From the NCBI GenBank assembly GCA_019057795.1, contig JAHLWS010000087.1:32001-96000 (forward strand): DNA of 64,000 nucleotides, given 5' to 3'. Positions 1 through 64,000 of this stretch are shown in pieces. Both the position numbers and the translations under genes were made by a program. The notes below the pieces were generated by a model that was given only the letters and a program-made list of their open reading frames with translations, had not been told where the DNA came from and did no database searches. The number at the start of each line of letters is the position of its first letter. Within the stretch, counting starts at the first letter, position 1. Source of the stretch: Promethearchaeota archaeon. Its GTDB lineage: Archaea; Asgardarchaeota; Lokiarchaeia; Sigyniarchaeales; SOKP01.

Positions 1-84
1 ACTGGAATTCCAACCGACGCAACTCTAAAGAAGTTAGGTTTGGATTTTGTTATTGGAAAATTAAAGCCAGCAGGAGGTAAATAA
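1..84 (+). CDS. 3' end (partial) of a tungsten aldehyde:ferredoxin oxidoreductase (AOR-family) gene
   Basis: Frame 1 reads TGIPTDATLKKLGLDFVIGKLKPAGGK-TAA; GIPTxxTLxxLGL is the typical AOR C-terminus; a 4Fe-4S subunit gene follows immediately. Confidence 0.7.
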   Translation, partial: TGIPTDATLKKLGLDFVIGKLKPAGGK

Positions 85-88
85 AAGA

Positions 89-643
89 ATGTCAACTATT
101 AGAACTAAGAAAAGAGGCGGAGTTATTCATCAATTCATAGTTGTAGATCCGAAACTCTGCACTGGCTGCGAAACTTGCGAAAGCGTTTGCTCTTTTGTCC
201 ACGACGGCGAGTTTAACCCAATTAACACACGAATCCATAGAGTTAGAATCGAACCAGTATTTAACATTGCTCTTGCCTGCCAAAAATGCGAGGAGGCACC
301 ATGCATTCGAAGTTGCCCCGAAAAAGCTTTGGAGAAAGACCCTGAAACGGGTTCCATCATTGTAGACGACGACAAGTGCAACGGATGCGGCTATTGTTGC
401 CGGGCTTGCGAATTTGGAGCGATGACAATGCACGTAATAAGCCAAAAAGCGCTTGTCTGCGACCTTTGCGAAGATATGAAAGACGAATTTGTCGAGGAAG
501 GCGGTAAAAAGGAGCCTCAATGCATAATAGTTTGCCCCAAGGAAGCCATAACTTTGAAAAATGTAGAACAAATTGGCGAAGAAACCCGAATTGACGCTGT
601 AAAACGCTTATTTGGCGATGTTTCGGAATTTAGTAGCAAATAA
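89..643 (+). CDS. 4Fe-4S dicluster electron-transfer subunit (DmsB/HydN/CooF-like), probable AOR partner
   Basis: CTGCETCESVC, CQKCEEAPCIRSCP, CNGCGYCCRAC and CDLC...CIIVCP motifs; GGAGGT RBS upstream. Confidence 0.85.
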   Translation: MSTIRTKKRGGVIHQFIVVDPKLCTGCETCESVCSFVHDGEFNPINTRIHRVRIEPVFNIALACQKCEEAPCIRSCPEKALEKDPETGSIIVDDDKCNGCGYCCRACEFGAMTMHVISQKALVCDLCEDMKDEFVEEGGKKEPQCIIVCPKEAITLKNVEQIGEETRIDAVKRLFGDVSEFSSK

Positions 644-737
644 CTTAATTTTTTTATCTTATTTATTTATATTATTTTTTTATTTCTCTTATTTTCAAAT
701 GACTATTTGAATGGATATTCTCACAATATTTTTTTCC

Positions 738-765
738 TACTCGAAAAATTTAAATATTTCGAGTA
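738..765. promoter_or_regulatory. Near-perfect 28-bp palindrome centred on a TATA box; probable AbrB/VapB autoregulatory operator
   Basis: TACTCGAAA-AATTTAAATA-TTTCGAGTA; TTTAAATA at 749-756 lies 23-30 nt upstream of ATG 779. Confidence 0.6.
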
Positions 766-778
766 TATATTTTTTATA

Positions 779-1030
779 ATGACCATTCATACTGATACTA
801 TAATACTAAAAATTGGATCAAAAGGAGAAATCTTTCCTCCCAAGGAAATTCGAAAAAGACTTGGTTTTGAACCAAATCAACCCATTTTATTATATATTCA
901 TCACGATCAATTAATCATAAGAAAACTTCATTCTATTGAGGAAATTTTGAATTCTTCACCAAAGACTAAAATTAGTTATCACGCTTGGAAACAATTTAAA
1001 GAGGAATTAGGTGAGGACTATGAAATATGA
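779..1030 (+). CDS. AbrB/MazE/SpoVT-family antitoxin (VapB)
   Basis: KIGSKGEIFPPKEIRKRLG AbrB signature; ATG 779 preferred over the ORF-track start 707; ATGA overlap with the PIN gene. Confidence 0.8.
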   Translation: MTIHTDTIILKIGSKGEIFPPKEIRKRLGFEPNQPILLYIHHDQLIIRKLHSIEEILNSSPKTKISYHAWKQFKEELGEDYEI

Positions 1031-1530
1031 AAATTCTAATTGATACATCATACTTTTTACCTCTCATTAAAATTGGGATTGAAAATATTCCCCAAACTAC
1101 CTTGGTTAATCTTTTAGCTAAAACATCTTTTGAATATTTTTATTCAAATCTCACTCTTTTTGAACTCACAGCGAAGGGATTAAAAATTTCATCTCAGGAA
1201 AATATAATAACGCCACAAGACATTAGGATTGGAATTGATGCCATTCAAAACGACTCGCGTCTCGTAGAAAAGTCGTTTATTGATAATCCATTAATCATCG
1301 AATTAGCATCTCAATTAAAAGCAATTCATAAAGATACAATTGATTGTTTGATTTTCGCTACAGCTATCTGTATTTGTGATTGTATCGTTACCATGGATGT
1401 ATCATTCTTCGATCAAATCAATAAAGTGCCCTCGTTAATCAATGCAATTAGAAAAATCAATGAAAACTTCCATTTTTGGTTCAACGACCTCTCAGATGAT
1501 TTAAGGGCTCTTAAATCAATTGATTCGTAG
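1027..1530 (+). CDS. PIN-domain toxin (VapC family)
   Basis: N-terminal ILIDTSYF, later E, DxxD and TMD acidic PIN residues; translationally coupled to the antitoxin. Confidence 0.8.
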   Translation: MKILIDTSYFLPLIKIGIENIPQTTLVNLLAKTSFEYFYSNLTLFELTAKGLKISSQENIITPQDIRIGIDAIQNDSRLVEKSFIDNPLIIELASQLKAIHKDTIDCLIFATAICICDCIVTMDVSFFDQINKVPSLINAIRKINENFHFWFNDLSDDLRALKSIDS

Positions 1531-1787
1531 AATGTTCGTATGTTTCAATTTTTTCTTATTTTTATTCAATTTATTTTTAGTATTTCAATTTATATCGTAA
1601 AATCTAAATTTAATAAGAGATAATTACCAGAATTGAAAACAAACTAAGTGAAGAGTAAGAATAATTGAACTTTAATAAGAAGTATTATTTACAATATCAT
1701 TATTATTTAATCAAATACAATTAATACAATTCGTTATAGGATTAAACCTTTAAAATTAGGAGGATACAAATATAAAAGGTGGAAAAA

Positions 1788-3749
1788 TTGTCTGAAGAAC
1801 AGACCAATAGTAAACACAAAATCGGAGCATTTATATGTAGATGAGGAGTTAATATTGGAGGCATTTTAGATGTGCCTAAAATTGTAGAAGAGATTGATAA
1901 ACTCGACGATGTTTGCGCTTATGAGTATTTAAATTTGTGTACTTCTGGAGGAGCTGAATTTATGAAAGAACAAATAGACGAAAAAGGCTTCGACAGAATT
2001 ATCATGGCTGCTTGAACTCCAATAACACATGAACCAGTATTTCACGCTATTTTAAAAGAAGCAGGATTGCCACAGAGATATTTGGAATTTGTCAACATTA
2101 GAGAACATTGTAGTTACGTTCATCAAGCTATGGAAGTAAGAGATGACGCTACACTTAAAGCAATAGAATTAGTAAAAGCAGGGATTTCAAGATCGCAATT
2201 TCTGGAAGAAATACCTACAAAAACAGTTGATGTAAATCCTACATGTTTGGTTATTGGTGGAGGGATTGCTGGCTTAAGTGCTGCAATTGATTTGGGAGAT
2301 GCAGGATATAAAGTTTATTTAGTTGAAAAGAAAACTACCATCGGTGGTCGTATGAGTCAATTAGATCGAACATTTCCGACAGACGATTGCAGTATCTGAA
2401 TATTGGGGCCAAAGATGTTAGAAGCTGATCGGCATCCAAATATAGAAATGCTTACTTATAGTGAAGTAGAAAAAGTCGAAGGATATATAGGTAATTTTCG
2501 AGTTCAAGTAAAAAGAAAAGCGCGATTTGTCATTGAAAGCGAATGTACTGGGTGTGGCGCGTGTACGGAAGTATGTCCGATATACATTCCTAATTATTTT
2601 GATGAAAATCTGTCGGCTCGGAAGTGTATCGATATTTCATTCGCTCAAGCAGTTCCGGCAGTTTACGACATTGCAAGAGAATCGTGTGTAGAATGTTTTG
2701 CATGTGTCGATTCTTGTGATTTGGAAGCAATTGACTTTAGCCAACAAGATGAAATAGTAGAACTTGAAATAGGAACAATAATTGTGGCAACAGGATGGGA
2801 TATATATCAAGAAGACGATTATGGGTACGGAAAATACGAGAATGTAATCACACAAATCCAATTAGAGAGAATCCTTGCTCCAAATGGTCCTATGTTTGGT
2901 CATTTGGTACGCCCCTCAGATGGAAAGCGTCCAAAGAAAATATTATTCATTAACTGCGTAGGATCACGAGATTTAAAAAAGAATGAATATTGTAGCGTAG
3001 TTTGTTGTAATTTATCTGTTAAGAATTCCAAACTTATAATCTCTGAATATCCCGATTCCGAAATTACAGTATGTTATATAGATATGAGATGCGGAGGGAA
3101 GATGTATGAAGAGTATTATAAAAGAGCCAGAGATGCAGGAATTCTTTTTGTTAAAGGGATGATAGGAAGCATAGAAGAAGATCCATTAACACAGAATCTT
3201 ATCGTTCAATTTGAACCTGTTGGAACCGATACAATAGTAAAACTGGAAGTTCATATGGTTATTTTGTCATCGGCATCGCTACCTTCTCAAGGCACAAATG
3301 AAATTGCTGCTATAATGAATATCGAGAAAACATCAGATGGGTTCCTAAAAGAAGTTCATCCACGTTTAGAACCAATCAAGACGAAAGTTCCAGGAATTTA
3401 CTTAGCTGGTTCTTGTCAAGGTCAAAAATCGATTGAACTAACAGTAAGCCAGGCTAAGGGAGCAGCATCTTCAGCAGGCATTCCAATGGGACGAAGAGAA
3501 TACGTTATTGAATTAATACGCGCCCAACCAATAGACGAAAGATGTGCAAAATGCTATAAATGTATTGACGCTTGTCCATACAATGCAATTTCTATTAATG
3601 ATGAAGGAACGATTGTTGTAGATGTAATAAGTTGCAGAGGTTGTGGAATTTGCACTGCAATATGCCCTTCTAAAGCAATAGATTTAGCGCATTACAAAGA
3701 TGTTCAATATTCAGTTTATATTGACGAATTATTGCCTATTGAGGATTAA
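1788..3749 (+). CDS. hdrA: Heterodisulfide reductase subunit A, selenoprotein with three Sec (UGA at 1842, 2013, 2397); 653 aa
   Basis: TTG 1788 after AGGTGG; one frame reads IGAFICR-U-GVNIGG ... IMAA-U-TPITHE ... NIREHCSYVH ... VIGGGIAG ... FPTDDCSI-U-ILGPKM and joins ORF-track fragments 2067..2399 and 2403..3749; each UGA sits at a conserved HdrA Cys; SECIS downstream. Confidence 0.93.
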
Positions 3750-3762
3750 AGAGGTAATTAAA

Positions 3763-4197
3763 ATGAGAGACAACGATATTAAAATTCTATCCTTTTTATG
3801 TTTAAAATGAGGCTATGGTGCAGCTGATATGGCGGGAACAATTAGAGCTCAATACCCCGTATCTTTAAGAACCGTTTTAGTTCCATGCACAGGAAGAATC
3901 GGTTCAGATGTAATTATGAGAGGTTTTGGGAGAGGTGCTGACGGAATACTCGTTGTAGGATGATACATTGGAGAATGTGATTATGAAAAAGGTAACTATT
4001 TTGCTCATAGATCAATCGCCTATATAAAAGAAGTGCTTAAAACCGTCGGACTTAACCCAAAAAGAATAAAAATGGAATATTGTAGTTCAGCGGAAGGTTC
4101 GAAATATCGGGAAGTAGCAATTGCTTTTGATGAAGAAATACGGAAACTTGGACCGAGCCCATTACGTAAAAAAAAAGAAAACTCCTCTAAAAAATAA
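3763..4197 (+). CDS. mvhD: MvhD/VhuD [2Fe-2S] subunit, selenoprotein with two Sec (UGA at 3808, 3961); 144 aa; absent from the ORF track
   Basis: GAGGT RBS; reads MRDNDIKILSFLCLK-U-GYGAADMAG...VPCTGRI...GADGILVVG-U-YIGECDYEKGN...SSAEG...LGPSPL, the full MvhD/FlpD signature. Confidence 0.93.
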
Positions 4198-4199
4198 AT

Positions 4200-4258
4200 G
4201 TGTTAGCTAATGAGGCTGAGTTAAAAAAACGAGAATTCAGCTGAAGAAATGGGAGCAC
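4200..4258 (+). ncRNA. Eukaryote-like SECIS element (cis-acting RNA) in the 3' UTR of hdrA-mvhD
   Basis: AUGA at 4210-4213; stem GGCUGAGUU (4214-4222)/AAUUCAGCU (4234-4242); A-rich apical loop; GA at 4243-4244 completes the tandem G.A core; lower helix GUGUU (4200-4204)/AGCAC (4254-4258). Confidence 0.85.
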
Positions 4259-4377
4259 CATATAACACATTAAAAAATTTTATAAAAATAAATATATCAA
4301 AAAAAAAAAGTTTAAAATTTTTTAAAAAAATTAAATCAAAAACAAGAAATTAAATTTACAGTTTTGAGTTGGAAAAC

Positions 4378-5508
4378 ATGGATACAATAGATGAATATCT
4401 AATAAAGATTGAAGATTTTCCTAAATTATTAACAACGTTATTAAAAGAAAAAGTTGTTAGCAAAATAATTGGGACAAAAGTAAAGGTAGATAAAAAAACT
4501 CAGAAAGAGGACAGATTTACGATTTCTCCAGAACTCTACGAGAAACCAGAAGATATTTCGGGTTTTCCCTTAACTAACCTAATTGCATATGGGTACGCTA
4601 GAACAGATTCAGCTGCGAAATTTTTACATAAGTCAGTTAACGGAGCATTGAAAGAAAAAGTAGGACTTATTGCTCGCCCTTGTGACACAAGGGGGATAAT
4701 TGAGTTAGTAAAAATTAGACAGATCAATTTAGATAATCTTTTTATCATTGCTTTTGAAGACAGAGGAATGGTGATAAACGTTTCTCGCCAGATAAAGAAG
4801 ATGGAAGGTATTGATCCGACTAAAGTGGTTAAGGAAAAAATCGGAGATAAGGGTTTAATTCTCAAGTTTGAAGATGGAAGCACTAAAGAAGTAGGATTAG
4901 ACATAGCAGAAAATTGTACGCGCTGTGTTAGAAAAGTTCCGGTTGTTGCTGATTTGGGAATTAGCGATCTAATATTGCCTATCGATTCTGACGAAATAAT
5001 CCTTAAAGTATATTCTACTAAAGGAGAAGAACTTGTAGAAAAATCAAAAATTAACAAGAAGCCATTACCTGATGACATGAAAACAAAAGACGCGGAAAAG
5101 CTTAAAGAAATCAAAGAAACAGCCCTCGCAAAAAGAGTAAAGGATTTAGAAGAATGGGACAAGCTTTCTCAAGAGGAAAAGATGACTAAACTACAAGCAT
5201 GTACTATGTGTGGAATGTGCATTAGAGGATGCCCTGTTTGCTACTGCGTTGACTGTATTCTAACGAAGAAGCGAAAAACAAAAACTATAAATAAAGAGAC
5301 ATATCAATTAACTCGAATTGCCCACGTTGCTGACCGGTGCGTAGAATGTGGCAACTGTGATAATAATTGCCCAACGCATTTACCGTTATCTCTGTACTTT
5401 CAATCGTTAAACGACTCATTTAAAGAAAAGTTTGGTTACAATGCTGGTGAGAGCTTGGAAGATATACCCTTTAGATCTGGGAAAGCAATAAGCGAAATGG
5501 AGTTATAA
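4378..5508 (+). CDS. FdhB/FrhB-family (F420-dependent beta-subunit-like) Fe-S flavoprotein
   Basis: ARPCDTRGIIELVKIRQINLDNL, NCTRC..P..ADL, CTMCGMCIRGCPVCYCVDC, HVADRCVECGNCDNNCP; start ATG 4378 (TTG 4369 is an alternative). Confidence 0.75.
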   Translation: MDTIDEYLIKIEDFPKLLTTLLKEKVVSKIIGTKVKVDKKTQKEDRFTISPELYEKPEDISGFPLTNLIAYGYARTDSAAKFLHKSVNGALKEKVGLIARPCDTRGIIELVKIRQINLDNLFIIAFEDRGMVINVSRQIKKMEGIDPTKVVKEKIGDKGLILKFEDGSTKEVGLDIAENCTRCVRKVPVVADLGISDLILPIDSDEIILKVYSTKGEELVEKSKINKKPLPDDMKTKDAEKLKEIKETALAKRVKDLEEWDKLSQEEKMTKLQACTMCGMCIRGCPVCYCVDCILTKKRKTKTINKETYQLTRIAHVADRCVECGNCDNNCPTHLPLSLYFQSLNDSFKEKFGYNAGESLEDIPFRSGKAISEMEL

Positions 5509-5580
5509 AAAACATAATTATTAAAAATTTAAAAAATAATATTTTTAATTAATAATAAAGAAAAACAAATGTGAAGAATT

Positions 5581-6345
5581 ATGTCGTTACCGGCTAAAAA
5601 AGCAATCGAGATTGATTCAAATATTACTCATTACATTTATAAAATGCTAAACCACGAAATGATTCTAAAATACGACGAAAGCAAGTGTATTGAGTGCGGT
5701 TTTTGTCACCGAGTTTGTCCCGTAACCATTTCAATTTACGATGAACCCTTAAAAAAGACGGCAATCGGAACGCCAGAAGAAATGAGGGTAGAGTCTGACA
5801 AAAAAATCGTAGTTGATGTAGAGAAATGCATCTGGTGCGGAAGTTGCACTTGGATCTGTCCTGGATACACTTTGGAACTAATTATAAACGGAGAAAACAA
5901 GATATTATTGGTCGAAAACGGTTCTCTTCCAGAATTTGAGGAAGAGGTTCGCACTTTAGAGAACGGTCAGAAAGTTCGCAAGGTAGTAGAAGGTTCTATT
6001 ACAATTACTTGCGATGAAAAAGATAACAAAGTTATTGACGCATTCGCGGACGAATGTGCTGTTGGCGCTATGTCTCGGGAAGGAAAGGAAGTAGTTGTAG
6101 ACATTGATAAGTGTATTCTATGTTTCAAATGTACAGAAGCCTCAAAGAACTACGATAATATTAGCGTAAAGGTTTTCCGCGATAGATTCAAGAAAGTAAA
6201 AGGAGAACCATCGTCTGTATGGAACGCTATAAATTTGCGAGTGCTTGGAAAAGAAGGAAAAATTAAAGGTATTATGAGTCGAAGTCAAAACAAACTCGCA
6301 GATGCCGTTATGCGCTTATTAGGCAAGGAATTTAGCGAGGAATAA
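5581..6345 (+). CDS. Polyferredoxin / 4Fe-4S binding protein
   Basis: CIECGFCHRVCP and CIWCGSCTWICP, plus partial CAVGA/CILCFKC motifs. Confidence 0.75.
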   Translation: MSLPAKKAIEIDSNITHYIYKMLNHEMILKYDESKCIECGFCHRVCPVTISIYDEPLKKTAIGTPEEMRVESDKKIVVDVEKCIWCGSCTWICPGYTLELIINGENKILLVENGSLPEFEEEVRTLENGQKVRKVVEGSITITCDEKDNKVIDAFADECAVGAMSREGKEVVVDIDKCILCFKCTEASKNYDNISVKVFRDRFKKVKGEPSSVWNAINLRVLGKEGKIKGIMSRSQNKLADAVMRLLGKEFSEE

Positions 6346-6470
6346 AACTAACTATTATTTTTAATTCATTTCTTAGTATTGCAATTTAACTCTCGTTTTT
6401 TCTTATTCTATATATAGCAAGAGATTTAAAGATAAAAGATGTTTATAATAAAATCGTTTTGATAAATAAA

Positions 6471-6923
6471 TTATTTTGAACTTATTTCTAAAAGATATTC
6501 TTCCGGAGTGAATGTTTTAATCTTATTTACCCAAGTAAAATGTTTTTTATTATATGTAATTAAAGGAGTATGTATTTTTTCACATTCAGTTCCGATCAAG
6601 AAATCTCTAAAATGATTTTTAAAAGGAAGTTGGTTTTTGTTTTCAAAAGCATTTTGAATGACTTTTGAAATCAACGAATTATCCCAATGTAAGAAAATTC
6701 CATCAAATTTTTTAATATCTTCAATAAACCCGTTCCAAGGAATACCTCGAATAATATAATAAAATCCTACCTCTAATTGTACAATTGTTGGCAGGAAAAC
6801 TTGAAATTTAAATTTATTTAGAGTCAAATAATTAATAAAATCATAATTTCTAAAAATATTTGAATCGAGAGCTAGCTTAAGTTTTGTATTATTCGATTTT
6901 TTAACTTCTTCTTGAGAACTCAT
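6471..6923 (-). CDS. PIN-domain toxin (VapC family)
   Basis: LALDSNIF, QLEV, RDFLIG, LITYNKKHF; ATG 6923 overlaps the antitoxin TGA. Confidence 0.8.
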   Translation of the reverse strand: MSSQEEVKKSNNTKLKLALDSNIFRNYDFINYLTLNKFKFQVFLPTIVQLEVGFYYIIRGIPWNGFIEDIKKFDGIFLHWDNSLISKVIQNAFENKNQLPFKNHFRDFLIGTECEKIHTPLITYNKKHFTWVNKIKTFTPEEYLLEISSK

Positions 6924-7255
6924 TCTTCCAACCCTGTTTTCCAATTGTTTAAAAGTATTTCATCTAAAGTATCAGTTCCTACAAACAATTTTTGTTGAAG
7001 AATTTTTCTATTTGGATCTAAATTCCAAATAATTTTTGTCGCTTCCTTTAATATCTTCTCAATATCTGATTTTTGTGTTTCTTTTATATTTAAATTGGCA
7101 TTAACTGAGATTTGTTTTTCTCTAAGAATGTCTCTTTCAAATAAAGTTAAAGCGCGTTTAATTACTTCGCTTTGAGTAATATCTAACCAAGCAGATAATT
7201 TTTTTAATCTTTTTCGTAGCCCTTCATCAATTGCTACTGTTGTTCTAATTGTCAT
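6920..7255 (-). CDS. Ribbon-helix-helix (CopG-like) antitoxin
   Basis: RTTVAIDEGLRKRLKKLSAWLDITQSEVIKRAL RHH pattern; lies upstream of the PIN gene. Confidence 0.78.
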   Translation of the reverse strand: MTIRTTVAIDEGLRKRLKKLSAWLDITQSEVIKRALTLFERDILREKQISVNANLNIKETQKSDIEKILKEATKIIWNLDPNRKILQQKLFVGTDTLDEILLNNWKTGLEE

Positions 7256-7325
7256 ATAAATATAGAAGACATATAAATATATAAATATGTTTTTATTATA
7301 AAGATATAATTACACAAATTGAGAA

Positions 7326-7997
7326 ATGAAAATGAAAGATATTAGTAAAAAAATCTTAATATTTTTGATATTTCAAATTATTTATCCAAATATATTCTAT
7401 ATTCTACTTGTTCCAGAAATTTATACAGTATCCATTTACGTTTTATATTTGTTAACGAATTATGTAATTGCTTTTGCAGATTCATTGATACGCCCTCTAA
7501 CGAAAGAGAGAAATCCTTCAAAAATATATGATTTCTTAATATTATTGATGTTTTTGTTATCACCATTCTTCTTAATTGCTGCTTTTTATGAGAATAAGCT
7601 ACTAATATCATCGATACTACCATTCTGGGATAATATTATTGTTAGTTATATTGGATTCGTTCTTTATCTCTCAGCAGGTATCTTAGTTATTGTAGGACGA
7701 TTACAGCTTGGTAAGTTCGGTTCAGGTGAATTAATAACGGAGGAGGACCACAAACTTTATACCGAAGGGGTTTACAAACATATTCGGAATCCAATGTATT
7801 CTGGGGCATTAATAGCTGTTATTGGGTTCGGTTTAGTCTTTAGAAGTATAATTACGCTTTTATTCGTTTCGATTTTCTATTTTATATTGTTTAAAATGAG
7901 AATTGATGAAGAAGAAAGACTTCTTTACGAGGCTTTTGGAGAAGAATTCTCTAATTACAAGAAGAAAAGCAAAAAACTAATACCATTTATATATTAA
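7326..7997 (+). CDS. Isoprenylcysteine carboxyl methyltransferase / PEMT-family membrane methyltransferase
   Basis: HKLYTEGVYKHIRNPMY, RIDEEERLL..FGEEF..Y; multiple TM helices. Confidence 0.85.
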   Translation: MKMKDISKKILIFLIFQIIYPNIFYILLVPEIYTVSIYVLYLLTNYVIAFADSLIRPLTKERNPSKIYDFLILLMFLLSPFFLIAAFYENKLLISSILPFWDNIIVSYIGFVLYLSAGILVIVGRLQLGKFGSGELITEEDHKLYTEGVYKHIRNPMYSGALIAVIGFGLVFRSIITLLFVSIFYFILFKMRIDEEERLLYEAFGEEFSNYKKKSKKLIPFIY

Positions 7998-8122
7998 AAA
8001 TTAACTTATTTTTTAATCTCGGAATTTTTCTAGATGATTTATAAAGCTTTTAATTGTTAATTTTAACCGAAACTTAGAATTAATTATCTCTAAACAATCA
8101 AGTTATTCAATAGTAATATAAA

Positions 8123-8150
8123 TAAAAGAATATTCGGGTAATTTTACAAA
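8123..8150 (+). repeat. Left terminal inverted repeat
   Basis: TAAAAGAATATTCGGGTAATTTTACAAA. Confidence 0.8.
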
Positions 8151-8366
8151 TGAATGAAGAATTATAAAGTCTTTCAACGCCATTCGCTTGTAAAATCTTT
8201 CTACCCGCTTTTTTTTATCTTTCACCTCATTAACGCCAAGAACTAACTTGAATACTTAAAAATTTTATCGGTCTTTAATTAATCACTATTGGCTGCAATG
8301 ATTTGAATTGGATCGTTCCATTCTTCGTCCAAAAGATATTTAAACCAAGTCACATTAATATTCCAC

Positions 8367-9698
8367 ATGATTGGAAGAAAAAAAAGGGTTTATGAACCGT
8401 ATTGGCACCCCATCGAAGCTCAGAGCGAGAGTGGAGCGTGTTTTTCGTTAGGTAAGATCCAACTTTTATGTCCCGCGTGCGGGAGTTCAAAGGTAGGTTC
8501 ATATGGAACACACGGCAGAAAAAACACCCGTGTTGAGACTTTTCAGTGTAAAGATCGTAAATGTCCGCATTTAAAGAATTACAAAACGAGCAAACAGTTT
8601 GTTTTAACTACTTCATATCAATTCAACAAGTTAATATTCGGTAAGCTCAAGGCTCTTTACGAAGACTTGCTGAAAGACGGCGCAAAAAACAAGACTATCG
8701 CGAAAAAGTATGGCATATCCGAGTCGCAAGTATCAGCGCTAAGAACCGAGATTGAATCTGCGATTGACAAGTTAAACGGGTTGGATAGACTCGTATTGAC
8801 GCCTCAACCAGATACAGCTGTTGCTATCGATGAAACATTCCTTAAAATCGAGAGTACGTCCATTTACGTTATTATAGCTACGGGGTACACGTCCCATAAA
8901 ACTTTAGGAATAAAAGTGTCTAAAAGTCGTTCAGAAGAAGATATTCGCGAAGTTTTTGACGAGGCAGATGGGAACACCGAGCGTGATATTAGCGCGATTA
9001 GTTCCGATGCCTTGAACGCTACACAATCTATGGCAAAAAACTTGAACAGGGAGATCACCCATATCATCCACCCCCATAAAAAACCGTTCAAGAAAGCCAT
9101 TATCCGACATTACAGCTACGAAAACAACGAAAGAATCACGACGACGATTGGTGTTAAAAGTAATTTTTTTAAAAAACGCGGTAAACGGCAATTTAGGTAC
9201 ATGGAAGCAAGAACTGACTTGACTCCTAAAATAACGAAAAAGCGCGGACGACCTAAGGGTTCTAAAACCAAGAAGAGACGCAAAAAGCCAATGACAAAAA
9301 AGAAACGCGGTCGCAAAGGGCTTTACACGGTTTTTGAAAAAGGAACGGTCGGCTACGCCACAATAGATCCATATCGAGACAAGTTAAAGTTAGGAAAGGG
9401 GTTGTCCAGACCGGTTGGCGCCGGGCTGAACGCGACATTAAAGTTGTTCCCCCTAATGTCAATACAAAATAATCTTGCGGAAAATATAAACTCTATCCTC
9501 CGAGCTATTATCCGGTTAAGAGGCCCAAAAACAATAGAATCCGTGGAGAGACGCATTAGGGCGACATTGAAGGTACGGAATTATCCCGAAATCTTAGACG
9601 AGGTGCGAATCACGAGGCAGGTGAGGGGAGATTTTTTAATGAACAATCTAAAACTCATAGAATGCGCCGACCTACTAGAACGGGGGATTATAATGTAA
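8367..9698 (+). CDS. DDE transposase with N-terminal Zn ribbon/HTH and a basic AT-hook insertion
   Basis: CPAC...CKDRKC; HTH (NKTIAKKYGISESQVS); catalytic AIDETF, ISSDA and NNLAENIN. Confidence 0.85.
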   Translation: MIGRKKRVYEPYWHPIEAQSESGACFSLGKIQLLCPACGSSKVGSYGTHGRKNTRVETFQCKDRKCPHLKNYKTSKQFVLTTSYQFNKLIFGKLKALYEDLLKDGAKNKTIAKKYGISESQVSALRTEIESAIDKLNGLDRLVLTPQPDTAVAIDETFLKIESTSIYVIIATGYTSHKTLGIKVSKSRSEEDIREVFDEADGNTERDISAISSDALNATQSMAKNLNREITHIIHPHKKPFKKAIIRHYSYENNERITTTIGVKSNFFKKRGKRQFRYMEARTDLTPKITKKRGRPKGSKTKKRRKKPMTKKKRGRKGLYTVFEKGTVGYATIDPYRDKLKLGKGLSRPVGAGLNATLKLFPLMSIQNNLAENINSILRAIIRLRGPKTIESVERRIRATLKVRNYPEILDEVRITRQVRGDFLMNNLKLIECADLLERGIIM

Positions 9699-9737
9699 GA
9701 AAATAAAAAAAGGGGCTAATTTATAATTGTTAATTCT

Positions 9738-9765
9738 TTTATAAAATTAACCGAATATTCTTTTA
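9738..9765 (-). repeat. Right terminal inverted repeat
   Basis: TTTATAAAATTAACCGAATATTCTTTTA, the reverse complement of the left IR with 2 mismatches. Confidence 0.8.
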
Positions 9766-9802
9766 AATATCAATAATATCATATTTAAAAATTGAAAAAA
9801 AA

Positions 9803-10648
9803 ATGGAATATAAAACTATTAAATTTGAATTACAAAAAAATGGTATAGGATTTTTAACATTTAACAGAGCAGAAAAAGCTAATGCTATGTCATTTCAAAT
9901 GGTTGAAGAACTTCATTCTATATTTGATATGTTAATGATCAATCTCGATTGTCGAGTTCTTATCATGAAAGCAGAAGGTAAGATTTTTAATGCAGGGCAA
10001 GATCTTAAAGATGCTATAGTTTTAAAATCAAAGAAGAAACCCGAAAATCTCAAAAATTATTATTTCTTAGAGGTTCCAGAAATAATGAAAGGCATTATGT
10101 ATTATCAGTGGAGAATAGCAGAAATTATTGTAAAAATGAGAAAGATTTCACAACCGATTATTACCATAATTCAGGGTCCAGCAATCGGAGCAGGATTTTC
10201 TATTACAATGGCAACAGATATTCGTATTGCCAGTAAAGAGGCAAAATTTAACGCTGGCTATATTAATATCGGACTCACAGGTTCAGATATGGGTAGTAGT
10301 TATTTTCTTCCGCGTCTTGTAGGAATGTCAAGAGCGGTTGAACTACTATACACTGGAAGATTTTTTAATGCTGATGAAGCTTTAGATATAGGATTTATAT
10401 TAAAGATTGTTGAGAAGGATAAGTTACTTGAATCTGCAATGGAAATTGCCGAAGTATTACTTTCAAAAAGTCCTTTAGGATTACGGCTGACAAAACAAGC
10501 AATTAATTTATCTCTTGATTCTCCTAGTCTAGAAACAATTATTCAATTAGAAAATCGAGGTCAAGTTCTATGCAGTAATTCAAAAGATGTAATGGAAGCT
10601 TTCAATGCTTATATGGAAAAGCGAAAACCAAAATTTCCTTTACGATGA
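9803..10648 (+). CDS. Enoyl-CoA hydratase/isomerase (crotonase) family
   Basis: FNAGQDL, GPAIGAG, DIRIAS, LPRLVG, AYMEKRKPKF. Confidence 0.9.
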   Translation: MEYKTIKFELQKNGIGFLTFNRAEKANAMSFQMVEELHSIFDMLMINLDCRVLIMKAEGKIFNAGQDLKDAIVLKSKKKPENLKNYYFLEVPEIMKGIMYYQWRIAEIIVKMRKISQPIITIIQGPAIGAGFSITMATDIRIASKEAKFNAGYINIGLTGSDMGSSYFLPRLVGMSRAVELLYTGRFFNADEALDIGFILKIVEKDKLLESAMEIAEVLLSKSPLGLRLTKQAINLSLDSPSLETIIQLENRGQVLCSNSKDVMEAFNAYMEKRKPKFPLR

Positions 10649-10821
10649 AAGCTCGCATATATTTTGAAAAAGCGTGGTCAGGTGCGCTAACTAATTTGAA
10701 AGAAAAACTAAACAGTAAAACAACTTGATTGAGTGCAATCTTAAACTTTAATTTTATTCTAACTTTTATCCTTGACATTTAAATGAGTAAGTTACTTATA
10801 ATTGCAATGGGTAAATAACTC

Positions 10822-11499
10822 TTGACTGAAGAAATGTTAAATGAGCTTGATTTAGATCAGTTTAGAAAAGTATTCAGTAAGTACACCATAGAAGCCTTTC
10901 AAAAACTTCCAAAATTGGAGAACCCCCGGATATTAGACATTGGTTGTGGTTCGGGAGTTCCCACCATGGAATTAGCAAAATTAAGTGATGGTGAAATAAT
11001 AGGAATCGATATTGATCAAGATCTTTTGGACAGTTTTAGTAGAAAAATTGAACAAGAAGGCTTAACCAATAGAGTAAAGGCTATTAAATGCTCATTACTA
11101 GATATAAAATTTCCAGACAATAGTTTTGATATCATTTGGGCTGAAGGATCAATAACAACGCTAGGTGTTGAAAAAAGTCTAAGAGGATGGAATAGGCTAC
11201 TTAAACCTAAAGGATTCTTGGTTATTCACGACGAGATTAAGCACTTTTTTGAAAAACGCTATAAAGTTACTAGATGTGGCTATAAACTTATTGAACACTT
11301 TTCTTTGCCAGAGGAAGCTTGGTGGGAAGAATATTATAGACCACTTGAGATTAGAATCAAGCATTTATATAAAAAATATAGTAACGATCCAGATGCTCTT
11401 GGAGTGTTAAATATCCATCAAACTGAGGTAGACATAGTCAAGGCCAGTCCAAAAAGTTTTCAATCAGTTTTTTGTATAATGCAAAAAAATAAAAAATAA
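10822..11499 (+). CDS. Class I SAM-dependent methyltransferase
   Basis: RILDIGCGSG, SFDIIWAEG, LKPKG. Confidence 0.88.
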   Translation: MTEEMLNELDLDQFRKVFSKYTIEAFQKLPKLENPRILDIGCGSGVPTMELAKLSDGEIIGIDIDQDLLDSFSRKIEQEGLTNRVKAIKCSLLDIKFPDNSFDIIWAEGSITTLGVEKSLRGWNRLLKPKGFLVIHDEIKHFFEKRYKVTRCGYKLIEHFSLPEEAWWEEYYRPLEIRIKHLYKKYSNDPDALGVLNIHQTEVDIVKASPKSFQSVFCIMQKNKK

Positions 11500-11518
11500 A
11501 AGAAATTATAAAATAGCG

Positions 11519-12739
11519 TTATTTCAGATAATTTAAGGCTGTTAATGCAAACATTTTCACCAAATCCATTAAATCCTTAATATACACGAACTCATCTTCG
11601 GAATGAATGTTATTATCTCTCGCGGAAGCGCCTACTAAGATAGTTGGAATCCCTCTTTCTTGAAACCAGTGCGCATCGGTTGAAGGCATTAAAGTTTTAA
11701 ATTCTCTCTTTTCACCATGGATTTTCTCCGCTGCTTTCAGAACAATTTTAGCAAATTCAGAAGATTCATCAATCACTTGCGGCTCCATTGCAATTGGCAT
11801 TTGAACTGTTATATCCAAGTCTGGGTCTTCCTCTTTCATTTTTTCAACAAAATCAAGGAGTCTCTTCCTTATACTTGCGACATCTTGTTCCGGAATTGTA
11901 TTTATACTAAGATGAAGATAACATCGATCTGGAACCGTCGTGATTTTCGTGCCACCATGAATTTCCGCCAGATTAATACTACTCACGTTAGAACCCCATC
12001 CATCTGAAGTGGGATAATTCGTAGTTTTTTCTAGCAGTTCTTCTTTCAGTTTAAGTAAGAAATTCATTATCTTAACCATCCTCTCGATAGTGTTTATCCC
12101 CGAATTCTCATTGCGATAAGGTGGAGGAAGGTCCGGGAATGCCAGCCCATGAGCGGTCTTTCCTTTGATGGTTATCGTGATATACAAGGTTCCACCACAA
12201 TATCCAAAGGGATATCCATTAGCTGCGTCTCCTAATAAGCACGCATCTCCAGAGACTAATCCGCTACTTAGGAGGTATTCTGCCCCTCTTAATCCTCCAG
12301 TTTCTTCATCTCCTACAGCAGTGACTATTAATTTTCCTTTAAGATCAACTCCTGCTTCAAGTAAAGCTTGAATTGCAAAAATCTCAGCAGTCACTGAAGA
12401 TTTATCGTCAGAAGCACCTCTTCCATAGATTTTATCTCCAACAATTTCCGCTCCAAATGGATCCTTAGACCACCCTTTAAAAGCTTCAACCGTATCAAAA
12501 TGCCCGTTGAAAATTAACGTAGGACCATCACCATTTCCAAGCTCACCAATGACATTATTTCTTTTAATAGATGTTTTTAAACCGATGTCTCGCATTTTTC
12601 GCTCTACGAATTTAGCAACTTCCTTGTATTTTGAAGGGGGATTTTCAGAGGGGATTCTTACTATTTCTTGAAGAAATTTAATAATCCCATCCCTCATACT
12701 ATCTATTTTATCTATAATTAGTTTTTCTAAATCAGCCAT
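11519..12739 (-). CDS. M20 family metallo-amidohydrolase (ArgE/DapE-like)
   Basis: NGHFDTV, GRGASDDK, DEETGG, IHSEDE. Confidence 0.9.
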   Translation of the reverse strand: MADLEKLIIDKIDSMRDGIIKFLQEIVRIPSENPPSKYKEVAKFVERKMRDIGLKTSIKRNNVIGELGNGDGPTLIFNGHFDTVEAFKGWSKDPFGAEIVGDKIYGRGASDDKSSVTAEIFAIQALLEAGVDLKGKLIVTAVGDEETGGLRGAEYLLSSGLVSGDACLLGDAANGYPFGYCGGTLYITITIKGKTAHGLAFPDLPPPYRNENSGINTIERMVKIMNFLLKLKEELLEKTTNYPTSDGWGSNVSSINLAEIHGGTKITTVPDRCYLHLSINTIPEQDVASIRKRLLDFVEKMKEEDPDLDITVQMPIAMEPQVIDESSEFAKIVLKAAEKIHGEKREFKTLMPSTDAHWFQERGIPTILVGASARDNNIHSEDEFVYIKDLMDLVKMFALTALNYLK

Positions 12740-12766
12740 ATTTAATCTCCTTTTATAATAATTTAA

Positions 12767-14005
12767 TTAATCTTTATTTCTTAAATAATTGAATGCAGTT
12801 AAAGCAAAAATTTTTGTTGTATCAATTAAATCGTCAATAGATACAAACTCATCCTCTGCATGTACGTTATTTTCATGCGTTCCAGTTCCCATTAGTATCG
12901 TTTCAATTCCCTTTTCATGAAACCAATGCCCATCGTTTGCTGATTGGAATAATTTAAACTCTCGATCTTCACTATACACTCTATTTACGGCTTTTTGAAC
13001 AGCTTGAGCGAATTTAGAATTAAGATCTGATGCAAATGGTTCAAAAGACATTGTAAATTGAACATTGATGTTCAAGTCACGATCTTCTTTTTTAGCAGCT
13101 TCTATGAACTCTAAAATGCGGGTCTTTATACTTTCAACATCTTGTTCTGGAATGGTATTGATAATACAGTATAATAAGCATTTATCTGGTACAGTAGATA
13201 ATTTGTCGCCCCCCTCAATCTTTGCTATATTGACAGTACTTACTTTAGAAGGATGTCCAGGAAAATTTGGATATTTGGTTTCAGTATTGAGGAACTCTGC
13301 TTGTAATTGAGTCAAAAAATTCATCACGCCAATCATTTTTTGTATAGCATTGACTCCAGAATACTCATTTCTATAAATTGGGATATCGGGGAAACTTAAA
13401 GCGTGAGCTTTTTTTCCTTTAATTAAAAATGTAACAAGTAAGAACCCTCCAGTATAGGCTGCAGGAAAACCTCCGCGCCCATCTCCTAATAGACAAGCAT
13501 CACCATTAATATGTCCCTTATCCAATAGGTACCTAACCCCATTGAATCCGCCTGTTTCTTCGTCTATTGCCGAAATTAAAGTTAAACTTCCCTCAAATTT
13601 AATACCTAACTCAAGCAAGGCTTTAGTTGCAAAAATTTCTGCTGTTACACATGCTTTATCGTCACACGCTCCTCGACCATATATTTTTCCATCAATTATG
13701 TGACCTCCAAATGGGTCTTCTGTCCATCCCTTATAAGCAGGAACGGTATCCATATGACCATATAATAATAAAGAGGGCTCCGTTAGATTTTGATACTTCC
13801 CTACTACATTATTTCGTTTTACAAAAGTTTTAAGACCAAGCTCTTCAAATTTGGTCTGAACGAACTGTGCTATCTGTTTATACTTACCTGGTGGATTCTC
13901 GGAAGGAATTTGAATGATTTGCTTATGAAAATTTATTATCTCCTCCCGCATTTCTTCTATTTTTTCTATAATCGCTTTTTCAATACTTTCCATTTTTATA
14001 CTCAC
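12767..14005 (-). CDS. M20 family metallo-amidohydrolase (ArgE/DapE-like), tandem paralog
   Basis: GHMDTV, GRGACDDK, DEETGG, VHAEDE; start may be ATG 13993. Confidence 0.9.
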   Translation of the reverse strand: MSIKMESIEKAIIEKIEEMREEIINFHKQIIQIPSENPPGKYKQIAQFVQTKFEELGLKTFVKRNNVVGKYQNLTEPSLLLYGHMDTVPAYKGWTEDPFGGHIIDGKIYGRGACDDKACVTAEIFATKALLELGIKFEGSLTLISAIDEETGGFNGVRYLLDKGHINGDACLLGDGRGGFPAAYTGGFLLVTFLIKGKKAHALSFPDIPIYRNEYSGVNAIQKMIGVMNFLTQLQAEFLNTETKYPNFPGHPSKVSTVNIAKIEGGDKLSTVPDKCLLYCIINTIPEQDVESIKTRILEFIEAAKKEDRDLNINVQFTMSFEPFASDLNSKFAQAVQKAVNRVYSEDREFKLFQSANDGHWFHEKGIETILMGTGTHENNVHAEDEFVSIDDLIDTTKIFALTAFNYLRNKD

Positions 14006-14132
14006 AAATTCTTATTAGATACATATTTGATGTGGATGTATATAAAACTAAAAAATTAAAAAACTAACGATCACATAATTACTTATCTTTTTAATAAAAA
14101 GAACTTGAATTAATAATTTAAAGTGATAATAG

Positions 14133-15143
14133 ATGGCTAAAAGGGTAGCAATTAACGGATTCGGTAGAATCGGACGAAACTTTTTCCGAACAGTAGTAGA
14201 GAAATATCCTAACGAAATTGAAATTGTATCCATTAACGATTTATTCGAACCAAAATACTTGGCTTATGTCTTAAAATATGATTCTGTTTTTGGGCGATTT
14301 AAAGGAACTGTCGAGGCTAAGGAAAAATCTTTGGTAATAAATGGAAAGGAAATTCCTGTTACTGCAGAACGAGACCCAGCAAACTTACCGCATGCTAGTA
14401 ATAATATAGATGTTGCTCTCGAATCCACTGGATTCTTTACGAAAAGAGAGGGCGCTGCAAAGCATTTAGAGGCTGGAGCTAAGAAAGTTTTAATCAGTGC
14501 ACCTGCGGGAAATCCTGATTTTACCGTTGTAATAGGTTGTAACGACGATAAATTAACTAACGAGCATAAAATCATTTCTATGGCATCTTGTACAACGAAT
14601 TGTTTAGGTCCAGTAGTAAAAGTATTAATGGACAATTATGGAATTGTTAACGGAATGATGACTACAGTTCATTCATATACTGGCGACCAACGACCAGTTG
14701 ATACAGCAAGAAAAGATGATCCCATAAAAATGATTCGTGGTCGAGCCTGTGCGGCAAATATAGTTCCAACTTCCACTGGTGCAGCTAAAGCGATTGGTGT
14801 CGTGTTTCCAGAATTAAATGGTAAAATGGATGGCATCGCAATGCGCATTCCAACCCCAAACGGGAGCGTTGTTGATTTAAAAGTAAATCTAGGGAAATCT
14901 ACAACAGTAGAAGATGTTAACGCTAAAATGAAAGAAGCCGCATCGGGTTATCTAAAAGGAATTTTAGAATATACCGATGATGCAATAGTAACTACCGATA
15001 TTGTTGGCAATCCCGCAAGTTCTATTTTCTCTAGCTTGTGGACTAAAGTAATCGGTGGCACTTTCTGTGGTGTCGTTAGCTGGTACGATAACGAGTGGGG
15101 TTATTCCAATCGTTTGGCAGATTTAATCGTCAAGAAATTATAA
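14133..15143 (+). CDS. gap: Class I (bacterial/eukaryotic-type) glyceraldehyde-3-phosphate dehydrogenase
   Basis: INGFGRIGR, ASCTTNCL, TTVHSYT, PTSTGAAKA, SWYDNEWGYS. Confidence 0.95.
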   Translation: MAKRVAINGFGRIGRNFFRTVVEKYPNEIEIVSINDLFEPKYLAYVLKYDSVFGRFKGTVEAKEKSLVINGKEIPVTAERDPANLPHASNNIDVALESTGFFTKREGAAKHLEAGAKKVLISAPAGNPDFTVVIGCNDDKLTNEHKIISMASCTTNCLGPVVKVLMDNYGIVNGMMTTVHSYTGDQRPVDTARKDDPIKMIRGRACAANIVPTSTGAAKAIGVVFPELNGKMDGIAMRIPTPNGSVVDLKVNLGKSTTVEDVNAKMKEAASGYLKGILEYTDDAIVTTDIVGNPASSIFSSLWTKVIGGTFCGVVSWYDNEWGYSNRLADLIVKKL

Positions 15144-15391
15144 ATCATTAACAATCTCAATTATTTTTATTTTTTTTCTTTTCTTCTATTTGTTTTAAAA
15201 TTTTTGAATTTCTGCTATTCAAATTTAATTAAGTTTTGTTATAGCATCACAGAATCTAATATTTTGAAAAGGTTAAAAAATTTTAAAATTATTATTTGAT
15301 TGTGGGGATAGAACATAAAAACAAATTAATAGAAATGTTTTTAAAAATTGACTTTAAATCAGTATTAGAAATATAAGTTTATAGGATTTAA

Positions 15392-16765
15392 ATGGTTTAT
15401 TTTCAAATTAGCCCTATTGGATTTGATTGTAGAACGGATAAAAATAATTGTGAGAAATATCCAGATTTCTGTAAGGAGTGTGTTAAAGCTCAACTTGAAA
15501 AATTTGGTTTAAATCTTGATCATAACTTGAAATTCACGATTATCGATTCTGAAGAAAAACATATTCAAATGTTCCAAGACCTAATATGGCAGAAATTTTT
15601 AGATGTTTTGAACATAAAATACATTTTATTAATGGCTAAAGAATCTGGGTTAGCTCTAGTTGATTATCCGATTTCAGGGGCGGGTGTAAATACTGAGATA
15701 TTAACTGGATTTATCCAAGCAAATATTACGTTTTCAGAATCTAGTAATACTTCAATTAGAGAAGCAAGTTATAGAAATAATCTTCAATTTTATGAATTTC
15801 AATACGAAACATTCAATATTTTACTTAAAAATGGCCAATTTATTCGAATCTGTTTAGTTTTAGATCATAAAGCTTCTGATAGCTTGAAAACGCTTGTAAC
15901 CGACTTTTTAAGCGAATATGAAAGTAGATATCTTGATAAAATTGGAACACATATAAGAAAAGGGATGAGGCATTTCGAAGATACAATTGATTACATCAAA
16001 GACAGTTTTAATGTTAAACTAGTTTTTCCCATGATTCTAACGCACACATTATTACCAGACGAATTAGATTTAATTCAAAAAAATCCTATCCAAAAAGCAA
16101 TAATAAATTTTGCAAAAATATTGTTGACTTCAAAAACATTCTTTTTTATTATCAACTTAATCGATGAAGTTCAAAAAATAGTTCGGATAGACGCAAATAA
16201 GATACTTTATGAAGTATACCAACTTATAGAAAAAAAAATAATTATCCCTACTACAATTGAAACTGTTGAAGATACAATTTATAAATTTCAAGAATCACGA
16301 GCGGTAAGAATAGCTAGTAATGAATTAATTTCTTCATTAATTTCTAATAATGATGCTATAAATGAATTGAAAGAGAAAGCAAAGCATATGAGCGAAGAAG
16401 AAGTTAATTCATCCATAATTTCTTATATAAGAAAAGCTGAAGCTGCCGAAAAAGGATTAGCTTATAAAGAAGCACAGATAGAATATGAAATGGCTCTTTA
16501 CTTAGCATCTGGTTTTGATTATAGAGAGGAAGTAGGGAGAATATCTTTTATGATTTTAGAACTTGACAAAAAGATAAAAGAATTGGAACTAGAGTATGCT
16601 TTAAATATAGGAGAAAAAGCTGAGAAAAAAAAGGATTACATCAAAGCTATTAATTATTATCAACAAGGATTAAAAATTCTAAATGATGCTCAAGACCTTG
16701 ATGGAAACGACTCTCGAATAAAAAAATTGAAAAAAAAAATTGCAAACCTTCAAAAAAATTTATAA
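15392..16765 (+). CDS. Asgard-type multidomain protein: Cys-rich N-terminus, longin/roadblock-like domain, winged-helix-like region, C-terminal TPR-like helices
   Basis: YILLMAKESGLAL...ILTGFIQA...YEFQYETFNILL...FIRICLVLD...FLSEYE longin-like pattern; KAEKKKDYIKAINYYQQGLKI TPR-like. Confidence 0.55.
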   Translation: MVYFQISPIGFDCRTDKNNCEKYPDFCKECVKAQLEKFGLNLDHNLKFTIIDSEEKHIQMFQDLIWQKFLDVLNIKYILLMAKESGLALVDYPISGAGVNTEILTGFIQANITFSESSNTSIREASYRNNLQFYEFQYETFNILLKNGQFIRICLVLDHKASDSLKTLVTDFLSEYESRYLDKIGTHIRKGMRHFEDTIDYIKDSFNVKLVFPMILTHTLLPDELDLIQKNPIQKAIINFAKILLTSKTFFFIINLIDEVQKIVRIDANKILYEVYQLIEKKIIIPTTIETVEDTIYKFQESRAVRIASNELISSLISNNDAINELKEKAKHMSEEEVNSSIISYIRKAEAAEKGLAYKEAQIEYEMALYLASGFDYREEVGRISFMILELDKKIKELELEYALNIGEKAEKKKDYIKAINYYQQGLKILNDAQDLDGNDSRIKKLKKKIANLQKNL

Positions 16766-16989
16766 AATTAAAGAACAAAGCTACTTCTTTTATTATCTTC
16801 AATGTATTATGCCAAAAAAAAATGAACATTTTATTATACTTTTACTCCTCAATTAATTCGATTCTTATCTTATTTTTAAACATTAATAGTATGTTTTATT
16901 TTACGAAAAATTATGACTCTTTTATCTTATTAATAGGATTTTGTACTACGAATCATAACTCAAGGTAAATTATAGATTTAGAATAAGAA

Positions 16990-17442
16990 ATGTATGATTC
17001 TCTTAAAAAGTATAATAATCAAGTATACACTGGCATGAAGATTGGTGGGTCTCATAAATGGATCTACAACGACGGAAAATGGACTGAAACAAAAACCGCT
17101 CCAACTAAATGGACAATTAACTTTAATAGTGTGAAAACAAGAATAAATCCAGCACCATCTAATTCAGGGGCTAATATTGGCACAAAATTTCATTGGTACA
17201 TTATTGCCGATCAAATCGCGACTAAACTAAATAAAGATTCTTATATGACGCAAATGAAGGGCATTAAATATAAAGTTGGCCATAAGCGTCCTCATTGGCG
17301 AACTTTTAGCTACAATTATCCTGAGCAAAACTCGTATAAAGAACGAGTCATAAAAATATTAGAAGATACTCTTAACAAATTAAAGAATGAAAATTTGCCT
17401 AAAATCAACTCAATAACTCGCTTTCTTTTTAATGAAATTTAA
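16990..17442 (+). CDS. Conserved hypothetical protein (Trp/Lys-rich, predicted beta)
   Basis: Clean 150-aa ORF, YTGMKIGGSHKWIY...FHWYIIADQ...YKVGHKR. Confidence 0.65.
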   Translation: MYDSLKKYNNQVYTGMKIGGSHKWIYNDGKWTETKTAPTKWTINFNSVKTRINPAPSNSGANIGTKFHWYIIADQIATKLNKDSYMTQMKGIKYKVGHKRPHWRTFSYNYPEQNSYKERVIKILEDTLNKLKNENLPKINSITRFLFNEI

Positions 17443-18081
17443 TTGATAGACAAACCAATTGCCGAAACCTTCGAAAAAATCCAGACCTGCTTCTTTTGCC
17501 CACCTTTTTTCTGTTCTACGCAGTGGATAATCAGGATCCAGAAAGAGTTCACTCAAAGATATTATACCATCTGGTTTTAGAATTCGTTTAAATTCCCTTA
17601 AAGCTTTTATAGGATCAGGAATTTCGGGTAAACAAGTAATCGCAAAGACTCGATCTACGCTTTCATCTTCAAACGAAAGATTGTGAGCATCGTCTATTTT
17701 AGGAATAATATTTTGAATATTCTCTTTTTTAATTTTTTTCTTTAAACGGTTGATGATTGATTCTTGAATATCAATTGCAAATACTTTTCCATTAGGTTGT
17801 ACTTTTTCCGCTACAGCTTTCGTATAACTGCCTTTACCGGGACCAATTTCTACTACAATCATTCCGGGTTTAAGTTGCATTCGTTCAGCAATAAGTTCAG
17901 GTTTTTGTATTAATCTACGACGGAACGGGTTATCAATCAATCTCGTTGCGAAAGCCGGGATGGGAAATTTGTATATTTTTCTAATAATTCTTACTATTAC
18001 AAACAATATGAATAAGAAACACAAAAAAGCAATCAATAATATGAAAAAAACAGTTCCTAATATTGATGTCCAATCTGAGAT
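17410..18081 (-). CDS. Class I SAM-dependent methyltransferase with N-terminal membrane anchor
   Basis: VVEIGPGKG, LSFEDESVD, RILKPDG; frame open upstream of TTG 18036 to an ATC at 18081, 7 nt after GGTGA. Confidence 0.8.
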   Translation of the reverse strand: MSDWTSILGTVFFILLIAFLCFLFILFVIVRIIRKIYKFPIPAFATRLIDNPFRRRLIQKPELIAERMQLKPGMIVVEIGPGKGSYTKAVAEKVQPNGKVFAIDIQESIINRLKKKIKKENIQNIIPKIDDAHNLSFEDESVDRVFAITCLPEIPDPIKALREFKRILKPDGIISLSELFLDPDYPLRRTEKRWAKEAGLDFFEGFGNWFVYQLNFIKKKASY

Positions 18082-18084
18082 TTT

Positions 18085-18148
18085 AATTTCACCAATTATT
18101 TTTAATATAGTTTAAGAAAATTTTTTTCATTTAATTTGTTTCTAAATA
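18085..18148 (+). repeat. About 65-bp imperfect direct repeat, copy 1
   Basis: AATTTCACCAATTATTTTTAATATAGTTTAAGAA...TTTAATTTGTTTCTAAATA. Confidence 0.7.
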
Positions 18149-18235
18149 TCAAATTGGAGTTCTGGGTTAAGTATCTCACCAGATTTTATATATTTACAAA
18201 GCAATACTTAACATTGAAAGAGTCTCCAAGATTTC

Positions 18236-18484
18236 TTACAATCCAGACATATTCCAATCTCTCTTTAGATTAATTAACTCTTCCCGTTGATCGAGTAAAT
18301 GCCTTAAAGTAATTGCATCATTTTCAGCTTCATCTAATGTTTCATTTTTAGCATCGTTTAAAAATTTAATAGGTGATTCATAACTCCATTTAACTAAAAC
18401 CTTATCTATTTCATCATATAAAAATTTCAATTTTAAATCAACAAGTTCTTCTAAAAGTTCTTTTTTTACGGGAATTGTAGTCAA
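18236..18484 (-). CDS. Small helical hypothetical protein, possibly an orphan antitoxin
   Basis: 82 aa, GGTGAGG RBS, acidic/helical; lies between the two direct-repeat copies. Confidence 0.6.
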   Translation of the reverse strand: MTTIPVKKELLEELVDLKLKFLYDEIDKVLVKWSYESPIKFLNDAKNETLDEAENDAITLRHLLDQREELINLKRDWNMSGL

Positions 18485-18575
18485 TTATTCCTCACCAAGC
18501 TCTATAAGGATTTTTAAGCATAAATATTTATTCTATCTAACAAAATTCTTATTATTATGTCTTTTTCAAGACTTA

Positions 18576-18639
18576 AATTTCACCAATTGTTTTTAATATG
18601 GTTTAAGAATTTTTTTATCCTTTAATTTTGTTCCAAATA
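18576..18639 (+). repeat. About 65-bp imperfect direct repeat, copy 2
   Basis: AATTTCACCAATTGTTTTTAATATGGTTTAAGAA...TTTAATTTTGTTCCAAATA. Confidence 0.7.
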
Positions 18640-18685
18640 ATTTAAAAAGGAAATAATTTTAATATCTTTTAATTTATTCATATTC

Positions 18686-19612
18686 ATGGACTTAAGCACT
18701 GCGAAAGAAATCAAACTTGAAGATAAAGGTTTTTTCGACAAATATTTTCAGAATTACCCTCCCCAGACATCTGAATTCACTTTTACGAATCTATACATGT
18801 GGAGGAATTTTTACGGATTATTTTTTATGGAATGGAAAGAGCATCTTTTAATTTTTTCACGGGATATTTTTAAGAAAAGGAAAGCCACGATGTCCGGAAG
18901 CGATAACACCCTATTTTTTTTCACTCCAATCGGCACAAGACCTGCTGATGTAATTATTGCTCTATTCGAAAATTTTAATGAAATTGAATTTCACAGGGTA
19001 CCAGAGCAGGTTACAGAAGTTCTTAAAAACCACGAAAAGTTTTTGGCTTTAAATATTGAGATTTTTGAAGATCGAGATAATTGGGACTATGTATACGAGG
19101 GAGATAACCTTAGAAATCTACCGGGTAATCGCTACCGCCAAAATAGAAGGTGGTTAAACAAGTTTTTAGAAAATTACGATTATGAATTTAAGATATTAAC
19201 GGAGGACGAAGTTGCCACGACCAAGAAACTACAGTTGGAGTGGTGTATTCTTAGAGAATGTGAAGACGACGAAGGTTTGGAACAGGAGGAGAAAGCCATT
19301 TACGACGCTTTAGACAATTTTTCTGCGTTAGGATTTAAAGGATCGTTAATTTGCGTCGATAACAAATGTGTTGCTTACACATTTGGAGAAATGTTAAATT
19401 CGGACACGATCGTAATACATATTGAGAAAGCGCATATGGAGTATGAAGGTGCGTATCAAACGATTAGCAATCTGTTTTTAAAAAGTAGTTTTATTAATGC
19501 CATGTTCGTTAATCGAGAGCAAGATTTAGGAGTTCCCGGTTTACGTAGAGCAAAAGAATCGTATAAACCAATTCATATGGTCCAAAAAAGCATACTATAT
19601 CGAAAAACATAG
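18686..19612 (+). CDS. DUF2156 / aminoacyl-phosphatidylglycerol synthase-like soluble GNAT-fold protein
   Basis: SEFTFTNLYMW, RDNWDYVY, IHIEKA, NREQDLGVPGLRRAKESYKP. Confidence 0.8.
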   Translation: MDLSTAKEIKLEDKGFFDKYFQNYPPQTSEFTFTNLYMWRNFYGLFFMEWKEHLLIFSRDIFKKRKATMSGSDNTLFFFTPIGTRPADVIIALFENFNEIEFHRVPEQVTEVLKNHEKFLALNIEIFEDRDNWDYVYEGDNLRNLPGNRYRQNRRWLNKFLENYDYEFKILTEDEVATTKKLQLEWCILRECEDDEGLEQEEKAIYDALDNFSALGFKGSLICVDNKCVAYTFGEMLNSDTIVIHIEKAHMEYEGAYQTISNLFLKSSFINAMFVNREQDLGVPGLRRAKESYKPIHMVQKSILYRKT

Positions 19613-19735
19613 GAAATAATAATTGGATTTATGAAAGTTTAAATACCATTTTTAAATTGTAGAAGTTAAGTAGATATAATTAATATATATGAATTTACAT
19701 ATAATACAAAAGAAACGAAATTAATGTGATTCAAA

Positions 19736-21433
19736 ATGTCAGACGAAGAAAACTATAATAAGCAAGTAAAAGAAGATAAAGTAGGGAATTTATTAGGGAA
19801 AACCACTACGCACTCGGTACAAGTACAATTTTCTGACCTAACAATCGAGCGTAATTCTTATTTTGTAATCTATGGAGAGAAGGACGAAGAGGGAATAAGA
19901 GCTACCTATATGCTAAATATTGAGAAGTTATGGAGCGAAGCAAAAGGGATGCTTGCGGATCTGAAGGTATGTGGAGATAGACCAAAGAGACCGTTTGAGA
20001 TAGGTTCAGAAGTTTATCGCGCATCTGAAATTCAAATTACTAAATTATTAGGAATTTATAACCTACCCGAAGAATCCGTCTCTCTTGGGAAGCTGATAGG
20101 CTATCCATTTGATGTTAGATTATTAGTGAAAAACTTTGGAAGAATATTCATTACGGGGAAGTCTGGTAGCGGAAAGTCGTATACGATGGGTGTACTATGC
20201 GAAGAATTTATGAAAAAAGGGATTCCACTCGTAATTTTAGACAGACATGGTGAGTACGGGAGCTTGAAAGTACTTGCAGGAGAAAGTGAAGATAGTGAAG
20301 GAATTAAAAAAGAAAGCGCATTTGTGAATAGCATCATCGAATATTCTGATTTAAGCGTTAACAAAGGAGGGGATATCGATGTAGAGTATCTATTTTCGTT
20401 AGATCCCACTGATATTGTTGCTCCACATCTATGTACAATTATCAATATGAGAGGTATGGATTTAAATGTACAAGAAATGGTTGCTGGTAAGCTTCTTAAA
20501 AGATTATATCAAGCAAGTACGGGTAGAAGAATTCCTCCGTTTTACTTACTACTTGACGAGGCTCACTTGTTTGCTGGAAAAAAACAAACCGAAACATGTG
20601 ACATTGTAAAACTGTTCTCGCAAGAAGGTCGTAAATTCGGTGCAAATTTAATCATCGGTACACAGAGACCTCAACTGTTAGATACAACTATTCGCGCTCA
20701 AGCTGGTACTTGGGTGGTTCATAACCTCACTGATATACGAGATATTGATGTTACGATTTCGAGCGCAGAAGATTTAACTCGAAGTAACAAAACGGATATT
20801 CAAGGGTTAGATAAAGGCGAAGCAATTATTTGTGGAGAAGCAATAAAAGGTATACCCCTATTCGTAAAAGTACGTAAAAGACTTACTGCTCATGGAGGGG
20901 TTGGTTTCAACCCACTAGACTTCCTTCCAAAACAAACTATAGAAGGACTACAAAAACGTAAGCAACAAATTTTAGGAGCAAAAACCGCTAACGAATTAGA
21001 AACTGGGAAATCTATTTATGAAGAAATTACCGCTCCTAAAACTTCAGCAGAATATTTAGATCAGATTGGCTACTTAAAAGTCAGAATTAAAGAGTTAGAA
21101 GAAGAAGTAGATATTTTAAAAGGAAGAATATTAGATGTTGAAGAAGGGAAAGGAGGTCCACTATATATTAGTCAAATTACAGATAATGATGATGTTGAGG
21201 AACTCCAAACAGAAATAAAAGTATGGAGAGAAAAGTATAATTACCTTAAGGAATCCATGGAAAATCCAGATGCGGTGATATCCTCAGGTGAGGGAAGCAG
21301 TGAACTGATTCTCGAACTTCAGAACAAAACGATAGAATTAGAAGCTAACGTTCAGAAGTATAGGTCTCAATATACCGATGCCTTACTCTTAGCCGAAAAA
21401 GCTATCAAAGAGTTAAAGAAGCGAAAAAAGTAA
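19736..21433 (+). CDS. HerA/DUF87-family ATPase with C-terminal coiled coil
   Basis: GKSGSGKS Walker A, LDRHGEY, LLLDEAH Walker B, EGRKFG, TQRP; heptad-rich C-terminus. Confidence 0.85.
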   Translation: MSDEENYNKQVKEDKVGNLLGKTTTHSVQVQFSDLTIERNSYFVIYGEKDEEGIRATYMLNIEKLWSEAKGMLADLKVCGDRPKRPFEIGSEVYRASEIQITKLLGIYNLPEESVSLGKLIGYPFDVRLLVKNFGRIFITGKSGSGKSYTMGVLCEEFMKKGIPLVILDRHGEYGSLKVLAGESEDSEGIKKESAFVNSIIEYSDLSVNKGGDIDVEYLFSLDPTDIVAPHLCTIINMRGMDLNVQEMVAGKLLKRLYQASTGRRIPPFYLLLDEAHLFAGKKQTETCDIVKLFSQEGRKFGANLIIGTQRPQLLDTTIRAQAGTWVVHNLTDIRDIDVTISSAEDLTRSNKTDIQGLDKGEAIICGEAIKGIPLFVKVRKRLTAHGGVGFNPLDFLPKQTIEGLQKRKQQILGAKTANELETGKSIYEEITAPKTSAEYLDQIGYLKVRIKELEEEVDILKGRILDVEEGKGGPLYISQITDNDDVEELQTEIKVWREKYNYLKESMENPDAVISSGEGSSELILELQNKTIELEANVQKYRSQYTDALLLAEKAIKELKKRKK

Positions 21434-21589
21434 TTTTTTAATAATATTTTATTCTTATTTTGATTTTTGAATTCAAAAAATTTTTTCTGTTTTCTTATTT
21501 ATTAATGTATTTTCAAGTTTAACCAAAATATATTAATTTTATTATGGATATCTCAAGGTATTACTTATTAGTATTTAAAGCAAAGAGGA

Positions 21590-22663
21590 TTGATGATGAA
21601 TATTGAGAGTATAAAAGTTCTTCAAAAAGAATTATCTTCGCTTATCGGAGTTTCTGGCTATGAAGATGATGTAAGTGATTTTATTTTAAAAAAGATAGAG
21701 AAAGAAAATTTAGTTGATAAGGCTTGGAAAGATAATTTGGGTAATATTCTAGCTGTAATAGAGGGTACTAATGGAAATAACAGAATTCTATTGGATGCGC
21801 ATACTGATGAGATTGGTTTTATGATTTCTCACGTCGAAAAAAAAGGTTTCTTACGATTTGTTCCAATTGGGGGTTGGGATACGAGAATTTTATTAGGACA
21901 AACAGTGGTGATACGATCTGAGCCAGGAAAGATCCATCGTGGCATTATTGGATCGAAACCACCACACCTTACCTCTTTAAACGAGAGAAAAAAGATTGTT
22001 GAGATTTCAGATATGTATATTGATGTCGGGATGGATTCAAAAGAAGAAGTTGTTAGAAATAATATTGATATAGGAACTACCGGTACGCTTTTCTCTCCTT
22101 TTGTAGAATTTCCTAATAACATGGTCCGTGGTAAAGCATTCGACGATCGCACTGGTTGTAATGTGCTCCTTAACATCATGAAATTGTTAAAAGAAGAATC
22201 GCCTGTTAAAGACACGATCCTTTTTAATTTTGCAGTTCAAGAAGAAATAGGAGGTAGAGGTGCGATTACAGGAGCGTTTAATCTTAAACCAACAATTGCT
22301 ATTGCCATAGAAAACACTACTGCTGCGGATGTTCCAGGTATCAAAGAAGCAGAAGTTCCAGCTTACATAGGAAAAGGACCAGCAATCACAGTAGCAGATA
22401 AATCAATAATTTCTAGTCCTAAAGTTAACAAAAGACTCGTAAAAAATGCTGAACTCGACAAAATTCCCTATCAAATTAAGAAACCTATGTATGGCGGGAC
22501 TGATGCAGGTAAGATTCATATTTCCCGAGAAGGTGTTCCAAGTTCAGTCGTATCTGTTCCTTGTAGATATATACATTCTCCCACTTCTTTGCTCAAATTA
22601 GAGGATATTCTTAATACAATTCGTTTAATTAATGCATTTATTCGAAACTCTGCTAATATTTAG
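21590..22663 (+). CDS. M42 family aminopeptidase (TET-like)
   Basis: AHTDEIG, GKAFDDR, VQEEIG, GGTDAG, RYIHSP. Confidence 0.92.
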   Translation: MMMNIESIKVLQKELSSLIGVSGYEDDVSDFILKKIEKENLVDKAWKDNLGNILAVIEGTNGNNRILLDAHTDEIGFMISHVEKKGFLRFVPIGGWDTRILLGQTVVIRSEPGKIHRGIIGSKPPHLTSLNERKKIVEISDMYIDVGMDSKEEVVRNNIDIGTTGTLFSPFVEFPNNMVRGKAFDDRTGCNVLLNIMKLLKEESPVKDTILFNFAVQEEIGGRGAITGAFNLKPTIAIAIENTTAADVPGIKEAEVPAYIGKGPAITVADKSIISSPKVNKRLVKNAELDKIPYQIKKPMYGGTDAGKIHISREGVPSSVVSVPCRYIHSPTSLLKLEDILNTIRLINAFIRNSANI

Positions 22664-22712
22664 TGTAAAGAAGTGAATAAAAAGAAAATAAAAAATTTAA
22701 TAATTCCTATCT

Positions 22713-24011
22713 TTATTTTGGTGGTTTAATTAAGTACGCTAAGATTGCTGATCCAACTGACATTATTCCCATTACAATAAATAATATCAAATAGCTCCCA
22801 AAAATAGTAACAAATAAATTCACACCAACAGCACCAATAAATCCTGCAACACCATAAGCGGTAAAGACAATTCCATAATTAGGACCTAAATTCTTTGAGC
22901 CAAACAAATCAGCAGTAGCAGTAGGGAATAAACTGAAATTACCTCCGAAGCAGAAATATATTGCACATGTTATTGTTAAGAAATATATCTCGCTGACATT
23001 CGTTGTAAAGTAGATAAACATGAGGATTGCTTGAATCGTAAACATTACCAGCATAGATTTTTTATAGGTTATCATATCTGCTAGTTTCCCCCAAACTATT
23101 CTACCTAATCCGTTGAATAAAGCTGCTAAACTCCCAATTAATACGAAATCACTGATTCCAATCGCATAAATGAAGTTATCTCCAACATCAACAGATTTAG
23201 CAAAAGCAGCGTACGATCCAATTACCATTAAACCAGACATCGCGCTTAACGCAAAGGCTGTCCAAAGCATCCAAAATTGAGGTAATTTTACAGTTTGACC
23301 CCGCTCGAATTCTAACCCTGAAATTCCACTCTCTTCGGAAGGAGGTGGAGGTATCCATCCTACAGGCTTCCATCCTTCAGGAGGATTACTCAAGGTCATT
23401 GCTCCTCCAATAACAAGAACGATGTATACTATTCCTAAAACGATAAACATCATTGGGATATTTTGCGAAACTGTAGCAACAAAGTTTAGATCGGTAGTTT
23501 CTAATCCTGTTGGGTTAACTAATGATTTAATTACATAATTGAAAACGAAGGCGCCTGCTCCAAATCCAGCGACCGCGATTCCGTTAATAAATCCTTTTTT
23601 ATCCGGAAACCATTTACCAGCTGAAGCAATTGGACACACATAACCGAAACCAATGCCAGCACCAAATATAACACCATAAGTAATTAAAAATCCTATAAAA
23701 GTAGTCATAAAAGCGCTTGATATCAAGCCAATTCCAATCAAAATCCCACCTAAGATCGCGATCTTTTTCGGACCGTGTTTTTGCTGCAATTTGCCCGCAA
23801 AAATCATCGTAATCGCAAAGGTTAATAAACCTACTCCAAAAATATATACTGTAAGCTCTCTAGCCTCACCTAAATAAGGGCTGAGGAAGATGGTGAGAGT
23901 TCCCCAAGAGTATATCGTGCCTAACGCTAACTGTATAAGAATAGCTCCTATTACAACAATCCATCGATTTCTAACTTTTTGTTCTTTTTGTTCAGTCGAC
24001 ATTTTCTTCAA
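22713..24011 (-). CDS. OFA-family MFS transporter (oxalate/formate antiporter-like)
   Basis: 12 TM; KWFPDKKG..GIAVAGFGAG; NGLGRIVWG; FG..N.G.NYG. Confidence 0.88.
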   Translation of the reverse strand: MKKMSTEQKEQKVRNRWIVVIGAILIQLALGTIYSWGTLTIFLSPYLGEARELTVYIFGVGLLTFAITMIFAGKLQQKHGPKKIAILGGILIGIGLISSAFMTTFIGFLITYGVIFGAGIGFGYVCPIASAGKWFPDKKGFINGIAVAGFGAGAFVFNYVIKSLVNPTGLETTDLNFVATVSQNIPMMFIVLGIVYIVLVIGGAMTLSNPPEGWKPVGWIPPPPSEESGISGLEFERGQTVKLPQFWMLWTAFALSAMSGLMVIGSYAAFAKSVDVGDNFIYAIGISDFVLIGSLAALFNGLGRIVWGKLADMITYKKSMLVMFTIQAILMFIYFTTNVSEIYFLTITCAIYFCFGGNFSLFPTATADLFGSKNLGPNYGIVFTAYGVAGFIGAVGVNLFVTIFGSYLILFIVMGIMSVGSAILAYLIKPPK

Positions 24012-24190
24012 ATTTTAGTATTTAATTAAGTCTAAAAATTATGTGAAGAATAAAAACATTTCATTAATAAAATATTGATGAATTTCCAAGTAGTTTGCGG
24101 AATAATAATTAAATTTCACAGTTTACTTTTATAAAATTAACAATGGCTAAAAAGGAGTTTTTATATAATTGTGAATCAGAGTATTAAAAT

Positions 24191-25888
24191 ATGAATAAAT
24201 TTAATCTATCAAAAAAACGAATAGCATTAATTTGTATCTTTCTGGCCATTTTCGTAGTCGGAACTATTTTCATTTTTGTAGTACCTTTAAGCGTCAAAAG
24301 CACATATGGATTATCGACTCAAACAGACGATGGTGTAACTATTTCCTTTAATGTTTTTGAACCTTTAGACGGGGGTTTGAACAAGCCAGCTTTTATAATT
24401 GGACATGGTTCTATGGTGAATAAAGAAATGGTAAAAGGCTACGCCTTAGAACTGGCAGCAGCAGGTTTTGTTGCTGTACCCTTTGATTTCAGAGGGCATG
24501 GTCAAAGTACTACGGGTGATTCTAGCGTAAGGATTAACGATGTTATTGCTATTAAAGAATATCTACAAACTAGGGGAGATATAGACATGAACTCATTAGG
24601 ATATATCGGGTATAGTATGGGAGGTTTAGGACAAGCGTTAGTTCACGACGATACGGCATTCAAGTGTTTTATTGGAATTGGAACTTGGTTATATCCCGAT
24701 CTAAGAAGAGGTGATTCAACCAATCCATTAAATGTTTTAATGATCCAAGCTTTATTTGATGAAGCTGTTGAACTTCCGTATCTAAAGGAGAGTTTGGCAA
24801 CGCGCGTGGGCATCCCTATTTCAAATGTGGATTCAAACAAATTATACGGATCATTCCAACAAGGAAACGCAACAATGATTTACTTAGATGATAATAGTAA
24901 TCACCTGACAGTCGCCTGGGACGAAGACTTCATTCGTGAAGCAAGAGATTGGGCTATAAATTCGTTTGACATCGATGTAGTAGATGAAACCTTTTATGTC
25001 AATGTAAGAGCTTTGATATTACTAGTGCAAGTGATTGGTGGCATTGGATTATTCTTATTAATCGTTGACCCATTATCTAATTTGATTTTACAGACTAAAA
25101 ACGAGAGAGAAAAAGGAGCAGAAATAAAACCCTATAGAATTGAAGCATCAGATTATTCAATCAAAAGTTTAACGGTTAAGCCAATATTATATTCACTGCT
25201 ACTTGGTATTCCAGGCGTAATAATTTTTATACCAATTTTACTAGTTTTACCTTTAGCCATAGCCGGGTTCGTTGTTGCTTTGTTATTTGGTCAAGCATTT
25301 GGATTAATGGTTTTGTTATGGAGAATAGGGAAGAAAGATGATTTAACTTTTAAAGATATACTTAAAAAACCTTTTAGAGGAAGAAATAGATTTCTCAGGC
25401 AATTAGCATTAGGAGCAATTTTAGCAACGATATTATATGTAATCTCATATTTATCAATTGGGTTAAACTATTTAGGATTGTTTCCTTCCGTGACTAAAAT
25501 TTGGACGGTCCCAATCTACTTCATCATCAGTTTTTTCGTAATCCTAATTCTTAATTTAATAACTCAAGTGATAATTCAAAACAAGTTCGATGACTCTATT
25601 ATTAATACTATTAAAATACTATTTTTGGGTTTTATCCTTCCATTTCTGTATTATTTTGTATATCTGTTACTTATCGGTGTGGTTTTGAGAAGTTTTTTTT
25701 ACTTTGGGACTTTTATCCCAATCTCATTAGTGATGTTTACTCTAACATCTGCGGTGTCCATAATAACCTATAGAAAAACCGGAAATATCACTACAGGGGC
25801 TATAATAAACGCAGTTATACTGACTTTTCTGATTGTAACCATGTCTACACCACAAAGTGGCTTTGAGTTCTTGACAGGCTTCTTTTAA
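24191..25888 (+). CDS. Alpha/beta-hydrolase with C-terminal multi-TM domain
   Basis: GHG, DFRGHGQS, GYSMG nucleophile elbow, NH; about 8 C-terminal TM helices. Confidence 0.8.
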   Translation: MNKFNLSKKRIALICIFLAIFVVGTIFIFVVPLSVKSTYGLSTQTDDGVTISFNVFEPLDGGLNKPAFIIGHGSMVNKEMVKGYALELAAAGFVAVPFDFRGHGQSTTGDSSVRINDVIAIKEYLQTRGDIDMNSLGYIGYSMGGLGQALVHDDTAFKCFIGIGTWLYPDLRRGDSTNPLNVLMIQALFDEAVELPYLKESLATRVGIPISNVDSNKLYGSFQQGNATMIYLDDNSNHLTVAWDEDFIREARDWAINSFDIDVVDETFYVNVRALILLVQVIGGIGLFLLIVDPLSNLILQTKNEREKGAEIKPYRIEASDYSIKSLTVKPILYSLLLGIPGVIIFIPILLVLPLAIAGFVVALLFGQAFGLMVLLWRIGKKDDLTFKDILKKPFRGRNRFLRQLALGAILATILYVISYLSIGLNYLGLFPSVTKIWTVPIYFIISFFVILILNLITQVIIQNKFDDSIINTIKILFLGFILPFLYYFVYLLLIGVVLRSFFYFGTFIPISLVMFTLTSAVSIITYRKTGNITTGAIINAVILTFLIVTMSTPQSGFEFLTGFF

Positions 25889-26053
25889 TTTTTAATAAAC
25901 TATCTTTTTTTTATTTCTTATCTAAAATACTATAAAGTTGTTTACCTAGATTTTTGATTAAAAACGAATTATAAAGATAAAAATCTTATAAATTATTATT
26001 AATATAATTAATAAAACTGGAAATTAAATGTTGTATTAATAAAGAAAAAATCG

Positions 26054-26428
26054 TTGAGTTGTATGTCGTCTAACAAAGGATTTTTATGGAGTTTTGTCTT
26101 TTTTTTAACTTTTGTGATTTACGGTTCAATTCCGACTTATGTCACAGTTTCTTATTGGGAATGGCTGAACGCACTACGGTTTGAAGAAGAACCTATTTAT
26201 ACTCTTTCTTTATTTGTATTATTTTTATGGATCGTTTCTCTGATCGTTACTCTAATTTATATTGTGGCCATGATTCGCGCAATTGTCCAAAGAAAAAGCG
26301 AAGATTTAGGCATTCCTAAAGGTGTGAAAGGTTTTGGGCTTGTTTCAACTATTGTTATTATCGTTTTTATGGTAGTATGGTACTTGCTTTTCAATCAAGT
26401 AGCGTTTTTCTCAATGATACCTCCATAA
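26054..26428 (+). CDS. Small 3-TM membrane protein
   Basis: Three hydrophobic segments; start may be ATG 26063. Confidence 0.6.
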   Translation: MSCMSSNKGFLWSFVFFLTFVIYGSIPTYVTVSYWEWLNALRFEEEPIYTLSLFVLFLWIVSLIVTLIYIVAMIRAIVQRKSEDLGIPKGVKGFGLVSTIVIIVFMVVWYLLFNQVAFFSMIPP

Positions 26429-26472
26429 AAAGAAGGAGTAATATTAAAATCTTGAATTTCAATTAAAGACAT

Positions 26473-27657
26473 TTACAGGTTTATTGGATAGTTACCAAAT
26501 TCTTTCGTTGCTTCAACCATCCAACACAAATTATCAACTTTTACAGCAGGGTGCATGTTAGCTGCGCTGACTATATAACCGCCACCAGGTCCAGCAGTTT
26601 TAATTGAGTGTTTAACTGCGGCAAAGACCTCGTCCTTTGTCCCATAAGTAAGATCGTGTGCGATATCTATGTTTCCCATAAGACATAATTTATCGCCAAC
26701 TTTTTTCTTTACGAGAGCTAGATCCACACCTGCCGTGGGTTCAAGACTATGCAAGCCATCGAAACCACAATCTACAACGAAATCTAACAACGGGGTAACC
26801 TGACCGTCAGTGTGTAACACGATTTTTTTCCCTCGGTCGTGAACAGTGTCAGTAATCGTTTTATATGCCGGAAGTAATAATTCGTTAAACTTTTTTGGAC
26901 TCATCATCGGACCGGTTTTGTAAGCTAAATCTCCCGATTCTATAAATAATTCAGCTCCAACATCCATATATGCGTTATAACAGGCAGCAGTAAATTCAGC
27001 GATAACTTCGTGAACCTCTTTGATAAATTTAGGGTTTTTATGAAGCATTCGTGAGTAATAAGTAAGACCCATGCCTTGCGTAGCGCTTTCAAATACTCCC
27101 GCTAAGTCGTTGGTGACGGCAACAAATATTTTATCTTTATGCTTCTTATTTATTCGGCGGAAGAATTTTTTAGCCATCTTGGTGTATTTCTCAGTCATAG
27201 GTCCTTCTATGTTTTCTTTGGTCTCTTTCCATTTCTCAGGAGAATTCATAGTACCATATAAATAATAAGGATTGAAATTGCCCTCATTATTTCGCGCTTC
27301 CCATACACGTCCAAAAATGTCATTCATTAAAAGACGGTCGTCGTTCGGATCATCAAAAAAATAGAAGGGTAATATACCTACTTGCATACAGTCAAGGCCA
27401 ATTGCCGCAGCTGCTTCCACACAACGAGAAAAAACACTCGTTTCTACGCTTTCTACAAGGTTACTCAACTCTTCTATCCACCCATCAGGATTATCACGCT
27501 GTATCTGTTCTACAGTGTCAAAATCGGTAACTTGCGGTTTTCCTAATATTATATCGACGTTATTCGCATCGATAAGAATGGTGTGACACGGAACTCTATC
27601 GGGTTCTTCTAAATTTAACGCAGCAAGAACTCTTTCTCTACAATCCATTTTTCTCAT
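26473..27657 (-). CDS. Uroporphyrinogen decarboxylase / MtaA-CmuA methyltransferase family protein
   Basis: RERVLAALNLEEPDRVP, LHTDG, MGNID, GGGYIVS. Confidence 0.85.
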   Translation of the reverse strand: MRKMDCRERVLAALNLEEPDRVPCHTILIDANNVDIILGKPQVTDFDTVEQIQRDNPDGWIEELSNLVESVETSVFSRCVEAAAAIGLDCMQVGILPFYFFDDPNDDRLLMNDIFGRVWEARNNEGNFNPYYLYGTMNSPEKWKETKENIEGPMTEKYTKMAKKFFRRINKKHKDKIFVAVTNDLAGVFESATQGMGLTYYSRMLHKNPKFIKEVHEVIAEFTAACYNAYMDVGAELFIESGDLAYKTGPMMSPKKFNELLLPAYKTITDTVHDRGKKIVLHTDGQVTPLLDFVVDCGFDGLHSLEPTAGVDLALVKKKVGDKLCLMGNIDIAHDLTYGTKDEVFAAVKHSIKTAGPGGGYIVSAANMHPAVKVDNLCWMVEATKEFGNYPINL

Positions 27658-27765
27658 TAAATTGTTTTTTAATATTATTAATTAAATAAGATAATTGGAT
27701 TCTTTTTTAAAAATTTAATTAGAAATTTAAAAATACTAAGACTATGTAGTAAATAAAAAGAATAA

Positions 27766-28962
27766 TTAATTAATAGAAATAGGATAAGTTCCATATTTCT
27801 TTAATGTATTGTGCATCGCTAAATAGTTTTCTAATTTAACAGAAGGATTAATACTATGTCCAGAACTTAGGATAAAGCCTCCTCCTGGAGCAAGCTTTTT
27901 GATAAGATTTTTAGTGTAATTCTCTATATAAGTTTGCTCTTTATCGGCGAGATCTTGAGGAGAAACATTTCCGATAAATGTAACTTTACCAGAATATTTT
28001 TCATTGAGTTTAAAAATGTCATAATCAGGATTTGCAGTTGTCGGTTCGAAAGGATGAAATGCATCAATTCCAACTCCAATTAGATCTTCAAATAATTCTA
28101 TAATGTCTCCACAGCTGTGTAAGATCACTTTTAAACCTCCTTTATGTGCAACTTTACAACTTTCTTCTAACCAAGGAAGTACGTAAGTTCTATAGTTTTT
28201 AGGGCTCATCAACAAACCCGATTTATATCCATAATCATCCATTATCATTATCATATCGGTTTCTCCCCATTCGATAAAAATTTTGACTAAATCTACAAGA
28301 AGTTTACCAAATCTATCAAAAACAACTTTGATCTTTTTTGGATTGGTTAATAGTTTACTAAATTTTGAAAACCCAAAAACTTGCCAAGCAGGCTCAAATA
28401 ACCCCCATGCAGCAGGGATAATGGAGATTTTTCCTTGAGACTCTTTTTCTGTTTTTTTCATTGCTTTAAAATATTTTTCTCTTCGGGGAGTGTTAACCTC
28501 TAAAGGTGCAAAAGATTCAAATTCTTCAAAACTTTTAAATGCTCCACCTCTATAATATGCCATGTCCATACCATCTGAAGGGTTTTTTCTTACATCGAAA
28601 ACTCTTCCGAATTCGTCTGTAAAATGCGTTTTATCACAGCTTATAGGGAAAAGGACATAGCCTATTAATGGAACAATTGCTAAGTCGATTCCAAGCTTTT
28701 TATATAAATTTACATGCTTATTCATAGTAGTTTTAATATATGATCTTGTTTCCGTAGCCATAATAAGAGTTTTAGTTAAAGAGTCTGTATCTCCTTGAAA
28801 AAGATCGTAAGTATCATTATAACTTTTTACCATTCCTTGAAATACATAGTCCTCGTTAAAGTGTTCACATACTTTGAAATTATCTATTGACATCTCAAAA
28901 GAGGGTACTTTATCAGGTTCTTCAAAATTTAAAACCGAACGTATTCTTTCTCTACTATTCAT
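27766..28962 (-). CDS. Uroporphyrinogen decarboxylase / MtaA-CmuA methyltransferase family protein, paralog
   Basis: RERI...EEPDKVP, LHSCG, IGNV, GGGFILSSGH. Confidence 0.85.
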   Translation of the reverse strand: MNSRERIRSVLNFEEPDKVPSFEMSIDNFKVCEHFNEDYVFQGMVKSYNDTYDLFQGDTDSLTKTLIMATETRSYIKTTMNKHVNLYKKLGIDLAIVPLIGYVLFPISCDKTHFTDEFGRVFDVRKNPSDGMDMAYYRGGAFKSFEEFESFAPLEVNTPRREKYFKAMKKTEKESQGKISIIPAAWGLFEPAWQVFGFSKFSKLLTNPKKIKVVFDRFGKLLVDLVKIFIEWGETDMIMIMDDYGYKSGLLMSPKNYRTYVLPWLEESCKVAHKGGLKVILHSCGDIIELFEDLIGVGIDAFHPFEPTTANPDYDIFKLNEKYSGKVTFIGNVSPQDLADKEQTYIENYTKNLIKKLAPGGGFILSSGHSINPSVKLENYLAMHNTLKKYGTYPISIN

Positions 28963-28995
28963 AATAATTCTCCTTTAAATTTAACCGCTTAAATT

Positions 28996-30204
28996 TCACT
29001 TAGTTAATATCTTCAATAATTTGATAAAAATATTAGGGTTTTTTAACGAAAATTTGATTAAAAAAGTAAAAACTAAGGGATTTTTTAATAACTTGAAAAT
29101 TAAATCTTTTGGGAAATCCATATCGCCATAGAGCGTTATAATATGCTCAATTTTATTTTCTTTTACTATTTTAAAGAAAACTTCGAAATCTTTATTTGTT
29201 AGTCTTTCTAAAATAAGCCTTATAAGGTAATGAAGCTTCAATTGCTTACCGATTGTTCTCAAACAAGGCGTTTCATAATGCTTTTTAATAAATCTTTTTG
29301 AAAAATTATTCTGTTTGAAACTAAGTTTAACGCAATTTGAAGCGTGCTTCGCAGCAGTCAATAACATGACAATGCCCCCTCCTGTTGTAGCTTTAACTTG
29401 CCCTGCTGCGTCACCTAACAATAAAACATTCTTAAAAGCACTTTTATTCATAATTCCGTAAGGGATAATCCCTCCTTGCTGATCTATCTTATTGTTGATA
29501 TCTATGCCTAGCTTCTTTAAATAAATATGGAAACAATCTTTTACGTTTTTAGAAGATGCTATGCCGATTCGGTAAATATTATTACCCTCAGGTACAATCC
29601 ACCCAAATAATTGTTTCCATAGAGGGTGAAAGTACATAACTGCTTCGTTTTCATGAAAATTGCCTTTAATTCTAATTTGAGCGGCATATAGAACCTTATT
29701 CTTCACTTTCAAGCGTTTTCCTACCGAAGTTAACGGCCCGTCACACCCGATTAGCATCTTAACTCTTATCAATCTTTTAGATGTATCAATTAGCACATAT
29801 CTCTGGTCATTCTCTATGCTGTATTTAAACGATCTAAACCTTTCGCCAAGATAGTAAGTGATATTCCTAGCGTTTTTATTTTTACCGTAAAATAAACGAT
29901 CTAGAGCAATTCTATCGATTACATAGGGGTGTTCGTTACCAGAAAGTTTGATGAAATTTCCCGATGGGTTAACGATTTTTGCCGTCTTAACTCGATTTAA
30001 TACGATCTCTTCAGGCAGTTCTATTAATTGACTTAACTTTTGGGAAATAATTCCAGCACATTGAAACGGTAAGCCAATATCTTTGTGCTCCTCGATAACA
30101 ACAATTTTTATATTCGATTTAGACAATAAATAAGTTAAATAATTTCCGCATATACTCGCACCAACAACGCATACATCAAAATTTTCGAAATTTCTTTTTT
30201 CCAT
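28996..30204 (-). CDS. Geranylgeranyl reductase family FAD oxidoreductase
   Basis: DVCVVGA, QCAG, IGCDG, FGWIVP, LLGDAAGQVKATTGGGI. Confidence 0.85.
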   Translation of the reverse strand: MEKRNFENFDVCVVGASICGNYLTYLLSKSNIKIVVIEEHKDIGLPFQCAGIISQKLSQLIELPEEIVLNRVKTAKIVNPSGNFIKLSGNEHPYVIDRIALDRLFYGKNKNARNITYYLGERFRSFKYSIENDQRYVLIDTSKRLIRVKMLIGCDGPLTSVGKRLKVKNKVLYAAQIRIKGNFHENEAVMYFHPLWKQLFGWIVPEGNNIYRIGIASSKNVKDCFHIYLKKLGIDINNKIDQQGGIIPYGIMNKSAFKNVLLLGDAAGQVKATTGGGIVMLLTAAKHASNCVKLSFKQNNFSKRFIKKHYETPCLRTIGKQLKLHYLIRLILERLTNKDFEVFFKIVKENKIEHIITLYGDMDFPKDLIFKLLKNPLVFTFLIKFSLKNPNIFIKLLKILTK

Positions 30205-30255
30205 TATAAGATGTTATGTTTACTACAAATTAGAATTTTTTGAAAAGTAATAAAA

Positions 30256-31251
30256 TCATTTATTACGATATCCTAGATCCATCATCATGCCGTATACTAT
30301 GCCTAACGCAATACCGTTAAGAACGGGATTATCCTCAATTGATAAATCGGTTCTTGGGATTAACATAGGCATGATTTGCTCCAGTACATATCTCGTTTCT
30401 GGTTTTTTACTGTATAAATTAATTATCGCTTCTCTAAATTCTTTCATAAAAGCTTCGTGCTCTAATAGCATTTTCCGAATGTTTTCTTTTCCATTAATAA
30501 CTCCAAAATGACCAAAACCAGCTTTGGAGGGAAATAATTTCTTAAGATTTCTTAAAGTTGCCATATATTCTTCGTGATTATAATAAGTAGGCATAGATGT
30601 TGGCATAGTTATTAATTCTGAAGTGTGGTAAATTGCACCAACGCTTTCTCCAAGTTGTATAAAGTCAATTAAATTATCCTTAATAAATATAGGACATTGG
30701 TGGTCTGGAGTGTGTCCTGGAGTTTTTAAAATACCCAATTTAACTTCTGAACCATTAATCGTAAAAGAATCGATAAAATCAAGTTTGTCTGCTTCTGAAT
30801 TGAATTTTGTGCTAGGTTCTACTATTTGAAATGCACTTTCCTCAATAGGTTTCATCGAACCTATTAAATTTCCATAAGTTCGCTTTCCGCGAGCCAAATG
30901 CTCTTCGTAATTGTTAAGTAATTCTTTAGTTTTTTGGTTTGTAAGGATTTTAACTTCGGGGTTGTAATCCTTTAATATCTCGTAAAGCTGCCATAGCCCA
31001 CCGTTATGATCAAAATGGTGATGAGTTGTAGTGAGGTATTTAAACGAAGATAAGTCTATTTTCAGCTTTTTTAAAAATTTAATTAATTTCTTCGTATCTA
31101 ATGACGACCCGCAATCGATTAAAACAGAACAATTGTCAAATTGCCCGACGAAAATAGAAAGCATTCGAGGCGTTCCGTAAGCTTTTACATCTATATGATA
31201 TAAATACTCGTTAATCTTCCCAGTTTCAATGGTGATTAAGTCTTGTACCAT
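30256..31251 (-). CDS. MBL-fold metallo-hydrolase
   Basis: IDCG, THHHFDHNGG, TPGHTPDH, FGHFG; ATG 31251 preferred over 31329. Confidence 0.85.
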   Translation of the reverse strand: MVQDLITIETGKINEYLYHIDVKAYGTPRMLSIFVGQFDNCSVLIDCGSSLDTKKLIKFLKKLKIDLSSFKYLTTTHHHFDHNGGLWQLYEILKDYNPEVKILTNQKTKELLNNYEEHLARGKRTYGNLIGSMKPIEESAFQIVEPSTKFNSEADKLDFIDSFTINGSEVKLGILKTPGHTPDHQCPIFIKDNLIDFIQLGESVGAIYHTSELITMPTSMPTYYNHEEYMATLRNLKKLFPSKAGFGHFGVINGKENIRKMLLEHEAFMKEFREAIINLYSKKPETRYVLEQIMPMLIPRTDLSIEDNPVLNGIALGIVYGMMMDLGYRNK

Positions 31252-31630
31252 AAAAATAATAAGAAAAAATCGAATAAGAAGTATTTTATTTCTCGTTTGT
31301 AATTTAAATTTGGAAGAACGAGGAATCAAACCAAATGAGAATCTAAAAAGAATAGCGAAAATATATTATTCTGTACAAAGTATCTGTCTGAAATAGGAGT
31401 AGATAGCAGTTGCGTTGAGGTTACTTCTTAACGACGACATATCAATTCTTCCATCAGAAGGAATAAACCTCACATTGAATAATCCTATCTTATCAGACAT
31501 GTAAGTATTAGCATATGAGTGTTTTGTTGATGTGCCTATTTCTGTTGCTAAAACATATGTTAAGTCGAACAAGTTCAGATAAGTCCTAAAAAAAAGACTA
31601 CAATTCTAGTGCTTGTTCTATATAAGATGG

Positions 31631-32656
31631 TTATATAGTATTAAAAGCATTTTTTAAACTTTTTTCTGCATCATATATGATAGTATCAATTATCTCCTTT
31701 ACAGTTTTCACGCGATCAATCAATCCGATACTTTGTCCTAAATAAACAATACCCTCCTGAACATTTCCTTCATAGGTCATTTCTAGTTCAGCTAGTTCTT
31801 TTTCAACTTTGGAAGTTGAAGTTTCTCCAGCTTGTTTTTCCTCTTTACTTTCAATTAAACCATGCGTTTCAGCACCTATGTTCTTCCATACTCTTGCAGG
31901 ACCAAAAATCCCAGTTTTTAGTTCCGTATCAGATGCACTAGAATTAACAACAATTTGTTTGTAATTATCATGGAATTCACATTCTTTTGATGCGATAAAT
32001 CTTGAACCCATCGCAATAGCACCAGCGCCCATAGATAAGGCAGAAGCTAATCCATCACCTGTAGCATAGCCTCCACAAGCAATTACAGGAACTTCTGGTA
32101 GCTTTTTTCTTATTTCTTGTAAAAGTACTAATGTGGTTATTTTATCGTAAGATTGGTGACCTCCCCCTTCGATTCCAGTTGCAACAATTCCATCAATTCC
32201 ACTATTCATTAATTTTTTAGCTAAATATATTGAAGGGGCAACATGGAAATGCTTAATTTTTGAACCAGTTTCTTTCAATTTTTCAAAATGTTTGTTATAA
32301 ATCAGTTTAGGTGAGCCAGCACTCGTAAGCAAATAAACGCATTGCTCTCTTATTCTCTGGTTATCCATAATAAATCTTGGTAATTGCCTACAAAGTTTTA
32401 TGGCATCAGGTTGTAATCGGGCTGTTCTGATGTTAAAACCAAAAGGCTTATCAGTGTGCTCAACAACATATTCCATGCTTTTCTTCATTTCATTTAAAGA
32501 TACAGTTCCGTGCAAAGTAACATGGCTTAATACACCTAACCCTCCCGCCTCAGACACCGCTACTGTTAATTTTGTTGTATAAAACGGACCCATTGGCGCG
32601 CTTAAAATTGGATGTTTGATTCCAAGCATCTTGGTAATATCAGTTTCAATAAACAT
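31631..32656 (-). CDS. Nitronate monooxygenase / FabK-like FMN oxidoreductase
   Basis: PILSAPM, VSEAGGLG, EGGGH, VIACGG, MGSRF. Confidence 0.88.
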   Translation of the reverse strand: MFIETDITKMLGIKHPILSAPMGPFYTTKLTVAVSEAGGLGVLSHVTLHGTVSLNEMKKSMEYVVEHTDKPFGFNIRTARLQPDAIKLCRQLPRFIMDNQRIREQCVYLLTSAGSPKLIYNKHFEKLKETGSKIKHFHVAPSIYLAKKLMNSGIDGIVATGIEGGGHQSYDKITTLVLLQEIRKKLPEVPVIACGGYATGDGLASALSMGAGAIAMGSRFIASKECEFHDNYKQIVVNSSASDTELKTGIFGPARVWKNIGAETHGLIESKEEKQAGETSTSKVEKELAELEMTYEGNVQEGIVYLGQSIGLIDRVKTVKEIIDTIIYDAEKSLKNAFNTI

Positions 32657-33193
32657 TTAAAATCACTTTCTTTTTTATTAAATTTTGTAGTAAATTTATT
32701 CAATATATATTTATATAAATAGGAAGTTATTCAAAGTTTTTATATAAACCTTTTTCGAAGCTTTGGATTATTAAAGATATTATTACAAAAATATACCTTT
32801 CTTATTAAAGCACTAAAATGAGGATTATCAAAAGTTTATAAAAAAATTACCTCATTGATTACTCTATTCAATTGACTCAAAATTAAAATATATATCTAAT
32901 CATTTACAAAATAAGAAATAATAGTCATATTGAACTCAAATGATATCTTAGAAGAATGTAGTAGTGGTAATATAATTACAGATAAATATTTCATCTCAAA
33001 AATTCTGATTAATTGTTATAGATATGTTATATTGAACATTCTATTTTGTTTTTAGACATGTTTTTCTACTTATACGCGAGATCATAACTTTGATGAGATT
33101 AAACACTCTGCTGTTAATGTTATGGACTTATCTACCTTAAAAAGAAGTATTTGATTTGAAATAAAATAAATTAAAAAGGTTTTAAAAAATTGA

Positions 33194-35449
33194 TTAAATA
33201 TTTAATTTTTGGCGCCAAAAATTCATTTTCATTCTGAGGTCTTCTTTCTCCGGTTGACTAAGTACATATGTTTTATTCCTTAGAGTTGTGCTGGTATTAT
33301 GAATGTTCTTTAACACGCTGTTATATCCAGATTCTTTAATATATTCGCTTTGAAACTTTTCAAGAGCCGAAGAGAGTTCAATGCCCGTCAAAGAGTCAAC
33401 ATTATCAAAGATTAAGTCAAATTGTTTTGTCAACAAAGATTTTTCCCCGGATGGCGTTGTTTTTAGAACAGGCACCTCTTTTTCAGGTGGAGCAATTACT
33501 TTTGGTATCTGAACTATTGGTTTTAATTTTACGTGTTCTTTTAGTGGTTCTTCAGCGATCTTAACGGGTTCTTGAGCTAATTTCGGTGGTGGAGTTTCTT
33601 GTATAATTGATGACTTAATAGCATGCATAACTTCCTTTCTTGCGCCCATCCAGGATTCCTCTAGAATAGGGACAAAAATTTTGATATGTTCTTCTATAAT
33701 ACTTCCTATTCCAGCAATCTCAGTTATAGACTCCCCTCTCACTTCTGCTTTTGAAAGCACGCATACGATTACTTCTTCGTAATCTCGATTTATACCCCAT
33801 AAATTTTGTAAAGCGCGATGTCTATAATCCACATTATCCATTTTATCCATCTTTTGGATTACAGCTACGTGTTCGGGATTATCGAAATCTATATTTGCAG
33901 CTATTCTGAAATTTATCCTTGAAGGTCGCTCCATTATTGCGTTAATATCTATATCGCTGATTTGAGGGACAACGAGTAATACTCTCATTTTTGCTTTTGA
34001 AATTTCGTCGCTAATGTGTGCCTTAGCGGCTTCAGGGGAGCGAATGAACCAAATATCTTTCATTGTAATTGATCTCCCGGTTTTCGCTTGCTCCCAGAAT
34101 TCACTTGTGACTTTTTCGGATCTTTCGAGTTTATTCAATATATCATCAAGCGTATTATCTAAAGTTGCGACAATTTGTTCGTAAAAAACATCTTTTAAAT
34201 TGCCAAGCGATTGAAACGTCGTACCAGAGATTCCTTCTATTTTTTCTTCAGCCATTTTTATTGCTCTATTAAAATTTTCAGTAATATCCCCGTATATCTT
34301 CTCTTTATCTTCTTCTACCTTTGAGGTAAGACCATCAATATTTTCAAGGGTACTTTTTAATGATTCTTTCAATTTTGATATTAATTCAGAATCAACGCCT
34401 TGAGTCACTTTTTTAAGCTCGTCAGAGAATGCGACTTGGCTTACGGATAGTTGCACATTGATATTATCAGAGATTTCTTTTAATTTTGCGTTTACAACCT
34501 TATCAATCACTTGTTCAACAGCTTCGGAAATTACCCCAAGACGTAACTTCTGCAGATTTTGAGAGACAGTTGATTTAATGTTCTCAAATTCGTTCTTCAA
34601 ATCGCTAACCTGTCCTTTAATGATTTGAGATGTCTTTGTGTTAATATCATCAAATCTTTTTTTAAGATCGGCGATTTGAGGTGATTCCATAACCGAATCA
34701 GCGTATCCTTCGAGGTTTGAGATTTCATCTGAGATCCCTCTAATTTGATCCATTACTACTAATGTGTCGTCAAACTCTTTCTTCTGCGATTTAATCTGTG
34801 TTAGCATATTTTCTTTTAATTCGTTCATTAACTCAGTAGGTATGGGCTTTCTTTCAACTTTAACTTCAACCTTTCCAGACTCTGATTCTAACTGTGCAAA
34901 TGATTTTTCTAGTTGGGTAGGTATGTTGACTTTAATATCTGAGATATATTTGTGAAATTTTTTTAACTGGCTAACTAAGGCTGCGTATGGAGGTAGAGCG
35001 CTATAATGCGGTTTTGCTCCAATGATTTCCTTAAAAAGTCCTTTTTTAACAAATTTAGTCGCCATCTCTTGGCATTCAGCTTTAGGTTTTCCCGTTAAAA
35101 TTGCCATTTCGCCGATGCTAACGGCTTCACGACCCGTGATTCTGAAATACAGTTCAATCTCGTCGTCAGAGAGATCAATTTCGCTCAAAACTTGTTTTGT
35201 AAGTTCTTTTGAATAGGAAACTTCGTCTTTTTTGAGTATTTCCTTTATTTCAAAATTCTCGACTTCTAAATATTGATTAAAATAAACAATTAAATTATGT
35301 TCAGGGGATCCGTGTAGAATTTCTTTTTTAATCGGAAATTTTAAAACATCTTGGTATTCCTTCTTGGTTATTTTAAAAGGTATTTCTTTCAAACATAATT
35401 TACAGGTATATGGTATCTCTACTTCTTCCTTTTCTTTAAATAAATACAA
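33194..35449 (-). CDS. TrmB-like protein: N-terminal CxxC/HH Zn domain, winged HTH, long coiled coil, PLD-like effector domain
   Basis: CKLC...HGSPEH; LSDDEIELYFRI...SIGEMAILTG...KKGL...PHYSALPP (TrmB HTH); IWFIRS..A.AHI.DEISKAK.RVLLVVP (TrmB C-domain). Confidence 0.65.
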   Translation of the reverse strand: MYLFKEKEEVEIPYTCKLCLKEIPFKITKKEYQDVLKFPIKKEILHGSPEHNLIVYFNQYLEVENFEIKEILKKDEVSYSKELTKQVLSEIDLSDDEIELYFRITGREAVSIGEMAILTGKPKAECQEMATKFVKKGLFKEIIGAKPHYSALPPYAALVSQLKKFHKYISDIKVNIPTQLEKSFAQLESESGKVEVKVERKPIPTELMNELKENMLTQIKSQKKEFDDTLVVMDQIRGISDEISNLEGYADSVMESPQIADLKKRFDDINTKTSQIIKGQVSDLKNEFENIKSTVSQNLQKLRLGVISEAVEQVIDKVVNAKLKEISDNINVQLSVSQVAFSDELKKVTQGVDSELISKLKESLKSTLENIDGLTSKVEEDKEKIYGDITENFNRAIKMAEEKIEGISGTTFQSLGNLKDVFYEQIVATLDNTLDDILNKLERSEKVTSEFWEQAKTGRSITMKDIWFIRSPEAAKAHISDEISKAKMRVLLVVPQISDIDINAIMERPSRINFRIAANIDFDNPEHVAVIQKMDKMDNVDYRHRALQNLWGINRDYEEVIVCVLSKAEVRGESITEIAGIGSIIEEHIKIFVPILEESWMGARKEVMHAIKSSIIQETPPPKLAQEPVKIAEEPLKEHVKLKPIVQIPKVIAPPEKEVPVLKTTPSGEKSLLTKQFDLIFDNVDSLTGIELSSALEKFQSEYIKESGYNSVLKNIHNTSTTLRNKTYVLSQPEKEDLRMKMNFWRQKLNI

Positions 35450-35483
35450 TTCTTTACACCTCTCGTTCTAGTTAATTGGTGAT

Positions 35484-36740
35484 TTAAAAAGTAACTTTTT
35501 CTGGAAAGGATATTTCCAATAAGTTTAAGGCTTTTTTAGCGATTTCATAAGTAATTTTTCCATCCGTTTCCTCCTTTCTATAAGCTTCTCTGATTTTTGG
35601 TAGTAAATATTCTGGAAAAATTGTTAGTGGTTTAATGTCCGTAAGCAAACAAATCCAACTTCTTTTATTTTCGTCTTTAATTTCAGTAATCACGTTTAAT
35701 TTCTTTAAATTATCAAGCAAAATTTCCGTGACGGCGAACTCTGAAAAGATTTTTGGTATTTTATCTAGTGGATAATGGTTCGAACGCATTAAGACGAAGA
35801 AATCATAAACATCAGGGTTAAGTAATATTGAAGCCAGTTTTTTGGTATTTTCAAAAGGTTCTGCATAGGGATCGTAATTTGTGAAATAGTCTGTAGATTT
35901 TTGCCTAAATAAAGGTAATAATTCGTTGTTTGTGTCCTTAAAATGCTTTAAGAGATTTTCGTTGGGAACACGGGCTAAAATTAAATCTTTGAGTAAAAAT
36001 AGATACTCTCCTTGATTTGTTATCACTCCAGTCTTTTTATCTTTCTCACCTTTTACCCAATCACGCCTTGCTAAGTTCAATTCTATAAAGGGTCTAAGTA
36101 AAATATCAATATTAGCTGTAGGTTTCATTTTTTCAACTATTTTTTTCATTTCGTTTTTTGAAATGGGTTGTTCTCTTAAAGTTTCTAAGATTTTTAACCG
36201 TTCATCGCTATTATAGATTAGAGCTACTTTTTGAAGTTTGTCTAATTGACTTAAACGCTCAATTTGAAATATGGTATACTTTAATTCGTTCATTAAACGG
36301 ACGTTTACGTTGGAAACTAAATCCAATTGCCTCGTATTTACAGCTTTAGTTAATTTTTCAAAAATAGTGTCTAATCTTTTTGCCATTTCTTTAATTAAAT
36401 CCTCAAACAATTCTATTTCGTCGTCTAATTCAAATATAGACATCGCAAGATATTGAGTTCCATCGGCTAACTGCTTGAAATACGACAAAACTTGATATGG
36501 CGTTTCTTTTAAGCGGCCAGTATAGAAATTACTGAATCCGTATTTCATGCCAATAATACCCGTTGTGTGTTGATAGAACGTGGCAAATATATCGTTCTCT
36601 ATGATCAGTTCTGAAAAGTCGTCTTCTTTAAATTTTTTATTCTTAAACACTAATTGAATTGGGCTAAATTCGGGATCTATCTCCCCTGTAGTTTCATTCT
36701 GATTCAATTTAAATTGAAATGTACAAATCGATTGTATCAA
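35484..36740 (-). CDS. Hypothetical protein, longin-like N-terminus plus winged-helix-like domains
   Basis: Long clean ORF co-oriented with the TrmB-like gene; ERLKILETLREQPISKNEM...ILLRPFIELNL wHTH-like. Confidence 0.5.
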   Translation of the reverse strand: MIQSICTFQFKLNQNETTGEIDPEFSPIQLVFKNKKFKEDDFSELIIENDIFATFYQHTTGIIGMKYGFSNFYTGRLKETPYQVLSYFKQLADGTQYLAMSIFELDDEIELFEDLIKEMAKRLDTIFEKLTKAVNTRQLDLVSNVNVRLMNELKYTIFQIERLSQLDKLQKVALIYNSDERLKILETLREQPISKNEMKKIVEKMKPTANIDILLRPFIELNLARRDWVKGEKDKKTGVITNQGEYLFLLKDLILARVPNENLLKHFKDTNNELLPLFRQKSTDYFTNYDPYAEPFENTKKLASILLNPDVYDFFVLMRSNHYPLDKIPKIFSEFAVTEILLDNLKKLNVITEIKDENKRSWICLLTDIKPLTIFPEYLLPKIREAYRKEETDGKITYEIAKKALNLLEISFPEKVTF

Positions 36741-36977
36741 TTTGGTTTGCCTCTAATTTTTTATAAGTAAATTAATTAAATTAAAATATATATAATTATG
36801 TCTTAAGTAATTTATTAACTTAAATTTAATCAATTAAAATATTTAAAATTCGTTATATTGACAAAAAAAGAGGGTAATTTTTTATACGATAATTTTTTTA
36901 ATACTTAAATAGGGAAAATTAGAAATATAACGAATTTAACATTATAAATTAGTAAAGAATTAATTTGGTGATAAAAT

Positions 36978-38612
36978 TTGCTATTAAGGTTTAAAATAAA
37001 GAAAAGATTTGGAGTAATACTTCTAATTATAACGATTATTATTTTTAATGCGCTACCCCTTTTATTACCTATCAATTTTACAAGTAATAATGAGCAGTTA
37101 ATAATTAAACCCTCGGGTGAAACTTATTATACAGATGTTCTTTGGCTTGATAATCCGACATTCGAAGATCCGATTGAACCTATTTGGTTTCCCGATATTG
37201 AGGGAGATGAGTCAGATGTTGATACTAGTACAAGTCTAAATCAAGCAAATCTACAAATTTTAGGAGAAGAATATACATTTGAAGTAATAGCAGATCCACC
37301 AGATGGTAATTGGACTGCTGTTAATAATCCAAGTTTTCCTAGATTCCCAGATAATCATTTTACTGATTCAGTCGGATTAAATGTGTATCATTATTGGGAT
37401 GAAGACGAAGATCAAACCCATAATACACCCAGTGTACATTGGAAAAGGAATTTTACAATGCCGGTAAATATGGCTGATTATATAATTACTTCTGCTTCAA
37501 TTCAATCAACATTTAATGCAACAGTTACTGTGGGGCCTCATAGTGGAGGGGGTATAGATTGTCCTGGTGATACACTACCCCAATCTTCGACATTTGATTA
37601 TGCTAGATTTTATGTTTTAGTATCTGATCCTAATAATACGTATGAATATGAGATTGCTTATAACCAAACTGTTGATCTAGGTCAAGATTCTCCAGAAATA
37701 TCTAATTATAGCGATACGCGAATGGTAAATATTCCAGAAGACGTTTTAATTGCATTCTTAACATCTATTTTTAAAGAAAATAATTTTAATTTCACTATTA
37801 CATTAGGAATCGACATTTATTGTGAAGATAATGAACCAGGTGTTGATGAAGACAGGTGGGATTCATTAATCATTAGATCATTGGATTTTAAATTTACTTA
37901 CAGAAAGAAAATAGACCAATTTACTTCAGTATCTTGGAACCAAGAAGGTGCCGCAATTAGTGGAAGTAACAAGTTAATTACCGGAGCGACCCTTCTATTC
38001 AAATATAAAATTGATCAAGATTGGACTAGTTCTTCTCCTAATTCTGAAATAAGAGTTTTAATTAATAATAATCTACATTCAGAAACTATAAAATTAAGTA
38101 AAGTTACAAATACTTTTCAAGAGGCAAAAACCGGAGGTTATGATGTAACTTTCTTAATTTTAAAAGATGTCAATATAAGCCTTTCAATTCAAATATATTT
38201 AGCAGATGAGTTTGGTTTAGAAAAAGTAATAACTGTTTCGATCACAGATGTTTACCTTTATATATCTTATATTGTAACTTTTCCGGATATTTTTTCAGAA
38301 CCTTGGATATTTGCGGGATTATTTATTATTGCAATAATCGGTGCCTCACTTTTAGCAGCTTATCTTATTGCATATCAAACATACTTAAAATATCCTGTCC
38401 CGGTTAGAAAAGTTAGGAAATATAGAAAAACATTAACTAAAGAAAAAGATCCTGGAGTACACATAATTAAACGCAAGAGTTCATTTAAAAAAATCTTTCG
38501 AAACGAATTAGATAAAACATCTAAATTTTTAAAAGGCGCCCCTCTCGATGGCAAAATAATAAGAGAGAAATTAATAGGGAATCAACAAACGGGAAGCAAT
38601 TCAGAAAAATAA
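36978..38612 (+). CDS. Cell-surface glycoprotein with C-terminal TM helix and conserved cytoplasmic tail
   Basis: Basic+hydrophobic signal peptide, many NxS/T, beta-rich ectodomain, TM, then KYPVPVRKVRKYRKTL. Confidence 0.8.
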   Translation: MLLRFKIKKRFGVILLIITIIIFNALPLLLPINFTSNNEQLIIKPSGETYYTDVLWLDNPTFEDPIEPIWFPDIEGDESDVDTSTSLNQANLQILGEEYTFEVIADPPDGNWTAVNNPSFPRFPDNHFTDSVGLNVYHYWDEDEDQTHNTPSVHWKRNFTMPVNMADYIITSASIQSTFNATVTVGPHSGGGIDCPGDTLPQSSTFDYARFYVLVSDPNNTYEYEIAYNQTVDLGQDSPEISNYSDTRMVNIPEDVLIAFLTSIFKENNFNFTITLGIDIYCEDNEPGVDEDRWDSLIIRSLDFKFTYRKKIDQFTSVSWNQEGAAISGSNKLITGATLLFKYKIDQDWTSSSPNSEIRVLINNNLHSETIKLSKVTNTFQEAKTGGYDVTFLILKDVNISLSIQIYLADEFGLEKVITVSITDVYLYISYIVTFPDIFSEPWIFAGLFIIAIIGASLLAAYLIAYQTYLKYPVPVRKVRKYRKTLTKEKDPGVHIIKRKSSFKKIFRNELDKTSKFLKGAPLDGKIIREKLIGNQQTGSNSEK

Positions 38613-38788
38613 AAAATGATTTTTTTCAAAATGTTATCTTTTATTATCAAATCTTTTTAATTCATAATATTTGGTCAAACCCATTCTCATCAAATTAATT
38701 TAAAAGCATAATTTTACTAATTATTAATATTGACATCTTATATTAAGAATTTATAATCATTCTTATAATTACAAAAGGTATAAAGAAT

Positions 38789-41700
38789 ATGAATTTAGCA
38801 ACAAATAGAAAGAAGAGATTGTACGCGTTATTGACTCTTTTAAGTATTTTCGTAGTAAATGCAGCTATAATAAATTTTACCTACATCCCAAATAATTTAA
38901 ATGAAAAAATAATTAAAAAAGTTATAGATGTTCCTAAAAATAACGATCTTACTTCTGATAATAAGTATAATGGTATAGGAGATGCATGGAATATTACTCA
39001 TTGGGCAAATCGTACGGATTATGATCTCCCCGCAAGTTTTGAAGAGAATTCATATGATATGGTGGAAATGCCCTTAGGTACCGATTGGGTTGGTTATAAA
39101 TTAAATGCCTCAATTAATAATCTATATGATTCAAGAAACTGGAATAATGGAACTTTTAATTTTGGTGATAATAATACATATGCTACCGGGGAAGACGATT
39201 CTTTATACATTACAAATAGTTATCAAAATTGGACTTTTCATGAAAATGTTGTTGGTTCTTCAAATGTTATGTCTGGAAATTATCTAGATAAAAATGCTGT
39301 AACACCAGTTAATACCCAAAACCATGATAGTTTAGAATTAAGAATGGCGGGAAATAGATACAATGATTCTGGGGATCCATATTGGTATAGATATCGGTAT
39401 GATACCGGAGATAAATGTTCATGGTCAAGTTCTTTTCATATTCCAAGAGGAAAGGTTATTGATAGTTGGTTAAAATTTCAAGTAAATCCAATCCATATAA
39501 TAAGTTTTAACTCTTGGGAGTTTAGAATATTTTTAAATGGTATTAAAGTTTATTCTGATGGCTTGTTTACATTAAAACAGCGAGGACAAAATACATGGCA
39601 TAATTTCACAATTCCTCAGGGACTTTGGATAAACACATCAGATGTTTATTCAACAACCTTCTTAAATGATTCAAATATTAGTATCGAAATTGCTTTAGAA
39701 TATACAGCAACGAGTGCGGGTTATGGGTATGAAGATGGTGAAAATAGAGATTATCAACAAGTTCTTATTGATAACGTAGAATTAGAAACTAAAGCTGAAG
39801 CTCAACCTTCAGACATACAATTAAAAAGTAATAATACAATTGTGGAAGATATTAGTTGGGGGAAAGGAAAAGTAGAAATTAATGGTAATTGGCAGAGTGT
39901 TGATGGGAAGGTATATACTAATTTTAGTTGCGATGATGTTGGCCAATTGGGAGCTTTTTCTATTGATATACTAAGTGATTTAAACCTTCATGCGATAAAA
40001 CATACGCCTGAAAGTAATTATGAAACTAATGTAGGGTCTATTGGAACAAAATTTTCTGTAAATAATGAAAGTTCAGTTAATTGGTTATGTTATGGTCGAG
40101 TTAATGTACCTACGAGGTATGAGGAAACAGAATTGAAAATTAATTTTCCCACTGATGTTAATATTACCTCCGTTTTTGATCCTCAGAACCCTTCTTTAAA
40201 TATTCTGAGCCAGTGTGATAATTCGACTCCAGGTGTTTTATCAATACCCGTAAATACTATTTCACTTACTCCAGATGGATTTTGGAAATTTGAAGCAGTT
40301 TCACCTAACTATTGCAAAGATTTAATGATCTACAATAACGAAACTGGAGCCTGGATTCGAAATAATAACTTCCTAAGCGGTGATTTTATTAATATTACCG
40401 CAAAAATTACAAATTCTCCAGAAATATCTAGTTACATTCAAAATACAAAAGCATTTCTTCAAATTAGGTTTCCGAATGGCACTTTATGGTCTGATCAAAG
40501 TCAATTTGCTTCAGTCGATATTAATGGTAATGTTATTTTTATGCTGTTTCAAATACCCACAGCTCCACCAAATTACGAAGTTGGAGAATATGAGGCAATT
40601 ATAACTTGGAATAATTCTTATTCTATTTATGGTTTAAATGAAACGGGTATTATTTATAAGAAATTTAATATAATCCATGAATCTAAGCTTGTTCCTGACG
40701 AATTTTATTATGAAGATATGAAAGAAAATTCTAGTTTTAATTTAAAAATATCTTTCTCCGACTCAGTAGATAATGAACCTATAACAAATGCTATAGTATA
40801 TACATTTAATTTTACTCATCCTTCAGTAAAGCAATATTTTAGTGAAATAAGTCCCGGTTATTATTTTCTCGAATTCAACGTAGAGGATGGAATATTAGGT
40901 AATAATACTTTAAGTATTTATGCTAATTCGTCTAATTATGAGAATAAAGTAGTTAATATCAAAATTGAGGTGATTAGAGAAACAGAGCTTACTGTTGATA
41001 ATGATTTTATAAATAATGTACTTTTTGAGCAGAATTTTACCATTCAATTCAATTATACTGAAAAACTTTCTAGTACAGGAATTAATCCGGATTCTCTCTC
41101 AACCGATTGGTTAGGTAATTATTCTTTCATTGAAATAGCCACAGGGAGATATAATTTAACATGCAGTACCCTTGGTTATAATGCAGGTCAACTTTATACA
41201 TTAAATCTTTATGTAGATGCCTATAAATATGAAGCTAAATCTATATCAATAAAAGTTTATATTACTGAACTTAAATCATCTTTAGAATTGTTTGTTAATA
41301 GTAATGCACTACAACCTAATGATGTATTTACTGTTGATGTATGGGAAAAGATAAACATAACAGTTTTTTATAAGGATATACACGGAAATCCCTTAACTGG
41401 GGCAATAATAAATGTAACAAGTGGGTCTTTTTCATATCAATTAAATGAAAATCTTTTATTTAATCACTACAGTTTAATTTTGGATGCTACTGAATTAGAA
41501 CAAGGAATTGATAATCTTGTTGTTTTTGCTCAATTGGTTAATTATGAACCACAAACTATTCCATTTATAGCAGAAATTATAGAAAGGTCAACAATCATCG
41601 AAATTTTATTTGATGGGGTAAATAAGACAGATGATCCTACAATAGATATTACTATTGGTCAAACATTAAATATTACTGTAAATTATATGGATGATGAGTA

Positions 41701-42538
41701 TCATCACATACAAGGGGCAATGGCACAGCTTTCTGGTGATTTAATTGGGAATTTGAGTGAAAACTTAATATTTGAGCAATATTCATATATTTTAGATACA
41801 TCTCAGTTAGATATTGGAGTTAGAATTATCACTCTTTCTGCTTCAAAAACAAACTTTCAGCTTCAAACTGAGAATCTTAGAGTAAATATTCAAAGAATAA
41901 GGACAAATATTACTACAATATCGGGCGAATCAATATTTACGATTCAATCGGGAAATAATATTCTCCTACAATTAATTTTGAATAACGAGGATTTTGGGGG
42001 TACGATTAAAAATGCAAATCTAACATATAGATGGCAATTTGGAGAAGGAGAACTTATTGATCCTGATTCTGATGGAATATATGAAACGACATTAACCAAT
42101 TTACCAGTTGGGTCATACACAATTACTATTACTGCTGATAAAGGCGATAATTATGATTTTGAAAGGTATCAAATAACAATTACGGTAATTAACCCTCCAA
42201 ATGAATTTTTAATTTTCTTGATTCTTTTAATTACAGCTTCTATAACAGCAGTGTCATTAGTTAGTTATCTAATATTATACAAAAAAGTTTTGAGATATCC
42301 AAAACAAGTAAGAAAGGTTAGAAAATATCGAAGAACTTTAAAAAAAGCGAAGAATCCAAAGATAAATATAATACCACGTAAAGAAGCGTTCAATAATCAA
42401 TTTAAAGATGAAATAGGTAACACTTCTACATTATTAAAGGGAAAACCTTCAGAAAGTATAATTCAAGTAGATAAATTAAAAGCAATAAAGTTAATGAATG
42501 AATCTGATAACCAAACAAATGATGGAGGGAATAAATAA
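38789..42538 (+). CDS. Large cell-surface glycoprotein (jelly-roll-like N-region, Ig-like repeats, TM, conserved tail)
   Basis: Signal peptide, about 100-aa beta repeats, DPDSDG motif, TM, RYPKQVRKVRKYRRTL. Confidence 0.82.
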   Translation: MNLATNRKKRLYALLTLLSIFVVNAAIINFTYIPNNLNEKIIKKVIDVPKNNDLTSDNKYNGIGDAWNITHWANRTDYDLPASFEENSYDMVEMPLGTDWVGYKLNASINNLYDSRNWNNGTFNFGDNNTYATGEDDSLYITNSYQNWTFHENVVGSSNVMSGNYLDKNAVTPVNTQNHDSLELRMAGNRYNDSGDPYWYRYRYDTGDKCSWSSSFHIPRGKVIDSWLKFQVNPIHIISFNSWEFRIFLNGIKVYSDGLFTLKQRGQNTWHNFTIPQGLWINTSDVYSTTFLNDSNISIEIALEYTATSAGYGYEDGENRDYQQVLIDNVELETKAEAQPSDIQLKSNNTIVEDISWGKGKVEINGNWQSVDGKVYTNFSCDDVGQLGAFSIDILSDLNLHAIKHTPESNYETNVGSIGTKFSVNNESSVNWLCYGRVNVPTRYEETELKINFPTDVNITSVFDPQNPSLNILSQCDNSTPGVLSIPVNTISLTPDGFWKFEAVSPNYCKDLMIYNNETGAWIRNNNFLSGDFINITAKITNSPEISSYIQNTKAFLQIRFPNGTLWSDQSQFASVDINGNVIFMLFQIPTAPPNYEVGEYEAIITWNNSYSIYGLNETGIIYKKFNIIHESKLVPDEFYYEDMKENSSFNLKISFSDSVDNEPITNAIVYTFNFTHPSVKQYFSEISPGYYFLEFNVEDGILGNNTLSIYANSSNYENKVVNIKIEVIRETELTVDNDFINNVLFEQNFTIQFNYTEKLSSTGINPDSLSTDWLGNYSFIEIATGRYNLTCSTLGYNAGQLYTLNLYVDAYKYEAKSISIKVYITELKSSLELFVNSNALQPNDVFTVDVWEKINITVFYKDIHGNPLTGAIINVTSGSFSYQLNENLLFNHYSLILDATELEQGIDNLVVFAQLVNYEPQTIPFIAEIIERSTIIEILFDGVNKTDDPTIDITIGQTLNITVNYMDDEYHHIQGAMAQLSGDLIGNLSENLIFEQYSYILDTSQLDIGVRIITLSASKTNFQLQTENLRVNIQRIRTNITTISGESIFTIQSGNNILLQLILNNEDFGGTIKNANLTYRWQFGEGELIDPDSDGIYETTLTNLPVGSYTITITADKGDNYDFERYQITITVINPPNEFLIFLILLITASITAVSLVSYLILYKKVLRYPKQVRKVRKYRRTLKKAKNPKINIIPRKEAFNNQFKDEIGNTSTLLKGKPSESIIQVDKLKAIKLMNESDNQTNDGGNK

Positions 42539-42540
42539 TA

Positions 42541-45500
42541 ATGAGGATAAAAAACAAAAGAAAAATTAACCGTTCGGCGATTATTAGGGTCTTTTTAATT
42601 ATTCTTTTAACTCTTGATTTATCTAGTCTTAACTTGAATCAGCTAATTCCCACTGATAATAAGGAGATTCAAAGAAACATTTTTGATCTTGAAAATACAC
42701 TTAATAGCCAAGATGTATCTTTTGATAATATACATAGCGGTATTGGTGCACCTTGGAATTTAACTCACTGGGCAAACAGAACAGATTACGATTTATCAGT
42801 AAGCTTTCCTGAAGGGGCCAACGATATGGTTGATATTCCTTTAGGTAGTAGTTGGAAAGGGTACAAATTAAGCGCAAATATTAATGATTTGGTTGATAAG
42901 CGGAATTGGAATAATGGTACTTTCAATTTTGGTGATGATGATGGAACTGATGCTGCTGGAGAAAATGATACTAATGATATAACAAATATTTATCAAAATT
43001 GGACATTTGTGAAAAATGATACAGGTCTCGGTAATAATTATATGAGCGGTAATTATAATTCGAGTGTGGGAGGAAATAATTGTTTAGAATTAAGAATGGA
43101 TGGTAATAACACTGTTGTATCTGGTCCACTTGAATGGTGGACATATGACCCTGATGATAAATGTTGGTGGAGCAGCTCCATACAAATACCACGTGGAAAA
43201 ATAATTGATAGTAGTTTGAAATTTGATCTATATCCAAATCATTTAGCACATTTTAATTCATGGGCATTTGCTATATATTTAAATGCTAAAAGAGTTTATT
43301 CTATAGGTACTTTTACATTATCACAGTATGGACAAGATGCGTGGCACAGTTTTACTATTCCTCAAAATATCTGGACGAATACATCTAATGTTTTTTCGAA
43401 TAATCCTATAAATAATTCATTAATTGATATTAAACTTGCTCTAGAATGTGTAGGTGGTGGAAATTTTTCTGGTTTTGCAAATAGGACTTTCCAAAGGGTA
43501 TATGTTGATAATGTTGAATTAATTACCAAGGCAGAAGTTCTTCCATCTTATATTGAATTAAACATGAACCAAACAATTGTACAAGATATTGACTGGGGTC
43601 GAGGGACTGTTGAAATTGAAGGGGAATGGGAATCTACTACAGTCTTTGCAAATTTCAGTAGTACTGATGTAGGAGAATTGGGAAATTATGACATTAATTT
43701 AAAGACTAACTTGAATTTATATGGGATCAAGCATACTCCAGAAACAAATTATGAAACTGATGTTGGCTCATTAGGGACTGTTTTTTCTGTAAGTAATGCA
43801 AGTACTGTGAATTGGGAGAGTTATGGTTTTATTGCTATTCCAACGGGATATTCTGAGTCAGAGATGAGACTTGAATTTCCGATTGATGTCATTATTACTT
43901 CCGTTTTTGAACCTGAAAATCCTTCTACCAATATTTTAATCTTATGTGACAATTCTATACCTGGAAGATTAATAATACCAGTAGATGCTATTTCCACTAC
44001 TCCTGACGGATTTTGGAAATTTGAAGCTGTTTCACCTAATTATTGCGAAGATTTAATGATCTATAATAATGCAACAGGAGCCTGGATTCGAAATAATAAC
44101 TTCTTAAGCGGTGATTATATTAATATTACTGCAAAAATTACCAATTCTCCGGTAATATCTAGTTACATTCAAAGCACAAAAGCGTTTCTTCAAATTCGGT
44201 TTCCAAATGGTACTTTATGGTCTGATCAAAGTCAATTTGCTTCAGTTGATTCAAATGGTAATGTAAATTTTATGCCGTTTCAAATACCTTCAGTACTACC
44301 GAATTACGAAGTTGGAGAATATGAGGCAATAGTTACCTGGAATAATTCCTACTCTATTTACGATTTGAATGAAACAGGTATTCTTTATAAAAAATTCAAT
44401 ATAATCCACGATTCTATTTTAATCCCAGATATTAATTATTTTGAAGATGTAATTGATGGTTCTGTATTAAATTTAAGAGTATCATTTAATGATTTACAGA
44501 ATTTTGATGCTATTGAAAATGCGATTGTATACACTTATAATTTCACTCATCCTTCAATAATTCAATATTTCAGCGAAATAAGCCCAGGTTATTACTTTCT
44601 TGAATTTAATGTTACTGGGGCTCCGAATGCTGGTAATAATACCTTAACCATCTATGCTAGTTCGCCTAATTTTATAAATAATGAAGTAAATATAACAATC
44701 GATATCATTAAAAATACAGTTCTTACAGTTGATAATGATTATTTAACAGGAGTTCCAATCGAGCAGAACTTTACAATTCAATTATCTTATACTGAAAGCT
44801 ATAGTGGTATGGGAATTGACACAAATAATCTTTCGACAAATTGGGCAGGTGAATATCACTTTGCTACGATTACTCAAGGATTATATACTCTTACTTGTAA
44901 TGCTTCTGGTCCGGGATACCAACCAGACAAGCTTTATTCAATGATAATTACAGTTAAAGCTAATAGATATCAACCTCAATCAATTCCAATTAGAATTTTT
45001 ATAACTAAAAAAGCATCATTTTTGGAATTATATGTAAATGGCACTCAAAAGTTTGAAGACGATTTAGTTTCAATTGAATTTTGGCAACAATTAAATATTA
45101 CAATAACTTATAAAGATGTCTCCTCTAGACATTTAGGCGGTGCGTCAATAAAATTAACCGGAGGAGGAATTTCCAAACCATTAATAGAAAAGCCAATTCT
45201 AGGTCAATATAGTCGTTTATTAAATGTCTCTGAATTAGGTTTAGGGCTTGATTATTTATCAATATTTGCTAATGTATCTAATTATCTCCCTCAATCTATT
45301 CGCTTTATTACTGAAGTAACTAAAAGAAAAACCCTATTGGAAATCTACTTAAATGGAGTTGATAGAACTACTGATCCATCTATTGATATTGCTATCGGTG
45401 ACTTTTTAAATATTACTATAAGATATACTGATACGAATGGTAATCACATTGAAAATGCTGCAGTTAATTTGTTTGGAGCCATCTCAAATAGCTTAATTGA

Positions 45501-46251
45501 AGATAAAACATTAAAACAATATTCATACATTTTGAATACAAGCATTTTAGATATTGGAATCAGAATGATTGCTATTTCGGCAGAGAAAGAAAATTACGAA
45601 CTTCAGACTGATGATCTCAGAATCGAAATCAGACGGATTTTTACGAATATTACCACTGAGGATGGAATTTCTAGAATTTCTGCCCATCCAGGAGATAATG
45701 TGGTAATTAAAATTATTTTGTATGATTTAGATTCTGGAGAAACCATAAAAGGCGCGATTGTGTCATACAGTAGTCCTTATGGACAAGGATATTTAACAGA
45801 TCCAGATAATGATGGGATATATGAGGTAGTATTTGAAAATATACCTGAAAGTACTTTTAAAATTACCATTTCAGCTTTTTATGGGGATAATTATGATTTT
45901 GAAAATTATGAAATAACGATTAGTGCTATAAGACCAGCAGCAGAAGCATTATTGCTTCTAATTTTAATAATTGCTATAACTTCAGCGGCTATAATAATAG
46001 GGGGGTATATATATGCTTACCAAAAATATTTAAAATATCCCAAACCCGTCAGAAAAGTTCGAAAATACCGAAAAACACTGAGAAAAACAAGCGATCCAAG
46101 AACGGATATAAAGGAGAGAGAGAAGGCATTCAAAGTTGAATATAAAACTGAATTAGATAAAACATCTAAATTATTAAAAGGAAAACCCGTAGAACCAATT
46201 ATTAAACTAGAAAAGATTCTAAAGAAACCAGTTGAAGGTTCTAATAATTAA
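42541..46251 (+). CDS. Large cell-surface glycoprotein, full-length paralog of 38789..42538
   Basis: Colinear with the previous gene (WNxTHWANRTDYDL, NWNNGTFNFG, TPDGFWKFEAVSPNYC), DPDNDG, TM, KYPKPVRKVRKYRKTL. Confidence 0.82.
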   Translation: MRIKNKRKINRSAIIRVFLIILLTLDLSSLNLNQLIPTDNKEIQRNIFDLENTLNSQDVSFDNIHSGIGAPWNLTHWANRTDYDLSVSFPEGANDMVDIPLGSSWKGYKLSANINDLVDKRNWNNGTFNFGDDDGTDAAGENDTNDITNIYQNWTFVKNDTGLGNNYMSGNYNSSVGGNNCLELRMDGNNTVVSGPLEWWTYDPDDKCWWSSSIQIPRGKIIDSSLKFDLYPNHLAHFNSWAFAIYLNAKRVYSIGTFTLSQYGQDAWHSFTIPQNIWTNTSNVFSNNPINNSLIDIKLALECVGGGNFSGFANRTFQRVYVDNVELITKAEVLPSYIELNMNQTIVQDIDWGRGTVEIEGEWESTTVFANFSSTDVGELGNYDINLKTNLNLYGIKHTPETNYETDVGSLGTVFSVSNASTVNWESYGFIAIPTGYSESEMRLEFPIDVIITSVFEPENPSTNILILCDNSIPGRLIIPVDAISTTPDGFWKFEAVSPNYCEDLMIYNNATGAWIRNNNFLSGDYINITAKITNSPVISSYIQSTKAFLQIRFPNGTLWSDQSQFASVDSNGNVNFMPFQIPSVLPNYEVGEYEAIVTWNNSYSIYDLNETGILYKKFNIIHDSILIPDINYFEDVIDGSVLNLRVSFNDLQNFDAIENAIVYTYNFTHPSIIQYFSEISPGYYFLEFNVTGAPNAGNNTLTIYASSPNFINNEVNITIDIIKNTVLTVDNDYLTGVPIEQNFTIQLSYTESYSGMGIDTNNLSTNWAGEYHFATITQGLYTLTCNASGPGYQPDKLYSMIITVKANRYQPQSIPIRIFITKKASFLELYVNGTQKFEDDLVSIEFWQQLNITITYKDVSSRHLGGASIKLTGGGISKPLIEKPILGQYSRLLNVSELGLGLDYLSIFANVSNYLPQSIRFITEVTKRKTLLEIYLNGVDRTTDPSIDIAIGDFLNITIRYTDTNGNHIENAAVNLFGAISNSLIEDKTLKQYSYILNTSILDIGIRMIAISAEKENYELQTDDLRIEIRRIFTNITTEDGISRISAHPGDNVVIKIILYDLDSGETIKGAIVSYSSPYGQGYLTDPDNDGIYEVVFENIPESTFKITISAFYGDNYDFENYEITISAIRPAAEALLLLILIIAITSAAIIIGGYIYAYQKYLKYPKPVRKVRKYRKTLRKTSDPRTDIKEREKAFKVEYKTELDKTSKLLKGKPVEPIIKLEKILKKPVEGSNN

Positions 46252-46406
46252 AGAGTCAAATTAATATAAAATCTAGTTAATTTTTCATTTTTCAATTTTT
46301 TATTTTCACATAATATATAATATTTCTCAAAATAATTACTAAGCAATATAATTTAAATAAATAGTAAAGAAAATTGAAATATTATCATAATTTAATGATT
46401 GTATAG

Positions 46407-47468
46407 ATGAGTTCTAATATTAAAATTTTTAAGTTAAATTATTCTGGAACCTTTAAGGAAATTTCAGAAGAGAAGATACTCCTTAACTTTACTCTATTCG
46501 ATATTTTAACATTTTACGTGCCAAATCAAAGATTAATGTATATTTGGATTGGGAAAAAAGTCTCGCAAAGTTTGAAAAAACTTATCCCACAAATACGAGG
46601 AGCTATTTCAAGTGAGTATCCCGAATTAAAGATTTTAAGAAACATTACAATCGAATCGGGATTAGAACCTGCCGAATTTTTAAGTATTATTGGGGTTACA
46701 GAAGAGGTCCTGAAAGCTAGAATTAAAAAGCTAGAGATTAATTTGTTACCAATTCTCTCTGAAATAAACAGGTTAAAAGAAAAGGTAGATAAGTATTTCA
46801 TTTCAGAAAATTACAATATGGCAATTAATGCTGCTCAGAAAATTGTTAACCTTGCCAAGGATATAGACGATGATTCTCTTGAGCAAGATCAAATCAACTT
46901 TATCAACGAAGCTCAATCGAAAGCGCACGCTAGCGAAGCTCTCTACCAAATAGAGCATCAAAGTAAGGAAGTTATTAAACAATTTAACCAGTTAGTGGAG
47001 GTAGAGGATTATCGAGAGGCACATAGCCTAGCAGAAGATTTTAAAAGAAAATACGAAAATGAATACGACATTTCTTCAATTCCCTTAGCCCAGCAATTAA
47101 TATTAAAAGATGAAAACATGATATATAGTTTGAAAATCGAACAAGAAAAGATAAAAAAGGAAATTGATGAATTCTATAATTCTTTTAAGACAGGTCCCAA
47201 TAAAGGTAATTTAAAGCAAGCAAAAGAATTTTTTGGAAAAATTAAAGCTGAGATTAAGAATTTATTTGATGATGATGTTTTAAATAGTTTGAAACAATTT
47301 GAAGCCCGATATAATGAAGCAAAAAAAGAAACAGTTAGTGAAATAGCTCAAGTAAGTATGGAAGCCCTTAATAATTTGGAAAAAGGTGAAATATCTAAAG
47401 CTATAGAAATCTTTGAAAAAATTATCAAAAAATTAGAATTTAACAATAAAACATTGACGGGTGCATAG
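46407..47468 (+). CDS. Gelsolin-like domain protein with C-terminal TPR/coiled-coil region
   Basis: N-terminal about 97 aa: IKIFKL...F..FDIL.F....LMYIWIGKKVS...ITIESGLEPAEFLSII, matching the gelsolin repeat pattern. Confidence 0.7.
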   Translation: MSSNIKIFKLNYSGTFKEISEEKILLNFTLFDILTFYVPNQRLMYIWIGKKVSQSLKKLIPQIRGAISSEYPELKILRNITIESGLEPAEFLSIIGVTEEVLKARIKKLEINLLPILSEINRLKEKVDKYFISENYNMAINAAQKIVNLAKDIDDDSLEQDQINFINEAQSKAHASEALYQIEHQSKEVIKQFNQLVEVEDYREAHSLAEDFKRKYENEYDISSIPLAQQLILKDENMIYSLKIEQEKIKKEIDEFYNSFKTGPNKGNLKQAKEFFGKIKAEIKNLFDDDVLNSLKQFEARYNEAKKETVSEIAQVSMEALNNLEKGEISKAIEIFEKIIKKLEFNNKTLTGA

Positions 47469-47470
47469 TA

Positions 47471-48439
47471 TTGGATTTAAACTCAGACAAAGAGACTAAT
47501 AATAAGAAAAAAATAGTAGTTTTATCTAAAATTGATGAGTTGAAAGTAATAGCGAATAACCACTATCTAATGGGCAAATTTGATGAAGCAATAAAAATAG
47601 CAGAAGAAATAATGGATATAGCTGAAGGAGCTAAATTATATTCTATTGTAAGGGAGGAAGGAGAGTTCATTGCAGAGCTTTATAAAAAAGTTAAAGATAA
47701 TAATAAATTTATTGAAATTGAAAAACAACAAAATATTCTAAAAAAACAACTTGAACCATTAGAAATCCAGTTTAATAGCTACATAAGTACTAATAATATC
47801 ACATTAGCAGAAGAAACATTAGAACAAGCAAAAACTCTCCTAAAAAAGCTTAAAGATACCGAAACGCTGAAAATGTGGGAAACATCTGAAGCAATGTTTT
47901 TAGAATTAAGAAAAAAGATTGATATCAATGAAGACATTGAACATTCATTGGCAGAAGTTTCAAGATTAATAGATAATTACGAATTTGATAAGGCAAAACA
48001 AATACTTAACTCTAAGATAGAATTTTTGCAAAAAGAAGATTTCTTAGATCATCAACAGAAATTAAAAATAAAAATGAAAAGTTTAATTGATGCTGAGGAT
48101 AAATATTTTAAATTAGAAGAAGATTTAAAAGATTTAGAAAGCGAAATTAAACAAAATGTTTCTCAAAATCAATTTGAGCAAGCAATAAACAATATTAAGA
48201 AAATCGTTAAAATTTCAAGGTTTATTGGTAAAAGTAATTACTTAAAGAAATACACTGAATATATCGATATTATTGAAAATAAGATAAGGGAAGTTTCCAA
48301 AATCGAAGATTTAAAAACTAAGGTTAACAATATAAACGTCCAAGGCATCGAAGCCTTGAAATATGACGATTATTCTGGAGCTCTTGAAATATTTAAAGAA
48401 ATATTGAACCAATTAAAAGCTGTTTTTAATAAAAAATAG
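47471..48439 (+). CDS. TPR-like / coiled-coil helical repeat protein
   Basis: Repeated GKFDEAIKIAEEI, YEFDKAKQIL, NQFEQAINNIKKI, DDYSGALEIFKEI; starts 2 nt after the gelsolin-like gene ends. Confidence 0.65.
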   Translation: MDLNSDKETNNKKKIVVLSKIDELKVIANNHYLMGKFDEAIKIAEEIMDIAEGAKLYSIVREEGEFIAELYKKVKDNNKFIEIEKQQNILKKQLEPLEIQFNSYISTNNITLAEETLEQAKTLLKKLKDTETLKMWETSEAMFLELRKKIDINEDIEHSLAEVSRLIDNYEFDKAKQILNSKIEFLQKEDFLDHQQKLKIKMKSLIDAEDKYFKLEEDLKDLESEIKQNVSQNQFEQAINNIKKIVKISRFIGKSNYLKKYTEYIDIIENKIREVSKIEDLKTKVNNINVQGIEALKYDDYSGALEIFKEILNQLKAVFNKK

Positions 48440-48544
48440 TTTTTATTTTCTTCTTAATAACCAGTTTAATTAATATCAAACGGTTTATAATTTTTTAACG
48501 AAGGTATTAAATAGTAAAAATTCTATATAATTTTTGGATTAAAA

Positions 48545-48991
48545 TTGATCCAAGAGATTATTATTCTTAATGACATGGGTATTCCCATATTTTGCCATAA
48601 CTTTAGCGGTAGTTCAAATAAGGATAATAATTATCAATTAATTGGTAGCTATTTCGACCAAATTTGCCGATTTGCCAAATACGGGTTCAAAGAAAGTTTA
48701 ACCACTATAAAAATGAAAAAAAGCGTATTTTATTTTAAAACGCATCCTAAAACTAATTTTCATCTAATATTAAAATGTGATAGTAAAGTCGATAATAAAA
48801 AGCTTAAAAAAAAGGCAATTGATAATATTGCAGTTAAAATCTTTGATAATTTCTTTGTTAAATTTAAAAGAGAATTGATGAATTTTAACGGAAATATTGC
48901 TCCTTTTAAAATTTTTTCTAAAGATATTGATGAGATGATAAAACCTAAAGGGCTTTTGAGAAATTTTGTAATAAGTCCTGGAGTTTTTTAA
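48545..48991 (+). CDS. Stand-alone longin-like (sybindin/sedlin-like) protein
   Basis: IQEIIILNDMGIPIF...LIGSYF..I..FA...LTTIKM...FHLILKCD...FF.KF....FNGNI..F..F. Confidence 0.65.
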   Translation: MIQEIIILNDMGIPIFCHNFSGSSNKDNNYQLIGSYFDQICRFAKYGFKESLTTIKMKKSVFYFKTHPKTNFHLILKCDSKVDNKKLKKKAIDNIAVKIFDNFFVKFKRELMNFNGNIAPFKIFSKDIDEMIKPKGLLRNFVISPGVF

Positions 48992-49536
48992 ATTTTAAAA
49001 CAAGCTAATATCAAAGCATTGCGAAATTTACCATCAATATTAAGATATTTTCTTAGTATTCCTTCCTCTTCGAAGTTAGAGTTTTTAAACATTTTGATGG
49101 ACCTTTCATTTTTAACAGCTATATGTGCTTCGATCCTATTTAGATTTAGATGGTTAAAAGCAATATTTTTAGCTAATTGTATTACTCGTTTACCTAATCC
49201 TTTCTCCCAATATTCTGGAAGAATCCATATTCCAACACCGGAACGATTATGAAACCAACTTATATTCCAGAGACTAGCTGAACCAATCCTACTTTTACTT
49301 TTATCATCTCGTAATTCTATAACATAATTAAATTGAAGATAATTATCCCATGATTTTAGATAATTTTTGATTAATCTTCTTGAATGCTCTAAAGATCTTA
49401 GCGGTCCTAACGATAAAAAATTAGTCATCTCTTTATTAGTAAGACTATTATAAAAAAAAGAAATGTCATCTTTAGAAACCTTTCTAAGAAAAAGATTTCC
49501 TTCGTTAATTTCATCGATTACTTCGATATTTACCAT
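48988..49536 (-). CDS. GNAT N-acetyltransferase, RimJ/RimL-like
   Basis: GIWILPEYWEKGLG, AFNHLNLNRIEA, NERSIKM, EEGILR. Confidence 0.88.
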   Translation of the reverse strand: MVNIEVIDEINEGNLFLRKVSKDDISFFYNSLTNKEMTNFLSLGPLRSLEHSRRLIKNYLKSWDNYLQFNYVIELRDDKSKSRIGSASLWNISWFHNRSGVGIWILPEYWEKGLGKRVIQLAKNIAFNHLNLNRIEAHIAVKNERSIKMFKNSNFEEEGILRKYLNIDGKFRNALILACFKI

Positions 49537-49632
49537 TAGTTATTTTATAACCAAAATTGTTTAAAAAATTATAGATAGATATGTGTAAATAAAAAAAGTA
49601 AAAAAAATTTGAATATAATTTTAGACATTCGA

Positions 49633-50583
49633 CTACATTCCTATAAAGTGAGGAGTATCCTTAATCTTTCTCCTACCACCGCACACGTCACACTTTGTAC
49701 CGTCTTCAAATTTACCCTTACCGCCACATTTTGGACATTTAACCTTTCTATTGAACGCCAAGATTCCTTCTTTAGCATCAGAGGATACTTGGTTGATTCC
49801 AAAACCCATTTGCTCCATGATAAGGCCTAATTGTGGATAGCGCGTTCCAAATTTAACACCCTTCTTTATAACGAATAATGCTGTTGTTGGAGCATCACCA
49901 AGCCATTTGGCTTTTTCGTGGACAAGTTTTTCAAATTCTTCTCCAGCAGGTGCAATCCAAGTGACAAGTCCCCAATCGAGCATCGTTTTAGCATCGAAAT
50001 GCTCACCAAAATAAGCCATGCGGAGTGCTCTATTAAGTCCTACTCTTTCTGCCATGCGGGTAATACCACCATTAGCAGGAAAGATTCCTCGATTGATTTC
50101 AGGTACCCCAAATATTGATCGATCAGAAGCAATAACAATATCGCATGTAAGTACTAATTCGATACCCCCGCCTAATGCAAAACCGTCAACAGCAGCAATT
50201 AAGGGTTTATTAAATTGTTCTAATTCATCATAATCACGATGTCGTAATCTCATAGCTAAAGCCATATGCCAAGGGATATTTGGTTTTAGATCTTTGCCGA
50301 AACCAGCACCTAAATCAGCACCTACCGAAAAGGAAGGTTTTTTAGTTACATTCTTTGTACCTCGTAATACTACTGCTCTTACGCTCGGATCAGTTTCCAT
50401 AAGTCGTAAAGCTTGAGCAAGTTCTGAAACTGTTTGATTTGTTAAAGCATTTAATCGATCTGGTCTATCGATCGATATTACTGCGTAATTTCCATCAATT
50501 GTCCCTTCTCGAATAACATTACCTTGTATGTCTGTTTTTGTTGGCCATTCAATTTTAATATGTTCAAATACATTTTCCGACAT
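49633..50583 (-). CDS. Enoyl-CoA hydratase with DnaJ-type Zn finger inserted in the C-terminal tail
   Basis: FSVGADL, DGFALGGGIEL, PEINRGIFP; CPKCGGKG...CDVCGG between EGILAF and PHFIG. Confidence 0.88.
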   Translation of the reverse strand: MSENVFEHIKIEWPTKTDIQGNVIREGTIDGNYAVISIDRPDRLNALTNQTVSELAQALRLMETDPSVRAVVLRGTKNVTKKPSFSVGADLGAGFGKDLKPNIPWHMALAMRLRHRDYDELEQFNKPLIAAVDGFALGGGIELVLTCDIVIASDRSIFGVPEINRGIFPANGGITRMAERVGLNRALRMAYFGEHFDAKTMLDWGLVTWIAPAGEEFEKLVHEKAKWLGDAPTTALFVIKKGVKFGTRYPQLGLIMEQMGFGINQVSSDAKEGILAFNRKVKCPKCGGKGKFEDGTKCDVCGGRRKIKDTPHFIGM

Positions 50584-50801
50584 ATTTAATAACCTCTTTT
50601 AAAAACCTTTTTTCAATTAATTTAATTATTCTTAAAATTTGATTTATGAATATTTAGTAGTAATTTTTTAGTAATTAAAAACTTTCAAATTTTTCATTTT
50701 CTAATTGTTAATGTAAAAAAAAAGTAATTCAATCTATCAAACCAACAATACAATGGAAAAAAAAGTAAAAATAAATGATATTTTTTAATTAATTATTAGA
50801 A

Positions 50802-51977
50802 TTATTTTCGCATGCTAACAAAGCCGCCAGTTTTCATCAATTCGCAAGGTTTAAGATATTCTTTACCAGTCTTCTCTGCTAACTCTTCTAAAATTTTAGC
50901 CCATTTCTCAAATTGCTTTTTACCAGCAGCAAAGGGTCCAGGTGTGTTCATTCCCGCCATGTTTGCTTCGTCAATTACTTTGAAGCCTGTTACAACTTTC
51001 TCTTCTAATAGGCGGCAACCTTCGTTTAACATAATTGCCATTGAAGTTTCAACGCTAAATAGGCCTGCTTTTTGAGATTTGTCGATTTTTGGTCTTCCTC
51101 CAGACCAATCAAAAAATCCCTGAGCTGTTTTACGCCCAAGTTTCTTGTCTTCAACCATCTTGGTAATAACTTTTCCGGGCTTAAAATTAGGAGATAATGT
51201 TTCTGTGTAATAATTACCCACATGAAACATTGTATCGAGTCCTACATAATCCGATAGTTCACAAGGTCCCATTGGCATCAAAGACCCCGCATCACCATCA
51301 ATTTGCTCCCATGGAATTCCTTTCTCAGCTGCTTGATCGAATATCCAATTCATATAAATTTGGACTGGTGCATTCATTCTGTTAACAATAAATCCAGGTC
51401 TATCCTTCAATACTTTAGGAACAAATCTCTTCCCTCTTAAACAAGGTAAAGATTGACCTACTTGAACACCTATATCCATCACCTCATCAGAACTTTTTTC
51501 ACCGGCTATAATTTCAACCAATCTCATTAAAATTGGCGGATTAAAGAAGTGCATACCAATTACTTTATCTGGTCTATTTGTTGCCGTAGCAATTTCAGTA
51601 ATGCTCATCGTAGAAGTATTTGTAGCTAAAATACAATGTGCTGGTGCGTTTTCGTCGCAAGTTTTAAAAACTTGTTTTTTTATATCCATTAATTCAACAA
51701 CAGCTTCCAATACAAAATCAGCGTCTTTTACTGCACTTGCAGTATCTGTAGATTTCTTTAATTTTCCCATAAGATCAGCGGAAGAAATTCCCTCTCCTAA
51801 CTTTCCTTTGGCTTCAAGTTTTTTTAACCCTTGTTCTATTTTAGCAACTCCATTATCAACGAATTCCTCTTTAATATCGACTAATGTTACATTATAACCC
51901 GCCATTAGAAAGATTTGACCGGCATTGTGGCCCATTAGACCAGCACCTATAATAACAACATTTTTAACATCAACCAT
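50802..51977 (-). CDS. 3-hydroxyacyl-CoA dehydrogenase
   Basis: GAGLMG, EAVVE, ATNTST, GMHFFNP, PGFIVNR, MGPCEL.D.VGLD. Confidence 0.92.
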   Translation of the reverse strand: MVDVKNVVIIGAGLMGHNAGQIFLMAGYNVTLVDIKEEFVDNGVAKIEQGLKKLEAKGKLGEGISSADLMGKLKKSTDTASAVKDADFVLEAVVELMDIKKQVFKTCDENAPAHCILATNTSTMSITEIATATNRPDKVIGMHFFNPPILMRLVEIIAGEKSSDEVMDIGVQVGQSLPCLRGKRFVPKVLKDRPGFIVNRMNAPVQIYMNWIFDQAAEKGIPWEQIDGDAGSLMPMGPCELSDYVGLDTMFHVGNYYTETLSPNFKPGKVITKMVEDKKLGRKTAQGFFDWSGGRPKIDKSQKAGLFSVETSMAIMLNEGCRLLEEKVVTGFKVIDEANMAGMNTPGPFAAGKKQFEKWAKILEELAEKTGKEYLKPCELMKTGGFVSMRK

Positions 51978-52272
51978 TTTTGTTTCTCAACCTTTTTATT
52001 TTATTTTAATATTTTTTATAAACAGATTGTAATATGTAAATTAATTCGAATTTTTTTTTAACTTTTGACATTTTGTTTTTCAAAAAGTACAAATAAATGA
52101 TCAATAAGATTATAATTAATCTTTAATTTAAAAAAAATTATTGATCTTATGAAAAACAAGGAAGATAGATTTATGAATGAGAGTATAATTCAACGAGTAA
52201 TTGATCCCGAAACAAGTAGAGATATAACTAGGAATTTGTCAATCAGAAGTTGAAAGAGAAATTGTAATTCCA

Positions 52273-52833
52273 TCATACTTTATCAGAGTTGTGATAAAAA
52301 ATCATTTCTTCTACACACACATTTTTTTCAGGATCGTCGTGGAGAAAGTTAATCTCTATTTTTTTAACTTTATTTCCTAATAATTTTCGGAAGGCCGTTT
52401 CAAAATAACCTTTATTGACTCGGCAAAACGCTTTCCCGGGTTGTAGTTTTTCTCTGCGTTTACTAGGCTCTCTTAAAAAGCAGAAATTTTCTATAACTAC
52501 TCTGGTTTGATCTGAATTTAATTGAACTTCTCTAATTTGTATTGAATAAAAATCTTTCAATTCGGTTAATAAGATTTCTAAAGCTTCAAAAATTCCAAAT
52601 TCCTCCTTGTTATGCTTTTCTTTTATCCGTTTAGCAATTATCTCTCCCGGTCCTGATCCTGTCTGATACAGCATTGAAAGCAAACTATTTTTACCGAAAA
52701 TATCAAGGATTTTATAAACCATTGATTCACAGATTATTTCAAACCCTTTTAACGAATTAACATTAGAACTATCATTTTGAATCTTCTTATTTATATCATT
52801 TAAAATATCTTCATTTATTTCATCTATTTCCAA
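52273..52833 (-). CDS. V4R/Bet3-like (HNOX-fold) domain protein
   Basis: LLSMLYQTG...G..IA helix; NFCFL, AFC...GYF..AF, VC Cys pattern. Confidence 0.6.
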   Translation of the reverse strand: MEIDEINEDILNDINKKIQNDSSNVNSLKGFEIICESMVYKILDIFGKNSLLSMLYQTGSGPGEIIAKRIKEKHNKEEFGIFEALEILLTELKDFYSIQIREVQLNSDQTRVVIENFCFLREPSKRREKLQPGKAFCRVNKGYFETAFRKLLGNKVKKIEINFLHDDPEKNVCVEEMIFYHNSDKV

Positions 52834-52998
52834 AAAACAATCCCCTAAATCTACGATATTGATTTTATTCGGTTATATTCTTAATTAATAATTTAAACAT
52901 GAAACTATATAAATATTTAATTTCAATTATAAGATTAAGCGTGGTTTTATAAAGTTACATTTTTCGAATAAATGTCTTATTTAAAGAACAAAATATTA

Positions 52999-53547
52999 TT
53001 ATGTCAAAAGATTGGGATTTTCAGCTATATTAATTAATGCATTTTCAAAATCCTTATAATCAGGTAATGATTCAAGACAAACTGAGATGTTTCTCAAATT
53101 GCTGTTTCTTTCTAAAATGAACTTCTTAATCGTTGGAATAATTATATCTGCACAAATCTTCGCGTTAAATCCGATTACTTCTTTCGATATTGGAGGATAA
53201 GCGATTGAATATAAACCTTCTTTATCGGCTAATTTTAGCGAATTCCAGATCGCTAACATCATTTTTTTTTGATCGTGACCTGCTCTTACATGGAAAATAA
53301 ATTTAGCATTTAAATTGCCGCCAGAGGTAATTACAGCATCCCCAATTGGAACATTTGATATCTTACTAATAATACGATTACATTCTACTTGTATTTTATG
53401 ACCCGCTCCTTTCAATACTCGACATCTTAAGGTACCACTAGGCAAAAGCCGACTATTTGTAGGAATGGCAATTGCATCGTAGTCAGCATTAATTATATCG
53501 CCGATAAAAACTTCTATAACCGTGTTATTGATCGTTAATTGATTCAT
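52999..53547 (-). CDS. Macrodomain protein (degenerate ADP-ribose-binding motif)
   Basis: GDI...DAIAIPTNS, GDAVITSGGNL.AKFIFHV, SIAYPPIS. Confidence 0.8.
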   Translation of the reverse strand: MNQLTINNTVIEVFIGDIINADYDAIAIPTNSRLLPSGTLRCRVLKGAGHKIQVECNRIISKISNVPIGDAVITSGGNLNAKFIFHVRAGHDQKKMMLAIWNSLKLADKEGLYSIAYPPISKEVIGFNAKICADIIIPTIKKFILERNSNLRNISVCLESLPDYKDFENALINIAENPNLLT

Positions 53548-53685
53548 TAAAAGATTTATTAATATTTTTATACAATTTTTCTAATAGTATAAGTTATTTT
53601 TAATATTATCTTTAATTTATATAGGCTTATTGCGAGAACCTTTACAAAAATGTAAGCATTTAAAAGCAGTTTAAACAAGTTTAAC

Positions 53686-54171
53686 TTATTGATTTATGCG
53701 TTTAACTTTCTTAACGAGCGCCTCTACATTTTTTTCAACGATTTCTAATATTTCGTCGTATCGTTTTTTCTCAGTTTTATAAGGATCTGGAATGTTTAAA
53801 TCCTTTTTATCTGCCCCATTAAATTCTTTCAAAGTATATAATTTCTGTTTTAATTGTTCTTGTAAAGTTCTAAATCTTTTTTTAACTTTTGTTAAATGAT
53901 ATCGTTCCATACCTATTATAAGATCTTGTTTTTCTATCAATTCTCTTGTTATGACCTTAGGTTGAAAATCACTTATTTCAATACCTTTTGATTGTATATA
54001 ATCTATTGTCTCTGGTTGAGCGTAATCAAAAGCATCGTGCCATCCCGCAGAATCGAAGATAACTCCTTGTAACTCGTATTTTTTACCGTAAAAGTTCGCA
54101 AGATGTTGTGCTGCTGGCGAACGACATGTGTTTGCGTAACATATGAATAAAATTCGTTTTATTTTCGTCAT
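53686..54171 (-). CDS. Low-molecular-weight protein phosphatase
   Basis: CYANTCRSP, DSAG, IPDPY. Confidence 0.88.
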   Translation of the reverse strand: MTKIKRILFICYANTCRSPAAQHLANFYGKKYELQGVIFDSAGWHDAFDYAQPETIDYIQSKGIEISDFQPKVITRELIEKQDLIIGMERYHLTKVKKRFRTLQEQLKQKLYTLKEFNGADKKDLNIPDPYKTEKKRYDEILEIVEKNVEALVKKVKRINQ

Positions 54172-54190
54172 TTTTGCTCTTACTAAGTAG

Positions 54191-54676
54191 TTAGAGTTCG
54201 GTTTTATTTATCCGAATTATTTTTTCAATCATTTTTTCGATATTTTCATCAATTATTTTAAGAACTTTCTGGTAAGTCTTAGTACTGGCGTAATACGGAT
54301 CTATTATATCTAAATCATCAGTTTCTCCGTTAAATTCTTTTAAAGTAAACAATTTTTTACTGATGTCGTTAACTCCTTGATAATTTTCTCTAATATCGAT
54401 AACATGTGACTTTTCCATCGTTATAATTAAGTCTTGTTTTTCTAGCAATTTTCGATTGATTATTTGGGGTTGAAAATCAGAGTGTTTGATGCCCTTTGAA
54501 TTTAAATATTCCTGAGATTCGGGTTGCATGTAAGAAAAAGCATTTATAAAACCAGCGCTCTCAAAAGTTAAATTAACATCATATTTCTTGGCGTAATCTC
54601 GTGCTAAGTATTCAGCAGCAGGAGATCTTGCTGTATTTCCTAAACAAACTATTAAAATCTTTGAGATATTATTCAT
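54191..54676 (-). CDS. Low-molecular-weight protein phosphatase
   Basis: CLGNTARSP, ESAG, IIDPY. Confidence 0.88.
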   Translation of the reverse strand: MNNISKILIVCLGNTARSPAAEYLARDYAKKYDVNLTFESAGFINAFSYMQPESQEYLNSKGIKHSDFQPQIINRKLLEKQDLIITMEKSHVIDIRENYQGVNDISKKLFTLKEFNGETDDLDIIDPYYASTKTYQKVLKIIDENIEKMIEKIIRINKTEL

Positions 54677-54949
54677 TTTTTATTATATATGTAAATAAAT
54701 TTATCCAAAAAAACTTTCCTTCATTAAAAAATATGTGAAGATTATTTTTTAATTAAACAAATCTAAATTATTGTTATAAAACCTAGAAAAAATACAAATA
54801 CATCTTTTTATTAATTAAAAAAAAATTATATTAATTGCTTATTGGTTTCATATTAAAAGCACCCATCTCTGTATGTGTCTAATCTATTAAAAAAGATTTT
54901 TAAAATATTGTAAATAAAGAATTTAAATACTATAATATCATAAATAAAG

Positions 54950-56602
54950 ATGATATTGATGAAAAAGGAATCCCTTAAAAATTGGTTTGTAAGAGTATTT
55001 GCTAGAGATATCGACTTGCCAAAGAACTCAATAGTTTATTTATTTTTCTCTCTTTTGGCAATTCTCTTAATTATTGAGGCTTTATTATTCAAATATGTCG
55101 GTTTAACGGAAAATGTTTCAGTTATAAATATTGAGATAGGTGTAATATTATTTACACTTGCTATTAGTTTCCTTACCTCAGTTATACTTGTTGATAAAAT
55201 AAAGAAAAGAACAAGATATTTTAATTTAACTTTGCTTATATGTATAATAGGAATATTTTTTAGTGCTTTTTCTGAAGTAATTTTATATTATATAGGTTTA
55301 TTAATCGTATTAATAACAGTTCCTCAATTAATAGCATTATGGTTTACAACATTAGTTCATGAAACTAATATTTTAAATAGGGGAAGGATAACTGCTTTTC
55401 TTCTAGCTTCATGTTCCCTTTTAGGTTGGTTTGGTTTTATTTTTGTAACTTTTGAATTTTTGTACAACTATTTTTTTATTTTAATATCAATACTTTTAGT
55501 AATAATTTTTTGGTGTTCTAGAAAATATAAATATATAGAAACTGAAGAGAGGCTTAAATCTGATAAGAAATTTTGGAATATTATTTTTGAAAAGCAATTT
55601 TTTCGGTATTCATCTAGTTTCACAATATTAAGTTTTGTTTTAGGGGATCTTTTAGCTCGATATAGTTTCGATGTAGACTTTTTTGTTTTTTTTTTGGCAT
55701 CTACAATATATCTCATCGTAGCGGGTTGTTTTTTAGATAATATAGGTAGAAAAACCTCAATAGTATTAGGGATTTTAGTTCTATCGTTTTTTCTTATATC
55801 TTATGGATCGTTTATAGAATTAGATTACATATTTGGACTGCCAAGAAAAGTTTTTCTTTCTATTCATTACGGGTTGTCGTTACTACCTCTTATACTTGCA
55901 ATCCAAACTATATCTGGAGATTTTTCAACAGAAAGGGGAAATTTAAAATATAGAGGTCGTATTAATGGTCTTTTTTTGGCTTTAATGTTTATAGGAATTG
56001 CTTTTGGTTTTATTTTTAGTAGATGGATAAATGGTTTGTATGCACTTTATCCAGAATTAAATATTATCATTCCCAATTTTCCAAATCTCTTAAATGGGTT
56101 TGTTTTAGTTATTCTTCTTGTTTGGATGATGGCAATGAAAGAATTTTTAATATCTAAAGAAAAAAATTGGCCATCAGCAATGATAAATCTTTATGTTTTT
56201 AGTGCTTATGGAGTTGGGCTTTACTATCATAATTTTGAGGAAAGCCCCAAAGAGGAAGAAAAAAAGGATAAGAGAGAGATGGATGAAGATCTTATTTCTG
56301 GAGCATTGACAGGTGTTGTAGCAATCATTTCTGAAATAACTCAAAGCAAAAAACAGTTAAGAAAAATTGACAAGGAGGGTTATCATCTTCTATTCTCTTT
56401 TGGAAAATACCACGTTGTCTGCTTAATTTCAACAATGGATTTACCAGTGTTATTAAAGAAACTTGATGAGTTTTCAAAAGATTTTGAAATAAAATTCGGG
56501 AAGGAGCTTAAAAATTTTGTAGGAAATGTTAGTCCTTTTGATTCTACAAAATATCTTATTGATAAATATTTCAATCAGAAATATGGGTTTTTTTTTAATT
56601 AA
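54950..56602 (+). CDS. MFS-like 12-TM membrane protein fused to a C-terminal longin-like domain
   Basis: LVDKIKKR and FLDNIGRK (MFS motif A-like), NRGRI/YRGRING; C-terminal INLYVFSAYGVGLY...LISGALTGV..II.EI...F.GNV..F. Confidence 0.7.
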   Translation: MILMKKESLKNWFVRVFARDIDLPKNSIVYLFFSLLAILLIIEALLFKYVGLTENVSVINIEIGVILFTLAISFLTSVILVDKIKKRTRYFNLTLLICIIGIFFSAFSEVILYYIGLLIVLITVPQLIALWFTTLVHETNILNRGRITAFLLASCSLLGWFGFIFVTFEFLYNYFFILISILLVIIFWCSRKYKYIETEERLKSDKKFWNIIFEKQFFRYSSSFTILSFVLGDLLARYSFDVDFFVFFLASTIYLIVAGCFLDNIGRKTSIVLGILVLSFFLISYGSFIELDYIFGLPRKVFLSIHYGLSLLPLILAIQTISGDFSTERGNLKYRGRINGLFLALMFIGIAFGFIFSRWINGLYALYPELNIIIPNFPNLLNGFVLVILLVWMMAMKEFLISKEKNWPSAMINLYVFSAYGVGLYYHNFEESPKEEEKKDKREMDEDLISGALTGVVAIISEITQSKKQLRKIDKEGYHLLFSFGKYHVVCLISTMDLPVLLKKLDEFSKDFEIKFGKELKNFVGNVSPFDSTKYLIDKYFNQKYGFFFN

Positions 56603-56620
56603 TTTATAATTAAAATCTTA

Positions 56621-57124
56621 TTAATTTTCTTCAGAATTATTAATTTTGATAATCTTTTCAATTGATTTAATTATTCCATCTTCAATTCGTTTAAGAACTT
56701 TATTATATTCATTTTCCTCTAAATAGAAAGGATCTTCTATTTCAAAATTTTCAGTTTCACCAGCAAATTCTAATAGTAAAAAGACCTTTTCATCCAGATC
56801 CTTTAAATGCTTGAATCTTCTCTTTAATTTTCGAACATGGTATTTCTCTTCGAAACATAGAATAAGGTCTTGTTTGGTTATTAGTTCTTCATCGACATCC
56901 TTGGCTTGAAAATCGTCCATTTCAACACCTTTAGATTTAAGATATTTTAACGTTCCTTCTTGAGGTTGTTCATAATAGTGGTAAAGTCCTGCCGAATCAA
57001 ACGCTATATCTTTTAATTCATCTTTATATATTGTTTGTTGTATCCATTTCGCAAAATATTCAGCAAACGGGCTTCGACATGTATTACCACTACATAAAAA
57101 AAGTATATTTTTAATTTTATGCAT
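56621..57124 (-). CDS. Low-molecular-weight protein phosphatase
   Basis: CSGNTCRSP, DSAG, IEDPF. Confidence 0.88.
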   Translation of the reverse strand: MHKIKNILFLCSGNTCRSPFAEYFAKWIQQTIYKDELKDIAFDSAGLYHYYEQPQEGTLKYLKSKGVEMDDFQAKDVDEELITKQDLILCFEEKYHVRKLKRRFKHLKDLDEKVFLLLEFAGETENFEIEDPFYLEENEYNKVLKRIEDGIIKSIEKIIKINNSEEN

Positions 57125-57274
57125 AATCTAAACCAAAAAATGTAGACAACCAAAAAAAAATTATTATTCTGTTCAAAAAGATATTTAAAAATAATTTCAT
57201 TTTGCTATTTTAAGATATTTTTGTAAAAACATGGGGTTTGAAAATATATTTCATTAAAATTAAAAACGAGTTTC

Positions 57275-58825
57275 TTGATAATAGGAGGAGGCATTTCTGG
57301 TCTATCTTTAGCCATTAACTTAGCAAAGATGGTTCCTGAGGAGGATATATTATTAATTACCAAAGAAAAATTATCAGAATGCAACACTTTTTATGCCCAA
57401 GGTGGAATCGCATGTGTACGGGACAAGAATGATAGTTTTGAGAAACACATTCAAGATACATTAATCGCTGGGGATGGACTTTGTGATGAAGAAGTTGTAA
57501 GGTTAATTGTATCAAAGGCGCCTGAAAGAATTGGTCAACTAATTGAGATGGGAGTTGAATTCTCAAGGAATAATGAGGGGGAATTTGATCTTGGAAAAGA
57601 AGGGGGCCATTCTGAAAGAAGAGTTCTTCATGTAAATGATTTAACAGGGCAGAATATAGAGCTTAAGCTTATCGAAAAAGTAAAAAAAATTCCAAATCTT
57701 CAAATTAAAGAAAATTGGTGTGCAATCAATTTATTCTGTAATAATTTTAGATGTGATGGCGCTTATGTATTAGACCAAAAGAGCGAAGAAATTTACAATA
57801 TTTCTGCTAAATCTACAATTTTAGCGACTGGTGGTGCCGGTAAGATTTATCTTTATACCACAAATCCAGATGTTGCCTCTGGAGATGGAATTGCAATGGC
57901 ATATCGTGCTGGAACGATAATTGCTAATATGGAATTTTATCAATTTCATCCTACTTGTCTTTATCACCCATTTGCTAAATCATTCTTGATAACGGAAGCC
58001 ATGAGAGGGGAAGGCGCTGTTTTAAAAGATATTAAAGGCAATGAATTTATGGAAAAATATCATCCTTTAAAGGAATTAGCACCACGAGATATTGTATCAC
58101 GAGCAATTGATAGAGAACTTAAACGAACTGGAGATGACCATGTAGTATTAGATTTTGCATCATATAGAAGTCCTGACTATATTAAAAGTCATTTTCCAGG
58201 CGTTTACGAGCAATGTAAATTATTTAATATCGATATTACTAAAGAACCAATACCCGTTGTCCCAGCAGCTCATTATAGTTGTGGAGGTGTACTTGTCAAA
58301 GTAAATGGTTCTACAAAAGTAAAAAATCTCTACACGATCGGAGAATCATCCTGTACGGGATTACATGGTGCTAATCGATTAGCAAGTAATTCTTTATTAG
58401 AAGGATTAGTGTGCGCATATGAATGTGCTAAAACACTTGCGAAAAAGACTAAAGATCTGAAAATTAACGAATTTAAAAAATGGGAACCCGGTCATGCCGT
58501 ACCCTCTACAGAAGCGGTTATAATAACACAGAATTGGGACGAAATAAGAAGATTCATGTGGAATTACGTTGGAATTGTCCGAACGGATAAGCGTCTTCAA
58601 AGAGCTAAAAAAAGAATTAATATGCTTCTGGACGAAATCAATCAATATTATTGGGATTTTAAAATAGAAAAAAATCTTGTTGAACTTAGAAATTTGGCTA
58701 CTGTCGCAAAAATAATAATAGTAAGTGCAATTTCTCGCAAAGAGAGTAGGGGAATCCATTACAATTTAGATCATCCAAATAAATCTGAAATGAGTAGAAA
58801 TACTACAATAAGAAGACCTTGGTAA
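57275..58825 (+). CDS. nadB: L-aspartate oxidase (true start possibly ATT 57248)
   Basis: NTFYAQGGIA, EGGHSERRVLH, QFHPT, LITEAMRGEG, LAPRDIVSRAI, GLHGANRLASNSLLE, ESRGIHY. Confidence 0.92.
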   Translation: MIIGGGISGLSLAINLAKMVPEEDILLITKEKLSECNTFYAQGGIACVRDKNDSFEKHIQDTLIAGDGLCDEEVVRLIVSKAPERIGQLIEMGVEFSRNNEGEFDLGKEGGHSERRVLHVNDLTGQNIELKLIEKVKKIPNLQIKENWCAINLFCNNFRCDGAYVLDQKSEEIYNISAKSTILATGGAGKIYLYTTNPDVASGDGIAMAYRAGTIIANMEFYQFHPTCLYHPFAKSFLITEAMRGEGAVLKDIKGNEFMEKYHPLKELAPRDIVSRAIDRELKRTGDDHVVLDFASYRSPDYIKSHFPGVYEQCKLFNIDITKEPIPVVPAAHYSCGGVLVKVNGSTKVKNLYTIGESSCTGLHGANRLASNSLLEGLVCAYECAKTLAKKTKDLKINEFKKWEPGHAVPSTEAVIITQNWDEIRRFMWNYVGIVRTDKRLQRAKKRINMLLDEINQYYWDFKIEKNLVELRNLATVAKIIIVSAISRKESRGIHYNLDHPNKSEMSRNTTIRRPW

Positions 58826-58961
58826 TTTGAATCCAATTATAAGTAAGAAATGTTTTAATTGTTATTTTTTTCGAGAATAATCTAATATTGATAATCCTAT
58901 TAGTTATTTAAATAAATTTTTATTTTAAGATTAAATATGTATAAGCAAGCTATATATTAAT

Positions 58962-60683
58962 TTGGTTTTAAAAATCATGATTGAAGAAATAATTAGAAAT
59001 ACAACAAGTATTTGTCCAGAATGCCTACAACCAATTCCTGCTGAGATTTATGTTGATGCAAATATGGGTTGGGTTATGATGCGAAAGCATTGTGAGGAAC
59101 ATGGAGATTTTAAAGATAAAATTTCGGTTAACCCAGAGGAATACAAATGGAACCAGAGTTTCACTAATGAAATTGGTTCAACTGTAGATAACTCTTCAAA
59201 ACCTTCTGAAGTATCATCAGGTATTAGAGAAATCACTAATGGCTGTCCATATGATTGCGGGATTTGCGAGAATCACGAATCAGCACCTTGTATTGCCGTA
59301 ATTGATCCTACAAATCGATGTAATTTAACTTGTCCAATATGTTACGCCAATGCTAGTGCTAAAGGTTATGTTGTAGAGCCTACTTTCGATGAAATCGTTC
59401 AAATTCTAAAGCATTTCAGATCAATCAAGCCTGTCCCTCCTATTTTGCTACAATATGCAGGGGGGGAACCAACGTTAAGAAATGATCTACATGATATCAC
59501 CCGTAAAGCAAAAGAATTAGGATTTACAGAAGTTATGGTATCAACTAATGGTGTCAAAATGAGTAAATCAGTTGAATATTGTAGAGAATTAATGGAATCT
59601 GGAATAGATGCGATATATTTGCAATTTGACGCTACCAATGCTCCAGAGGTTTGGAAAAAAATGAGGGGCGTTAATTTATGGCCCATAAAACAAAGGGTCA
59701 TTAAAAATTGCCGCGCAATCGGGTTTAAAGGTATTATGTTGGTTCCAACTATTGCTAAAGGCGTAAATGACGATCAAATTGAAAATATTTTAGAATTCGC
59801 TAAGCAAAACAATGATGTAGTTGCGGGCGTCGTTTTTCAACCCGTTTCGTTATGTGGTCGAATTAATTACGAAGAACTAATGGAATTGAGATATACTTCA
59901 TCTGATTTAAAGATAGCTATTAATAAAATAACTAATAACGCAATAGAAAAGTTTTATCCAATTGCTACATCTGCCAAATTCACTAGATTACTAGCTTGGT
60001 TCGATGATGTACCTTCTTTTTCAACGACAACCCATCCAGACTGTGGCTTCGTTACTATTTTAACTATTGATGATAACGATGAATGGAAACCCCTTGAGAA
60101 CTATTTTGATGCTGAGGGGATATTTAAATGGTCAAATCAAGTATGGGACATGATTCGTAATAAAGAAATCCCCAAGCCAACAAGCTTTTTAAAGGACATT
60201 AATCTAGAGAATTACGGTGGTGTAGTAAAAACGATTGGTGATTTCATCGATGATATAACTAATTTAGGATATAGACAGATAATGAAGTCATATTTTTTCG
60301 CAGGTGCTTTAAAATTTATTAAAAATCCATCAAAAGTCTTAACTAGCAAAATTTTTCAATCATTTACTAGACTTATTTTTTCGCCTACCTTAAATTCAGC
60401 AAGTAACTTTTTACTTTCAAAAAATTTGTTAATATCATGCATGCATTTTCAAGATGCTTATAATTTTGATTTAGATCGAGTTAAAAACTGCATTGTACAT
60501 TATGGAGTGATTGATCCAGATGACCCTAGCAAAGTTCTTCAAATACCATTTTGCACGATGAATACTTTACATAGAGAAAAATTAGAGCTCAAACATAAAC
60601 TAGCCAATCAAAGCACAATTAAACCTGAAATAATCCAGAACAAAATTGAGACCTATATTAAATCAATTGAAAAAGAAATATAA
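58962..60683 (+). CDS. tes: Radical SAM tetraether lipid synthase (Tes / GDGT-MAS, MJ0619-like)
   Basis: TTSICPEC...CEEHG, GCPYDCGICENH, TNRCNLTCPICYANA, HPDCG, MHFQDAYNFDLDRV.NCIVHY, IPFC; start may be ATG 58977. Confidence 0.82.
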   Translation: MVLKIMIEEIIRNTTSICPECLQPIPAEIYVDANMGWVMMRKHCEEHGDFKDKISVNPEEYKWNQSFTNEIGSTVDNSSKPSEVSSGIREITNGCPYDCGICENHESAPCIAVIDPTNRCNLTCPICYANASAKGYVVEPTFDEIVQILKHFRSIKPVPPILLQYAGGEPTLRNDLHDITRKAKELGFTEVMVSTNGVKMSKSVEYCRELMESGIDAIYLQFDATNAPEVWKKMRGVNLWPIKQRVIKNCRAIGFKGIMLVPTIAKGVNDDQIENILEFAKQNNDVVAGVVFQPVSLCGRINYEELMELRYTSSDLKIAINKITNNAIEKFYPIATSAKFTRLLAWFDDVPSFSTTTHPDCGFVTILTIDDNDEWKPLENYFDAEGIFKWSNQVWDMIRNKEIPKPTSFLKDINLENYGGVVKTIGDFIDDITNLGYRQIMKSYFFAGALKFIKNPSKVLTSKIFQSFTRLIFSPTLNSASNFLLSKNLLISCMHFQDAYNFDLDRVKNCIVHYGVIDPDDPSKVLQIPFCTMNTLHREKLELKHKLANQSTIKPEIIQNKIETYIKSIEKEI

Positions 60684-60819
60684 CATTATTTTTTTTATTC
60701 TAATCTTTTAAGTTACAACACTTCTTATGATAAACCTCAATTGTAATAATATAATTTTATATTTCTACTCTCATTTATTACCAATGATTTGATTATAATT
60801 AAAAAATTGTGTAATAAGG

Positions 60820-61620
60820 TTGAGTCTTGGAAAGGGTATTAGAATTGAACGGTTGTTCGATCGAAAAAGTAAAAGAACGATAATCGTCCCGATGGACCAC
60901 GGTCTTACTGTAGGAACCATTAAAGGATTAGAAAATTTGGCTGATATGGTTGATAACATCGCTTTAGGGGGTGCAAACGCAGTTTTAATGCACTCAGGAA
61001 TGGTTGGAGCGGGACATAGGCAGTACGGTAAAGATATAGGGCTGATTATTCACCTTTCAGGGGCAACTAACTTATCTCCAGACCCTAATAGGAAGGTATT
61101 GGTCTGTACCGTAGAACGAGCTTTGAAAATGGGAGCAGATGGAGTTTCAATTCATATTAATATAGGAGCTGATGAGGAACCAGAAATGCTTCAAGACGCT
61201 CATAGAGTCGTTGAGTCATCAAGAGAATGGGGCTTACCGCTTATAGCTATGATGTATCCTAGAGGTAAAAAAATAAAAGATGAGAATGATCCTGAAGTAG
61301 TTAATATTGCTGTAAGAGCAGGTGCTGAATTAGGCGCAGACATAGTTAAAACAAATTACACTGGAGATATTGACTCTTTCAAATATATCGTAAAAAGTGT
61401 ACATGTTCCAGTTATTATAGCTGGTGGTCCGAAAACTAATACGATTCAAGATTTGCTCCAACTAGTCTACGATTCTATCCAAGCAGGAGGTAAAGGAGTT
61501 GCGTTTGGAAGAAATGTTTTTCAAGCGGAGGATCCTACAAAAATTGTTAAAGCTCTATCTAAAATTGTACATCATAATTATACGGTGGGAGAAGTTCTAA
61601 AAGAATACCAAATTAAATAG
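60820..61620 (+). CDS. 2-amino-3,7-dideoxy-D-threo-hept-6-ulosonate synthase / DhnA-type class I aldolase
   Basis: [51 protein letters not shown]. Confidence 0.85.
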
Positions 61621-61774
61621 ACGAGTTAAAGAAAATCATGAAACAAGATAAAATGGTTTCTTACCCTTATTTAGTAAAGAGAGCGATAAAGGTCTCAATT
61701 GAATTTGTAATAATTTTGATATTACTATTCTACTTGCCGGAAATACTTAACTTTTTTCGGTTTTTATACGGATT

Positions 61775-62299
61775 TTGAACGAGAAGATAAATATGTTTCC
61801 GATTTTTCATGTTGCTATTCCGTTAATTCTCTTTGAATTACCACTGGTTAAGAAGAAATTTGAATTTAATAGATTTGCGTTAATTGTTGGCTCGTTATTT
61901 CCAGATATTATTGATAAATTTCTACTTTTTTTAAATTTTGGTTCAGGGAGGGGAATCTCACATACAATTTTATTTATTTTAATTAATTTTGTTATTTTGC
62001 ACTTTATTACGAAAGGAAGAAAATCTATATCAATACCATTTTTAGTGGGAATGGTAGTTCACTTAATTTTAGATCTACCAGAAGTACCACTTTTTTATCC
62101 ATTTATCATGTATGAATTTATTATAATTGACGATCCTATCGGATTATGGCTATATAGATTATTTAATGAACCCGTAGTTTATTTAACGGAGATAACAGGG
62201 ATTCTAATTTTCATTTTTATTTTAATAAATAACAAATTATATAGTAGAAAAGAAATTACAAATTACCTAAAGCGTAATATTAACCTAGAACCTCAATAA
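61775..62299 (+). CDS. Membrane metal-dependent hydrolase (YdjM-like)
   Basis: H, GSLFPDIIDK, RGISHT, HLILD; start probably ATG 61793. Confidence 0.75.
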   Translation: MNEKINMFPIFHVAIPLILFELPLVKKKFEFNRFALIVGSLFPDIIDKFLLFLNFGSGRGISHTILFILINFVILHFITKGRKSISIPFLVGMVVHLILDLPEVPLFYPFIMYEFIIIDDPIGLWLYRLFNEPVVYLTEITGILIFIFILINNKLYSRKEITNYLKRNINLEPQ

Positions 62300-62431
62300 T
62301 AGAACAAAAACAAATCATTTAACTTTTAAAAGTAATATTACTATTTTTTATTTTTATATCTTAGATTATTTTAATTAACATAATTGATTTTAAAATAACA
62401 ATTACATATTCGATTACCAATAAAAATAAAA

Positions 62432-63163
62432 ATGAGCCAAACCACTGTCCTCAAGGTCATTATTGATAATAGAGAAAGGAAGTTAATGAAATTATTGGAA
62501 GAGAAGCACCCTAATATCAAGTTCGAAACTAAACAATTAGATATTGCGGATATAGTAATTTCTGAAGATGTAGCAATTGAAAGAAAAGAAGGGTTTGATT
62601 TCGTTGCTTCTATAATGGATAATAGGTTATTTGAACAACTCCTAAGGTTAAAAGATACATACTCTACCCCTATTTTAATACTCGAAGGATTAAATGATAA
62701 TGTTTTTGAAAATACAGGAATGAAAATTTCCTCGATTTATGGGGCCCTGGCATTCATTTCTTATAAATTGGGAATATCAGTAATACCAACTAGAAATATC
62801 GAGGATACAGCACTTGTTATAGAGCGAATAGCTAACCGTGAACAAGTTAAGGATGGAATACCATTACTTTCAAGAAAGGCACCAAAAAGTATGAGCATTG
62901 AAGAAAGAAGGACATTTATTGTGGAAGGATTCGTAGATATCGGTCCGAAAAAGGCTAAATCTTTAATAGATAAATACAAGACGCCCTATCGCGTGTTAAA
63001 GGCAATTCAACAAACAGAAATTACATTTACTCGGACAGGAAATCCAAAAGGAATTAAAGGCCCCTTAAGCGAACTTTCTGGGTTTGGATGGAAATTTGTA
63101 GAAAAGAATAAAGAAATGCTTTTTGGGAAAAGAAAGGATCCTCAAAAAAGAATTAATGAATAG
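62432..63163 (+). CDS. ERCC4-domain (XPF/Mus81-like) structure-specific nuclease, short form without helicase
   Basis: IIDNRE, LDIADIVI, IERK..DF..SI.D.RL.EQ, two HhH (IGPKKA, GFG). Confidence 0.85.
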   Translation: MSQTTVLKVIIDNRERKLMKLLEEKHPNIKFETKQLDIADIVISEDVAIERKEGFDFVASIMDNRLFEQLLRLKDTYSTPILILEGLNDNVFENTGMKISSIYGALAFISYKLGISVIPTRNIEDTALVIERIANREQVKDGIPLLSRKAPKSMSIEERRTFIVEGFVDIGPKKAKSLIDKYKTPYRVLKAIQQTEITFTRTGNPKGIKGPLSELSGFGWKFVEKNKEMLFGKRKDPQKRINE

Positions 63164-63176
63164 AGTTTAAATATTA

Positions 63177-63938
63177 ATGATTATACTTATAACACTAATA
63201 GCAATTTTCTGCTCGAGTACGGTCTACGGGATTATAGGATTTGGCGACGCGTTGATATTAATCCCTATTCTAGCTCCAATAATAGGAGTGAAGAATGCAG
63301 TAATACTAGTAAATATCTGGGGCACTTTTCCCGCTTTAATCAATTATATTAAATATAAAGAATTTTTAGATAGGGGTTATTTTCTCCGAATTGTATCGCT
63401 AGGCATTCCCGCCACAATTCTAGGAACATACTTAATTATAAGTATTCGATTGGAATGGATCGAGTTAATTTTGGGCATTTTTATTCTAATATATTCTTCT
63501 TTAAAACTCGTTAATTACATTAAGGACCAATCTCAAATTGAATTAAAAGAGGAAATTAACACAACTTCTCCCCTAATTTTATTCGGGGGATTCTCTTATG
63601 GCTTGTTAACTGGTTTAATTGGTGCGGCAGGACCCATTAATGTAGCCTTATTAGAAAAAACGGGACATTATAGAGAAAGTTTTATCGGAAATTTTGCCGC
63701 TATTGGAACAGTACTTTCCGTTTCTAGAATCCCATTCTACATAGTTGAAGGATTATTCCCAAGCGAACTACTATTAATATTTCTGCTCGCTTTTCCAATT
63801 ATATTCCTCGGGACTAAACTTGGTCATAATATTACACCTAAAATTTCTGTGAAAAAATTTCAGATTCTTGTTTTTTGTTTTCTCTTAGTTATTAGCATTA
63901 AGTCGATTATTTCGTCAATTTTGAGTCTGATTAGCTAA
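63177..63938 (+). CDS. TauE/SafE (TSUP) family membrane exporter
   Basis: GIIGFG..LI..P, GLLTGLIGAAGP, 8 TM helices. Confidence 0.85.
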   Translation: MIILITLIAIFCSSTVYGIIGFGDALILIPILAPIIGVKNAVILVNIWGTFPALINYIKYKEFLDRGYFLRIVSLGIPATILGTYLIISIRLEWIELILGIFILIYSSLKLVNYIKDQSQIELKEEINTTSPLILFGGFSYGLLTGLIGAAGPINVALLEKTGHYRESFIGNFAAIGTVLSVSRIPFYIVEGLFPSELLLIFLLAFPIIFLGTKLGHNITPKISVKKFQILVFCFLLVISIKSIISSILSLIS

Positions 63939-64000
63939 AATGCATTTAAACTCATTTTTGTAAATTATTTCCATCTATTTTTTCTCCCTCTTTTCTTTAT

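Follow-up and report, generated by a model that had tools for sequence, protein, structure and literature searches.

Does a compact run of six genes in a Lokiarchaeial genome encode one system that links the cell surface to actin, or do separate modules lie next to each other? The locus is part of a 64,000-nucleotide stretch of a Promethearchaeota archaeon contig, here called the window, whose numbering is used throughout. A preliminary description had proposed that three surface proteins with one shared cytoplasmic tail are connected to actin through a gelsolin-like protein, a second helical protein and a longin-like protein. An ORF check of the window returned the six co-oriented ORFs of that proposal on the plus strand at 36978-48991. 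They are called genes g1 to g6 here; genus g1, g2, g5, g6, g7 and g11-g13 are separate labels for genera. Two divergent genes upstream are listed with them.

33194..35449, minus strand: up751, 751 aa, a weakly matched TrmB-type winged helix, then a long helical stretch; travels with up418
35484..36740, minus strand: up418, 418 aa, constant neighbour of the genes for tail-bearing proteins
36978..38612, plus strand: g1, 544-aa single-pass surface protein with an ectodomain type of its own; tail at 38373-38612
38789..42538, plus strand: g2, 1249-aa single-pass surface glycoprotein-like protein; tail at 42305-42538
42541..46251, plus strand: g3, 1236-aa paralogue of g2, starting 2 nt after it; tail at 46018-46251
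46407..46700, plus strand: gelsolin-fold domain of g4 (residues 1-98), from sequence and structure matches
46701..47468, plus strand: C-terminal helical-hairpin repeat domain of g4 (the "X" of the 1DGelX type), from AF2 helices 99-343
47471..48439, plus strand: g5, 322 aa, paralogous to the helical part of g4 and lacking a gelsolin domain, from the g4 profile
48545..48991, plus strand: g6, stand-alone longin-fold protein of 148 aa, from AF2, Foldseek and VIA

We favour, with moderate confidence, the view that the stretch consists of two conserved Lokiarchaeial modules side by side and not of one demonstrated system. Module A would be g1-g3, variable type-I surface glycoproteins with a family-specific and strongly conserved basic cytoplasmic tail. 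Module B would be g4 and g5, with gene g6 attached more loosely, forming a separate, movable unit that resembles an actin regulator. The gaps between the six genes are, in order, 176, 2, 155, 2 and 105 nt, and the T-runs found directly 3' of the stop codons of g1, g3 and g5 suggest that g1, g2-g3, g4-g5 and g6 are separate transcription units.

Each of the three surface proteins carries an N-terminal hydrophobic segment, one C-terminal transmembrane segment and a basic tail; in g1 the hydrophobic segments lie at residues ~9-35 and ~438-468. The tail common to all three is ~60-75 aa long with an invariant VRKVRK, and alignment A4 shows the transmembrane segment followed by Y-P-x-P-V-R-K-V-R-K ... 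P ... R ... A-F ... E ... K-G, the invariant positions being V-R-K-V-R-K, L21, P27 and R34. A profile of the tail recognises g1 at E 1.3e-30 and g2 at 1.9e-28, matches five ORFs of this genome and 134 of the 154 genomes of the order, and finds 183 representatives among 1.84 billion proteins, with the match C-terminal in nearly all. The proposal of three single-pass proteins with one cytoplasmic module is borne out. The ectodomains are more variable: g2 and g3 are paralogues with 54% identity, g1 resembles them only in its last ~190 aa (membrane-proximal part, transmembrane segment and tail), and the orthologues of g1 in relatives have 39-52% identity. N-X-S/T sequons are about twice as frequent as expected from composition, both in g2 (40 against 20.7 +/- 4.1) and in g3 (35 against 17.5 +/- 3.7). 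The ectodomain of g2 probably consists of Ig-like/beta-sandwich repeats, judging from Pfam matches to CarboxypepD_reg, Big_1 and PKD, all of them sub-threshold. Since the tail is conserved more strongly than the ectodomains, a cytoplasmic reader is implied.

The constant genomic partners of the tail genes are up418 and up751, which lie outside the six genes grouped in the preliminary description, and the tail would therefore most likely be read by their products. With g1-g3 the two genes at 35484-36740 and 33194-35449 form one cassette, at whose 3' side the gelsolin/helical/longin module is found in this genus. The gene for up418 is present in 144 of the 154 genomes of the order and in all 39 of high quality. 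Both genes adjoin tail genes in 13 genera, with one to two genes between them in genera g2 and g7. In family f1, the GNAT-ECH-HCDH genes stay adjacent in the same way, so that adjacency of up418 within this family is by itself no proof of function. Stronger points for the tie come from elsewhere: the sister family f3 has a co-directional operon of up418, up751 and tail protein, in that order, without the GNAT/ECH flank, and a second tail cassette in the present genome (C65:104356-111881) contains paralogues of up418 and up751, the former after the tail gene, and no gelsolin or longin gene. On these neighbourhood grounds up418 would be the likelier reader of the tail.

The gelsolin-like N-terminus proposed for g4 (46407-47468, 353 aa) was recovered both by sequence and by structure. 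Residues 1-98 match the Thor ProGel chain 7c2f_B (phmmer E 3.2e-4; profile E 1e-4); the profile value for the Loki 2DGel 7whg is 0.009, and villin, adseverin and the Heimdall 2DGel are weaker still. The AF2 model of this head (pLDDT 85.5) shows a mixed beta-sheet sandwiched by a long and a short helix, as in the gelsolin/cofilin fold. Its best Foldseek match is again 7c2f_B (TM 0.79, E 3.4e-4), on which it superposes with a VIA Z of 12.4 and an rmsd of 2.0 over 88/88 residues; Pfam PF00626 gave no match to g4 at E <= 1. Behind the head, the model shows four long-helix/short-helix hairpins of ~60 aa, for which structural matches are local only, over ~60 aa, to TPR/MIT-like units with no good global match; the best are TPR units of LGN/Pins (Z 10.7 over 62 aa). 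Of the TPR nature previously ascribed to g4 and g5, the helical repeats are confirmed, whereas TPR proper applies only loosely: the best Pfam match, TPR_2 on g5, scores 21.7 bits where the cut-off is 27, and those on g4 have E >= 0.04. Structure comparison shows that neither protein is adaptin-like. The second helical protein said to begin 2 nt after g4 is indeed there: g5, at 47471, is paralogous to the body of g4 and is found by the g4 profile at E 8.8e-18 in this genome and at 1e-25 to 1e-37 in relatives.

A single gelsolin domain with a helical, non-gelsolin domain behind it at the C-terminus is the architecture of the Asgard 1DGelX/ProGel proteins described from Thorarchaeota (PMC7444086; PDB 7C2F). 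ProGel is the best match of the g4 head in sequence and structure, and g4, at 353 aa, is close to actin in size, which has also been reported of 1DGelX. In vitro, the Thor 1DGelX can bind, nucleate and sever actin (Akil et al. 2020, PMC7444086); for Lokiarchaeia, the reported number of such proteins is two for MK-D1 and three for GC14_75 (PMC9433394). The g4 family differs in being restricted to one order (the A1 profile of g4 gave two weak matches among 89 genomes outside it), with no detectable orthology to the Thor proteins. It also differs in its X domain, a four-hairpin repeat, in its head-less paralogue as obligate downstream neighbour and in the longin genes recurrently beside it. In the literature we found no description of a head-less paralogue beside a 1DGelX-type gene or of recurrent adjoining longin genes.

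Conservation of the neighbourhood across Lokiarchaeia had been set beforehand as a test of the proposed grouping, and about 150 related genomes were compared. The full arrangement is retained in the window's own genus (about 30 genomes) and in part of one other; on this test the proposed grouping largely fails. In the best-sampled sister genus, g12, five loci (L063-66 and L069) have up751 and up418 divergent from the tail-protein genes, followed by GNAT-ECH-HCDH, and are otherwise identical to ours except that g4-g6 are missing; in at least 19 genomes of this genus tail genes, g4-g5 and gene g6 are scattered, being on separate contigs or at distances above 60 kb. In genera g2 and g6, seven genomes (G145-147, G149 and G158-160; 89-100% complete) have matches to the tail and up418 and none to g4. 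In the window's genus and part of the other one, module B stands between module A and the GNAT gene, a position that by parsimony is derived. The g4-g5 pair itself is tight in genera g1, g5, g6, g7, g11, g12 and g13, and in every genus of family f1 examined the orthologue of g5 follows g4 with a gap of -4 to 46 nt. We found no paper that describes the gene arrangement of module A or of module B. Synteny inside one order is in part plain inheritance.

A single integrated system, a kind of minimal adhesion complex in which the tails of g1-g3 recruit a g4/g5 scaffold and the longin g6 and thereby join adhesin-like ectodomains to Lokiactin, is in our judgement unlikely. The six genes are co-oriented, compact and adjacent in an order kept across the genus, which is also a counterpoint to two modules, and the conserved tail with its implied reader, as well as a g4 head predicted to be of the actin-binding type, would fit such a system. 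In genus g11, locus L048 has a rearranged order (three tail genes, then g6, g4 and g5) with linkage kept, a reshuffle that could reflect selection for having both modules together. Against it stand the dispersal of the three parts in genus g12, the near-complete genomes with tails and without g4, the second cassette with its own up418/up751 paralogues, and the likely terminator T-runs between g3 and g4 and between g5 and g6. The surface-to-actin link is therefore not supported, because the tail genes go with the upstream pair and g4-g6 form a separate, movable module. The likeness to integrin-talin/kindlin complexes is one of analogy only: there too, single-pass surface glycoproteins have a short conserved tail, and here an actin-regulator-like gene is near; however, no part is homologous, and the tails are tied genomically to up418/up751 and not to the gelsolin module. 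That the two modules are coupled in this genus, the tails recruiting the g4/g5 scaffold and g6, perhaps via up418, we regard as quite improbable. If true, it would be an archaeal, GTPase-tunable link from surface adhesins to Lokiactin that foreshadows, in function, the adhesion complexes or endocytic adaptors of eukaryotes. The protrusions of cultured Lokiarchaeia are filled with actin and studded with surface proteins (PMC9834061).

The longin-like product proposed at 48545 does have the longin fold. In the AF2 model of g6 (pLDDT 73), DSSP gives the topology bb-a-bbb-a-a of a longin domain; all 32 Foldseek matches at E <= 1e-3 are longins, and the highest VIA Z scores are those of Fuzzy (14.4), TRAPP Trs23 (13.7), AP sigma (12.5) and Sec22b (12.3). 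In fold and size g6 equals the eukaryotic longin subunits (AP sigma and mu N-terminal domains, COPI zeta, TRAPP Bet5/Trs23/Tca17, Fuzzy/Inturned and Mon1-Ccz1), and the Lokiarchaeial Roadblock-Longin protein (PDB 8YQG) counts among its known relatives in fold. As a stand-alone protein of ~145 aa with C-terminal helices, it is reminiscent of sigma-adaptin and zeta-COP (Z 11-14), yet it fits the AP/COPI small (sigma/zeta) subunit fold no better than other longin subfamilies. It differs from the known subunits in lacking a sequence-level relation, with no Pfam match at E <= 1 (Clat_adaptor_s included), and fold alone does not assign it to a subfamily. A single-copy orthologue is present in 107 of the 134 genomes of the family; stand-alone gene g6 adjoins g4-like genes in genus g1 and in two genomes of genus g11. 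Full-length homologous TPR-longin proteins (~690 aa) are encoded beside g4-like genes in G175 (family f1) and in G135 and G138 (family f3).

Under the two-module reading, g4 would be a 1DGelX-type protein whose gelsolin head, most like the actin-binding Asgard gelsolins, sits on a helical-hairpin repeat body. Probably it is translationally coupled to g5 and forms with it a heteromeric helical scaffold bearing one actin-binding head; g6, or the TPR-longin protein that takes a comparable place in other lineages, would probably dock on this scaffold and tie it to a small GTPase.

In another reading g4-g6 would not regulate actin but act in trafficking or GTPase regulation, as an adaptor built like a coat or a GEF from helical solenoids and a sigma-adaptin/TRAPP-like longin; the gelsolin-like domain would contact a protein or a GTPase, as its counterpart in Sec23/24 does, and the basic tails could be sorting signals. 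We consider this rather improbable. AP-2 and AP-3 sigma subunits do lead the Foldseek E-value ranking of g6, and TRAPP, COPI zeta, Fuzzy and Mon1-Ccz1 longins score high, Fuzzy and TRAPP being top by VIA Z, but the longin fold does not separate these subfamilies. The top sequence and structure matches of the g4 head are actin-binding gelsolin, villin and adseverin domains only, and Sec23/24 is absent from them. In the f3 genome G138 (6.0 Mb) an Arf-family GTPase gene follows the TPR-longin gene; with about 80 small-GTPase matches in the genome, however, a single adjoining Arf gene is weak evidence, and beside g6 the window has no GTPase gene, adaptin-type large subunits or TRAPP partners.

That up418 and up751 are local TrmB-like winged-helix transcription factors for the surface-protein genes, the tail serving topology or stability without a dedicated adaptor, is similarly doubtful: regulators commonly adjoin their targets, and three up751 orthologues match the full PF01978 model weakly and consistently (E 2e-3, 0.024 and 2.5e-4) as up418 weakly matches the wHTH-type HVO_A0261_N, but all these matches fall below the curated cut-offs, a ~60-aa tail with many invariant positions past the positive-inside stretch exceeds the needs of topology, and up418 (73-83% identity within the family) is far more conserved than its supposed target genes, which evolve fast.

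These results narrow the candidates for what joins membrane, surface proteins and Lokiactin. A 1DGelX-type gelsolin with its head-less paralogue, in every f1 genus examined and often with a longin, gives a testable partner set for a biochemically active, functionally unplaced class of Asgard gelsolins, and the surface-protein tails have their genomic tie with another pair of genes, up418/up751, which is conserved universally. Pull-downs and modelling are thereby redirected: the surface-to-actin model, attractive as it is, has weak support. The narrower part of the proposed grouping that survives is g4-g5 as a conserved pair, with longin genes recurring beside g4-like genes.

Six plus-strand open reading frames, genes g1 to g6, lie where the preliminary description placed them in this 4.95-Mb, AT-rich Asgard (Lokiarchaeial) assembly, and its fold guesses were good: AF2 models with Foldseek/VIA structural matches identify the head of g4 as gelsolin and g6 as longin, and Pfam and NCBIfam hold zero families above threshold for any of the six proteins. 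The better-supported reading of the locus, drawn from sequence comparison, is that of two modules that are neighbours in this genus. One consists of surface glycoproteins with a conserved cytoplasmic tail and an upstream gene pair, up418/up751; the other consists of a 1DGelX-type gelsolin and its head-less paralogue g5, recurrently joined by a longin.

The products of g1, g2 and g3 (544, 1249 and 1236 aa) are alike in having a hydrophobic N-terminal segment, one C-terminal transmembrane segment and a basic tail of ~75 aa with 19-25 K+R. While g2 and g3 are 54% identical, the ectodomain of g1 differs from theirs, and the common part comprises only the membrane-proximal region, the transmembrane segment and the tail. 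In an alignment of 24 tails a V-R-K-V-R-K run and later positions including L21, P27 and R34 are invariant, against an identity of only 40-50% between ectodomains. Composition accounts for only about half of the N-glycosylation sequons in g2 and g3. Sub-threshold Pfam hits suggest Ig-like/beta-sandwich repeats. The tail profile finds only 183 representatives among 1.84 billion proteins, almost always at the C-terminus of proteins of about 550, about 1100 (double units) or 1200-2000 aa, and is present in 134 of the 154 genomes of the order. Several of the database representatives carry two tail matches. Some relatives encode "double" proteins of ~1100-1190 aa, in which two full g1-like units, both having ectodomain, transmembrane segment and tail, are joined in a single frame; these may be multi-pass proteins or fused tandem genes:

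L003:6554-9895, double g1-like protein
L005:6504-9875, double g1-like protein
L065:5439-8873, double g1-like protein
L066:8818-12381, double g1-like protein

Just past the 3' end of the window (G000:C87:100068-106607), a fourth g2/g3-family surface protein (1196 aa) has a degenerate tail; ~2 kb upstream of it, in divergent orientation, is the gene for a 304-aa protein with a longin-like N-terminus and an Arf-family GTPase domain.

The tail genes have constant neighbours upstream of g1:

33194-36740, minus strand, the divergent pair up418/up751, which accompanies tail-protein genes throughout the order

Within the family the two show 73-83% and ~62% identity, respectively, and none of the six genes is as conserved. 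up418 occurs in 144 of 154 genomes, including 39/39 high-quality ones, and in 13 genera it adjoins tail-bearing genes or stands one to two genes off. In the sister family f3 (L072-L074), up418, up751 and the tail protein follow one another as an operon, in the same direction and with almost no gaps, and the GNAT flank is missing. The window's own genome holds a second, paralogous cassette (C65:104356-111881), again a tight co-directional operon, with no gelsolin or longin gene in it:

C65:104356-108702, tail-bearing surface protein of 1448 aa, first gene of the cassette
C65:108703-109866, up418 paralogue (E 1.5e-45)
C65:109872-111881, up751 paralogue (E 2.5e-94)

up751 gives consistent but sub-threshold TrmB winged-helix matches, followed by a long helical region; for up418 there is no recognisable family, and neither gave anything usable against the PDB with single sequences or profiles. 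A weak match of up751 to BIN2/BAR (E 0.0013) was not reproduced with a profile and was dropped. No relation of up418 to the g6 longin profile was found by hhalign, and no fusions of up418 to longer proteins were found, which is weak evidence.

Turning to the second module, residues 1-98 of g4 match chain 7c2f_B of Thorarchaeota ProGel (E 3e-4 as a single sequence, 1e-4 with a 37-sequence profile), with weaker sequence matches to Loki 2DGel, Heimdall 2DGel, villin and adseverin. The AF2 model (pLDDT 85.5) superposes on ProGel with a TM of 0.79 (Z 12.4, rmsd 2.0 over 88 residues); the remaining top matches of the head are all actin-binding gelsolin-family domains, and Sec23/24 is absent among them. 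After residue 98 the model continues as four long-helix/short-helix hairpins. The label of TPR given earlier to this body is a loose one: only pieces of ~60 aa match TPR/MIT-like units, and Pfam TPR scores fall below the cut-off. The architecture is that of the published 1DGelX type, in which a helical "X" domain accompanies a single gelsolin domain. The 1DGelX protein of Thor bound rabbit actin with a Kd of 7.7 uM, acted as a nucleator at low dose and needed no calcium for severing (PMC7444086), and Lokiarchaeia reportedly encode two to three 1DGelX proteins apiece (PMC9433394). The g4 family itself is restricted to one order, with 99/134 genomes in the window's family f1, 11/14 in f3 and essentially none elsewhere (400 genomes). 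In relatives the cluster is followed, ~5 kb downstream and past a peptidase M50 gene, by a 2DGel-sized gelsolin gene:

L003:17151-17759, 202-aa PF00626 gelsolin gene
L005:17271-17879, 202-aa PF00626 gelsolin gene

Starting 2 nt past g4, g5 is a paralogue of its helical body without the gelsolin domain (g4 profile E 8.8e-18 here, 1e-25 to 1e-37 in relatives), and in all f1 genera examined its orthologue comes directly after g4 (gaps -4 to 46 nt; hhalign 97-100%). Together g4 and g5 probably form a heteromeric scaffold bearing one putative actin-binding head. The g6 model (pLDDT 73) has a beta-beta-alpha-beta-beta-beta-alpha-alpha fold whose strong structural matches are all longin: Fuzzy (Z 14.4), TRAPP Trs23 (13.7), AP sigma (12.5), Sec22b (12.3) and a Lokiarchaeial Roadblock-Longin protein (11.2). 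By sequence, g6 has no match in the PDB. The fold match does not tell the longin subfamilies apart. Orthologues of g6 are single-copy, in 107/134 f1 genomes.

Longin-bearing genes repeatedly adjoin g4-like genes, in non-orthologous forms, one being g6 and the other a family of ~690-aa proteins with TPR and a C-terminal longin. Members of the latter, 30-35% identical over their full length, lie 3' of g4-like genes in G175 (f1) and in G135 and G138 (f3), and hhalign relates their longin domain to g6 (96%, E 3e-9). The f3 form was rejected as a g5-g6 fusion because its TPR part is not a g5 homologue (homology probability 0.3%). The 6.0-Mb single-contig genome G138 has the run:

L041:9992-15156, three genes, for a gelsolin-helical protein (847 aa), a TPR protein that ends in a g6-like longin (684 aa) and an Arf-family GTPase (171 aa)

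The GTPase (PF00025, E 3e-26) is only a hint, and a single adjacency means little because there are ~80 small-GTPase matches genome-wide in the window's genome; no Arf-family genes were found near the window cluster. In G175 the tail genes and g4 are separated by the gene for a 767-aa protein (L049:6967-9270) with a weak adaptor-complex mu-homology match (PF00928, E 0.007); it was rejected as a cluster member since its orthologue in the window's genome sits elsewhere (C21:45221-47392).

The functional model proposed for the locus, in which the tails of g1-g3 dock on gelsolin/TPR/longin adaptors and so link the surface to actin or a sorting machinery, is unsupported by comparative genomics. In the window's own genus ~30 genomes keep the order tail protein, g4, g5, g6; both flanks (up751/up418 and, at the opposite end, GNAT-ECH-HCDH) are kept too, and so the order by itself is a sign of colinearity rather than of function. 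Genus g11 has two genomes with three tail genes followed by g6, g4 and g5, and one with two tail genes, the 767-aa gene, g4, g5 and two TPR-longin genes. The parts separate in genus g12, which is the best sampled: each of the five tail loci examined has up751 and up418 divergent from the tail protein gene(s), then GNAT-ECH-HCDH, which is the block of the window without g4-g6, and in at least 19 genomes the tail genes, the g4-g5 pair and g6 lie on separate contigs or >60 kb apart. Tail and up418 matches without any g4 match occur in seven genomes (89-100% complete) of genera g2 and g6. A complex prediction with the g3 tail as partner of g4, g5 and g6, these three supplied with alignments, scored 0.01 (mark 0.32), which counts neither for nor against a contact. 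We consider a physical link between the two modules in this genus unlikely.

The spacers 3' of g1, g3 and g5 measure 176, 155 and 105 nt, with T5-T7 runs 0-30 nt past the stop codons and AT-rich, TATA-like stretches further on, and 2 nt each separate g2 from g3 and g4 from g5. Four transcription units (g1, g2-g3, g4-g5 and g6) would fit this pattern, which is weak evidence in spacers of 15% GC. Neither gene arrangement was described in any paper that we found. The enoyl-CoA hydratase of the window (49633-50583, minus strand) has a sub-threshold match to a DnaJ-type CXXCXGXG zinc finger near its C-terminus (residues 263-304, E 5e-4).
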